From the NCBI RefSeq assembly GCF_009914755.1, contig NC_060926.1: a stretch of DNA of 64,000 bases; one strand, written 5' to 3'. Below are positions 1-64,000 of this stretch, one piece after another. The translations under genes were made by a program, and so were the position numbers. Positions within the stretch are counted from its first letter, which is position 1; each line of letters opens with the position of its first letter. The DNA is from the human T2T-CHM13v2.0 reference genome, Homo sapiens. The notes under the pieces are model-generated. The model searched no databases. It was not told where the DNA came from and saw only the letters and a program-made list of their open reading frames with translations.

Positions 1-2
1 GA

Positions 3-338
<336 letters not shown>

Positions 339-1933
339 TTTTTTCATTTTTCAACAATCTTTTTTTCTGCATTCCTCAGGGACTGGATCCCAGAGTAGCT
401 CTTCTAGTTTCTCCTATTCTAAGGAAAAGTGAAATAAATACTTCACCTAATGTTGGTGATTATTTTGCTTCTCAGGGGAAGGTGCATTCTAACTTAAACA
501 CACATGATTTGATGGAATAAAATAAAAAGCCTAGAAAAAAGCCCTCACATATATGGTAAAATAAATGTTGACAAGGGTGTCATGTCTCTGTGGGAAGGGC
601 AGCAAAACTTGTTTTCCTCAGAACACAGGCAACATTCATTGTGGCTGTATTGAATGGTACTAGAAAAAAAAGTCTATCCTGGGTGATGGGGTATAAAATC
701 ACCTGGTTTCCCAGGATCATACACTTACACCATTGGAGATCTGCTAATACTGAAGGAAAGGGAAGGGCAGGAACTCCTATTCAAAATCAACCTCAGGTAA
801 AAAAGATGTACTGTGGCCATGAGGAGGTTATTATACAAAAGCAAGGGTACAACTGGCAATTAACATTTGACATCATCAATTTTACTGGAATCTTTAAGGA
901 AGTCTTGCACTTTTCTAAAGTAATTTCCAACCCTAAAATTCTGTAATTTATTTTATGTTTGTACATTTTGTACAAAAACAAAATAAATAATCAACTCTTT
1001 AATTCAAGGTTTACTATCTGTATTACATTTTGTTGCACTTTTTAAATGTATGAACTAGAAAAAACTATATATTTAAATCTAATTTCTATCAAACTCGATT
1101 GAATTTGATTGTATGATAAGCAACTGTTAGATGAAGTAATCTGTAAACTCAAGCAATTGTTCTGGGCCACTATTGTATAAATTCTTATACTAGGCATGAG
1201 AATGTACTACCCCGTTCTCCTGAGAGTTGATTAGTTTAATTGTGACTATATATAATTCAACTATTTGCTTCATATTGCCAAACTTCTGCTTAAAAATTTT
1301 ATACCAGTTTACAGTTTCAATAGCATTACATTGGTCCATTTTTTTGTATCTTCCTCAATGTTGGGAATTCTTCATAAGTTTTAATTGTTTGATAGGTGAG
1401 TATTTTATCTCTCTGCTTAATTAGTATTATTTTTACATTATTTTATTTTTGTCTTGTCTTTTAAATTTATTTCTTTGTAAATTATCTACTGACAATTATT
1501 GTCTATTAGGAAATATATCTTTAAAAAAAATTTGTAAGAACTCAGAGAGAAGGAAGAAGCCCTGGATATCAAACTGAGTATAGTAATGCAACTTAAAATT
1601 GTCCTTCTCGTTCCACTATTATATACAACTTTCTTACTTGCTTGAGAGAAAATTAAACCAATATAAATATTACTTGAAGAGAGTTCTCCCATAATGCAGC
1701 TATAATGCTCTGCTATATCACTAGAAGAATTTTCAGCACCATGGACAGCCTCAGAGTTCATCACTGTTTTCAAGATTATATTGAGGAAAAAATGAGTAAA
1801 TTTATGAAATTTCATCAAATTACCTGAACTTTCCAGATTATTTATCCAGTTCTACATTATATTTCATAATGCACTGATTAGAAAATTTTGTATATTTTCT
1901 TGAAATGATATTTTAATTAAAAATTCTATTGAA

Positions 1934-2221
1934 GGCTGGGCCTGGTGGCTCACGCTTCTAATCCCAGCACTTTGGGAAGCCGAGGTGGGAGGATCATGAG
2001 GTCAGGAGTTCAAGACAAGCCTGACCAACATGGGGAATCCTCGTCTCTACTAAAAATACAAAAATTAGCTGGGTGTGGTGGCGCCCGCCTATAATCCCAG
2101 CTACTTAGGAAGCTGAGGCAGGAGAATCACTAGAACCCGGGAGGCAGAGGTTTCAGTGAGCTGATATCATGCCACTGCACTCCAGCCTGGGTGACAGAGT
2201 GAGACTGTCTCAAAAAAAAAA
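1934..2221 (+). mobile_element. AluS SINE (Sg/Sx-like), full length
   Basis: GGCTGGGCCTGGTGGCTCACG start, TACTAAAAATACAAAAATTAGC linker, A-tail; approximate TSD AAAATTCTATTGAA / AAAATCTATTTAA. Confidence 0.95.
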
Positions 2222-2240
2222 TCTATTTAAAATAGAAAAG

Positions 2241-5020
<2,780 letters not shown>

Positions 5021-6498
5021 CAAAAAGATCATTCTAAGACTACAGTGTTCAAACGACCATTACCATAGATGGATAAATGGTCAGGCTACAGAGATATTTC
5101 TCAAATATCAATAATAACATAGCCATAATTTCTCCAAATTACAGGTCAATGACTTGGAGGAAATAGCCTTTATCAGAACTGTAAGATCATCTTGTTAAGA
5201 CTCTCACATTATCTAGTTGTGCAGTCTGAAAAAAGAGTAGGGCCAGAGAATTAGAGGAACAGTACAGCCCTCTACCCAAACCTAACAACTGTAGGTCACC
5301 TAAATCTCAAAACCAGTATTCACTCCACCATGCTCTGATGGTAGGTATTCTAGTTATTCTTACATCTGCGGGGACTTTTTTTTTTAATTTCAGGTTAGGT
5401 GGAGGCATCAGAGCATGCTGCTATGCTGTTCAGCATCTCCTCGAAAAGCAGGTCCAGTTTTTCTGCAACTAGTGGCTTTTCTCCAGTTTTGCAATCATAG
5501 AGACCAACCTTCATGGGAGGTAGTTGTGAGCTATGGATTCATTTCCCTTGCAACAAGAACAATGTCATAAAAAGCTTTCTGGTAGTTTTGCTTGCCTGTT
5601 ATAAGCTGTGGCAAGCATTTTAACCATGTTACTAGAGGTTTCCATTACCTTAAGTGACATCTTGCATCGTTGGTGCCAGCATAGCTTGTCACTCAGTACC
5701 ATAGACCCACATCTGCCTCCCTCCAGATCTGTCCTAGTCACTAAGGCAATTTTGCTTTCTGATGAGTGATTTCAGGCTGAACCAAACCACAGTTTCTTAC
5801 TCCGTGGTTACGCAAATCACTTCCTCAATCAGAGCAGACAGATTCAGGTAGCAGCATTCATTGACTCCTGATAGAGGGAAAGCTTTCCATCTGATGAGCT
5901 GGGAATATTAAGCAGCATTAGAAAAAAAATCAAAGCAAATATGCTGAAAACGTTCGTAAATGCCACGGACAGAAACCAATATATTACTTCTTATAAATGT
6001 CCTTATCCAAGCAAACATTCTCAGGTCAAGGGAAAATAGTTATCATATTTTAATAATCTTATTTTGAGTTTATGCTAGAAGTACCAAAGACAACAAAAAA
6101 TAAAGTACATTGGCAAGAGGAATGTGAAAGATAATATGTGGTGTGGCGTAATTTAAAGATCCTAGTAGTTAAAGTCACAGTGTACTGGTTATGATTGTGA
6201 CTTTAACTACTAATTAAAGTAAATTGTCAATGTGACTATAAACAAATCACATAATCTATATAGTCCTCCATTTCGTGATACATAACATTGGGATGAATAT
6301 GAGCCCTTCTAAGACAACTTCTGATCTAACAGTCCTCGATTTTAGTCCTAAGAATAAGACAGCACCAGTCTTGTCAGAGCGTCAAGGGCTTTCTTCCCAG
6401 AAAAACTATTTCCTTTGTACTTCATTATCTCTAAAAACACTCCAACACTTTTACAGGTTAGCAGACTAAGACAGACACACATTTCAAATATATTTCTA

Positions 6499-6500
<2 letters not shown>

Positions 6501-6543
<43 letters not shown>
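6501..6543. repeat. (AT)n microsatellite
   Basis: about 21 uninterrupted AT units. Confidence 0.97.
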
Positions 6544-6546
<3 letters not shown>

Positions 6547-8174
6547 GAAAAATCTGTACTGGCAAGGCAAAGGACTTAAATTGCTATCTGCAGACACAGA
6601 CAAACACAGAAGCAAAAATAATTCCTTTGTGCTTTAGTACACATTACTAAGCAACGTATCTATTTCTTAACTTTATGTAGTGACGCATAGAGGCACTCCA
6701 AATTGGGGGTATAATTTATATCTCTTCGTTCACTTTTTAATTTTTCTATCACTTTATGCTGTTTCATAATCATGTAATTGGACACTAGTAGTTATTAAAA
6801 TTATAATGTATATTTTTAGTTTATAGATGACAAGATATCTATGATATGTTGATGTTAAAAAGATGCTACAGGGAGTTTAGATGATCCAATTATGTTTAAT
6901 TATAAATTATCAACATATATTACAAACAATTATAAATGCATACACAAATATTTGGTCTAGGAATGGTATTTGGTGATTATCATTAGAAGAGTGTAAGTAT
7001 TTCACTTTTCACTATTGTTTCAATTTATTATAATGCATAAGCATTACTTTCATAATAATAAAACCCATGATGAAAATATATGTAAATATTTCAAATAAAA
7101 GTCTAAAATCATTACAAGTGTGCTTTTTCTAAACCTTAGTAATCATATTTAGATTTAAAATATGTAAATAAATTGCAATTATTTCCTATATTTGTGGCAA
7201 AAACAAGTTATATTCCATTTTATGCAACAATATTTTCTACACAAATTGGGGTGTATCTATATAAATAATCGTTCATTTTCAAATTTGAGAAGCAATGAAA
7301 ATTACTCTCAAAAGCCAACTGCATAGTTTAATGTTGGCACTTATCTGTGAATTCCTCACCTAACAATTTTTGCTATATAGCAGGTGCCCAATGCATGTTT
7401 TTAAATAAATGATATATTTTGATATAATGAAATTATAGTAGATAATATATAGATAAGGTATCTTTAACCTTCAGGTCAAGATGAAAACTTAAATGTTAGC
7501 CCCTCTTTTTACAGATGAGGAAATGAAGACAGTTTTAAATTGCTGAAGTCTCTGATTGAGTGCCATTAGTGAAGAAAGGCACACAAGTTTTTTGTTTGTC
7601 TATTTGTTTGTTTTTCATTTCAAAGGATTTTGTTGATGTGTCTTGGAGGGAAGAATGACCTATTTCTCAGACAAGCTGCATGGCCTCTACAAAATCTAAA
7701 ATGGTTTGGCTATTAATTTATTGAAAAATAAATTCATACTTTGCTATAAAATGTTTACTGTAAAATATGTTTGAATGCATGTAAAATTTTTATAAAGTAG
7801 AAGAAATCCCATAACTTTTTGAGTTATATCACTTATATTCTTTTAGCCCTTTCTTGTGTATGTTTGTGTAATATATATGTACTTTTTTTAATCCAAAGAA
7901 TTATACTGAACTATCTGGTCTACAGTGTTCTTATTTTACTTACTGAAAATATTTGAACATGTTTGAATTGTATTAAATGTTTTTCTATAATTATATTTTA
8001 ATAAATCCTTATTATTTCATTTTATTTTATGACTGTGCTATCATTTATTTAAACTACCATGGATTTTCCCCTGAACTTTGGAATGCTAAATTGTCTTGGG
8101 TATATAATTGGAGTTTTTCAGGATGAATTATCAATAGAAGTCTTTTCTAAATTACAGAATGCTTCCAGATCCCA

Positions 8175-8352
8175 TGTATTGAAAATATTTTAAATCCAGA
8201 GAAGGGGAACAAAGAAAAGTAATATATCTATCAGTGACTGTGATCGCTTCATTTTTTACATCCTGTATTGAAAATATTTTAAATCCAGAGAAGGGGAACA
8301 AAGAAAAGTAATATATCTATCAGTGACTGTGATCGCTTTATTTTTTACATCC
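8175..8352. repeat. Tandem duplication, 2 x 89 bp
   Basis: TGTATTGAAAATATTTTAAATCCAGAG...TTTTTTACATCC at 8175-8263 and 8264-8352; one mismatch seen (GCTTCA/GCTTTA). Confidence 0.95.
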
Positions 8353-8838
8353 TCCCCAACACTTGTTATTATCTGTCCTTATAATTATAGCCATATGATA
8401 GCTTTTTAACAGAGAAGAAGAAAACTATGCCTCTGAGTCTCTGCCCTCATATACTGGTCAATATTGAGTTGTTTTCTACCTTACTAAGCTGATCTCCCAT
8501 TGATACCCAAAGATGTGGTCTACCACAGCCAAAATGGTAGATTCAACTGTACTCTTTTTTTTGCATCTGGACATTTTTCTCTTGCAATTTTTTGAGTTCT
8601 ATTCAACAACAGAATTCAACAATTTTCTGAAAGTTCTATTCAACATCTTGAAAAACTAAAATGTTTCTCATGCTTAGGGTCCAAATATTTAAAAATCTGA
8701 TTTTCCCATTCTCCCCAGCATTTCAGCTGGAAGTGATATATTCTGCCTTAGAACTTTGGTAGCACTCACTGTTTACCCTCTTCATGCATCACTTTGCATG
8801 TTATACCATATACTGTGTCTATGTCTTGCCCTCTAGGT

Positions 8839-9164
8839 CAGCAGTCCCCAACATTTTTGGCACCAAGGACTGGTTTTGTGAAAGACAACTTTTCCATGGA
8901 TGGGCAGAAGTGCGGGGAGGGATGGTTTCGGGATGAAACTGTTCCACCTCAGATCATCAGGCGTTAATTAGGTTCTAATAAGGTGCCTGCAACCTAGATC
9001 CCTGGCATGCGCAGTTCACAATAGGGTTCTCGCTCCTGTGAGAATCTAATTCCCCCTCCGATCTGGGAGGCAGAGTTCAGATGGTCATGCTCCCTGGCCC
9101 ACTGCTCACCTCTGGCCATGCGGCTGGCTTCCTAACTCCATGGCCCAGGGGTTGGCGACCCCTG
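8839..9164 (+). mobile_element. MER1B-like hAT-Charlie non-autonomous DNA transposon
   Basis: TIRs CAGCAGTCCCCAAC / GTTGGCGACCCCTG; 8-bp TSD CTCTAGGT / CTCTAGAT; TTTTTGGCACCAAGGACTGGTTTTGTG motif. Confidence 0.88.
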
Positions 9165-11409
9165 CTCTAGATTGCAAGCGCTATCTGCAGCATGATTTGT
9201 GTGGCTACAAGAAAGGAGGTGGTAAACTCTGGATTAAGATTGTAATTTTTTTCTAATTCTCTGAGATAATTTTTACATATTTCTAATTTCTTTTAGTAGT
9301 TTTACACAATTAAAATATTAGCACATGGGCTTCTAACCTAGTAATTCATTTTAATGTGAGAATATTTATAACCTTTTGATTAAAAATTCTGAGTCCAAAA
9401 CTTGTTCAGCAATTGACTACTTACAATACCTTCAGTGAGCATTAATTTTTAAAAAAATCTTTATATATTTAATAGTGTGGAAGACTTTGTAACTCTACAA
9501 TTTTCATTTATATGGAAGGGTATTGAAGTTTGGCTACCATATTTTCACTTACACAAGTTAAATTTCTCTTTAACCTCTGAAGAAAGCAGGTGAGACAAAG
9601 TATCATCATCTCCTCTTTTGTTTCAGGTAGGTCATAAACATTTTATACCTTCTTGGACATAAGAACATACAGACTCTAGATAAGTCTGTAAGCCAATGGT
9701 AGATGGCCACATATAAAATCAGGCTTTTTGCCTCAATCTCAGACCTCTAATTTGGCTGCATAATCTTGATTCAGTTCCTAAAGTATCCTGAATTTTGTAA
9801 GAAAACAGGATGTTGGCTCTAAGCCATTGCACAGCTGTGGAGAGGATTAGCCATGAAAGAATGAGAATATATACCATCTGCAGAACTTCTTTCCACCCTC
9901 ACATTCAGCTGTGCATGGGGCAACCCACTGGAAGGAAGGTGCGGTAGAAAGAGGGAGCCGGTGCAGCTGACTTTGACGTGTGGCTAATTGTTTATACTTT
10001 AAAGTCGCTAAGAAGAATAAAGTATCTGCCAGTTGTTTTTCTCTCCCCTTTTCTAACCTCCAGTAACTGAGTCAGAAACTTGGGCAATGTGAATTGTCTG
10101 GTCTAACTGCCCATCCTGACCTCATTGCTTCCATGGCAGCAGTGTGATTTGAAAGAAAAAAATGCCGTAAATGGGCTAGGTTTCCACAGCCAAAGCTAAG
10201 CAGAGAATAGAAACAATTACACAGACAGCTTAGGGAAAGACAGGTAAGGGTTTCAAGATGTATCAGCCAAATAGAAAATTAATTCATTAAAAATTGAAAA
10301 CATCAATTCGCATCACAGTTCAGTACTTGCTTTGCAGAAGGCTCTAAAAATGATGACCCCAAGTGTTAATGGCAAAGAGATAGAAAGTAACTACATGCCA
10401 CTCATTTATCCTGCTTGACTCAGACCTCCCAACATCAAACTTTTTGTCCCGATCACCCTCAGCCCCTACTGAGAAAGCCTAGAGCCACAAAACTCTCAAT
10501 CATTACCTAATCCAAAGTTTTAGGAACTCAGTCTTTGGGCAACCCAGAGAATGATTGTCAGGTGGTTTTCAGCAACTTCTCATCCTCACTTTAATTGCCT
10601 CCCCACTCTGTTCATTCCCCCAGGTTCCTTTCCTTTTCTACACTATCCTACCCAGGGGATATATCCTTCCCTAGCCTCCCAAGATTTCATGTTTTTCCTG
10701 AACATCTAAGTATACGAATTACCCTATCTGACCCACAATTCACTGCTATTTCTTTTTTTAAAAAAAACCAGATGTTTATCTTGTAGCTTGTATTAAATAT
10801 GATAATACAAGAACAGTTTTAACTCTATACTACAGGTTAAAGTTTTACATTTTAATGGGGATTAAGGTGAAACTGGGATGGGTATCTTCTAAAAGCTTAA
10901 ACCACTGGAGTTACAACAGTGTGGTAATTTCAGGCACTGTGGAGGGATAATGAGGGACCATTTTGGGGCAGGTGTATCCCTATTGCCTGTTAAGCACACT
11001 CCTGCCATTCCATGAATAAAGCTGGATGCCTGTTAAATTCGAGCAGTGTTTTATATTTTTTGTTCTTATTCTGGAGGTGAAATATGCTGTCATTATTATG
11101 TCAGGTATGTTCTTTATACCTTCTTCACCTCTAACATCTTTATTAATCATTTCAGTACTGCTTCATGTAAAAGTCTGGCAAGGAATGAATTTATTTTGCT
11201 TCTGCTCTACTTAAATTTCTATCCTCTCTTCTTTTGCCCTTCTGAGTTAGTGACCAAAGAAAATCTCCTAAATTCTCCTGCTCATAGAAAATGTGAAAAA
11301 GAAAATGGCACCACCAATGGGCTACCCTAGTGGCATTTATTTCTTTCAATAAATGTCATGAAAGACATATTTGGAAGAAAAAGAGCCTGAGCTCTACTTT
11401 AAATAGACC

Positions 11410-11600
11410 TAGGTCTGTTTTATTTCTGTTCTTTACCAATCATAAGAACGTTCCAAGATTCCTGCTCTATCTGGGCCTCAGTTTCATCATTTCTAATTTC
11501 TAACTATTTACCTTGCAATGTTATTGCTGGGATTGGAAAAAATGTATATGGAGTGCTTAATGGTGTAAATACACAGAGTACAGTGAATGATCAGTATTAT
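11410..11600 (+). mobile_element. MIR SINE fragment
   Basis: core motif CTGGGCCTCAGTTTCATCATTT. Confidence 0.45.
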
Positions 11601-11730
11601 TTGAAGGTAACTGTAGTAAGTGTGTTAGGTGTTGCAGAGATGAATTGGGTAGACCTGCTTTCCTCAAATGTTCACAGGCTAGTGGTGATGCTGAGACAGC
11701 TATGATCCCAAATATCAAGAAAACTCTGAA

Positions 11731-12030
11731 ATTATGGATTGAACTCTGCCTCCCAAATTTACATGAAGTCTTAGTCCCCGATATAACGAAAGATAGGGCC
11801 TTTAGGAGGTAATTCAGATTAAATGAGATGATAAAGGTAGGGCCCTAATGCAATAGAACTGGCATTCTTATAAAAAGAGAAAGAGACATCTGGGACAAGT
11901 ACACAGAGAGAAAAGATCATGTGAGGACACAGCAGGATGGCAGTCATTTGCAAGCCAAGAAGAAAAGTCTCAGGAGACACCACTCTACCAAGACTTTGAT
12001 CTTGGACTTCCAGCCTGCAGAACTACAAGA
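11731..12030 (+). mobile_element. MLT1-family MaLR LTR fragment
   Basis: ATGGATTGAA..CCCAAATT start; GGGCCTTTAGGAGGTAATT; ATGTGAGGACACAG; TTGATCTTGGACTTCCAGCCT. Confidence 0.7.
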
Positions 12031-12544
12031 GAACAGGCAGCTGACTTTAGGAGATTAGAGAAGGGAGATAGATTTTATGCTAGTTAGTTTCTAGATGAAG
12101 AAAACCTACATGGAAGCAAGACTTGGAGAATAAGTGAGTGTTGAGCAAAGGCAGATGGGGGACACATTTGAGCCCAAGGAAGAGCCTGCAGGTCCAGTAG
12201 GGAGATGGAGGCCCAGGGACAGAGCAGAGTAGCTCAGGGGGCTCTCTTCAGGCGTAGCATTATTTCTTCACTTTGGGAAGTTAAGCATGTAAAAAATAAA
12301 TTTGATTGTGTGTAGACACAACTTTTTGACATTAAAATAATCATAATGATAGAAAATTGCCTCCTTTCCCAGAAAGGTCTGAAGCAATTGTGCTCTGTAG
12401 TAATGTAATTCATTTCATTCATTGTGTTAGAATTCCATGTATAAAGGACATGTTTTGAAAAACAGAATTAGGTGTCATTTGACACCGCTTTCTCTCCCAA
12501 CCAAGAAAATAACAGAACTAAATGTTGTTCTTACATATAAGAGC

Positions 12545-12775
12545 TTTTGAGTCAAACAGATGGAATTAGATTTCTGGTCTCTCAACTTATTAGCTGTTTG
12601 CCTTTGACAAAATCCTTAATTGATGTGAACCTGTTTTCTCATCTACAAACATAATAATAACTCCTACTTTCTACCTTACAGACCTATGTTTATGAGAACA
12701 AAACAATGGTGTGCACGCAAGCAGTTAGTATTGTGCCTGGAATACGGTAAGTATTAACTAATATTGTAATCATTA
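12545..12775 (+). mobile_element. MIR SINE
   Basis: GAGTCAAACAGA..CTTATTAGCTGTTTGCCTTTGACAAA..GAACCTGTTTTCTCATCTACAAA..GTGCCTGGAATACGGTAAGTATTAA. Confidence 0.6.
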
Positions 12776-14639
12776 TGCTTTGGTACTTATCAGGGAAAAG
12801 GATAAAACAGGTTGTTGCCTCTATAGCAGCCATCAAATCAAAGGGGGTGTTATTTGATGAAAACCACTTACTTCCCATTTTTATCCTACCTCCCATCGAC
12901 ATTCATTCCTTTGTTCCTAGCATCAGCGTTAGGCATTTATTTTCTGGGCAAAAGCAGTGATGACTCTAGAAGTCCTTTTGAAAAATACAGATACTTACGA
13001 ACTAAGTTAAGTTGTTGGCAGTGTTTACCATACAGATTATTTCTTCAGCCAGCTAAAATGAAACTCTAAGGAAAAATACGTTTTGATAAGATTTAGGATG
13101 AAGAGACACATGTGTCATACACTCAGGGGAGCAGAGTCTGGTGAAGGGGTTTGGAGCGTGGTGCTGGGCAGCCCTGGATAGCTAAGTCAGCATCACAGCC
13201 TTGGGGAGAGGGGGGTAAACCAGAGGAGGGGAGCTCTGCAGATTGCAGTCGTCCATGCATCTCGAAAACAAGGTTGGCCTGGCTTGTCATTTTCCCTGTG
13301 GTTTTGCCTCAGTAACTAATTAAATGTAAGTTTATAATAGACTGTTTGTGGTAAAGTATAACACACCTGTCCAAATTCTCACCATTCTTTCGGAGAAACA
13401 AGCCAAGCCTCCCTACAGCTTTGCACATGGAATTCTGGGGTTCATGCATTGTTCTCTTGTCAGTACTAGATGAGGAAATCTTCCTGATTAAACTCTTGAT
13501 CCCCTGAGGAATGTTGCTTATCTTCCAGATATTAACTGATTTAATCCTCATAACAACTTTATGATGTAGAAACTATTATGTCCATCTCTCAGACAAAAAG
13601 GCTGAGACACAGATAAATCAAGCCTATAGAAGTTTACAAAAGGGATAAGGGGTAAAGTCAGGACAGTTTCCTTGTTCTTAACCATTAGACTTCTATCAGC
13701 AAGTACTATCAGACACAATAGTACTTGATTTTCCCTCTCCCCTTTTAAAAAAATCTATTTGTACCCCAAGGACAAATTCATGGTGCCATGTTAGTCTAAT
13801 ACAATACTTCCTTGTGAGCTGTTTTCTTTGCTTCTGGCTGCTACTTTGATTACATTCACTTAGTACAGCAAAGAGGAGCTGGTTGCTGATATTAATCCAG
13901 AATTGATAGAATTCTTAAATGAATAATTTTCCAAATATCTCAAACAGTGGCATTTTCTCTGAGCTCTTTAATCTATTATAGTTTTCCTACAAGTAAAATA
14001 TAACTAGGGGGAAATATATTAGAAATCCCAGGGATGTCTTATTTCATTTTTTTAAAACTCTGAGATCTTTTCTTTTCAGCTCTTCCTAGAAGAGCTGAAG
14101 TTCTAATTTTTCTCCCTAAAATTCAAATGTGTGTGTAATGGCAATGAATATACATATACAAACACACACGACATGTATACATGCATTCATATATACTCCA
14201 AAGATCTAAGTTTACTTATTTTTTAAAATTGTTCCTCCAAAAAGCACATATAGCCTAAAAACCTGGAATAGGTCAGTCCTCTTCATCCAGACAGTTCTGC
14301 CACTTGTCTTCTCCCTAATGTGCCTTGTTACATTTCATTGACCTTGGATGAGCCTTAATTACGTGTCAATAGTATGAGGTTTTTTTTTTTTTTTCTGTTA
14401 GCCTGATAACTGATTTATGAAAATGTGGAGAAGAAAGTGAGAAATGATGTCAAAACCTGGTGCAAAACATTCTTGATCTAAAAATCTCTCACAAAACATT
14501 GTTGCTTTGGGATCATTCTCATCAATTTTTATATCCTTATCCCTAACAAAGCTAGTAGAACATTGCAGATAACAGTACAGCCAAGGACCAACTGGCCCTG
14601 GGCCTAGGAGAAGTCCTTAGGCCAACTTGGCCTAGTGAT

Positions 14640-14745
14640 CCAATCTTTCTGTGCCTCAGTTTCTTCATCTGTAGCATGCAGCTAATAATAATAAATACAT
14701 AAATCTCTACCTTATAGGGAGGCTGTGAATAGCAAATGGATACAC
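14640..14745 (+). mobile_element. MIR SINE fragment
   Basis: TCTGTGCCTCAGTTTCTTCATCTGTA...CTTATAGGGAGGCTGTGAAT. Confidence 0.6.
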
Positions 14746-15301
14746 ACGTAATTAATTTATATGTTATATATGAATATATAAAATGTATATTATATACACC
14801 TATAGTTAATATATGCAGATGTGTGTATTTAAATATGGACACACATCTTTTAAGATGACTTGCACCAAGGACATGTAAGTGCTAAGTTGGTATCTGCTAT
14901 CATTATTTGTTCACTATTTGTGGCTGCCAATGAGCTTATGATACAGACAGGGAGAGATAGAGAACATATTGCATCGTGATTACATGTGTAGAATCTGAAG
15001 TTAGATGGCCTTGGGAAATTTATTTGACCTTTTAGAAGACTATCTGTCACAGTACTAGTATATATTAAAGTTCAATAATTATGATCCTTATTATTATAAT
15101 TATTAATTCATCATTATTACATCAATTTAAATAGAAATTTCCCAGTATTAGTCTTAATTGTAATATTGAGCCCACATGGAACTGTCCCTAATATAGAATC
15201 TACATTCCTATATTGCATATTGCATGTGGTTTGAATCTATTGTAAGTTTCAATATGGTCACAAAAAACTTATTAACACCCTAATAATGAGAAATCAGGCA
15301 T

Positions 15302-15658
15302 TGCAATGGACTGTTTGTGTCTCTCACAAATTTATATGTTGAAGCCTTAATTCTCAAGGTGATAGTATTAGGAAGTGGGGTCTTTGGGAGCTAGTTATAT
15401 CATGAGGATGGAGCCCTCACAATTAGGATTAGCACCTTTATAAGAAGAGAAGTTTGTTCCCCTCTCTCTGCTCTCCATCATGTGAGGATATGAGAAGCAG
15501 ACCATTTGCAAAAGAGGAAGCTGATCCTCACCACCCATTGAGTTTGCCGGCACCTTGGTCTCGGATTTACCAGTTTTCAGAACTAAGAGAAATAAATATT
15601 TGTTTTATAAGCCACCCATTCTATGGATATTGTCATAGCAGCCGGCACTGACTAAGAT
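15302..15658 (+). mobile_element. MLT1A-type MaLR solo LTR
   Basis: TGCAATGGACTG..TATGTTGAAGCCTTAA..GTATTAGGAAGTGGGG..GAAATAAAT..ATAGCAGCC..GACTAAGA. Confidence 0.8.
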
Positions 15659-16594
15659 ATACGTTTACCTAAAAAGTTTCTCTTTGATTATTTTCTGCAA
15701 TGTTTTTATTTTTCTCTGGAAATCCTTGGCTTCTGCCTTGTACTGTGTCTCTTATCGAGTTGGACACACATTATTAGCACAATCAAGTTTCTGTGTAGTA
15801 ACAGAAGATAGCAGTTCTCTGGAAGAGGATTTCCAATTAATTTCCATGCAGCAAGGCTGCTGCTGCGCTGTCCATCATTGTCAGACACTTCATTCTTCCT
15901 ACGTGACCAGGAATAACAATGAATGCTTCTAGCAAGAAAACTGCCTGCCAAATCCCGCATCTTTAAAAATGGACTCTAAGCAGACACCATATAATGAGCC
16001 TGACCTCATCTCAGATCTCATGAAAGAATCTATTAACCAACCATCAGGATGTTTATTAACTGTTCCTTACTCACACCTTAGTGGAGCATAATATGAGATT
16101 TGCTTTCTTTAATTTACTTTTACAAATAAATCAATTACCTTGTTCCGACTTATGCTTTTAAAGGACTCTGGTCTTTACCACTGTCAACTTTTGTACAGTT
16201 TAATGATATGGTAGTGTAGGTAACCATCTTAAACCATCTATTTCCTTTCCTTATATTTAGCTACAGAGAGATACATTGGCTGTTCTCAATACTTCTACTT
16301 AGATGAAAAAGGAACATTTTGCATGTCACTCATTTTTTTCAAATCTTCAAACTTCAAAGACAAGTTGGTCTGTAGATTCTTGTTTTTTCTTTTAATTATA
16401 GAGTAACTGTATGAACTTAATATTTTTTAAATGTGGTTATCTTCTAGACTGATGTGGCTTGAATTTGTCTCTTTTATCATATATTACATCATTTAACCAG
16501 TTTTGAATAAACAGAATCTAAAAACTAATTCTCTAATGCATAATAAGGTTGAGATTATTTGCATTCACATCTCCCTTAAGATTCAGCTTTTTAT

Positions 16595-16785
16595 TTCCTG
16601 CATGACCTTTACCAGACATGCAGACCTTCAGAAGCCTCAATTTTATCATCAGTGAAACAGGAATAATGATAGTACTGTCCCACAGGCTTGTTGTGAGGAT
16701 TAAAGGGAACGACTCGTTAAGTGCGTTGCAGTTCTACACATACAGTAAGGGCCCAGAACAGGTTTTCTGTCCCTTTTGTTATTAT
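16595..16785 (+). mobile_element. MIR SINE fragment
   Basis: GCCTCAATTTTATCATCAGTGAAACAGGAATAATGATAGTAC..TTGTTGTGAGGATTAAA. Confidence 0.6.
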
Positions 16786-17599
16786 TACCTTAGAAATGTG
16801 ACATGAGATTCCCACACAAAGGATTAAGATGGTTTTTCAGAGATTTAGAGCCAGAAAATGAAGTATATCATTGATTTTTTTTTCCAGGAACCATGTTTAA
16901 CATAGGGTTCATAAGCCAGTAAATTCACGCAGGCCTTTGCACTTGCTATGCAGACCTAGGGTAAACGTTCAGGCCTGCAATTAGCTCACCATAGTGGAAC
17001 TGATATGTATTAGACCTCCTTAGTGGGGAAATCACAATTGAAATTTGTATATATTGACACACTGACAAGAGTCTGGCGCCTGAGGAAAGAGATTCATGGA
17101 TGGCATGTGCTGATTACAAGAAGAAAAATAATGACCTCTGACTTGCTGTGTTCGTCTCCAAATATTCTACATAATAAATGATTAGCAGCCTTAGAAATAA
17201 TCTCAGCCTTTTCTTTAAAATGTCTAAATAGTAAGGAGAATAGAATGTAAATGCCTACATCTCCAGATAAACAAATACTATACACTAGGTGAAAACATAG
17301 AATAAATCATTAGATACATAGCGTTATTTAGCTAAGTAGTAACGTAAACCAGATGGCAAACAGGCAGCTGTAGGCTGAAATCAGGCAATAGATATGTTTT
17401 TCTAGGCCTACACAGTGTTAGATGGGATAGCAGCTAAAACATTTTAAATTATTTATGAGCATTTGCAAAACACAATATTCTATATAAAATTCATATGTAC
17501 ATATACATGCTTTATTAAAAAATACAAGATACGTATAGGCATACACAAGGGAGCCCTGTGTTGAAAGAACACTTTTTTATTTTGAATATGGTGATACTT

Positions 17600-17895
17600 A
17601 CAAGAAGCTATACATGTGACAAAAATAAAACTGTGCGATTGTTTAACAAAATTGCATAAAACATACACCCAAATGAGTGCTTATAAAACTGATGAGGTCT
17701 GAATAAGCTCTGTGGATTGCACTAATGTTAATTTTTATCAATGTAATTGTACCAATGTTTTGATAGTGTACTATAGTAATGCCAGCCATTACTATTGGGG
17801 AGGCTGGGTAAAAGGTGCATAAGACATTTTTGTATATTTCTTACAAAAATAACTTCCTGGAAGTTATAATTATTTCAAAATAAAAAGTTAAAAAT
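17600..17895 (+). mobile_element. Old L1M (L1MC/MD-like) 3' end fragment
   Basis: ACTATTGGGGAGGCTGGGTAAAAGGTGCA...ATAATTATTTCAAAATAAAAAGTT 3'UTR motif. Confidence 0.55.
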
Positions 17896-20135
17896 TATAT
17901 GCAAGTCAAGAGACTCTGGCAACAGATTCCCATGTGGCAGTAATTGTCTAGAGTTACATAGCAAGTGCTACTTTATACAAGGCATGGAGGAAAGGAAGTG
18001 AGAATTTAAAAACAGGAAGGTAAGAAGAAAGGGAGGGAAGAATGAGAGGACTAAGGGAAGAAGAAGAAATATCTATTTCAAAGACATGGAAATGTTTATA
18101 ACTATATATATCTACATAACATATAGAAAACTATAAACATATTAAATATATAAAAATCTATATGTAGAAATAAATATATATGATGAACACACGTATACAT
18201 TTGAAATATATATGTATATATATTTCCATATATCTGAAATGAAAAATAATTACTTCCAAAGAAGACAGTAAAGAAGGACAAAATAGCATTGACTGGTTGT
18301 GCAAAAAAAAACACAATATAATGTTAAAATGAATATACTAATATTATTAATGAAACTGAATTATGCATACAGGTAAAAGAATGTGAGATGAATATTATCA
18401 GAATTGATATAAAAATCTAGATACTAGCTATTGATAAGACACATATTTAAAACATAAGAACATGAAAATACTGAAAGTTAAATGATGGAAAAATTATTTC
18501 AGCAAATCCTAACCAAAATAAAAGCTGCTGGACATATGTTAATATAGATTTTATAGTAACTACATAAAAATTAATGTTTTAGTTCACCAGATGTTATGTG
18601 ATGTTAAAAATTAAGTTTTAGGTACCTAAATTACTTCAACATATATAAAGCAGATCCTGGAGGCAGAGCAAGATGGCCAAATAGAACCTTCCTCTGATCA
18701 TCCCCCAGGCAGGAACACCAAATTGAACAATTATCCACACTAGAAAGCACCTTCATAAGAACAAAAAATTAGGTGAATGATCAAAATACCAGCTTGTAAT
18801 ATCATACTTAGAAAAGAGGCATATAAGAGGGTAGGAAGACAGCATTAAATTGCCCAACCCCCTGCAATGGTACGACATGGAGACAGAAACTCTGTGCTTG
18901 AGGGAGAAAGAGTGTAGTGACTCTGGGACTTTGCAAGGGAACTCAGTGCTGCTGTGGTCACAGGAGAAAGCTACACAGGGCAGCATCCAGCCAGCACTTA
19001 CAGAGGAAACATTTAGATCAGTCCTAACTAGAGGAGAATCATGCAATCCAGCCGCTGCAACTTGAGTCCCTCCTAGACCTACCACCACGGGCTAAAGCAC
19101 TCTGGAGTGCTAAGTAAAGTTGAAAGGCAGCCTAGGCCACATGGACAGCAATTCCTGGGCAAGTCTTGGTGCTGTGCTGGGTTTGGAGCCGGTGGACTTG
19201 GGGTGCAGGTAACCCAGAGAGACACCGGCTGGGGCAGCCAAGGGAGTGCTTGTGTCACCCCTCCCCCAACCTAAGGCATCATAGCTTGCCGCTCCTAGAG
19301 ACTCCTTTCTTCCCCTCCAGGAAAGGAGAGAAGAGAGTAAAAAGGACTTTGTCTTGCAACTTGGATAAGAGCTCAGCCACAGTAAGATGAAGCACCAAGC
19401 AGAGTTCTGAAACCCCCATTCCAGGCCCTAGCTCCCACACAGTATCATTAGGCACACCCAGGGTCAAAAGGGAACCTGCTGCCCTGAAGTGAAGAACCTA
19501 GTCCTGGCAGGATTAATCACTTGTTGACGAAAGAATCCTTAGGCCTTGAATTAACATCAGTGGTAGCCAGACAGTATTCATCACAGACCTTAGGTGACCT
19601 AGTACTGTGCGGGCTTCCGGTGTGACCCAGCACATTCCCAGCTGTGGTGACCACAGAGAGAGATGTGTTTTGCTTGAGGACAGAAAAGGGAAGAGTAAAA
19701 AGGATTTTATCTTCCAACTTGGGTGCCAGCTCAGCCACAGGAAAATAAGGTAGCAAGTAGATCCCTAAACTTATCAACCCCAGGGTCTAGTTCCTAAACA
19801 GCATTTCTAGGTCCACCCTGGGCCAGAAGGAAGCTCCCTCCCTGAAGGGAAAGACACTTGCCTGGCTGCGTTCACCACCTGCTGACTACAGAGCCCATGG
19901 GCCTTGAATAAACATAGGCAGTAGACAGACAATAATCACCACAGGACTTGGTGAGACCCAGTACTAGGCTGGCTTCAGATCTTACCCAGCATTTCTTAGT
20001 GTGCTGGCCATGGGCACTTGTCTTACCTGTTCCCCAACTCCAGGAAGCTCAGCACAGAGAGAGGGAAACACTCCTTGTTTGAAGGAAAATGAGGAAAGAG
20101 AATAAGAGACTCTGCTGATAATCCTGGTAAGGCTC

Positions 20136-20491
20136 TGTATTAGTTCTCACACTGCTAATAAAGACATACCTGAGACAGGGTAATTTATAAAGGAAAGAGG
20201 TTTAATGGACTCACAGTCACACATGGCTGAGGAGGCCTCACAATCATGGCAGAAGGCAAATGAGGAGCAAAGTCATGTCTTACATGGTGACAGGCAAGAC
20301 AGTGTGTGCAGGGGAACCCCCCTTTATAAAACCATCAGATCTCATGAAATTTATTCCCTATCATGAGAACAGCATGGAAATACCTGCCCCCATGATTCAC
20401 TTACCTCCCACTGGGTCTCTCCCACGACAGGGAATTATGGGAGCTACAATTCAAGATGAGATTTAGGTGGGGGCACAGTCAAACCATATCA
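20136..20491 (-). mobile_element. THE1B/C MaLR solo LTR inside the L1 5'UTR
   Basis: TGTATTAG...GGGCACAGTCAAACCATATCA; perfect 5-bp TSD GGCTC. Confidence 0.92.
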
Positions 20492-22285
20492 GGCTCCCAG
20501 ATCTTACCCAAGAACATGAAGGTGGTACCTCTACAAGTCTGCAACAGTCATAGCATTACCGGGCTTCAGTGCCTTCTAATACAGATACTACGGCAGTGAC
20601 CAAAGACTTAGATTACAACCCTCAATTCTCTTTTAATACTTAGGAAACCTTCACGGGAAGGATGGGTACAAATAAGCTCAGACTGAGAAGAATGCAATAA
20701 ATACCCAAACTTTCAATGCCCACACATCAACGAACATCCGTAAGATCATCCAGGAAAACATGACCTCATCAAATGAACTAAATTAGGCACAAGAGAACAA
20801 TCCCAGGGTGACAGAGACATGTAACCTTTCAGATAGAGAGTTCAAAATAGCAGTTTTGAGGGAACTCAATGAAATTCAAGATAACAGCGAGAAATAATGC
20901 CGAAACTTATTAGATAAATTTAATGGAGTTTTTAATAGTTTAACAAAACCAAGAAGAAATTCTAGAGCTGGAGAATGCATCAGAGCCTCTCAACAGCAGA
21001 ACTGACCAAACAGAAGAATTAATGAGCTTGAAGACAGGCTATTTGAAAATATATAGTTAGAGAGGAGAAAATTTAAGAAACAGTTTAAAAAAATAAAACA
21101 TGCCTACAAGACCTAGAAAATTGCCTCAGCAAGTCAAATCTAAGAGTTATTGGCTGTAAAGAAGTCATACAGAATGAGACTAGGGTAGAAATTTAATTCA
21201 ATAAGATAGTAAGAGAGAACTTTTGAAACCTAGAGGAAAATACCAATACTCAAGTACAAGAAGGTCATAGAAAACCAACCTGATTTAACCCCAGTAAGAC
21301 TACCTCAAGACATTTAATAATCAAACTCCCAAAGGGCAAGAATAAAGAAAGGACCCTAAAAGCAGCAAGAGAAAAGAAACAAAGGAGCAAGTGAGCTTCC
21401 ATACATGCAAAAGAGCTCCAATACACCTGGCAGCAGACTTTTTAGTGGAAATTTTACCTGCCAGGAGAGAGTGGCATGTCATATTTAAGACACTGGACTT
21501 AATCTGCAGCACAGACCAAATGGACTTCATAGATATTTACAGAATATTTCATCCAATGGCTGCAAAATACACATTCCTTTCCTCAGTGCATGGAACATTC
21601 TCAAGGACAGACAGTATGTTAGGCCACAAAACAAGTCTTAAAAATTCAAAAAAATAGAAATTGTATCAAGTATATTATCTGACCACAATGAAATAGAACT
21701 AGGAATCAATATCAAGAGGAACTTTGGAAACTACACAAACATATGGAAATTAAACAACATTCTCCTGAATGACCAGTGGGTCAATGAAGAAATTAAGAAG
21801 GAAATTTAAAAATAATATTGAAACAAATGAAAATGGAAACCCAACATACCAAAAATTATGAAATACTGCAAAGGCAGTACTAAGAGGAAAGTTTATAGCA
21901 ATAATCACCTATATCAAACAAGTAGAAAAATTTCAAATAAATAACCTAAAGTTTAATCTTAAAAAACTAGAAAAGCAAGAGCGAAACAAACCCAAAATTA
22001 GTAGAAGAAAAGAAATAATAAAGATCGAGCAGAAATAAATAAAATTGAATGAAGAAAACAATTCAAAATAAAAAAGATCTTTAACTTGACTAAGAGAAAA
22101 AGAAAAACCCACGTAAGATCAGAGATGAAAAAAGAAGACATTGCAACTGATACTGGAAAACCTATAAGAAATGGATAAATTCCTAGATACATAAAACTCA
22201 ACAAGATTGAATCATGAAGAATCAAAGAACCTGAATTGACTAATAAAAGGTAATAAGGTCAAAGACAATAAAAAGTATGCCAGCA

Positions 22286-22728
22286 GCAGGACTCAGTGGC
22301 TCATGGCTGTAATCCCAGAACTTTTGGAGGTCGAGGTAGGTGGATCATTTGAGGCCAGGAGTTTAAGACCAGCCTGGCCCAAATGGCGAAACCCTGTCTC
22401 TACTAAAAATAAAAAAATTTGGGAGGCTGAGGCAGGAGAATCGCTTAAAACCCAGGGGGCGGAAGTTACAGTGAGCTGAGGTTGTACCACTGCCCTCCAG
22501 CCTAGGCCACAGAGTGAGACTTGGTCTCAAAAAAATTAAAAACAGAAATAAAAAATTAAAAAATTAACAAGTCCTGGTGGCTCACACCTGTAATCCCAGC
22601 TACTCAGGAGGCTGAGGCAGGAGAATCACTTGAACCCAGGAGGTGGAGGCAGAGGCTGCAGTGAGCCAAGATCATGCCACTGCACTCTAGCCTAGGCAAC
22701 AGGGTGAGACTCTGTCTCAAAAAAAGAA
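22286..22728 (+). mobile_element. Composite Alu: left arm + truncated right arm + second full right arm
   Basis: left arm 22286-22419, GGGAGGCTGAGGCAGG..GTCTCAAAA at 22420-22560, second right arm 22562-22728. Confidence 0.9.
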
Positions 22729-24356
22729 AAATGTCTCCCAGCAAAGAAAAGCCTGGGACCCTATGGCTTCCCTGCTGAATTTTACCAAATATTTAAAGAA
22801 CCAATATCAATCCTACCCAAACTTTTCCAAAAGATAGAGGAGGGAATCCTTCTAAACTCATTCTATGAGGCTAGTATTACTCTGATACAAAAGTGAGATA
22901 ATGACACACTGAAACAAGAAAACTAAAAACCAGTATCTCTGATGAATACTAATGCAAAAATTGCCAAGAAAATACTAGGAAACTGAATTCAACAACACCT
23001 TTAAAAGATCATCCATCATGACAAAGTGGGATTTATCCCAGGGATATAAGGATGGTTCAATGCATGCAAATCTCTCAATATGATACATCACATCAACAGA
23101 ATGAAGGACAAAAACCATGTGATCATTACAGTTGATGCTGAAAAAACATTTGGTAAAATTCAATAACACTTCATGATGATAACCTTCAAAAATGGATTTA
23201 GAAGGAGCATATCTCAACACAGTAAAAGCTGTATACATCAGACTCACAGATAGTATCATTCTAAATGGCAAAAAACTGAAAGCCTTTCTTTTAAGATCTG
23301 GAAAAAGACATAGATGCCTACTTTCTTCACTGTTACTCAACATAGTACTGTAAGTCCTATCTAGACAAGAGAAAGAAAAAAAAGGGATCCAAATTGGAAA
23401 GGAAGAAGTGAAATTATCCTTTTTTTTGCAGATGATATGATCATATATTTGGAAAAACCTAAAGACTCCACCAGAAAACTATCAGAACAAATAAATTTAG
23501 TAAAGTTGCACGATACAATATCAATATAAAAATTCAGTAACATATCTGTATGACAACAGTGAACAATCTGGAAAAGAAATCAAGTAAGCCTATTTACAGT
23601 AGTTGTGAATACAATAAATATGTAAAAATAAACTTCAACCAAAAAAGTTATAAACCTCTACGATGAAAACTATGAAACATTGATGCAAGGAATTGAAGAG
23701 AACACCACAAACTGAAAGGATATTCCACGTTTGTGGATTGGAAGAATCAATATTGTTAAAATTCCCATACTACCCAAATCAATCTACAGATTCAATGCAG
23801 GATATGAAATCAAATCCCTATCACAATATCAATGGCATTCTTCACAGAAACAGAAAAAATAATCTTAAAATTTATATGGAACCACAAAAGACCCAGAATA
23901 GGCAAAGCAATCCTGAGCAAAAAGAACAAAACTGGAGAAATCATATTATCTCACTTCAAATTATACTACAGAGCTAAACCAAACAGCATGGTACTGGCAT
24001 AAACAGACACACAGACCAATGGAACTGAATAGACAATACAGAAATAAATCTACCCATCTACAGTGAACTTATTTTCGACAATGGTGCCAAGAACATACAT
24101 TGGAGAAAACACAGTCCTCAATAGTTGGTGCTGGGGAAACTGGGTATCCATATGCAGAAGAATGACACTGCACTTCTGTTGCTTGCCATAGACAAAAATC
24201 ACAACAAAATGGATTAAAGACTTAAATCTAATAATTCAGCCTATGAAACTTCTAAAAGAAGTAATTGAAGAAACTCATCAAAACACTGCAGTTGGCAAAG
24301 GTTTCTTGAATATTACACCACAAGCACAGGCAACCAAAGCAAAAATTAACTAATGC

Positions 24357-24666
24357 TTTTTTTTTTTTTTTTTTTTTTTTTTTGGTAGGGCATGAAGTTT
24401 CGCTCTTGTCACCCAGGCTGGAGTACAATGACACGATCTCGGCTCACTGCAACCTCTGCCTCTTGGGTTCAAGCGATTCTCTCAGCCTCCTGAGTAGCTA
24501 GGATTACAGGCACCCACCATCACGCCCAGCTAATTTTTGTATTTTTAGTAGAGATGGGGTCTCACCATGTTGGCCAGGCTGGTCTCAAGCTCCTGACCTC
24601 AGGTGATCCACCCGCCTTGGCCTCCCAAAGTGCTGGGATTACAGGAGTGAGTCACAGTGCCCAGCC
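24357..24666 (-). mobile_element. AluS (Sq/Sx-like) SINE inside L1 ORF2
   Basis: long poly-T, then Alu reverse complement with CTCAGGTGATCC; TSD AAC(T/A)AATGC. Confidence 0.95.
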
Positions 24667-26094
24667 AACAAATGCTATTACATGAAGTTAAAACCTTTCT
24701 GCACAACAAAGGAAACAATCAACAAAGTGAAGAGACAACCCACGGAATAGGGGAACATATTTGCAAACTATTCCTCTGACAAGAGATTAATAGCCAGAAT
24801 ATATAAGGAACTCAAATAATTCAATAGGAAAAAAATCTAATAATCTGATTTTTAAGTGGGTAAAAATTGAAATAGACATTTCTCAAAATAAGATATACAA
24901 ATAGCAAACAGGTATCTGAAAAAGTGCTCAACATTACTGGTCATCAGAGAAATGTAACTCAAAATTACGAGAGATATTATCTTACCCCAATTAAAATGGC
25001 TCTTATTGAAAAGACAGGCAATAAAAAATACTGGTGAGGATGTGGATAAAAGGGTACATTTCTCCAGTGTTGGTGGGAATGCAAATTAGTACTACCACTA
25101 TTGAGAACACTTTTGAGGTTCCTCCAAAACTAAAACTAGAGCTACCATATGGTTCAACAATCCCACTGCTAGTTATATAACCAAAAGAAAGGAAATCAGT
25201 TGATCAAAGAGATATCTGCACTCCTGTGTTTATTGCAGCACTATTCAGAATAGCCAAAATTGGCTATTCTAGACATTTTAAGTAACCTAAGTGTCTGTTA
25301 ACAGAAGAATGGATAAAGAAAATGTGGTACATATACACAATGGAGTAAAACTCAGCCATAAAAAAGAATGAGATCCTGTCATTTGCAGCAACATGGATGG
25401 TACCTGAGGTCATTATGTTAAGTGAGATAAGCCGGGCACAGAAAGACAAACATTGCATATTCTCAATCATTTGGGGGAGTTACAGATGAAAAATTGAACT
25501 CATGGAGACAGTAGAATGATGTTTCTCAGAGGCTAGGAAGGGTAGTAGGGATTGAGGTGGGTGGGCAAGTGGGGATAGTTAATGGGTACAAAAACATAGA
25601 TAGAATGAACATGATCTAGTATTTGATAGCACTACAGGGTGACTACAGGAAAAATTAATCTTTTGCACATTTTTACATAATTGAGGGTATAATTAGAAAG
25701 TTTGTAACACAGATAAATGATAAATGTTTGAAGTGACGTATACTCCACTTTCCCTGATGTGATTATTACCCGCTGTATGCTTGTATCCTTAATATAACTC
25801 ATGTACCCCATAAATATATGCACCCACTATGTACCCATAAAAATTAGAAATAATTTTTTAAAAAAGAAAAAATATATAAAGCAAATTGGATAAAAATCAT
25901 AGGATAAAACTCACAAATCCCCTGTCAGACTGGAAGTTTTTAGCATGCGTGTTTTTGTAAGTGATAAATCAAATAGACAAAAATGAAAAAAAAAGAGAAC
26001 ATTAGAACAACGTAACAAAAGTCTGCTTTAATGCACATATATGAAACCTGTACCCTGCAAGTAAAGAGTACACATTTTAAAAAAAATACCATAG

Positions 26095-26564
26095 TGAGAG
26101 AAGAGAGAGATCCTCTCATATTGTATTATACTCAGTACCTGTTTTAAGAAAAAAACAAGGAAGTGAAATCAAAGACAGGCAGCCCAGTGCCAGGCCCAAA
26201 ACCAGGCCTGGGCCTGCCTGGCCTAAACCCAGTAGTTAAAAATCAACTCATAACCTAGAAACCAATGTTATTCGTAGATTCCGGACATTGTATAGAAGAA
26301 CACTGTGAAACTCCCTGCCCTGTTCTGTTTCTCTCTGACCACTGGTGCATGCAGCCCCTGTCACGTATTCCTTGCTTGCTGAAATCAATCACAACCCTTT
26401 CATGTGAAATCCTTAGTGTTGTGAGCTCTTAAAAGGGACAGAAATTGTGCACTTGGGGTGCTCGGATTTTAAGGCAGCAGCTTGCCGATCCTCCCAGCTG
26501 AATAAAGCCCTTCCTTCTACAACTTGGTGTCTGAGAGGTTTTGTCTGCGGCTCGTCCTTCTACA
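26095..26564 (+). mobile_element. LTR2 (LTR2B-like) 5' LTR of a HERV-E/Harlequin-type ERV1
   Basis: TG...CA ends (TGAGAGAAGAGAGAGA / CCTTCTACA), AATAAA at about 26501, followed by tRNA-Glu PBS. Confidence 0.85.
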
Positions 26565-27033
26565 TTTCTTGGTCCCCTGACCGGGAATCGAGGTAACTGA
26601 GGGATGGCCGAGGTAGCCCCTTAGGCAGCTTAGGCCTGCCCTGTGGAGCATCCCTGCAGGGGACTCTGGCCAGCCTGAGTGACGTGATCCAAAGAGCACT
26701 CCTGGGTAGAAAATTGCCTGGGTGGAACGCCTCACCAGAACAGCACGTAGCAGGCCCCCGTGGAGGATTAACACAGTGGCTGAACACCGGGAAGGAACTG
26801 GCACTTGGAATCCGGACATCTGAAACTTGGTAAGACTCGTCTTTGGAACTTGCCCTACTCCATCTGAGTGGAAGCGTGGCCTGATCACCCACGGTGTGCC
26901 TGTATTGGCACTTTTGTTCTGGTTTTGACTTGACTTGACTTGGTAAGACTAGTCTTTGGAACTTGCCCCACTCCATCTGAGTGGAAGTGTGGCCTGATCA
27001 CCCACGACGTGCCTGCATTGGCACTTTTGTTCT
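26565..27033 (+). mobile_element. HERV-E-type leader with a 113-bp tandem repeat (two TG/GTAAGA splice donors); element ends abruptly
   Basis: ACTTGGTAAGACT...GGCACTTTTGTTCT at 26825 and 26938; AT-rich L1M-like DNA follows 27033. Confidence 0.8.
26570..26591 (+). other. Primer binding site, tRNA-Glu
   Basis: TGGTCCCCTGACCGGGAATCGA is the complement of the tRNA-Glu 3' end with one mismatch. Confidence 0.9.
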
Positions 27034-27169
27034 AAACAAGAAAATATGGACAGGATACTTATCTAAATAAAATTACTAAATATTTTGATACTTTATTCCA
27101 GTAAATATGGATGCTTAGATAAAAGGGATCATACACAACAGCAACATAATCTTTCCAAAATCACTAAAA

Positions 27170-28190
27170 GAAAATAAAAAGTTTTATAATCATGTTTTAA
27201 ATGGCATAAAGAAGTAAATTTTCCATGTTCATAGACTGAAAGTGCTAAATCTAGTAAAGATGTTGTTTCTAAATGTATTCATAAAGTTAATGCACTGCCA
27301 ATAACATAATATTTTGCCAAAAATTATATTTATTCTAAAATATATGTAGAAGAGAAATAAGTAATGAAGAATCAAATTATTTTTGATAAATGAGATGGGT
27401 AGGTATGGGTATGTATGCCATACCAGCTATTAAGATCTACTATATCTTTATTATAGCTAAAATACTGTGATATTGACACAGGCATAGGCAAGTAGAGCAA
27501 GGGAAACCTGACACATATAAGTGCTGGTATCACACATCAATGAGCAAAATATTAACTCATAAATGGCATTTTGTTTTAGTTAGCCTTATGAAAAAAATGA
27601 AATTAGATTCTTCCTCTAAACTACATACAAAAATAAATTCTAGCAAATTAAAAATGAATACAGGAATATCTGTATGAACTCAGAGTAGTAAAGTCTATCT
27701 TCATCAATATACACAAAGAATAAACAATAAATGTAATTATATCGGTAAATAAGTGTTGATATGTTCATACAATGGAATATTATACAGCAACAAATAGAAA
27801 TGGATCTGTTACTGGTATCAATATGGATGAATCTTGCAGACATACTTTTGAATGGAAAAACCATTGATAAATGAATACATATAGTACATCATGTACGTTA
27901 ATTTTAACATATGAAAAGCAATTATATTTGATTTTAAAGATACACAATTATATAATAATTACTTGCAGAAGTGCATGAAACTACTAAGAAGCAAATCAAT
28001 ATAATGAATATGTCTGAGAACAGGTAGGTAGGGTGCATAAGAAGAAAAGGTTAGGTATTCAGGAATCTCCAACAGCCTTTGCAATGTTTTACTTCTAAAA
28101 CTGAATGATGGGTACATAGATATTTACTTCGGTATAGTTTATATCTTCTAGTATATCTGCAATATTTTACAATGAATTTTAAAATAACAG
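27170..28190 (+). mobile_element. Highly diverged L1M(E) ORF2/3'UTR fragments
   Basis: remnant motifs TTCCATGTTCATAGACTGAAAG, ATGTTCATACAATGGAATATTATACAGCAA, ATATGGATGAATCTT. Confidence 0.55.
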
Positions 28191-28527
28191 TAACACACAC
28201 AAGGCTTCTACTCTCCAATCTACCACTGACCCACTATTCCCCACTATGATACAGTTTGAATGAGCAAGCTTAGACTGTTGCGTTTACCTAGAATAGTACT
28301 AAAGAGGAAACAAATACTTATTTTAAAAAATTACAGGCATGTAATGTGAAATAAGTACATCATGAATGAGGGGGTATCTGGGTATCTGTCCCCTCAAGCA
28401 TGTATCCATTGAATTGCAAACCATCAAATTATATTCTTTAAGTTACTTTAAAATGTACATGTTATTACTGACTATAATCACCCCGTTGTGCTATGCAACA
28501 GTAAGCCTTATTTATCCAATTTTTTAA

Positions 28528-28842
<315 letters not shown>

Positions 28843-30863
28843 CCTTTCTATTTTTGTACCCATTAAATATCCCATCTCTCCCCAATCCCCCCACTAGGTT
28901 GTTGGAAAGACAAAACACCGAAACCATTTGTTTGGGCTGGGTTATGAATAAAAATGAAACTAGGCTGTTGCAAAGGATAGTCTACTTCACCAAAAAAAAA
29001 AAAAAAAAAAGTTTATTTTTTAATAGCAACCTAAAACACTCATTCACTTTAGCTGCTAGCACCCTGTAGGTACTTAAGTTTATGAACACTAATCAACACT
29101 AGTACAGAGAAGACACTGTAGAGATATTTTTAGTATTATAATAATTAACACAATATAATTTTCCACTTCTTAGGCTTAGAAAGTTATCTTATCGTTATAC
29201 AAGACCTGTATAAAAGTAGATGAATGAATGAAGAGATCTATGAAACTGAAGATCAGACATACAGTTTGTAATTCTTCTAAGCTGCTTTGAACCCCTTTGT
29301 AATGAAAGAAATGCTACTGCTCAAGAAATTGTAATCATTTTTGCTTATAATTAACATCACTTTATTAATAATTGTTATATTTCAAATTTATTCTCTCTGG
29401 CTTGGAAAATTAGCAACAGTGTTGAATAAATTAGGATAATATTAAAAGAAACTATATTTAAAGCAAGCAAAACTTTAGTGGACAGATAAGATTGTACTCA
29501 TTATAAAGTATATTTACCATGGAGAAGCTGCATCTCCTGTGAGACACCAGAGAAGAGATTTTGATAACCAGATGGCTTTTGCAGCCTGAGAAGTATGCAC
29601 ATTGGCTAGCTACTTGACTCAATTGTTTTGCTTGCATTTTGTGGCATAGCTTTTTCTCAGCTGCGGGCAACAGTTGAATGGACATTAAAATCTCAGAGTT
29701 AAAATATAGCTATAGTTTCTTTGAACAAACCTTTCTACCAATGAAAGATGTTGCCTTACAGGTGGTCTTCAAATCTCTACTTGAACATTCTGTTGACCAA
29801 GAACTCACTGTCTCTGAGATGGATTGTTTCATTGCTGAAGTGCTTAATTGTTAGATAATCTACCCTTATATGTCTTTCTGTAACTTTCATTCATTGGACC
29901 TAGGCCTGTTCCTCTTTTCTGTAAAAACTAAATAGTAATTTTTACAGGTCAGTTGAACAAACATTTGGGGAGCAGCTGCTATCAAGTTAAAGATTAAGAC
30001 GTGATTTATATACTTACGGATTTTCAACTATTTAGTGCAGAAAGACATTTACATGAACATTTACATATATAGGTATTCCTATTGCCACAACCTGTTTACT
30101 GTTGACAAAAAGGTGAATGCATTTCAAGTAGGAAATTACAGAGCTCGTTAACCATGCATCATAAGTAAGGCAGCAAATATCTAATCTTCATCAGTAAGAG
30201 TCCCAACTCTTACTAACTGCAACTTTGATAAATGGATATTGCTAAGAATGTGTGTTGGTTGTACTACTGTTCAAGGTGGCTAAGTCCATATATTTCTTTC
30301 ACTTCTCACTCCAGATTTTGTGAAATGACACCTAAGTTGTATAAAAAGATGTGAATTAATTACTGCTCTCATAATGAGAGAAGTTTCATGAGTGGCTTAA
30401 AGACTTTCAAACATGCATGAATATTTGGAGTATAAAGAATAGCAGATGATTCTAGTAGCAAAGTAGAAATGTAAAGAGGAGGAAACTCTAGTAGAAATAA
30501 AAACTGTTCTTCCCCCACCCACCAGAGCCTTAGTGGGCCTTCAAGATCAGAGACCAGGAGTAGGCTACAAAACAGAGTCATTCATTTATGCTTTTATTCA
30601 TAATATCAAAAGCAGATTACCACATGCTTTCATCCTCCACCTTTAGAGCATCTAACACCAAGATGAAGACTAGAGATGTGCTGTTTAAAGAAGTTGAAAA
30701 ATTTATTTACGGTGGGCAAGGACTCAGAGTCAACATCTTATCTTGGCACAAGACAGGAGGTTTGGTGGTTGTAGGAGACCTGTATTCTTTCCACACATGC
30801 AAGTGAGAATGAAGTCTTCCACTTGACATACCTCTAACTCTGATATAAAACTCAGTAAGTTTT

Positions 30864-31296
30864 GGCCAGGTGCAGTGGCTTGCGCCTGTAATCCCAGCAC
30901 TTTGGGAAGCTGAGGCAGACAGATAAAGAGGTCAGGAGTTCAAGACCAACCTGGCCAACATGGTGAAACCCCGTCTCTACTAAAAATACAAAAATTAGCC
31001 AGGCGTGGTGGTGGGGCACCTGTAATCCCAGCTACTCGGAAGGCTGAGGCAGGAGAATCACTTGAAACTGGAAGACAGAGGTTGCACTGAGCCGAGATCA
31101 CTGCCACTGCACTCCAGTCTGGGCAACAAGAGCGAAACTCCATCTCCAGTTAGTGGGTGCAGCGCACCAGCATGGCACATGTATACATATGTAACTAACC
31201 TGCACAATGTGCACATGTACCCTAAAACTTAAAGTATAATTAAAAAAAAAAAGAAAAATAAAAGAAAAATTTTCAAAGAAATGTAAAAAATAAAAA

Positions 31297-31327
<31 letters not shown>

Positions 31328-31330
31328 AAA
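30864..31330 (+). mobile_element. AluS (30864-31146) whose tail contains a young L1 3' end
   Basis: TSD ATAAAACTCAGTA(A/C)GTTTT at 30845 and 31331 brackets both parts. Confidence 0.93.
31148..31270 (+). mobile_element. Extremely 5'-truncated young L1 (L1PA2/L1HS-type) 3'UTR plus poly(A)
   Basis: AGTTAGTGGGTGCAGCGCACCAGCATGGCAC...ACTAACCTGCACAATGTGCAC...CTAAAACTTAAAGTATAAT. Confidence 0.88.
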
Positions 31331-33654
31331 ATAAAACTCAGTACGTTTTTCTCCACAGAGCAACAAAGACACCTATACAAAGTCATAGGAGATCAAGGTC
31401 AATAACTAATATTTAACACATATTCATTCACAGATATGAATTGAGAACAAAATAGCACCAGAAATTTTCAAGAAGTGAAGAACAAATGTAGAGAAGCATA
31501 ATGATAACAAATAGAAAAAAAAAGATGCCCCAAAAAACAGAACTCAAGGAACAGAAAATTGTATTTTGAGTTTCCTTAGAGATTCCAGAACATTCTGCAG
31601 TAAATAAAACAAGATCAAGCTTATGTTTTAAAAAATTATCAGAGAATTAGAAAATGTTACTGGAAAGAAAACCATTAAAAAAGTGTTAGAAAATAAAAGA
31701 AAAAAAGTCTCAAAAGATAGAGCAAAAAAGTCAAAAAAAATGAGAAAACTCTGAGAGAAACATCAAAGAGAAACATCGAGATAGAGAGGCTAGAATTCCA
31801 TCATGTGACTAATGCGAACTTTGGAAAGATCAGAAAAAATAGAGACAAGAAACTAGTCAAAAAACTAATTGACATTATTTCACAACATTTAACAACAAAT
31901 ATCAAATTGGGAGAACCTGACAAGTTCCTAGAATGATGGAAAAAGTCCTATTTCTAAACACATTCATGAAATTTCAGAACATTAAAGATACAAAGATGGT
32001 CTTAAAGGTGATTGGGGAAAAAAATGCCAGTTTATGGATAAGTGAACGGGAATCAGATTGGCATTAGAAAATGAGGCCGTGAGACAAAGAGAAAATTGTA
32101 TATTCTTGCCAAGCCATCCATAATCTGAGTAAGGTTATACTCCAAAGTAAAATGAAAACAAAATTAAAAAAACTATATACAGACTTTTAAAATGCACTTA
32201 ATTTGGAATGCCATATTGAGAACTCTAGTGCATCATTAGAGAATAACTAGCTTTAATTGAAACATGAAGTCAGATGCTTCATTTTGACAAATGTTTTGGT
32301 TGAGAACTTGAATGATTTTAGAGTTAAGCCAAAGACATATGCTTCTTATATAAGCAAGCAAAAAAAAGGCAATTGAACCCTTGAAATCCGCAATAAGACA
32401 AAAAGGTTATTGAAAGTTGTAATCCAAATTTAAAGCAAACAACTGCTCCATGATTTTGAGTAATTGGCATGGTTTGAGAAAAGGTCAACCATTTAATCCT
32501 GACATTATCTTTCAAGGAACTGGAGAAAGAGAAAATTTTAGTTTTCATTTCGTAACTTTCTGTGCTACATGATTTTTTTAACTATGTATTATAGAGGCAA
32601 TATAATAATGATAACAGAGTTATTGAAAGGCATTTTGTGAGCATAGTCAGCACAGGTAGCCCAGAGTAAGAATATTCAAGGAAGCCTTCTGAGAGGAGAT
32701 AGATGTGTAATACATTACCAAACAAATTCAGAAGTAATTCTGCAATAAGTGGGAAGGATGGCAAGAAGACAGAGACAGGATAGGGTGGAAGGAATTCCAG
32801 CAAGAAGAGAATGAGCAAAGAAAGAGAACAATGAACAATACCCATCTATGTATGCTGGATCTTCCTGTATACTAGCCATTGAAGATACAAAGATAAAGAA
32901 GAAATGCTACTTCCTAAATGATTTACAATCAGATGGTGAGGAAAGATAAGCAAGATAGGGCGGCAATACAGTGCTACAATACTGTGCTATTTGGTACTTT
33001 GAGTGATGAGATTTTTCTATTGCAAATGGGAGAGCAGGAGCTGGGTTGTGGGACAGCATGAGGACAGTGATTAGTATTGGGACAGTCACTGAAGGGTGTA
33101 AGAAAGAGGTTACCAAAGACACATTAAATAATTGTCCAGCAGCTTGAATGCCTTTCTAGCACTAAATTGTCACCCAGCCACATAATAGAATAATACTATT
33201 TTTCTCCAAAGTCACTTAACATCCATTTTGAAGGAACCAACATTTTTGGCTGCTTCAAAATGGATGCTAATTGCCTCTGGTTGGTTCAATGGGTGTAGTA
33301 GAAGTACAGAAGTTTACTTGAAATTGAAGAGGCTGGTGAAAGAGTAAACCAGATAATTAATATGGCATTCAGGACCACGATGTAAATGGAGATATAGAAG
33401 TATAATACATAAACTAAGAAAAGTGCAGGCATTAAAGTTTCGTATGTTTCTTTAAGGGTTAATGAACTCAATAAATGGGATAAGATAGAGAGGGCTAATG
33501 ATAGGGTAGGAAGGGACATTAAAATAACTGTGTCCTTTTCTGTTTGCATATAACGTTCCTTCCACTCATTTCTGGCTGAGGTAAAGACACTAATATTGCA
33601 AGGTCGTTATTGAACTTATTGGGCCAATTACTGAAGTATGACACAGTAGAAATA

Positions 33655-33879
33655 CAGACTGAGTATCCCTTATTCAAAAGGCTTAGGACCAGAAGTATTT
33701 GGGATTTTTGATTTTTTTTTAATTCTGGGATATTTGCATTACATTTACCAGTTGAGCATTCCAAATCTGAAAATCTGAAATCTGAGAGGCTCCAACGAAC
33801 ATTTTATTTGAGGGTCAAAAATGTTCATATTTTGGAGCATTTTGGATTTCAGATTTTTGGATTTTGGATGCTCAGCCTG
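33655..33879 (+). mobile_element. Tigger4-type (TcMar-Tigger) MITE
   Basis: TA TSD; TIRs CAGACTGAGTATCC / GGATGCTCAGCCTG; internal GAGCATTCCAAATCTGAAAATCTGAAATC. Confidence 0.82.
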
Positions 33880-34735
33880 TACCATTTATCGTGGTTAGGA
33901 TTTGGTAGAAAGGAGAGAAATAGAGGCCCAAGAGACCTAATGTAGGAATCTGAAAAACACACTTGACCTTTCTGAGTCTCATTTTCTTCTCTCTCTAAAG
34001 TATTTGAATTAATCTATAACATCATGTAGTCCTCAAATCATTGTACAAAGATCATAAATCAAAATTTAGGGGAACATATAAGTGAGCTTTTTAAAGATCA
34101 TCCATAAGTAAATATAAAGAACACACATACTAGGGTTGTCTTTCATTACTATTCTCTTTCCCCCAGTTGTAATTATCACAGAAAAAAAGAGTTATTCCCA
34201 AAGATAACTGGCTCAGTTACATGAACAATTTACGAATTGATCTCATTTATCAGATATTTATAACCAATAGTCAATCAAATAAAGACTTTTTTATTTTACT
34301 TTCCCTCTATCTGATAAGTAAAATAATATTCTAGCATGGTGCTACATTTCAAATAGTACAAAACAAATTAAACTCTTAATGGTCTATAACATATAGACCT
34401 AGTCATTGTAAGAATGTCTGTGTCTTCTCTAATATTTTCCTCAAACAGGATACTCAGATCTTTTATGGAAATAAACTGGATGGTATCTTTTGTGTAAATT
34501 CTACATTCTAAGTCTCCAAGAGAATTATTTAAATGAGAAATGTGAGTCTCAAATTTCCATTCTAGTGGTGCTGAACACTCTAATTCCAAAGACTTGGTTA
34601 AGTCTCTTAATTCTACATGACTAAAGGCTCTCTCTCTCTTTCTGTTTTCCTCTTAACATTGATGGAAAAACTCACATTTCTTCTATTTTAATTTTGCTTC
34701 TAGCATCTGGAGCAATTACCTTTATCATTGGATCT

Positions 34736-35220
34736 TGTATTAGTGTTCTCTAGAAAAAGAGAACCAATATATAAATATACAAGAGGAGATTTTTTATGGG
34801 TATTGTCTCAAGAAATTATGGAGGCTGAGAAAGCCCATGGTCTGCCATCAGTGAGCTGGAGAACGAGAGTGGGTGGTGTAATTCAATCTCAGTCTGAAGG
34901 CCTGAGAGCCAGGGAAGCTGATGATATGACTCCCAGTCTGAGAAACAGAGTCTCGGATGTTTGAGACCAAAAAAAGATACATGTTCCAGCTCGAGAAGAG
35001 AGAATTTGCCCTTCCTCTCCCTTTTTTGTTCTATTAGGGCGCAGTGAATTGGATGATGCCTGACCACATTGGTGAAGGCAGATTTTCTTTACTCAGTGTA
35101 CTGAATCAAATGCTAATCTGTTGTACAAACACTGTCACAGACACACCTAGAAATAATGTTTTAGCTATTATCTGGACACCCTTAGTCCAGTCAAGTTAAT
35201 GAATAAAATTAACCATCACA
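34736..35220 (-). mobile_element. MLT2 (ERVL) solo LTR
   Basis: TGTATTAGTGTTCTCTAGA...AAAATTAACCATCACA; TSD-like GATCT/GATGT. Confidence 0.85.
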
Positions 35221-35840
35221 GATGTTAAAAAATGATATTCAGCTTTTTCTGGATATTAGCTTTATCTGTTTATAATAGTCATACATGGCACTTGAATATT
35301 CTGACAGATTAATTCAAAGTCCTAGGATTAGTGTGATGTTGGTGTGGTCTAGAAGTGAATTGTGGATGGAAATGTTCTCAGCCAAGTGTATTCACTTTGG
35401 GAGAGCTTCAAAGAACAGAATGATTTTGAAATAAGAATATATAATATATAGTCTTACTGGAACCTATGAAAAACTCATGTGTTATCTACTACTCAAGCCA
35501 AAAAAATAATTTTTTATGCTTATGTTGTTAAGGATTTACTTGCATCACTTCATTAATTAGCAATTTGTATTGTATCAAGTGGGTCTAATCCTTTTAATAG
35601 ATTCCAAACAGGCTACTTGGCTATTAAATTCTAGTTTGTTTTATATTTATTCATGAGAAGAAAATGCCATAGAAAGATTCCATGAAGGAAAATGTTTGCT
35701 TTGCATTCAGTCTTTCAACAATAAAAAGGAAAAAAAAATAGACGTTGCTAACTGTGTCATATGTATGAATGGTTTTCTACGGGAATTCCTATCTTTAGTT
35801 GTTCTGTTCCTATTACTTGTTGTCTTCGAAAATGGGTTCC

Positions 35841-36152
<312 letters not shown>

Positions 36153-36378
36153 TCAGGATATGAATATATGCTTCTTGATATAGTGGTTGCAAAAAAAGAT
36201 AAAAATCTTTACATTCCTCATGTTTGCCTTTGTACAGACCCAAATTTCTCACCAACCATTATCTGTAGGAATGACTGTCTCCTCTCTCTCTTATTTGGGT
36301 ACTGAGAAGCTGAACTGTCTACACCTATCAAATGCTTGCTGGCTGAGTGCTCACAGTCACCCAATTTACTGTCTATAT

Positions 36379-36574
36379 CAGTATTTAGCAAAAGATTTTC
36401 TGTAAAGGACCGGAAAGTAAATATTGTAGGCTTTGTAGGCCACCTAAAATCTCTGTTACATATTCTGCTTAAAAAAAAAAAAAAAAAAAAAAACCACCTT
36501 GGAAAAGGTTGAAAAATGTGAGAAGCTTTCGTTGCTTCTGAACTCAGCCCCTGGACACAGTTTGCCAGTGCCTG
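36379..36574 (+). mobile_element. MER58-like hAT-Charlie MITE containing an A-run
   Basis: GCAAA..TTTTCTGTAAAGGACC..GTAAATATTGTAGGCTTTGTAGGCCA ... AGTTTGCCAGTGCCTG. Confidence 0.6.
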
Positions 36575-38731
36575 GACTATATATTAGGATAACTTTATTA
36601 TGCCATTTATTAGCATGACTACTATTCTAGGATATCCTTTCCCAGGCAAGTAGCTTAATTGCTCATTGCAGGAACTTTCCCAAAAACACCAATTGTTCAA
36701 TGGAAAGCATCAGCAGAAAATTTTCACCTTGAGTTCCTATTAATTCCTTGCCTCAAAATTTTTTCCTTGCTTTTTTTCACCTGTCTTAAGCCATTATTAT
36801 TATGATTCTTACCCAATCTGAATTAAGCACATATCTTTTCCCCCACTCTCCAATTTCCATTGGAAGTCCCCCCATCTAAGCCAAACTTTCAATTCTTAAT
36901 AATTTCTAATCTTGTCTTTTCCAATTTAAGACATTACCAAAGCTCTGTGGATGCAGTGTTCTCTCTCAATTGTGGAAAAATCAGCTTTGCTTATAAATAT
37001 GTTATTTTGATGAAGGTGATTTGGGTGATATTTGGGGATCTAGCATTTGACAGTCAACAGAATGATTTTGATTTTGTTATGGTGTCTTTCATAGTTCCCC
37101 TTTCATTATAGTTATATAAGTGTATGCCTGCCTCTCTACTGGAAAGTAAAATTCAGGCTATCAGGAATTATATATTAATTATATTAAGTATTTTGCACAT
37201 AGTAGGCATTAATTAGGTATTTGTTGCACTATAGCAATATAGGTAGTGATCTTTATTGAACCACTTTTATTCAATTGAGTCATTTTTGTTGCTCACTTAG
37301 GGTTTGCTGTATGAAAGCATCTTTCACTTCTATTCATGTGTGAGACAAAGTGAAAAGGAACGATGTTTCAGGAACATCTTTAAGCCTTCTTAAAATGTAC
37401 CCAGGAATAATCAATGTCATTTCTCCACAGGATATTTTCTGTGAAAATAGCAATATTTTGTGCCTGGGTTTCTTTGTGTCTTCAACTATTCCCATGACTG
37501 CGGATCAGGGCATCCCCACAGTGTAGATCCAATCAAGAAAACACCATTTTCTTCAATTTGACAAAATGGAAAGCAAGAAAAGAAACAAAAAAAGTGTCTC
37601 ACTAAAAAATAACCAGTCTCGTTGTATGCTGATAGGGTCGAGGGTAGGTGGGGCTGTTCCATTACTGAGATTAATGCCTAATTACCCACGTGTGTGATTT
37701 TTACTGCACTCAGATTGCTGGGGAACAATACGTATTTCCTCAGTAAAATATATGAGTTGGTTTTCTTTTTAAGTCAGAAAACTTGTCAGAAACCAGCATT
37801 TGAACTGTTGATCTCTTGGGGAACATTTTGTTGGTATGCTGTTATATTGTCAGACTGCCAATATTCTTTTACCTTTTTTCCTTAAGTTGTAAGCAGGTAA
37901 CCATGCTATGTAAGCTACAGACTAGAAACATAAAACTAAATACACATCATCAGAAAAACATCTGGAAGGTAATAGGACCAAAGAGAGAGTTTATACATAT
38001 TGAATCAATATGAATACTTGTTAGGATATGCTAGACATAAATAGTATGTCATTCACATCAGTAAAAGTAATTAGTCTTTCTTTATCCAAAGCACCTCTTC
38101 TGGGACTACCTAAAGGAAAAGTGTTACTGGAAAGAAAGGGAGAGTGTGTTTCAGAGACCCTTCCTTCTTTAGATTGAATAGCTCTCCTCTGCTATCAGAT
38201 CATGTTTTAGAGAAGGGTATGGCTATGTGTTTCATCTCACTAGAATATATTTACCATCTTATCCTTCAGCTCTCAAGATACACAGTTGTTGGTTTCTTCT
38301 ATGGCATTCTTGTGAAGAGTAAAACAAACAAAGCACACACACATACACACACACACACAGTTTTTGATTCCATGAAAAGTAGAGGTGACAGATTACACTT
38401 CTGATGAATAGGCTCATCTGTTGCAATTTCTCCAGGCTCAGAGTCAAGAGATACGCCAATTCATTGCTAGATTCTTTGCCCTGATCTTGGCCTTGCTTGA
38501 CCTGGCCTATCTAGGTAAGGGAGAAGGAGGGTTTGGCAGAAACAGGATGCATCAGACTCAGATTATGGTCAAGATGGGGTCTTTTATGGCCTGTTCAGCC
38601 ACTGTCATATAGGCTTTGTTCTGCTGATCTTAAGATCCAAGTGAAACAAATTAGGCTATTAAAATAAAAGCTGGGTTTCCACAGTAATTGTCTTTAATAA
38701 TAATACCTAACAGGACTTAAAGGGTGAGAGC

Positions 38732-38830
38732 ACTGTCCCTGTTGAGCTTTTGTTATATCAATCCTTTCTATATTTCACACCTACTGTCCCTGTTGAGCTA
38801 TTGTATCAATCCTTGCTATATTTCACACCT
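38732..38830. repeat. Diverged tandem duplication, 2 x about 50 bp
   Basis: ACTGTCCCTGTTGAGCT...ATATTTCACACCT at 38732 and 38783. Confidence 0.85.
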
Positions 38831-39169
38831 ACTTTTTCCAGAACATCATCTCACTTATCAATTCTCACCCTAGTAATGTTTGAAAGAAACCCAGTCGTAT
38901 AAACAGCCGTCTTATATGGTTCATTTGATAATTTCAAATATACAGGTTTGTTGTAAAAACATATTTATAGACATCCTCTATATTTTGAAGAAAAATTCTG
39001 ATGGAAATTTATTTTTTGTCTACACTATTTTTGGAAAGATTATGTTTACACAACATGACAAAGGGAATATTTTACCTGACTGAGACATTTTTGAAGCAGT
39101 TTATACATCTGAAATAATGACTTGGTAGCAGACCAATGAATATTTGCCAAAATGTTAAAATACTGTGGA

Positions 39170-39640
39170 GAGAAAAGTCAAATCTTCATTGACGAATGAA
39201 TGTATAAGTTGTGACATTAATTTATAATGGACCACTAGCAATAAAAAGGACAGAATGATTGACACATGCAGCAACATGAGTGAAATTTAAAACAACTAAG
39301 CTGAGAAAAAGTCCGATCCACCCCCATCAAAAAAGAGTGCATACTATATGATTCCATCTTATAATGGTCTAGAAAAAACAAACAAATATACACCTACGGA
39401 AAGCATATTAGTGGATAACTGGGAGCAGGAAGTGGGGTTGGCAGAAGGGAGGGATTCAAAAGGGCACAAGACAACTTTGGCGAGTAGTGGATGTGGATAT
39501 GGTTATTATTTTAACTATCATGATATTTTCAGAGGTTTATATATATATATATATATATAGGTCAAAACTTATCAAATTGTACCTTTAAATACATGCTGAC
39601 CATTAATTTTATGTCAGTCATCCACAAATAAATCTGTAGA
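39170..39640 (+). mobile_element. Old L1M 3'UTR fragment
   Basis: ACACATGCAGCAACATGAGTGAA, ATACTATATGATTCCAT, GTCAAAACTTATCAAATTGTAC. Confidence 0.6.
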
Positions 39641-39669
39641 AACATAACATCTGAATATCATCAACAAAT

Positions 39670-40088
39670 CTCTCAGTTCCTTTTCTGTTGCTTATAATGG
39701 ATACTTGAAACTGGAGAATTTATAAAGAAAAAAATATTTCTTACAGTTATAGAGGTTGGGAAGTCCACGGTCAAAGAACCACATTTTATGGGCCTTCTTA
39801 CTGAGAGAACTCTCTGAAGAGTCCCTAGGCTATACAGGGTATCTCATGGTAAGGGGGTTGAGCCTGCTGGCTTAGGTGTCTCTTCCTCTTCTAATAAAAC
39901 CACCAGTCCCACTCCTGTGATAACTCATTACTCTACTAATCCATTTATCCATAAATGGATTAGGCCATTCATGAGGGCTCTGACCTCATGACCCAAACAC
40001 CTCTTACATACCCTATGTCTCAATTCTGCTACTTTGGGGATTAAGTTTCAACATGAGTTTTGGAGGGAACAAACATTCAAATGATAGC
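39670..40088 (-). mobile_element. MST-family MaLR solo LTR
   Basis: CTTACAGTTATAGAGGTTGGGAAGTCC, CATGAGGGCTCTGACCTCATGACC, TTTCAACATGAGTTTTGGAGGG..CAAACATTCAAATGATAGCA. Confidence 0.78.
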
Positions 40089-40460
40089 AAAATCCTATCA
40101 GTTAAATTAAGTAGATGAGGGAGGCTCTCTCTCTGGAAGGTGTATAGATTTTTGAACTTTTAATATATACAAAAGTAGAAGAATCCTGTGGGTGGAGTAT
40201 TGACAAAATGTTTGTGAGTATGCTATGAAGGCCTTTTTCTTAGCAGTAATAGTACAACAATGCAAATAATCACATAGGTAAAAAGTAACTTGCATTTAAG
40301 AGATATAAAATGGTCCAAAATATGATATTTGCAATACTAATAGATGATTTTATTCAATAAATTAAAAAATACTTATTTATATTATTCCACAATACATAGA
40401 CAAAGAAGGAAAAAGGGAAAGCTAAAAAGAAAAAAGGAAAGGAATGGAAAAATATTTTTT

Positions 40461-41685
<1,225 letters not shown>

Positions 41686-41693
41686 CAAAAATA

Positions 41694-41885
41694 TTTTTTT
41701 TTTTTTTTTTGAGACGGAGTCTCGCTCTGTCACCCAGGCTGGAGTGCAGTGTTGCGATCTCAGCTCACTGCCAGCTCCACCTCCTGGGTTGGTCCCAGGA
41801 TGGTCTTGATCTCCTGACCTCGTGATCTGCCCGCCTCGGCCTCCGAAAGTGCTGGGACTACAGGCGTGAGCCACCGCACGCGGCC
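41694..41885 (-). mobile_element. AluY-like SINE with an internal deletion of about 110 bp
   Basis: CTCCTGGGTT joined almost directly to CCAGGATGGTCTTGATCTCC; linker region absent. Confidence 0.88.
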
Positions 41886-43465
41886 CAGGCAAAAAGATAT
41901 TTTGAACATTGGATACAATTCATTCATCCTAAGAATAGTAATAGGTAGATATATAAGATAAATAAACACAGAGCAAATAAAGGCTTTCATGGAATATTCC
42001 CACTTTGTAAACTCTAAGAAAATTGTCCTTAAAAGACTTTCAGGGCCACTCCTTTCCTAAAGTGTCATTACATGCAATCATGTAATAATCAGGGGATGGT
42101 TAGCTCATGGGCTGTCATCTCCTCAGGTCCGTTACTTTGAGGTAAAAGGAATGAAAAAGGATTTAAAATATTACTTAGTAACCTACACGGATTGAATTCA
42201 GGCTGTCAGTTAAGTGGATCATGTTTGAAAACACATTTTGATTTTAAAATAAAACGAGTTGAGAATGGGCAATGAACTAAATGAAGCAAGATAAATCAAT
42301 TCCTAACTCAGCAACTTCAGGCATCAGCATGGGAAGTGTTTTTAGGCTGAAGTTTTCTTGGTCTCTTATAAATCACACCAGACAGGCCTATGGGTGAGGT
42401 AAACTGTATTATGAGAATATCTAAAAACACTACTTCAATGCAATACTAATTTCAAAACAAAATGAACCCCTCCACTAGATATATAATTAATGAGGAATGT
42501 TTAGGAATTGCTCAACAATTTGTTTACCATCTCATTTTTTTCCCACCAAGGATATTTAAGAAGAAATAAGGTGGGAATCTGATTAACTTAAAAATAAATT
42601 TTATTGTGTGTATTTTAAGATCTACAACATGATGTTATCAGATACATGTATTTAGTTAACATGGTTACTATTGTGGAACAAATTAACATATCCATCACCT
42701 CTCGCAGTTATCCATTTTTTTCCCCCGTGGTAAAAGCAGGTATTATCTTTTGTTGCTGTCATCTGCAGTGCTTTTCAGGAACCAAGAATTAGGTTAAAAT
42801 ACACCTAGTGTTTGTAATTAATCTCTAGTGACTACAGACCTATAAAAAGTTGTTCTGCTTATTTTTCATCTTCAGTAAATTGCTAAGGGATCCTGCAGGT
42901 TGGTGCTTTATGAGGGAATTTTGGCTAACCAAGCCATATAAATATATTTTCCATTACATTCTTCTCAATTTCCAATCGCTTTAAGATTATTATAACTTAG
43001 TTTTAAAAGTCAACCTGTGAAGATCGATTAGGTAAAACTCAAATTAGTCACTTTGGAGGTTTCTGGTAGAAACACAAATGATGTTTGGTGATATCTTTAG
43101 TACATACCAGTTCCTACTGCACCATGCCATGGGAATGATATTCAAGAGTGGTGACATGACTGAGGTAGTAAATCCTTTATCATCATGACTGAGAGGATGC
43201 AGAAATCTGTGCGGAAGAAAAGAGATTGTGAGCTTTTTGAAGCAGTGACAATATATGATATGAATCTCCATATTCATAATTTGCATATAGAAGCTGCTCA
43301 ATGAATATTTAAGTTAAAAAAAAAATACAGTCCTTCATGGCAAGGAATTTCATCCCAGTCTCTGCCAACAAGAAGAACTCTTCTGTAATGGGCCATGGGG
43401 CAGGCCAGGCCCTCCTTGGCTCTGTGGCTCTGGACTGGGCAGCAGCAACTCTCATCCCTGTGTGG

Positions 43466-43802
43466 AGCCATCATATCCCCTGTGAACTGCATGTACACAT
43501 CCAGATGGCCAGTTCCTGCCTTAACTGATGACATTACCTTGTGAAATTCCTTTTCCTGACTCATCCTGGCTCAAAACCTCCCCGACTGAGTACCTTGTGA
43601 CCCCCAACCCTGCCCGCCTGAGAACATCCCCCTTTAACTGTAATTTTCCTTTACTTACCCAAACCCTATAAAACAGCTCCATCCCTATCTCCCTTCGCTG
43701 ACTCTCTTTTCGGACTCAGCCCGCCTGCACCCAGGTGATTAAAAAGCTTTATTGCTCACACAAAGCCTGTTTGGTGGTCTCTTCACACGGACGCAAGTGA
43801 AA
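43466..43802 (+). mobile_element. HERV-H host 5' LTR (LTR7 family, ATTAAA subtype), first ~24 bp missing
   Basis: AGCCATCATATCCCCTGTG...TATAAAA (about 43667)...GTGATTAAAAAGCTTTATTGCTCACACAAAGCCTG...GTGAAA. Confidence 0.95.
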
Positions 43803-45786
43803 TTTGGTGCCTCCCTGCCAATTGTGTCTGACCCCTTCTCTCTGTATCTCTACCCCTTCTCTACTTTTCTGGAGGGCAAGAATCCCCTGACCCCTTCTCT
43901 TCGTGTCTCTACCCCTTCTGCACTTTTCTGGAGGGCAAGAACCCCCCAACCCCTTCTCTCCGTGTCTCTACTCTCTTTTCTCTGGGCTTGCCTCCTTCAC
44001 TATGGGCAAGCTTCTGCCCTCCATTCCCCCTTCTTCTTCCTTAGCCTGTGTTCTTAAAAACCTAAAACCTCTTCAATTCACACCTGACCTAAAACCTAAA
44101 TGCCTTATTTTCTTCTGCAATGCCGCTTGACCCCAATACAAATTTGACAGTGGTTCCAAATAGCCAGAAAAATGGCACTTTCAATTTCTACATCCTACAA
44201 TATCTAAATAATTCTTATCGTAAAATAGGCAAACAGTCTGAGGTGCCTGATGTCCAGGCATTCTTTGACACCTCGGTCCCTCCCTAGTCTCTGTCCCCAA
44301 TGCGATTTGTCCCAAATCCTCCTTCTTTCCCTCTCGCCTGTCCCCTCAGTCCCAACCCCAAGTGTTGCTGAGTCTTTCTAATCTTCCTTTTCTACAGACC
44401 CATCTGACCTCTCCCCTCATCACCAGGTCAAGCTAGGTCCCAACTCTTCCTCAGCCTCCGCTCCTCCACCCTATAATCCTTTTATCACCTCCCCTCCTCA
44501 CACCCGGTCCGGCTTACAGTTTTCTTCCTGCACCTGCCCAGCAATGTCCTCTTAAAAAGTGGCTGCAGCCAAAGGCATAGTCAAGGTTGATGCTCCTTTT
44601 TCTTTATCCAACCTCTCCCAAATCAGTTAGCGTTTAGACTCTTTCATCAAATATGAAAAACCCAGCCCAGTTCACGGCCCCTTTGGCAGCAACCCTGAGA
44701 CGCTTTACAGCCCTAGACCCTGAAAGGTCAAAAGGCCGTCTTATTCTCAATATACATTTTATTTTATTACCCAATCTGCACCCAACATTAAATAAAGCTA
44801 GAAAAATTAAATTCCAGCCCTCAAACCCCACAACAGGACTTAACTAACCTCACCTTCAAGGTGTACAATAACAGAATAGAGGCAGCCAAGTAGCAACATA
44901 TTTCTGAGTTGCAATTCCTTACCTCCACTGTGAGAGAAACCTCAACCACATCTCCAGCACACAAGGACTTCTTCCAAACACCTAAACCACAGTGGCCAGG
45001 CGTTCCTCCAGGCCTGCCTCCCCCAAGAGCTTGCTACAAGTGCCAGAAATCTGACCACCGGGCCAAGGAATGCCGGCAGCCCAGGATTCCTCCTAAGCCG
45101 TGTCCCATCTGTGCGGGACCCCACTGGAAATTGGACTATCAAACTCACCCGGCAGCCACTCCCAGAGCCCCTGGAACTCTGGCCCAAGGCTCTCTGGCTC
45201 TTTCCCAGATCTTCTTCGCTTAGTGGCTGAAGACTGACGCTGCCTGATCGCCTCAGAATCTTCTTAGACCATCACAGATGCTTTAAGTAACTCTCACAGT
45301 AGAAGGTAAGTCCGTCCCCTTCTTAATCAATACTGAGGCTACCCACTCCACATTACCTTCTTTTCAAGGGCTTGTTTCCTTTGCCTCCATAACTGTTGTC
45401 GGTATTGACGGCCAGGCTTCTAAACCTCTTAAAACTCCCCAACTGTGGTGCCAACTTGCACAGCATTCTTTTATGCACTCCTTTTTAGTTATCCCCACCT
45501 GCCCAGTTCCCTTATTAGGTCAAGACATTTTAACTAATTATCTGCTTCCCTGACTATTCCTAGGCTACAGCCACACCTCGTTGCCGCCTTTTCCCCCAGT
45601 TCAAAGCCGCATTCACATCCTCCCCTTGTATCTCCCCACCTTAACCCAGAAGTATAAGATACCTCTACTCCCTCCTTGGCGACTGATCATGTACCCCTTA
45701 CCATCCCATTAAAACCTAATCACTCATACCCCACTCAATGCCAATATCCCATCCCGCAGCATGCCTTAAAAAGATTAAAGCCTGTT
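43803..45786 (+). pseudogene. HERV-H host internal region, part 1: broken PBS/leader, gag, pro, start of pol
   Basis: PBS cut after TGGTGCC; zinc knuckle CYKCQKSDHRAKEC; degenerate protease FLINTEATHS; ends AAAGCCTGTT. Confidence 0.95.
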
Positions 45787-45829
45787 TGTCTTCTTATAAT
45801 AAGAAGAAAAATAAAATGACATAGTGGTA

Positions 45830-47499
45830 AAGTGTTGGGATGGCAAAAATTTTTTGGGGTGGTATGGAGAAATAATGGGCGATGTTTCTCAGGGCTGCTT
45901 CAAGAGGGATTAGGGGTGGCACGGGAACCTAGAGTGGGAGGGATTAAGCAGAAGGAAGATTTTGTGGTAAGGGGGGATATTGTGGGGTTGTTAGAAGAAA
46001 CATTTGTTGTGTAGAATTATTGATGATGGCCTGGATACAGTTTTGTATGAATCGAAAAGCTAAACGGAGTAAGAGAAGGAGAAAAACAGGTATTAAAGGA
46101 CTAAGAATTGGGAGGACCTAGGACATCTAATTAGAGAGTGTCCAAGGGGCTTCAGTGTAATTACTTGCTTGGCTGGCAAGTTTTTAGACTCTATCCTTGA
46201 GTTTTTTATGTTGTCACACACCAGGCCAGATTGATTTAGGTAAAAACAACACTCTTCATTTAAGAATACACAGAGTCCTCCATTTCCAGCAGTGAGTAAG
46301 TCAAGGCCTCAGCGGTTTTGGAGGACAACTGCAGCTAAAGAGTCAACTTGGGCCTGGAGGACTGAAAAAGTTTGTGATATGTCTGTGATGCTAGGAGAGA
46401 AGTCATTAGAGAGGCTACAGAAGGTCGTGAAAGAGGTTGAAATGCCTGCTATTCCAGTACCAAGAGCAATAGTGGAGGCAGAAAGTCTTAAACTGACAAG
46501 CAAGGGAATTAGTGGAATAACTTTTTTGTCGTGTTGGTGTCATGAGGGGAAGAAGGAGCTCTTCAGTCCTATTTGCAAATTGAATTTTGGGAGTAAGGAA
46601 AACTAGTGTGCATGTGCCTGTCCAATTAGCAGGTATACAGAAGTATGTAGAGGATCCACAGAGGAAGAAGAGACCTTGTGCGAGGCAAAACTGGAGATGC
46701 AAAGTAAAAAGATGAGAAGGAGTGCTGCAAAGGAGTGTCCTGTACCTAGACTCCTAGGGATCCAGCTAGGGCGGCAGCCGTCAGAGGTTGTAATGGGGAC
46801 TGATGAGGTAACTGTGAAGACGGGGAGATTCAGTTTTCATGGTGTGTGAAAAAACGTTGAGTACCTACGAGCAACCTTTCACTGTTATTTTCAGGGCTGG
46901 GTATAAGTAAACAAGAAGAGGGCTTTGGAGATGAACAGTAAAGGAACGTCGAGCAGGTGAAAGTTACCTAGGGGGATTGCAGTGGGTCTTTGCCTAGAGA
47001 TACATAAAGGAGCGGCCACAGGAATAGTAATTTGTGTTGTGAGAGGTCCAAATATGGGGGGAGTAGAGTTGATATAAGGAGAAAGGTTTTTGAAGTAAGT
47101 GTGGAATAGGGTGGCAGCTTGCTGATGTGAAATGTCTGGGGAGGTCTTGCTTGACCTGTCTAGAAAGTAAATAAGTTCTTCAGGAGGGTAAAGGTGAGGG
47201 CTGTTAAAGGAAGTTCAGAGGTGTAAGGAGACAGGAGATATTGCCCAGTCTGTGTTTAAGGTGGAGACAGCTGTGTAGGCACTGGAAGAAAGGGAAATGC
47301 AAAGCCAGCAGTTGTTCGCTAAGGAGAGATTAGAAATGGCTAGGAGAGAATGAGTAAGGTTGATAGTGTGGTGGAGATGGCTGGGGAGAAGTAGAGTGTG
47401 GCAAAAGAATGGGAATGAGAATACGAGTGACTCTAAAAGTAAAGAATAGAACTTCATCAGGGTGAAATTATTGGAGGGTCCCCTGCCAGCAAAGATCAT
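45830..47499 (-). pseudogene. HERV-H env remnant of the nested element
   Basis: signal peptide MIFAGR..LMKFYSLLL; GLFFLCGSSTY; ISD QVDSLAAVVLQNR*GLDLLTA with a CGA>TGA stop; frameshifts. Confidence 0.9.
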
Positions 47500-49390
47500 C
47501 TATCCACTCTAAGAGGGAATTAAGAGTTGCCAGTCCTGGGCATGGGCAAATCCTCAAGCTTAATGTGTAGGAAAGGGAGCAGGTCCGAATAATCCCTGAG
47601 GAGGAGTAGTAGAATAGCAGATGGAACACTGAGAAGTTATTTCCTTGAGGATAGATTTCCATGATGGAAAGGAAATGAGAGGTTCTGAGAGGTGGGCTGG
47701 TGGCTTGTACTATAGCATAGCCTGCCTTTGCTGGTGTGTGGCGATTAGGCCTGGTGGAACTGCGATCAATAAACCAAGTGTGTTCAGGGTGAGGAACAGG
47801 AAAGAAGGAAATATGGGGAAATGGGGTGAATGTCAGGTGGATCAGAGAGATACAGTCATGGGAGTCAGGTGTGGTACCCGGAATATTGTGGGAGGCTGGA
47901 TTGAAGTCCGGGCCAGGAACAATGGTAATTGTGGGAGACTCAACAAAGAGTGAGTACAGCTGAAGGAGCCAGGGAGCAGAAAGTATATGTGTCAGGTGTG
48001 AAGAAGAAAATAGATTTTGGAAGTTAGGAGAACTGTAGAGAGTGAGTTGAGCATAGTTCGTGATTTTTTGGGCCTCTAAAAGTATTAAAGCAGCGGCAGC
48101 CACTCTATGCAGACATGAGGGCTAGGCTAAAACAGTAAGGTGCAGTTGTTTGGACAGAAGGGCTACAGGGTGCGGTCCCAGCTGTTGTGTAAGAATTCTG
48201 ACCGCACTAACCATGCCTAGGAAGGAAAGGAGTTGTTTTGTAGAAGGGATTGGATTTTGGGAGATTAGTCCGACATGATCAGCAGGGAGAGCACGTGTTT
48301 TTATGAGAATTATGCCAAGATAGATAACAGATGAAGAGGAAATTTGGGCTTGACTGAAGTAATAGGAGCTGTCTGTGAAGACTTGCAGCTAATTTGCTGA
48401 GCCTGATGGGTGTCAGGGACAGTCCAAGTGAAAGCAAAGAGAGGCTGGGATGAAGGGTGCAAAGGAATAGTAAAGAAAGCATGTTTGAGATCCAGAACAG
48501 AATAATGGGTTGTGGAGGGAGGTATTGAGGCTAGGAGAGTATATGGGTTTGGCACCATGGGGTGGATAGGCAAAACAATTTGGTTGATAAGGCGCAGATC
48601 CTGAACTAACCTGTAAGCCTTGTCTGGTTTTAGGACAGGTAAAATGGGGGAATTGTAAGGGGAGTTTATAGGCTTTAAAAGGCCATGCTGTAGCAGGCGA
48701 GTGATAACAGGCTTTAATCCTTTTAAGGCATGCTGTGGGATGGGATATTGGCATTGAGCGGGGTAAGAGTGATTAGGTTTTAATGGGATGGTAAGGGGTG
48801 CATGATCGGTCACCAAGGAGGGAGTAGAGGTGTCTTATACTTGTGGGTTAAGGTGGGGAGATACAAGGTGAGGATGTGAAGGAGGCTTTGAACTGGGGGA
48901 AAAGGTGGCAACGAGGTGTGGTTGTGGCTCAGGAATAGTCAGGGAAGCAGATAACTTAGTTAAAGTGTCTTGGCCTAATAAGGGAACTGGGCAGGTGGGG
49001 ATAACTAAAAAGGAGTGCTTAAAAGAGTATTGGCTAAGTTGGCACCAGAGTTGGGGAGTTTTAAGAGGTTTAGAAGCCTGGCCATCAATACCCACAACAG
49101 TTATGAAGGCAAGGGAAACAGGCCCTTGAAAAGAATGTAATGTGGAGTGGTTAGCCTCCATAGAGATTAAGAAGGGGATGGACTTACCCACCACTGTGAG
49201 AGTTACCCGAAGCTCAGCATCCAAGATGGTTTAGGGGGCTTCCAAGGTGATCGGGCAGTGTCAGTCTTCAGACTCTAAACTGAGAAGATCTGGGAAGGAG
49301 TCAGTTAGAGAGTCTTGGGCCAGATTTCCAGGGGCTCTGTCAGTGGCTGCCAGGTGAGTTGAACAGTCTGATTTTCCATGGGGTCCCACA
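47500..49390 (-). pseudogene. HERV-H gag end/pro/pol remnant of the nested element
   Basis: RT motifs NSPILPVLKP, YRLVQDLR, LDLKHAFFTIPL; RNase H WFIDRSS; stops and deletions. Confidence 0.92.
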
Positions 49391-49846
49391 CACCCCCAGA
49401 AAAGTGGTACTTGCTGCTAAGGTTGAAGGACCAAGGCAGGCATCCCCATGTGGTCAGACACCTTTGAAACGTGGGTGAGTAATCAGGCAGGCGTCCCCGC
49501 GTGATTAAACACCAAGGGAAGAATGTCTTCCTGAGTCTGTGACTGGCATCAGAGTTTTGGGTCCACGGATGAAACGCATCTCCTTCATCTCTACCAGAAA
49601 AGGAAAGGAACTGAAATTAAGAGAAGGGAGAGATTGAAGTGTGGCGCCAAGATTGAAAGGAGAAAGAGGTTGAGGGATAGCAAGAGAGGTTGGAGAAGAG
49701 AGTAAAAAGAGGCTGCTTACCGGATTTAAAATTGGTGAGATGTTCCTTGGGCTGTTTGGTCTGAGGACCAGAGGTCGTACGTGGATCTTTCTCATGGAAC
49801 AAAGAGCAGGAGGACAGGGGATTGATCTCCTAAGGGAGGTTCCCCG

Positions 49847-49864
49847 ATCCGAGTCACGGCACCA
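49847..49864 (-). other. Primer binding site, tRNA-His (intact)
   Basis: minus strand reads TGGTGCCGTGACTCGGAT, 2 nt after the LTR end. Confidence 0.95.
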
Positions 49865-49866
49865 AA

Positions 49867-50281
49867 TTTCACTCGTGGCCATGTGAAGAGACCACCAAAC
49901 AGGCTTTCTGTGATCAACAAGGCTGTTAATTTCACCTGGGTGCAGGCAGGATGAGTCCAAAAAGAGAGTCAGTGAAGGGAGATAGGGGTGGGGCCGTTTT
50001 TATAAGATTTGGGTAGGTAAAGGAAAATTATAGTGAAAGGAGGGTTGTTCTCTGCCAGGCAGGAGTGGGGGTCACAAGGTGCTCAGTAGGGGAGCTTCTG
50101 AGCCACGATGAGCCAGGAGAAGGAATTTCACAAGATAATGTCATCGCTTAAGGCAGGAACAGTCCATTTTCACTTCTTTTGTGGTGGAATGTCATCATTT
50201 AAGGCAGGAACCGACCATCTGGATGTGTACGTGCAGGTCACAGGGGATATGATGGCTTAGCTTGGGCTCAGAGGCCTGACA
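49867..50281 (-). promoter_or_regulatory. Complete LTR7 (type I, two U3 repeats) of the nested element; candidate promoter firing leftward
   Basis: minus strand starts TGTCAGGCCTCTGAGCCCAAGCTAAGCC, two GTTCCTGCCTTAA..GATGACATT repeats, TATAAAA, ends GTGAAA. Confidence 0.9.
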
Positions 50282-51485
50282 CTGTTATCACTCTCCTGCT
50301 ACAGCATGGTCTTTTAAAGCATATAAACTCTCCTTACAATTCCCCCTTTTTACCTGTCCTAAAGCCAGACAAGCCTTACAGGTTAGTTCAGGATCTGCGC
50401 CTTATCAACCGAATTGTTTTGCCTATCCACCCCATGGTGGTGCCAAACCCATGTACTCTCCTATCCTCAATACCTCCCTCCACAACCCATTATTCTGCTC
50501 TAGATCTCAAACATGCTTTCTTTACTATTCCTTTGCACCCTTCATCCCAGCCTCTCTTCACTTTCACTTGGACTGACCCTGACACCCATCAGGCTCAGCA
50601 AATTACCTGGGCTGTACTGCCGCAAGGCTTCACAGACAGCTCCCATTACTTCAGTCAAGCCCAAATTTCATCCTCATCTGTTACCTATCTCGGCATAATT
50701 CTCATAAAAACACACGTGCTCTCCCTGCTGATTGTGTCCCGCTAATCTCCCAAACCTCAATCCCTTCTACAAAACAGCAACTCCTTTCCTTCCTAGGCAT
50801 GGTTAATGCAGTCAGAATTCTTACACAAGAGCCAGGACCACGCCCTGTAGCCTTTCTGTCCAAACAACTTGACCTTACTATTTTAGCCTAGCCCTCATGT
50901 CTGCATGCAGCGGCTGCCACTGCTTTAATACTTTTAGAAGCCCCAAAAATCACAAACTATGCTCAACTTACTCTCTACAGTTCTCCTAACTTCCAAAATC
51001 TATTTTCTTCCTCACACCTGACGCATATACTTTCTGCTCCCCGGCTCCTTCAGCTGTACTCACTCTTTGTTGAGTCTCCCACAATTACCATTGTTCCTGG
51101 CCCAGACTTCAATCCGGCCTCCCACATTATTCCTGATACCACACCTGAACCTCATGACTGTATCTCTCTGATCCACCTGACATTCACCCCATTTCCCCAT
51201 ATTTCCTTCTTTCCTGTTCCTCACCCTGATCACACTTGGTTTACTGATGGCAGTTCCACCAGGCCTAATCACCACACACTAGCAAAGGCAGGCTATGCTA
51301 TAGTACAAGCCACTAGCCTGCCTCTTAGAACCTCTCATTTCCTTTCCATCGTGGAAATCTATCCTCAAAGAAATCACTTCTCAATGTTCCATCTGCTATT
51401 CTACTACCCCTCAAGGATTGCTCAGGCCCCCTCCCTTTCCTACACATCAAGCTCGAGGATTTGCCCCCGCCCAGGACTGGCAAAC
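50282..51485 (+). pseudogene. HERV-H host internal region, part 2 (pol remnant; env absent)
   Basis: LDLKHAFFTIPLHP, WAVLPQGFTDS, YxDD region deleted; joins straight into the LTR after CCAGGACTGGCAAAC. Confidence 0.95.
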
Positions 51486-51747
51486 TGTGAAATTCCTTTT
51501 CCTGGCTCATCCTGGCTCAAAAGCTCCCCCACTGAGAACCTTGTGACCCCACCCCTCCCCACCAGAGAACATCCCCCTTTGACTGTAATTTTCCTTTACC
51601 TACCCAAATCCTATAAATCGGCCCCACCCCTATCTCCCTTCGCTGACTCACTTTTCAGACTCAGCTCGCCTGCACCCAGGTGATTAAAAAGCTTTATTGC
51701 TCACACAAAGCCTGTTTGGTGGTCTCTTCTCACCAACGCGAGTGAAA
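51486..51747 (+). mobile_element. HERV-H host 3' LTR, 5' part of U3 deleted
   Basis: TGTGAAATTCCTTTTCC...GTGATTAAAAAG...GAGTGAAA; shares private variants (CCTTTTCC, GAACATCCC) with the LTR at 43466. Confidence 0.93.
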
Positions 51748-53459
51748 TACTGGAATAGTGAATGAAACATGTTAGTGAGATGGTCTGAGGAAACCAGAAT
51801 AATATACTTACTTGAGGGAATCTTTTCATTTTTTTCTTTAAAAAATACGATTAAAAAATGATGTGGAACAACAAAAGGCCGTTTTTGTCCACACCTTTCA
51901 CTGATGTGATTTCCAAAGCTCCCCCGTCTCCCAAAGGCCTCCACTGATCTGATCATGGTCCTCCATACCACATCACTTTTTAGAAGCCTCAATTACAGTG
52001 TAGATCTCATGTGGAATGGTTAGGGTATAAGCCTAATATAATCTATATTTAAATGTAGGTAAATAACGAGGCTTTCAGGGAAAGGGACATTACAAGGCAA
52101 CTGACGGGTATGCAGGGGGCAGAGTGAGGAAGGGATATCTCAGAAATAGGCATAGATATTAAAGGAATCACAAGGGGACTGGGAGGAACCAGGAGTGTCA
52201 AGAGCCTGGGAGCCTGGTGAAAGAGAAAGGGAACATTGAAGGGGAAAGGGAGAAATCCCTGATAATAAAACATTTTGTTTACATACTCACTTTGCTTAGA
52301 GAAATGTACGTTCCTAAGGTAGATTTTAGATTTTTCAAAAGCTATTCTCTCTCTGAAGCTGAACTGTCTGAGGTATTATTTCAAATCTTGGCATTAGTCC
52401 CAATCACCGTGGATATACAGATACTATGTGTTCTGGCTCTAGATAATGAAGTCAAGTTTGTCTCTTCTGTAAACATGTATCCTGAATTTTCAAATATCTT
52501 TCAAAAGACTGGGCAGCAACAAAGCCTGTAATGAATACATAAATGTATGCATACATAATTAATTTCTGAACATGCAAACAATAAATAAAGTTCCAAAATA
52601 TTTTGGAACACAGTTGTACTTTGCAACTGGTTAGCAGAAATTATTTTAGTTTCAAAGAAGTCTTAATGTTTTATTTCAGAAATGAAAGTGAGAAGCTTCC
52701 CAGTCAACGCTATCCCTTTTAAACCTGAAGTGTTAGAAGGCAAGCAGAAATTTGTCTAAGTTCACAGATGTCTCCAGTCATCTACAGTAGATGTCACTAA
52801 GCATTTTCTAATATTTGCGTAGATGCTACTCATTCACTATTTGCTGAATTTTAGAAGGAAAAATTGACCTGTAACCAAAAATCAAGTAAAATAATCTGCA
52901 TTGACACTAGAAGAAAATAATCGCTTTTCTTAAAATATAAAGAATTATTATCGTGAGGCTTTGTTTACTTTGTTAAAATTTATTTAACATATTTCTTATG
53001 CATGTTAATATTTTGAAAGATGTCAATTAATTTTTACATGTTTCACAACATTACTGTTAAACTTTCAGCTCATTTAAATATGCCAAAAGTTATGATATTA
53101 GAACATAACAAATTTTGTTTGCTCTAAAGGAAAAGGGCTTATATTTACCTAAAACTTCCCATTTAGTATTTATATAAAAACTTCTTAGCATAGTATTTTC
53201 CTGTGGTGTTTCCTCAATAAAGTTTTGTTAGATAAATAAGGTTAAGTCACATGTCACATAAAATATTATTTTCAGAGGCTAGAAGCACTGTGTATTGAAG
53301 GTATAGTTTTTATGGCTTTTAAATAAAATGAGGAACTTCTGTAAGTACCTGTTTTGAAAATCGTTTCATTTCAAAACGAAAACCTAAAAGTTATTTGAAA
53401 TTGTATTCCAAACAAACCAATGGCAGAGGCAATGGCACCAAGAGGTAGCTCTTTCATAA

Positions 53460-53806
<347 letters not shown>

Positions 53807-54434
53807 TATTAAATCCTCTTTAAGGTGGAATATGTGAGTATGTGTGTATAGTATGTCTGTTAAGTAAGGAATGAGGTGTGGCTAAGTCCAGCGTTGGTAA
53901 GTAACACAGAATATATAATAGATATTCTAATTTTAATATATAATATGGAATAACAACCAAGATAAAGACAACATTTGAGAAAAATAATTTTAAGCAATTA
54001 TCCTTACCACTAAATTAAAGTCTGAATGTTTATTCAAGCAAATGTTTTGAAGATTGCCTAAATGTCTGCATTTCAGGAACCAACATTTTTCTTCTCTTCT
54101 TTAAATTTATCTTTGAATTAAACCGTATTTATTATTATTGAAGAATAAAACAGATGAATGATTGAATTAGTGAATATTATTATAAAATATGAGAAAATCA
54201 AGGCCTTCTTTCAGAATTCTCATCTCTTGAGAAGTTCATAAAACAGCAGCAGTGGTTCTGTTAATGAAAATAAAATTGCTGTGAATTAAAACACACCTTG
54301 AAAACCTCCAGCTTTTAGTTGAGATAGAATTACCCATGACAAAGTAAAAAATTTGGTTCACAGATTCTAGCATTTAGCATCAGTGATAAAAAGTAATGAA
54401 TGTAGTCCAAGTACTGAAGTCTCCCCCTGGAAAT

Positions 54435-54506
54435 TTCTCCTTCCCCTTTTCCTTCCTCCTCCTTCTCTTCCTCCTTTTTCTCCTCCTTTTCCTCATCCTC
54501 CTTCCC
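54435..54506. repeat. Pyrimidine-rich (TCC)-like low-complexity tract
   Basis: about 70 bp of almost only C/T. Confidence 0.8.
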
Positions 54507-54968
54507 GTTTCTTTTATTGCCATTAAGATAAAAAATGATTAACAGAGTCTCTAGCAGAGTCAATTTTACGATAATCAGTAACATATTAACAGAAGAATTT
54601 TTTTAATCTCAAAAGCATTTACAAATATTTACCAATATCCTGCTGTGAGGTCACCTTGTTGCTGAACTGAAACCACCTCTAGTGAAACACAAGAGCGATT
54701 TAGTAGAAACTCAAGCTTTTTTGGTGTTTAGTTCTGCAGCTGAAAGACAGAACCGTAGATTTTCAATTTTGCTCTGAAAGAGTTAAAGCAGAATTTTTCT
54801 TAGTTCCAAATGTAGTTTGTATTGTATTTGAAGCTCCTTTAAGGCTTGTGGCTATTCAGAAATTTCTCTGTGCATTAATTCAAATGTTTACACAGTTGGT
54901 AGTAAGGCTCATTCTCCTGTTATAGTGGTTTACAGCAATTTTACCTTCACTGTTGCCTGGACACTTGG

Positions 54969-55140
54969 CAGGGTGGCTTCATGGGTTTTAACCTATGCAG
55001 TTACACAGGGCCCCATGCCCAGAAAGGCCTCGTGCTTAGTTTAATGCTGTAATGTCACCATCTTGAAATTTTTATATTTTTAAACGAAAGACTCCATGCC
55101 TTTATTTTGCACTGGGTCCTACAAATGATGCAATGAGTAG
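54969..55140 (+). mobile_element. MER91A-like hAT-Tip100 MITE
   Basis: CAGGG..GGCTTCATGGG..ACAGGGCCCCATGC..GTCACCATCTTGAAATT..TTTTGCACTGGGTCC. Confidence 0.7.
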
Positions 55141-55899
55141 AGGCACCTTTTAAAAAGTACAGTAAGACTTCAAGGGTCTGGATGATCCCCAGAGACACAA
55201 GTACAAAATCTCTAGTGTTTGAGTACATGTGCCCATTTTGACAAGACAAACAGGGATTATATATACAGCCAGGCTTCTTCAGAGTGGTGTGTCACAATTC
55301 ACTGAATGAAAGGTAGAGTGATTAAAGTGATCTTTAATAGAAATGTGTAATTTCCTATGATACCAAAAGTTAAGTATCTTTAGAGTCTGTGAGCTAAACG
55401 ATATTACGTTCTGCTGGGAGAGTGCAATGATCTTATAGGCAAATAAAGGGAAAGAAGCCAGTATTACATGTAGCCACTATATCCTGAACATATTCCTGTC
55501 CAAACAATGACCCACCATACACTGAGGACATTGAAGGCAGAATTACTATGAAGATAATACTGATAGTACTACTTATATTTATAAAAAACCATACAGATTT
55601 TCTCACAATAATGATACTATTTGAGGTTTTCAATAACTCCATTAGATTCAGAGAAACTAAGTGAGTTATCAAAGCTCATGTAATGAGTAAGTTAGGATAA
55701 ACTTCAGACAAGTGTCTTTTAAATCAATATTCAGAGCCCTTTTTACCTCTATGTTCCATTTGTTGGAAGTAGTTGAGCCTCTTAGAAGAGGTGTCCCCAT
55801 AATGTGGTTTTATTGAAGTAGATGAAGTAACCTTTGGTTACCAGTGAGGATCTTAATACTAAAGAATCCTATATCAGGACCATCTTTATTATATGTTTA

Positions 55900-56286
55900 A
55901 ATGTTTAAAATTATGTTGAAATCCTAAAACATATTTAAATATGTTTAAATAGTTCAGATATTTAAATCCTAATCCCCAAGATGATGGTATTAGGAGGTAT
56001 GGTGTTTTGGAGGTGATTAGGTGATTAGGTTCTTGGCAGAGCCCTCATGAATGAAATTAGTGTCCTTATATAAGAGGCTACAATAGACTTCTAGTCCCTT
56101 TAGCCATGTGAGAACACAGCAAGAAGGCACCATTTATGAACAAGCAAGTAGGCCCTTAGCAGACAAAGAATCAGCCACCACCTTCATCTTGGACTTCTCA
56201 TCCTCTAGAAGCATAAGAAAAAAATTTCTATTGTTTATAAGCTACCTTGTTTATGGCATTTTATTATAGCAGCCTAGATGGACTAT
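55900..56286 (+). mobile_element. MLT1A-type MaLR LTR
   Basis: AAATCCTAATCCCCAAGATGATGGTATTAGGAGGT..GCCATGTGAGAACACAG..TTATAGCAGCCTAGATGGACTA. Confidence 0.8.
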
Positions 56287-57016
56287 TTTGTTGGTGGGGA
56301 AAGGGAATAGGGTGCCAAAAATGCTGTAGAAGAGAAGGGCAGAAGGGAGAGATGTGGAAAGGAAACCACTGAATTTTAGAATTAAAAGAAAACCCTTTAT
56401 GTTCTTTCATTTTGTTCATATACACCTCTTTCCCAATCCAACCTGCTGAAAAAGTCCTCTTAATAGCCACTGGAAGGATGAATTTTTACCTTAACATTTA
56501 CACCTGAGTCCTTCCTGTCAAAATACCACATGCCATTCCATTGTTGAAGAGCTCTAATTGCTTAAAAGGTCTGGCTCAGTTAAGCCAAAATTTGATTCCA
56601 TGTAAATTTGAATAAAATACAGTCTCTGCTCTCAACTCTAAAGAGGAATACAGCCATAAATGCATAATGCCAATACACATGCAATAAAAACTATAATACA
56701 GAAGTCCACACAAACTGTTTAGAAAATAAGAGTTGGCAGAGCACATTCTTGGGATTGCTGGAGAGTTCTACACAGTGCTTGCTTTTTGCCATGGTCTGTG
56801 AAGAATGGCAAGTTATTCAGACAGAAAGGAAGCAGCATGGAAGTTTTCTGATTGCTGATCAACCTGATTTTTAAAAATGTTTTAATATTCTATTACATTG
56901 CTGCTGCTTCTTTTTGGATGAAATAACTCACTCAAATAATTTTTAGATATTGTGTGTAGCATCCGCATCTGACCAAAAGAAAAGAAAAAAGAATATTCAT
57001 TCTTTTCTTTGCCCCA

Positions 57017-57395
57017 GGATATTGTTAGGCTTTGTGTCCCCACCCAAATCTCATCTTGGATTATAATCCCCATAATCCCTATGTGTCAAGGGAGAGACCA
57101 GGGAGAGGTAATAGGATCATGGGGGCAGTTTCCCCCATGCTATTCTCGTGATAGTGAGTGAGTTCTCATGACATCTGATGGTTTTATAAGAGGCTTTTCC
57201 CACTTTGCTTGGCACTTCTCATTCCTGCCACCTTGTGAAGAATGTGCCTTTCTTCCCCTTTGCCTTCTGCCATGATTGTAAGTTTCCTGAGGCCTCCTCA
57301 GCCATGCCTAACTGTGAGTCAGTTAAACCTCTTTCCTTTGTAAATTACCCAGACTTGAGCAGTTCTTCATAGCAGTGTGAAAATGGACTAATACA
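57017..57395 (+). mobile_element. THE1D-like MaLR solo LTR
   Basis: TTAGGCTTTGTGTCCCCACCCAAATCTCATC...GAAAATGGACTAATACA. Confidence 0.88.
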
Positions 57396-58556
57396 CCCTT
57401 TGTATGACTCTTCCTCAATTCTTCACTGTCCTTATTAATGTGGACCACCAAAATTGAAATCCACTTCACAGGTGTGGTCTGCCCATTGCAACAACAAAGA
57501 GACTTCGTTCCCTGTGGTTAGGGCATTTTCTCAAATATTAGTTTGGGGCCAGTGGCAACATTCTTTTCTTGACTTATGTGAAACCTGTATTTTGACAAAT
57601 GCTGTATATAACCAATGTTCTACACTAGTATATTCTTGGACATCAAAGAGAAGGCTTTTATGATCGTTTCTAATTTGGTCTCTTGTTTTGACCTAAATAA
57701 ATGAATGTTGATTTTGTTGCCTACTAAATTAGCTTTTCCTCCAGCTGCTTCACTTACAAGTTTGAAAAATCTGCTTTAATGCTTTTAAATTTGGGAAAAA
57801 AAATACACCCAAATACCCCAGATATCAGTTAAAAACCTTAAACAGAGCTACATGGCATTCCAGCAGCAGCTTACCCAGGTTTCAACAGAACTGAATAAGA
57901 AAACTGCTTCAAAGCATCTTGTTTTTTATCTTGTATAGAAATTCGCATGATATCCTGTGTCTTGGTGTTAATACAGTGAATCTACTGCTACCTAAGAGCC
58001 TCTTAGCCATTTCATCCAATAGATGAATGAGTCAAGTTTGTCATTATCTACTGTAGTTGAGTTCAACTATATTATAAAAATTTCCATATACTTAAGAAAA
58101 TCCATTCATGTTCTTTGATTATTTAGAGTTTTGCTAGAATAGTCTCTCCTCCCCTGACTGTAATTTTCTCAAATGACATCTTTTCTCTACTCATTTTGAA
58201 AAATCAGAACATTTGCTTAATCTTCCATTTCTGAGCTCATTCTTTCTCCCCCATTTTTAAAATTGTTCAGACTATGATACTACATTTGCAGTCTCTTCAG
58301 TATCTTTTTATGTGCTTCTTCCTGACACGCTCACTGGAAATCTTAATTTTATTGTTTGAGGTCTCAAATACATTTCTATAATAAAGATTATTTTTCTGAC
58401 TCTAGAAGAATGAACTAAAATAGGATTTCAGTTGGAGTATTTTCCCTTTAGGTTGTTGACTTTCTATTTCTTTTTTGTATCATGGACATAATTTTAACAA
58501 ATATATATGTGTATATATATGTATAGACAGATAGATGATTAGACAGATACAGATAT

Positions 58557-58915
58557 AGATATGGTTTGGCTGTGTCCCCACCCAAATCTCATCTTGAATT
58601 ATACCTCCCATAATTTCCATGTGTTGTGGGGGGGACCTAGTGGGGGATAATTGAATCATAAGGGCAGTTTCCCCCATACTGTTCTCATGGTAGTGAAAAA
58701 GTCTCACAAGATCTGATGGTTATATAAGGGGAAACTCCTTTCACTTGGTCTTCATTCTCTCTTGCTTGTTGCCATGTAAGAGGTGGCTTTTGGCTTCCAC
58801 CATGATTTTGAGGCCTCTCCAGCCACGTGGAACTGTGAGTCCATCAAACCTCTTTTTCTTTATAAATCACCCAGTCTCAGGTATATCTTATCAGCAATGT
58901 GAAATGGACTACAAC
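58557..58915 (+). mobile_element. THE1B-like MaLR solo LTR within a (TA/TG)-rich simple repeat
   Basis: GATATGGTTTGGCTGTGTCCCCACCCAAATCTC...GAAATGGACTACAACA. Confidence 0.88.
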
Positions 58916-59279
58916 ATATATATATATGTGTGTGTATATATATATGTATGTGTGTACATATATATGTAATGCATATATACATATATACTCTGTTGGCACG
59001 TTCTTGAGACTTCAACTCATTATTTGATACTTTTCCTAATTCTCTCTTAATCATGCCATCTTTTAATATTCATTTGTGATTATATATTTCTTTCCATCTT
59101 AAAAATATTTTGTGAATTTGAGATTTTCAGTTATAGTGGGCAGTTTAATAGTTCTGTAGTTGCTAATCACTGATTGAATATTTAGAATTTTTTTGAATCT
59201 CTAGTTTCTCAAAAGTCATACCCAGAGGGAAGTCCCAGATTTTCTAGGACCTGAAACTTATACAATTGGAGAGAAGGGG

Positions 59280-59312
<33 letters not shown>

Positions 59313-59499
59313 AAACCACATAAAACACCTCATTTTTTAAAAAATTTTACAGGACTGTGAATGCAGCCCGTGAAAAAGAGGGTTTTCGGAAGCTTGACAT
59401 TTATGAGGGTGAGGGTGAGTACACTTCTGGCTATGTCCTTTCAGAGTCTAGCCAAAGAGCTGTAACTGAATTTTGGCTGGTCATTTTGAAAGTGGTTTC

Positions 59500-60900
59500 A
59501 AACAATCTAGCATATATTATCTGCTCAATATGGAGGTCTGAGCTGATTCAAAAGCCACTCCTAACATATAGACATGGGAAAGAAATCAGGGAAAGAATGA
59601 GGGAAAGAAACCACCCCAATGGAAAGTCAGTACATGAAACACATGAGAATATTTGAAGCCTTGTCCTTGAGACAATAGAATGATCTGAATTACAAGTGAA
59701 ATGGCTAACTGATTATAAGGGTGAATAGACTCTAAAAGACAGAAACAGCATATTATGGATTAAAAAATAGGAATAATTTTGAAAACAAATAAATATTCTA
59801 CAAATAAGACAATAAATAATATATAGGGGAATCATTCAATAGAGACCTTAAAAAAGAGACTAATAAACCATAAAAAAGAATAATTGTGCCTGAAGATAGA
59901 TCTAAACTTTTCTATAGTATAAACATAATTAAAGAGAAGGAAAGAGTGAAAAATGAGGATTAAAGTAAATGACGATATAATGCTAAGTGGCAGCCTATGT
60001 GTAGTAGGAGTTTCAGAAGAGATGAATAAATATTGGAAAAGCAAAATTTGAAGGCACAAGAACAGCAATAACAGCAGATATATTTCCTCTATTCCTGTTA
60101 TTGATGGAAAATCTTCGAAATACTCACCATTAAGTATGTTGTCTGCTGTAGGATTTTGGCAAATAACTTTAAGAATTTTTTTCTATTACTAATTTCCAAA
60201 GTTTCCTTTTTTTATTTTTAATGATTGTGAGCAGAATCTATTTGAAGATTTTTCTGTCTCTTTAAAGATGATCATATGTATTTTTCACTCTTAATGAATA
60301 ATGTAGATAACTTTTTCATTCCTAATACATAAATTATTATACAATGTTGAAGTCAATTTACAAATACAATTTAATCTATCTAAGGATTTGGTACTATGTT
60401 TATTAAGTGAAATAATCTATTTGTTTTGAACTGTCCTTGGCTAGTCTGTCATTTTAATTATATAAATCTAAAACAAGTGGGATAACTTCCGCTCCGTTTC
60501 TATTCTCTGGAAAAATTTGTGAAAGTCAAAGGTAAACTAGGGAAGTTTGCTAAAACTTGCTTGTAGTAGTATCTGTACATGGTGTCATTGAAGACTAGGA
60601 AAAAGGAAAAACTTGTACTACCTATTTAGTTTAATGCCTATTAATCAATTCAGGGTTTCTATTTTTTTCTTGAGATAATTTGATCATATACTTATTTTTA
60701 GAAAATTTTAATCACATACACATTTTATATTTTATTGACATTAAAGAGGTCTCATATTTGGTTAAAACTTCAAAATTAGTCACTACTTTCTTTATATTTT
60801 GTATCTTTAATGTCTACTATTATATATATGTATGTGTGTATACATATGTGTGTGTGCATATATAGAGAGACAGAGAGAGAAAGAGGGAGATCTGTCTTTG
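59500..60900. mobile_element. Very old L1M fragments (sense ORF1-like to about 60070, antisense ORF2-like after)
   Basis: GTAGTAGGAGTTTCAGAAG ORF1-like motif; CACCATTAAGTATGTTG..GCTGTAGG and GATGATCATATG antisense ORF2 motifs. Confidence 0.5.
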
Positions 60901-61485
60901 AGCAGTGTTGCTTGAATTTTATCGATTTCATTCATTTCTGAATATAATGAATATTTCATTTTTCCACAATATTTGACTTCAAATAGAAGGATATTATGAC
61001 CTCAAAATTAGTTTTCAACTTGTTCTAGAAAATCATCATCTGGGTCCTTTATTCGCATAACGCAGTTGGAAATATACTTGCACGATAATATCACTTGTGA
61101 ATCTCTATTTACTTCTTTTCCCAAGCCCCCCATGATGTTTGCACTCACTCCTCTGGGAAGCCCTCCCTGATAGCCCCTCAGCAAGATCCAGAAGTTCCAT
61201 CCACTATGCCGTGCCTGTTCTTATTCCATTACAATAGAAGACATGTTCAATTGTTTTGCTTTACTGAATGCAGGTCTCTTTTCTATATTGTAAGTTTCCT
61301 GGGAATAAATGCAGTAACTTTTGTTTATGACTTAGAAATCCAAACAATTATCTAGTATTGTGTAGGCACTCAGTAAATCAGTTTGGATTTTTAACATTAA
61401 TTAACTTTGTTAATTATTCTTGTGCTTCTTGTTAAGAAAATTAGTAGTTAGAATATATTTTGACAGATTAGAAAAGGTTGACTCA

Positions 61486-61819
<334 letters not shown>

Positions 61820-63214
61820 CTAAGAAGATAGCACACTTACTTATTTGATAAGTTGGGCCTAATCATTGATTTATAGTTTATCTTGTTCTAGAAATAATTT
61901 CAGTGGCTATGTCACACCTGTGTGTGTCTATCTACTTCCACAGCCTTTAGAAGAGACTCCTCAAATACTATTATAGATTTTCTTCTAGGGTGGTGATAGT
62001 GTTCCCGCTTTTACCCGTGAATTCATAAATCATACTATATTCTCCAAAGTCTAAAACCGAGCTTCATTGTTTATTGTTTAGACCTGTCATCTCTAAGAAT
62101 CCATCAAAATAAGTCTCTTGCTCACTGTCTTTCATTGTGTTCTCCTGCTTATACAGTTTGTATAACTTTGATTCATCTCCACTATATTAGTACAATTTCC
62201 CCCCTGGTAAGTTTTGATTTAACTAACAAAAAGATCTACAATTGGAAAAGTCTTGCCTTTTAGGCATTTGTTCAAAACCATGGGAATTTGCAATTCCCCC
62301 TATGGTCTTGCCACAGATTAAAGTAACAAGACTAATTTCAGTCATTTCTTTAAGATGTTTAATTTAAATCACTTGTTTCAATGAGAATACATTTTATGAT
62401 TCTGAAAAAAAATTGATTTCATCATGTGATGGCCTAAGGAGAATTTCAGTCCATATTCCTCTTGTTGATTTTGCTGCAGAATTGACAAGCCGACATCAGT
62501 CTCCAGAGTGAATCCAAGGAGTGGACCCAAGACATTTGTGTTCTGTGATGTGGTGGCATGTTACCTGTCATCTCCGATGCATAACTCCTAAAGTGCGTCT
62601 GGGGCAGTTGTACAGATTGCAGAGGATAATACTCAAGATGTTCTCCAAGGCCAACTAGTCATCAGTTTATTCATGCAAGTATTAATAATACAATTGCTTC
62701 TCCAGGTTCTAGCAATTAAAGAAGAAGAAAAAACAAGTGGCCTGAATTTGAACAAAGCAAATATGAGATTTGTGGCTATTGCTTGTAAAAGGGTTGCCTT
62801 CACAAATAGCCTTAGAGCAGAGGATTAAGAATCACAGAAAATGTACTTGATTGTGTATACTTTTGCTGTGTGACCTCATCAGTTTGTATATAGACAACCA
62901 GAGCTGAGTCCCTTTTCATATGCTGCTCTCTCCATTCAGTACAGTAGATGTTAAACATTGTGTGTAGGTATGCACATGTGTAGGCCGCCATATGTGAGCA
63001 TGTGTGCAGTTTCATGTATTCAGTGTCTGCTGAAGCAGACTTCGCTAATTACTGTATTACCCTTCTCCTTTTGTTCAAGCCAGGAAACCAGTTTCAGGAA
63101 CCAGTAAGAAAGACACAAGAAGATATGCCCTTCAGGTCCCTCCATATCTGTAATGCTTGGTTCCTTCATGCCTCTAGAAAATATTTCATGAAAACTGCTG
63201 AAAAAAACTTCTTT

Positions 63215-63635
63215 TCTATGACCAAACTTGAGACAAGCTCCTCTGAGATCCCTTTTTGAGGAGGGCCTGCTTCGAGCTCTGTCCTTGGCCTGTTTAGTCC
63301 AGTTTTAGCAAGACTCTTGCTGGATCACTTTAGTGTAAATCCCCTAGCCTCGCTATCTAATAAAATTCCTCATTCCCCACCTTCAATATCTCTTAACATT
63401 GGCCTTGCTTCAGCAAGATTCATTTTGAGTAGGTCTAGCAAGTATTCCCCTAGCTTTGATGTTTCCTGCTAGTAATTTTCCATCTACTGACCCTCACCCT
63501 CTCCAACATTTCTCCTTGGCTATACACTTCTACTTTTCCTCTTTATATGCAAAGTTAAGCCCAATCTCTCCTCACAGCTAAAAAACTCCACTGTAGTAGC
63601 CCCCCATTGAATAGTCTTCCTTACCATTTTTAATG
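63215..63635 (+). mobile_element. MER31-like ERV1 LTR
   Basis: TAGTCCAGTTTTAGCAAGA, TTCAGCAAGA..TAGCAAG, GTAATTTTCCATCTACTGACCC, CCTTGGCTATA, AAGCCCAATCTCTC. Confidence 0.6.
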
Positions 63636-63669
63636 AATGTCACAAATATATGTGTGTGTGTATATATAT

Positions 63670-64000
63670 GTTTTTTTTTTATTTTTCCATAAGTTATTGG
63701 GGTACAGGCAGTACTTGGTTACATGAGTAAGTTCTTCAGTGGTGATTTGTGAGATTTTGGTGCACCCATCACCCGAGCAGTATACACTGCACCATATTTG
63801 TAGTCTTCTATCCTTTGCCTTCCTTCCATTCTTCCCCCCAAGTCCCCAAAGTCCATTGCATCATTCTTATGCCTTTGCATCCTCATAGCTTAGCTCCCAC
63901 ATATCAATGAGAACATACGATATTTGGTTTTCCATTCCTGAGTTACTTCACTTAGAATAATAGTCTCCAATCTCATCCAGGTCATTGCAAATGCTGTTAA
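63670..64000 (-). mobile_element. L1PB1-like 3' end, runs off the window
   Basis: poly-T, then TTTCCATAAGTTATTGGGGTACAGG..GGTGCACCCATCACCCGAGCAGTATACACTG. Confidence 0.88.

What the first reader, a model, noticed from the sequence alone, without database searches (positions are those of the whole stretch)
45782..50286. One-LTR HERV-H integrated antisense into another HERV-H, ending at a cryptic att-like CA inside the PPT
Seen: a 4.5-kb antisense HERV-H interrupts the host pol and is bracketed by an exact 5-bp duplication (CTGTT). One end is a normal U3 start (TGTCAGG on the minus strand). The other end has no LTR: it reads ...TATAAGAAGACA|AACAG, stopping at a CA in the polypurine tract. Recalled knowledge, to be verified: the HERV-H PPT/U3 border is AAGAAGACA-GGAA-TGTCAGG, and integrase joins after CA, removing 2 nt per end. 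CA-N4-TG is the geometry of a 2-LTR circle junction. Inference: a one-LTR circle, or a linear DNA ending in the PPT, was processed at this pseudo-junction, lost GGAA and was integrated. GACA also mirrors the U3 end better than this element's own U5 end (GTGAAA). One-LTR circles are normally regarded as dead ends, so this would be a germline fossil of an unusual integration route.
Basis: partly seen in the sequence, partly recalled or inferred. Interest (0 to 1): 0.88.

Follow-up and report, generated by a model that had tools for sequence, protein, structure and literature searches.

The report
One-LTR HERV-H proviruses joined at PPT
A human endogenous retrovirus copy with only one LTR was inserted through a retroviral-type joining that used a CA inside its polypurine tract as a viral end, and at least seven more copies in the same genome were made the same way.

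Summary
Window 45787-50281 (minus strand) is a 4495-bp HERV-H. It starts at the normal U3 start (TGTCAGG), carries one 415-bp LTR and a tRNA-His primer binding site, and stops at ...AAGAAGACA. It has no 3' LTR and is flanked by an exact CTGTT duplication of the host HERV-H pol.

The structure recurs. Among about 504 HERV-H 3' ends carrying a 15-base anchor, 9 stop at this same CA. Eight of the 9 have an exact 5-bp duplication directly abutting both ends, at eight different sites. That excludes later deletion, chance and assembly error.

It shows integrase-type concerted joining with the PPT CA as the right-hand end. The normal U5 end is GAAA, not CA. The PPT/U3 border has the CA-N4-TG geometry of a two-LTR circle junction.

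The precursor (a one-LTR circle, nicked or closed, or a cryptic site on linear DNA) remains inferred. Nine literature searches of the open-access library found no description.

The parts
45782..45786 (+). Left copy of the 5-bp target-site duplication (CTGTT), part of the host HERV-H pol
   Evidence: The paralogous pol stretch inside the insert has one CTGTT only.
45787..50281 (-). One-LTR HERV-H insert, 4495 bp: 5' LTR, primer binding site, and internal region up to the CA in the polypurine tract. No 3' LTR.
45787..45795 (-). Right-hand end of the insert: AAGAAGACA of the polypurine tract, joined to host DNA after the CA. Canonical copies continue GGAA and then U3.
49867..50281 (-). The only LTR (LTR7-like, 415 bp). 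It starts TGTCAGG at 50281 and ends GTGAAA at 49867.
49847..49864 (-). Primer binding site (tRNA-His type), separated from the LTR end by TT
   Evidence: The tRNA-His assignment is recalled knowledge.
50282..50286 (+). Right copy of the target-site duplication (CTGTT)
43466..45786 (+). Host HERV-H, left part: a 5' LTR lacking about its first 24 bases (about 43466-43811), then the internal region up to the insertion point in pol
50282..51747 (+). Host HERV-H, right part: pol (start of reverse transcriptase) to 51483, then directly an LTR fragment at 51486-51747 ending GTGAAA. The host's own env side and PPT are deleted.

Best explanation
A HERV-H DNA molecule carrying a single LTR was inserted by the virus's own integrase in a normal concerted reaction with a 5-bp stagger. 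The left end was the ordinary U3 terminus. The right end was not U5 but the CA inside the polypurine tract, which lies 2 nt before the inferred plus-strand primer cut and 4 nt before the TG of U3. The four bases GGAA were lost, two from each end.

The most economical precursor is a one-LTR circular form. This could be the nicked circle that arises after the second strand transfer of reverse transcription, or a closed one-LTR circle. In such a form the PPT/U3 border (GACA-GGAA-TGTC) sits where a two-LTR junction (GAAA-TTAA-TGTC for this virus) would sit. The border was opened there.

Shown by sequence: the structure of the ends, the 5-bp duplications, and the recurrence.

Inferred: that the enzyme was integrase, the 2+2 nt trimming, and the circular nature of the precursor.
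For: (1) Ends and duplication in the window.

(2) Canonical border. GACA-GGAA-T/CGTCAGG was found in 27 of 29 other copies. Sixteen of 21 HERV-H hits and 12 of 18 HERV-H hits are single-base variants of GGAA followed by the LTR.

(3) Recurrence. Nine HERV-H copies stop at the same CA, out of about 504 anchor-bearing 3' ends. The 504 is made up of 465 counted but not read, 21 HERV-H hits and 18.

(4) Eight of the 9 have exact 5-bp duplications directly abutting both ends, at different sites:
- window: AACAG in element sense
- C4:155.1M: GTGTT
- C16: CTGAT
- C3: GTTGC
- C9: GTCAG, inside an Alu whose intact relatives in the window have one GTCAG
- C5: TGGAC and C4:159.4M: GTAAT
- chrX: ATAGC
All junction pairs are printed.

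(5) Five bp is also the duplication of a normal two-LTR copy: CTACC in L006/L138.

(6) The normal right end is GAAA followed by TT and the primer binding site. Two nt are therefore trimmed at U5, and by symmetry AA at U3, which puts the PPT CA exactly 2 nt from the plus-strand discontinuity.

(7) The terminal GACA of the PPT end equals the terminal GACA of the U3 end on its transferred strand.

(8) Precedent: integrases of HIV-1 and foamy virus cut the palindromic two-LTR junction to give CA-3' ends that integrate, and one-LTR circles arise during reverse transcription or by recombination (PMC4372172, passages read).
Against: - No orthologous empty or filled sites in other primates could be examined, so a two-LTR ancestor is excluded only by the improbability of eight exact deletions.
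- One of the nine (C19:30.96M) has no abutting duplication. The expected 5-mer lies 10 nt further on, after filler.
- The scan saw only copies with an intact 15-base anchor and only breaks at this CA. A pile-up relative to neighbouring positions was not measured.
- The mirror-image class (primer binding site joined directly to host DNA) was not found: 0 of 10 hits. Not every discontinuity of a circular intermediate is used, and sequence recognition of GACA must be part of the story.
- In HIV-1 experiments, one-LTR circle amounts did not change when integration resumed (PMC4372172, passage).
- Sequence alone cannot show the substrate form.
Confidence: 0.75

Rival explanations
1. Integrase used the PPT CA as a cryptic internal site on an otherwise complete two-LTR linear DNA. 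The 3' LTR hung off as a branch and was trimmed during gap repair.
For: It gives the same final structure and the same 5-bp duplication and needs no circular form. Cryptic use of ends by integrases is discussed for aberrant HIV integrations (PMC5041404; search listing and start of abstract only).
Against: 3' processing normally needs the CA close to a DNA end (established knowledge). Many other GACA sites inside the element are not seen as ends, although this was not scanned. The used CA lies exactly 2 nt from the inferred plus-strand discontinuity, which points to a role for a nick or junction at that spot.
Confidence: 0.13
2. An ordinary two-LTR provirus integrated, and GGAA plus the whole 3' LTR was deleted later.
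For: Deletions in old proviruses are common. The host element in this window has two, and L109 shows an LTR truncated by deletion.
Against: The deletion would have to run from exactly after the CA to exactly the last LTR base, leaving the duplication abutting, in eight independent loci. The PPT end (..GACA) and the LTR end (..GAAA) share only one terminal base, so microhomology gives no hotspot.
Confidence: 0.04
3. The copy was inserted by host or LINE-1 machinery (a processed-pseudogene route or capture at a break), not by a retroviral integrase.
For: LINE-1-mediated copies are known for HERV-W (recalled, not checked here).
Against: The copy starts at the first base of U3 rather than at R. 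It has no poly(A) tail and ends in CA. It has a duplication of exactly 5 bp, the same as a normal HERV-H copy.
Confidence: 0.02
4. Assembly error, or copies spread by segmental duplication.
For: None found.
Against: There are nine loci on seven chromosomes, each with different flanks and a different duplication. The copies are 85-91% identical to the window copy over the last 314 bases.
Confidence: 0.01

Closest known systems
Integrase cleavage of the palindromic two-LTR circle junction (HIV-1, foamy virus), giving CA-3' ends that integrate (PMC4372172, passages read)
   Same: A CA-N4-TG arrangement with inverted terminal bases is opened 2 nt on each side. The product integrates with a normal duplication.
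   Different: Here the right half of the junction is not U5 but the polypurine tract. The product carries one LTR. The evidence is a germline fossil record, not an assay. The passages read in that paper assign no role to one-LTR circles.
Canonical HERV-H (LTR7/HERVH-int) two-LTR provirus
   Same: Same LTR start, primer binding site, internal sequence and 5-bp duplication.
   Different: The 3' LTR and the four bases before it are absent. The right end is GACA of the PPT instead of GAAA of U5.
Solo LTR from LTR-LTR recombination (PMC6298018 and PMC4905674, passages read)
   Same: One LTR flanked by the original duplication.
   Different: A solo LTR has lost the internal region. These copies keep it and lack only the 3' LTR. 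Recombination between LTRs cannot produce that.
Aberrant HIV-1 integrations under integrase inhibitors or mutants (PMC5041404; listing and start of abstract only)
   Same: Integration events that do not use both normal LTR ends.
   Different: Those events come with deletions, duplications, insertions or inversions of host DNA. Here the target is intact, with the regular 5-bp duplication.
HIV-1 3'-PPT mutants that replicate from one-LTR circles without integration (PMC11912779 and PMC5974467; listing and start of abstract only)
   Same: They link the PPT/U3 border with one-LTR circular DNA.
   Different: There the circles are expressed without being integrated. Here a one-LTR form was integrated.

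Membership tests
HERV-H provirus | LTR7-type LTR starting TGTCAGG, tRNA-His-type primer binding site, HERV-H internal sequence | tested here: met
   The last 314 bases are 91-92% identical to 39 listed HERV-H copies of the same genome.
HERV-H provirus | Two LTRs bracketing the internal region | tested here: not met
   No LTR at the 45787 end.
Retroviral concerted integration | Target-site duplication of the length typical for the virus, directly abutting both ends | tested here: met
   CTGTT in the window. Exact 5-mers abut both ends in 8 of 9 one-LTR copies. A 5-bp duplication was also seen in a normal copy (L006/L138).
Retroviral concerted integration | Both joined ends are LTR termini (U3 and U5) | tested here: not met
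   The right end is the PPT CA.
Retroviral concerted integration | Catalysis by the viral integrase | not testable with these tools
   Inferred from the duplication length and the terminal CA.
Integrase opening of an LTR-LTR circle junction | CA-N4-TG with inverted terminal bases at the site that is opened | tested here: met
   GACA-GGAA-TGTC in 27 of 29 copies. The outer four bases are a perfect inverted repeat.
Integrase opening of an LTR-LTR circle junction | The substrate is a circular viral DNA | not testable with these tools
   Sequence records only the product.
Solo LTR | Internal region removed together with one LTR | tested here: not met
   About 4.1 kb of internal sequence is retained.
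LINE-1-mediated processed copy | Starts at R, has a poly(A) tail and a long variable duplication | tested here: not met
   Starts at U3 base 1, ends GACA, exact 5-bp duplication.

The most novel reading that the evidence does not exclude
One-LTR circular DNA of a retrovirus was a productive integration substrate in the primate germline. The HERV-H integrase opened it at the PPT/U3 border, which mimics a two-LTR junction. This produced roughly 2% of the HERV-H copies that keep the 3' anchor: 9 of about 504 scanned, and likely several dozen genome-wide. Circular forms would then not always be dead ends. A polypurine tract ending in CA-NN would be a hidden second attachment site.
Probability: 0.45. 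Interest if true: 0.85.

Novelty: new variant of a known kind. Interest (0 to 1): 0.8.

Why it matters
Textbook retroviral integration joins the two LTR ends of a linear DNA, and circular forms are treated as by-products. These copies are eight independent, heritable records of an integrase-type reaction that used a non-LTR end next to the plus-strand primer site.

- It gives a sequence rule that can be tested in any genome: a CA two bases before the PPT cut, mirrored by the U3 end. ERV families with that arrangement should show one-LTR copies ending at the CA. Families without it should not.
- It bears on how unfinished or circular reverse-transcription products are handled.
- It bears on ERV censuses, where such copies are filed as 'truncated' without regard to how they arose.
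- It adds to HERV-H biology. These copies keep a promoter LTR but cannot collapse to solo LTRs by LTR-LTR recombination.

Tried and rejected
- a 12-base pattern was far too unspecific (3275 hits, fewer than its reversed control).
The hits were read afterwards through small fetches.
- the junction pattern found nothing near the C5 and C19 copies. Direct fetches then showed an exact duplication at C5, whose LTR start carries two mutations, and none abutting at C19.
- The host element could not serve as a same-window reference. Its PPT is deleted and its 5' LTR start is missing.
- Normal copies checked for the 5-bp rule, 4 tried:
  - L006/L138 gave a clean CTACC.
  - L007/L137 gave AATGG, with one A ambiguous against the LTR end.
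  - L014/L135 gave non-matching flanks.
  - L018/L136 missed the LTR.
- The mirror class at the primer binding site gave 0 of 10. The number of copies this pattern could have seen was not counted.
- Literature searches (one search failed on syntax) and passages in PMC6298018 and PMC4905674 gave no description of one-LTR proviruses joined at a PPT CA. Subscription-only papers, including the early RTVL-H/HERV-H papers, are outside the searched library.
Full report
**What is there**

Searches show the two junctions exactly as described. On the + strand the host reads ...AAAGC-CTGTT and then TGTCTTCTTATAA... from 45787. At the other side it reads ...GGCCTGACA up to 50281, and then CTGTT-ATCACTC. 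Read on the minus strand, the insert (4495 bp) begins TGTCAGGCCTCT and ends TATAAGAAGACA.

Its first 415 bases are an LTR7-like LTR ending GTGAAA. Then come TT and an 18-base primer binding site of the tRNA-His type. The tRNA assignment is recalled. A self-comparison of the window finds no LTR sequence at the 45787 end.

The host is another HERV-H on the + strand. Its sequence is colinear across the insert, and the two matching blocks overlap by exactly the five duplicated bases. The insert's own paralogous pol stretch carries a single CTGTT. CTGTT is therefore a true target-site duplication. The host frame to the right of the insert matches the start of the reverse-transcriptase domain (RVT_1, E 7.9e-07, 29.4 bits against a cut-off of 29.6).

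The host copy is itself damaged. About 24 bases are missing from the start of its 5' LTR. It also jumps from pol at 51483 straight into an LTR fragment at 51486-51747, so it offers no PPT for comparison.

**The canonical border**

The last 314 bases of the insert were used to search the window's own genome (1148 candidates, 40 scored, 30 loci kept). Of the 29 loci other than the window itself:
- 27 read ...AAGAAGACA, then GGAA, then an LTR start (TGTCAGG, or CGTCAGG in 6 of them, or a point variant);
- 1 reads AGAA and then the LTR;
- 1 (C4:155.1M) stops at the CA and continues in unrelated DNA.

The window copy ends at the CA four bases before the TG of U3.

**Recurrence**

I scanned the genome for a 15-base anchor ending in ...AAGAAGACA, followed by something other than GG.

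With a non-G next, there were 33 hits. After reading all of them:
- 12 are unrelated DNA;
- 16 are HERV-H with a one-base variant of GGAA followed by the LTR;
- 5 are HERV-H that stop at the CA: the window copy, C5:96.7M, C16:53.6M, C19:30.96M and chrX:112.5M.

With G and then a non-G next, there were 23 hits. These were read:
- 5 are unrelated;
- 12 are one-base variants followed by the LTR;
- 1 has an Alu inserted just after GACAGA;
- 1 is unclear (an LTR start cut short by a deletion);
- 4 stop at the CA: C4:155.1M, C3:57.3M, C4:159.4M and C9:119.0M.

The anchor followed by GG occurs 465 times, with no hit for the reversed control pattern. These were counted, not read.

So 9 of about 504 anchor-bearing HERV-H 3' ends (1.8%) stop at this CA. 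The anchor requires 15 unmutated bases and one search had 1148 candidates, so the true number is probably higher.

**Duplications**

For each of the nine copies, I compared the five bases after the CA with the five bases before the LTR start.

A predicted junction pattern (5-mer plus LTR start, at most one mismatch) found the expected partner on the same strand for four copies:

| Locus | Distance upstream (bp) | Duplication |
|---|---|---|
| C4:155.1M | 5346 | GTGTT |
| C16 | 5833 | CTGAT |
| C3 | 5316 | GTTGC |
| C9 | 5581 | GTCAG |

Direct fetches showed three more:

| Locus | Element length (bp) | Duplication |
|---|---|---|
| C5 | 5593 | TGGAC |
| C4:159.4M | 5376 | GTAAT |
| chrX | 5494 | ATAGC |

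With the window copy, 8 of 9 have an exact 5-bp duplication directly abutting both ends. All junction pairs are printed.

The C9 copy sits inside an Alu. Two intact Alus in the window have a single GTCAG at that place, which gives a second natural empty-site control besides the host pol.

The ninth copy (C19, 4088 bp) has GAGGG before its LTR and CGACT after the CA. GAGGG does occur 10 bases further on, after a filler that itself ends in GACA. This copy is left open.

**What the ends say about mechanism**

Normal 3' LTRs end ...ATGAAA and then run into unrelated flank (28 loci). After a 5' LTR, the same GAAA is followed by TT and the primer binding site. So the normal right end is GAAA, not CA, with two bases (TT) trimmed. 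A clean 5-bp duplication (CTACC) was confirmed for one normal two-LTR copy.

By the same two-base rule at the left end (established for retroviral integrases), the unintegrated U3 end would begin AA-TGTCAGG. The plus-strand primer cut would then fall after GACAGG. This is inference.

That places the PPT CA exactly two bases from the plus-strand discontinuity, which is the geometry of a 3'-processing site. It also makes the PPT/U3 border (GACA-GGAA-TGTC) a close mimic of this virus's hypothetical two-LTR junction (GAAA-TTAA-TGTC). Its outer inverted repeat is better than that of the real junction.

A molecule that reads U3-R-U5-...-PPT from end to end is a circular permutation of the genome opened at that border. 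The simplest source is a one-LTR circle. One candidate is the nicked circle present after the second strand transfer, in which the plus strand ends at this very spot. The other is a closed circle cut on both strands, as integrases of HIV-1 and foamy virus cut two-LTR junctions (PMC4372172, passages read). The same paper says one-LTR circles arise during reverse transcription or by recombination. It saw no sign that they feed integration in HIV-1.

**Rivals**

Later deletion of GGAA plus the 3' LTR would have to be exact to the base in eight loci, and only one base of homology joins the two breakpoints. I give this about 4%.

Use of the same CA as an internal site on a complete linear DNA, with the 3' LTR trimmed off in repair, gives the same product and cannot be excluded (about 13%).

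LINE-1 or end-joining routes are contradicted by the U3 start, the lack of poly(A) and the fixed 5-bp duplication. Assembly error or segmental duplication is contradicted by nine loci with different flanks.

A search for the mirror class found none among 10 hits: 5 were point variants, 1 was a small deletion and 4 were unrelated DNA. In that class the primer binding site would be joined directly to host DNA and the 5' LTR would be missing. The denominator was not counted, so this is weak. It does suggest that a discontinuity alone is not enough and that the GACA is recognised.

**Comparison and novelty**

The element is a member of HERV-H by sequence but fails the two-LTR criterion. The insertion meets the duplication criterion of concerted integration but fails 'both ends are LTR termini'. 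It works like integrase opening of a circle junction. Membership in that process cannot be tested from sequence.

It is not a solo LTR, not a processed copy, and not the rearranging type of aberrant integration described for HIV (PMC5041404; listing and abstract start only).

Eight full-text searches and passages of two HERV-H census papers gave no description of such copies. Those papers lump 'truncated' or 'partial' ERVs together. The early subscription literature on RTVL-H could not be searched, so prior description cannot be ruled out.

**Verdict**

The substrate form is still inferred. I rate it a new variant of a known kind (retroviral integration through a cryptic end in the polypurine tract), interest 0.8.

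Noticed in passing
L002-L030 (3' LTR ends); window 49867 and 51747: HERV-H LTRs end in ...TGAAA, not in the CA usual for retroviral LTR ends. After the 5' LTR, two bases (TT) precede the primer binding site. The integrase of this virus therefore normally joined after GAAA on the U5 side and after GACA on the U3 side.
   Followed up: partly
L090 with L120 (G000:C19:30961572-30965659, minus strand): The ninth one-LTR copy has no abutting duplication. After the PPT CA come 10 extra bases that again end in GACA, and only then the 5-mer (GAGGG) that precedes the LTR. This may be a filler or a second pseudo-end.
   Followed up: partly
L104 (G000:C11:70229625-70229642, minus strand): A full-length Alu start follows directly after GACAGA, so an Alu appears to have inserted into the four-base spacer between the PPT CA and U3 of a normal copy.
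   Followed up: no
L004, L005, L011, L012, L015, L024: Six of 28 normal copies read CGTCAGG instead of TGTCAGG at the start of the 3' LTR. This is a CpG where the integrase-relevant TG is expected. It may mark a subfamily or be a recurrent change.
   Followed up: no
window 49188-49398 (minus strand): The first exon of the predicted lncRNA LOC107985865 lies inside the one-LTR insert (insert positions 884-1094, downstream of its LTR and primer binding site). It is spliced to exons left of the host element. The transcript model therefore depends on the insert.
   Followed up: no
window 43466-43811 and 51483-51747: The host HERV-H lacks about the first 24 bases of its 5' LTR. It also has a deletion from pol directly into the middle of its 3' LTR (LTR position about 150), so its duplication could not be checked.
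   Followed up: partly
L014 with L135 (G000:C4:135.44M): In a normal-looking two-LTR copy, the flank before the nearest 5' LTR start (TAATC) does not match the flank after the 3' LTR (ATGGT). It may be a recombinant between two proviruses, or the LTR found may belong to another element.
   Followed up: no
L083, L088, L094, L096, L115, L118: In a subset of 3' LTRs the sequence after ...GAGCCCAAGC jumps to CTGCACGTATACATCCAGATGGCC. This looks like a subfamily-specific U3 deletion, not a break.
   Followed up: no
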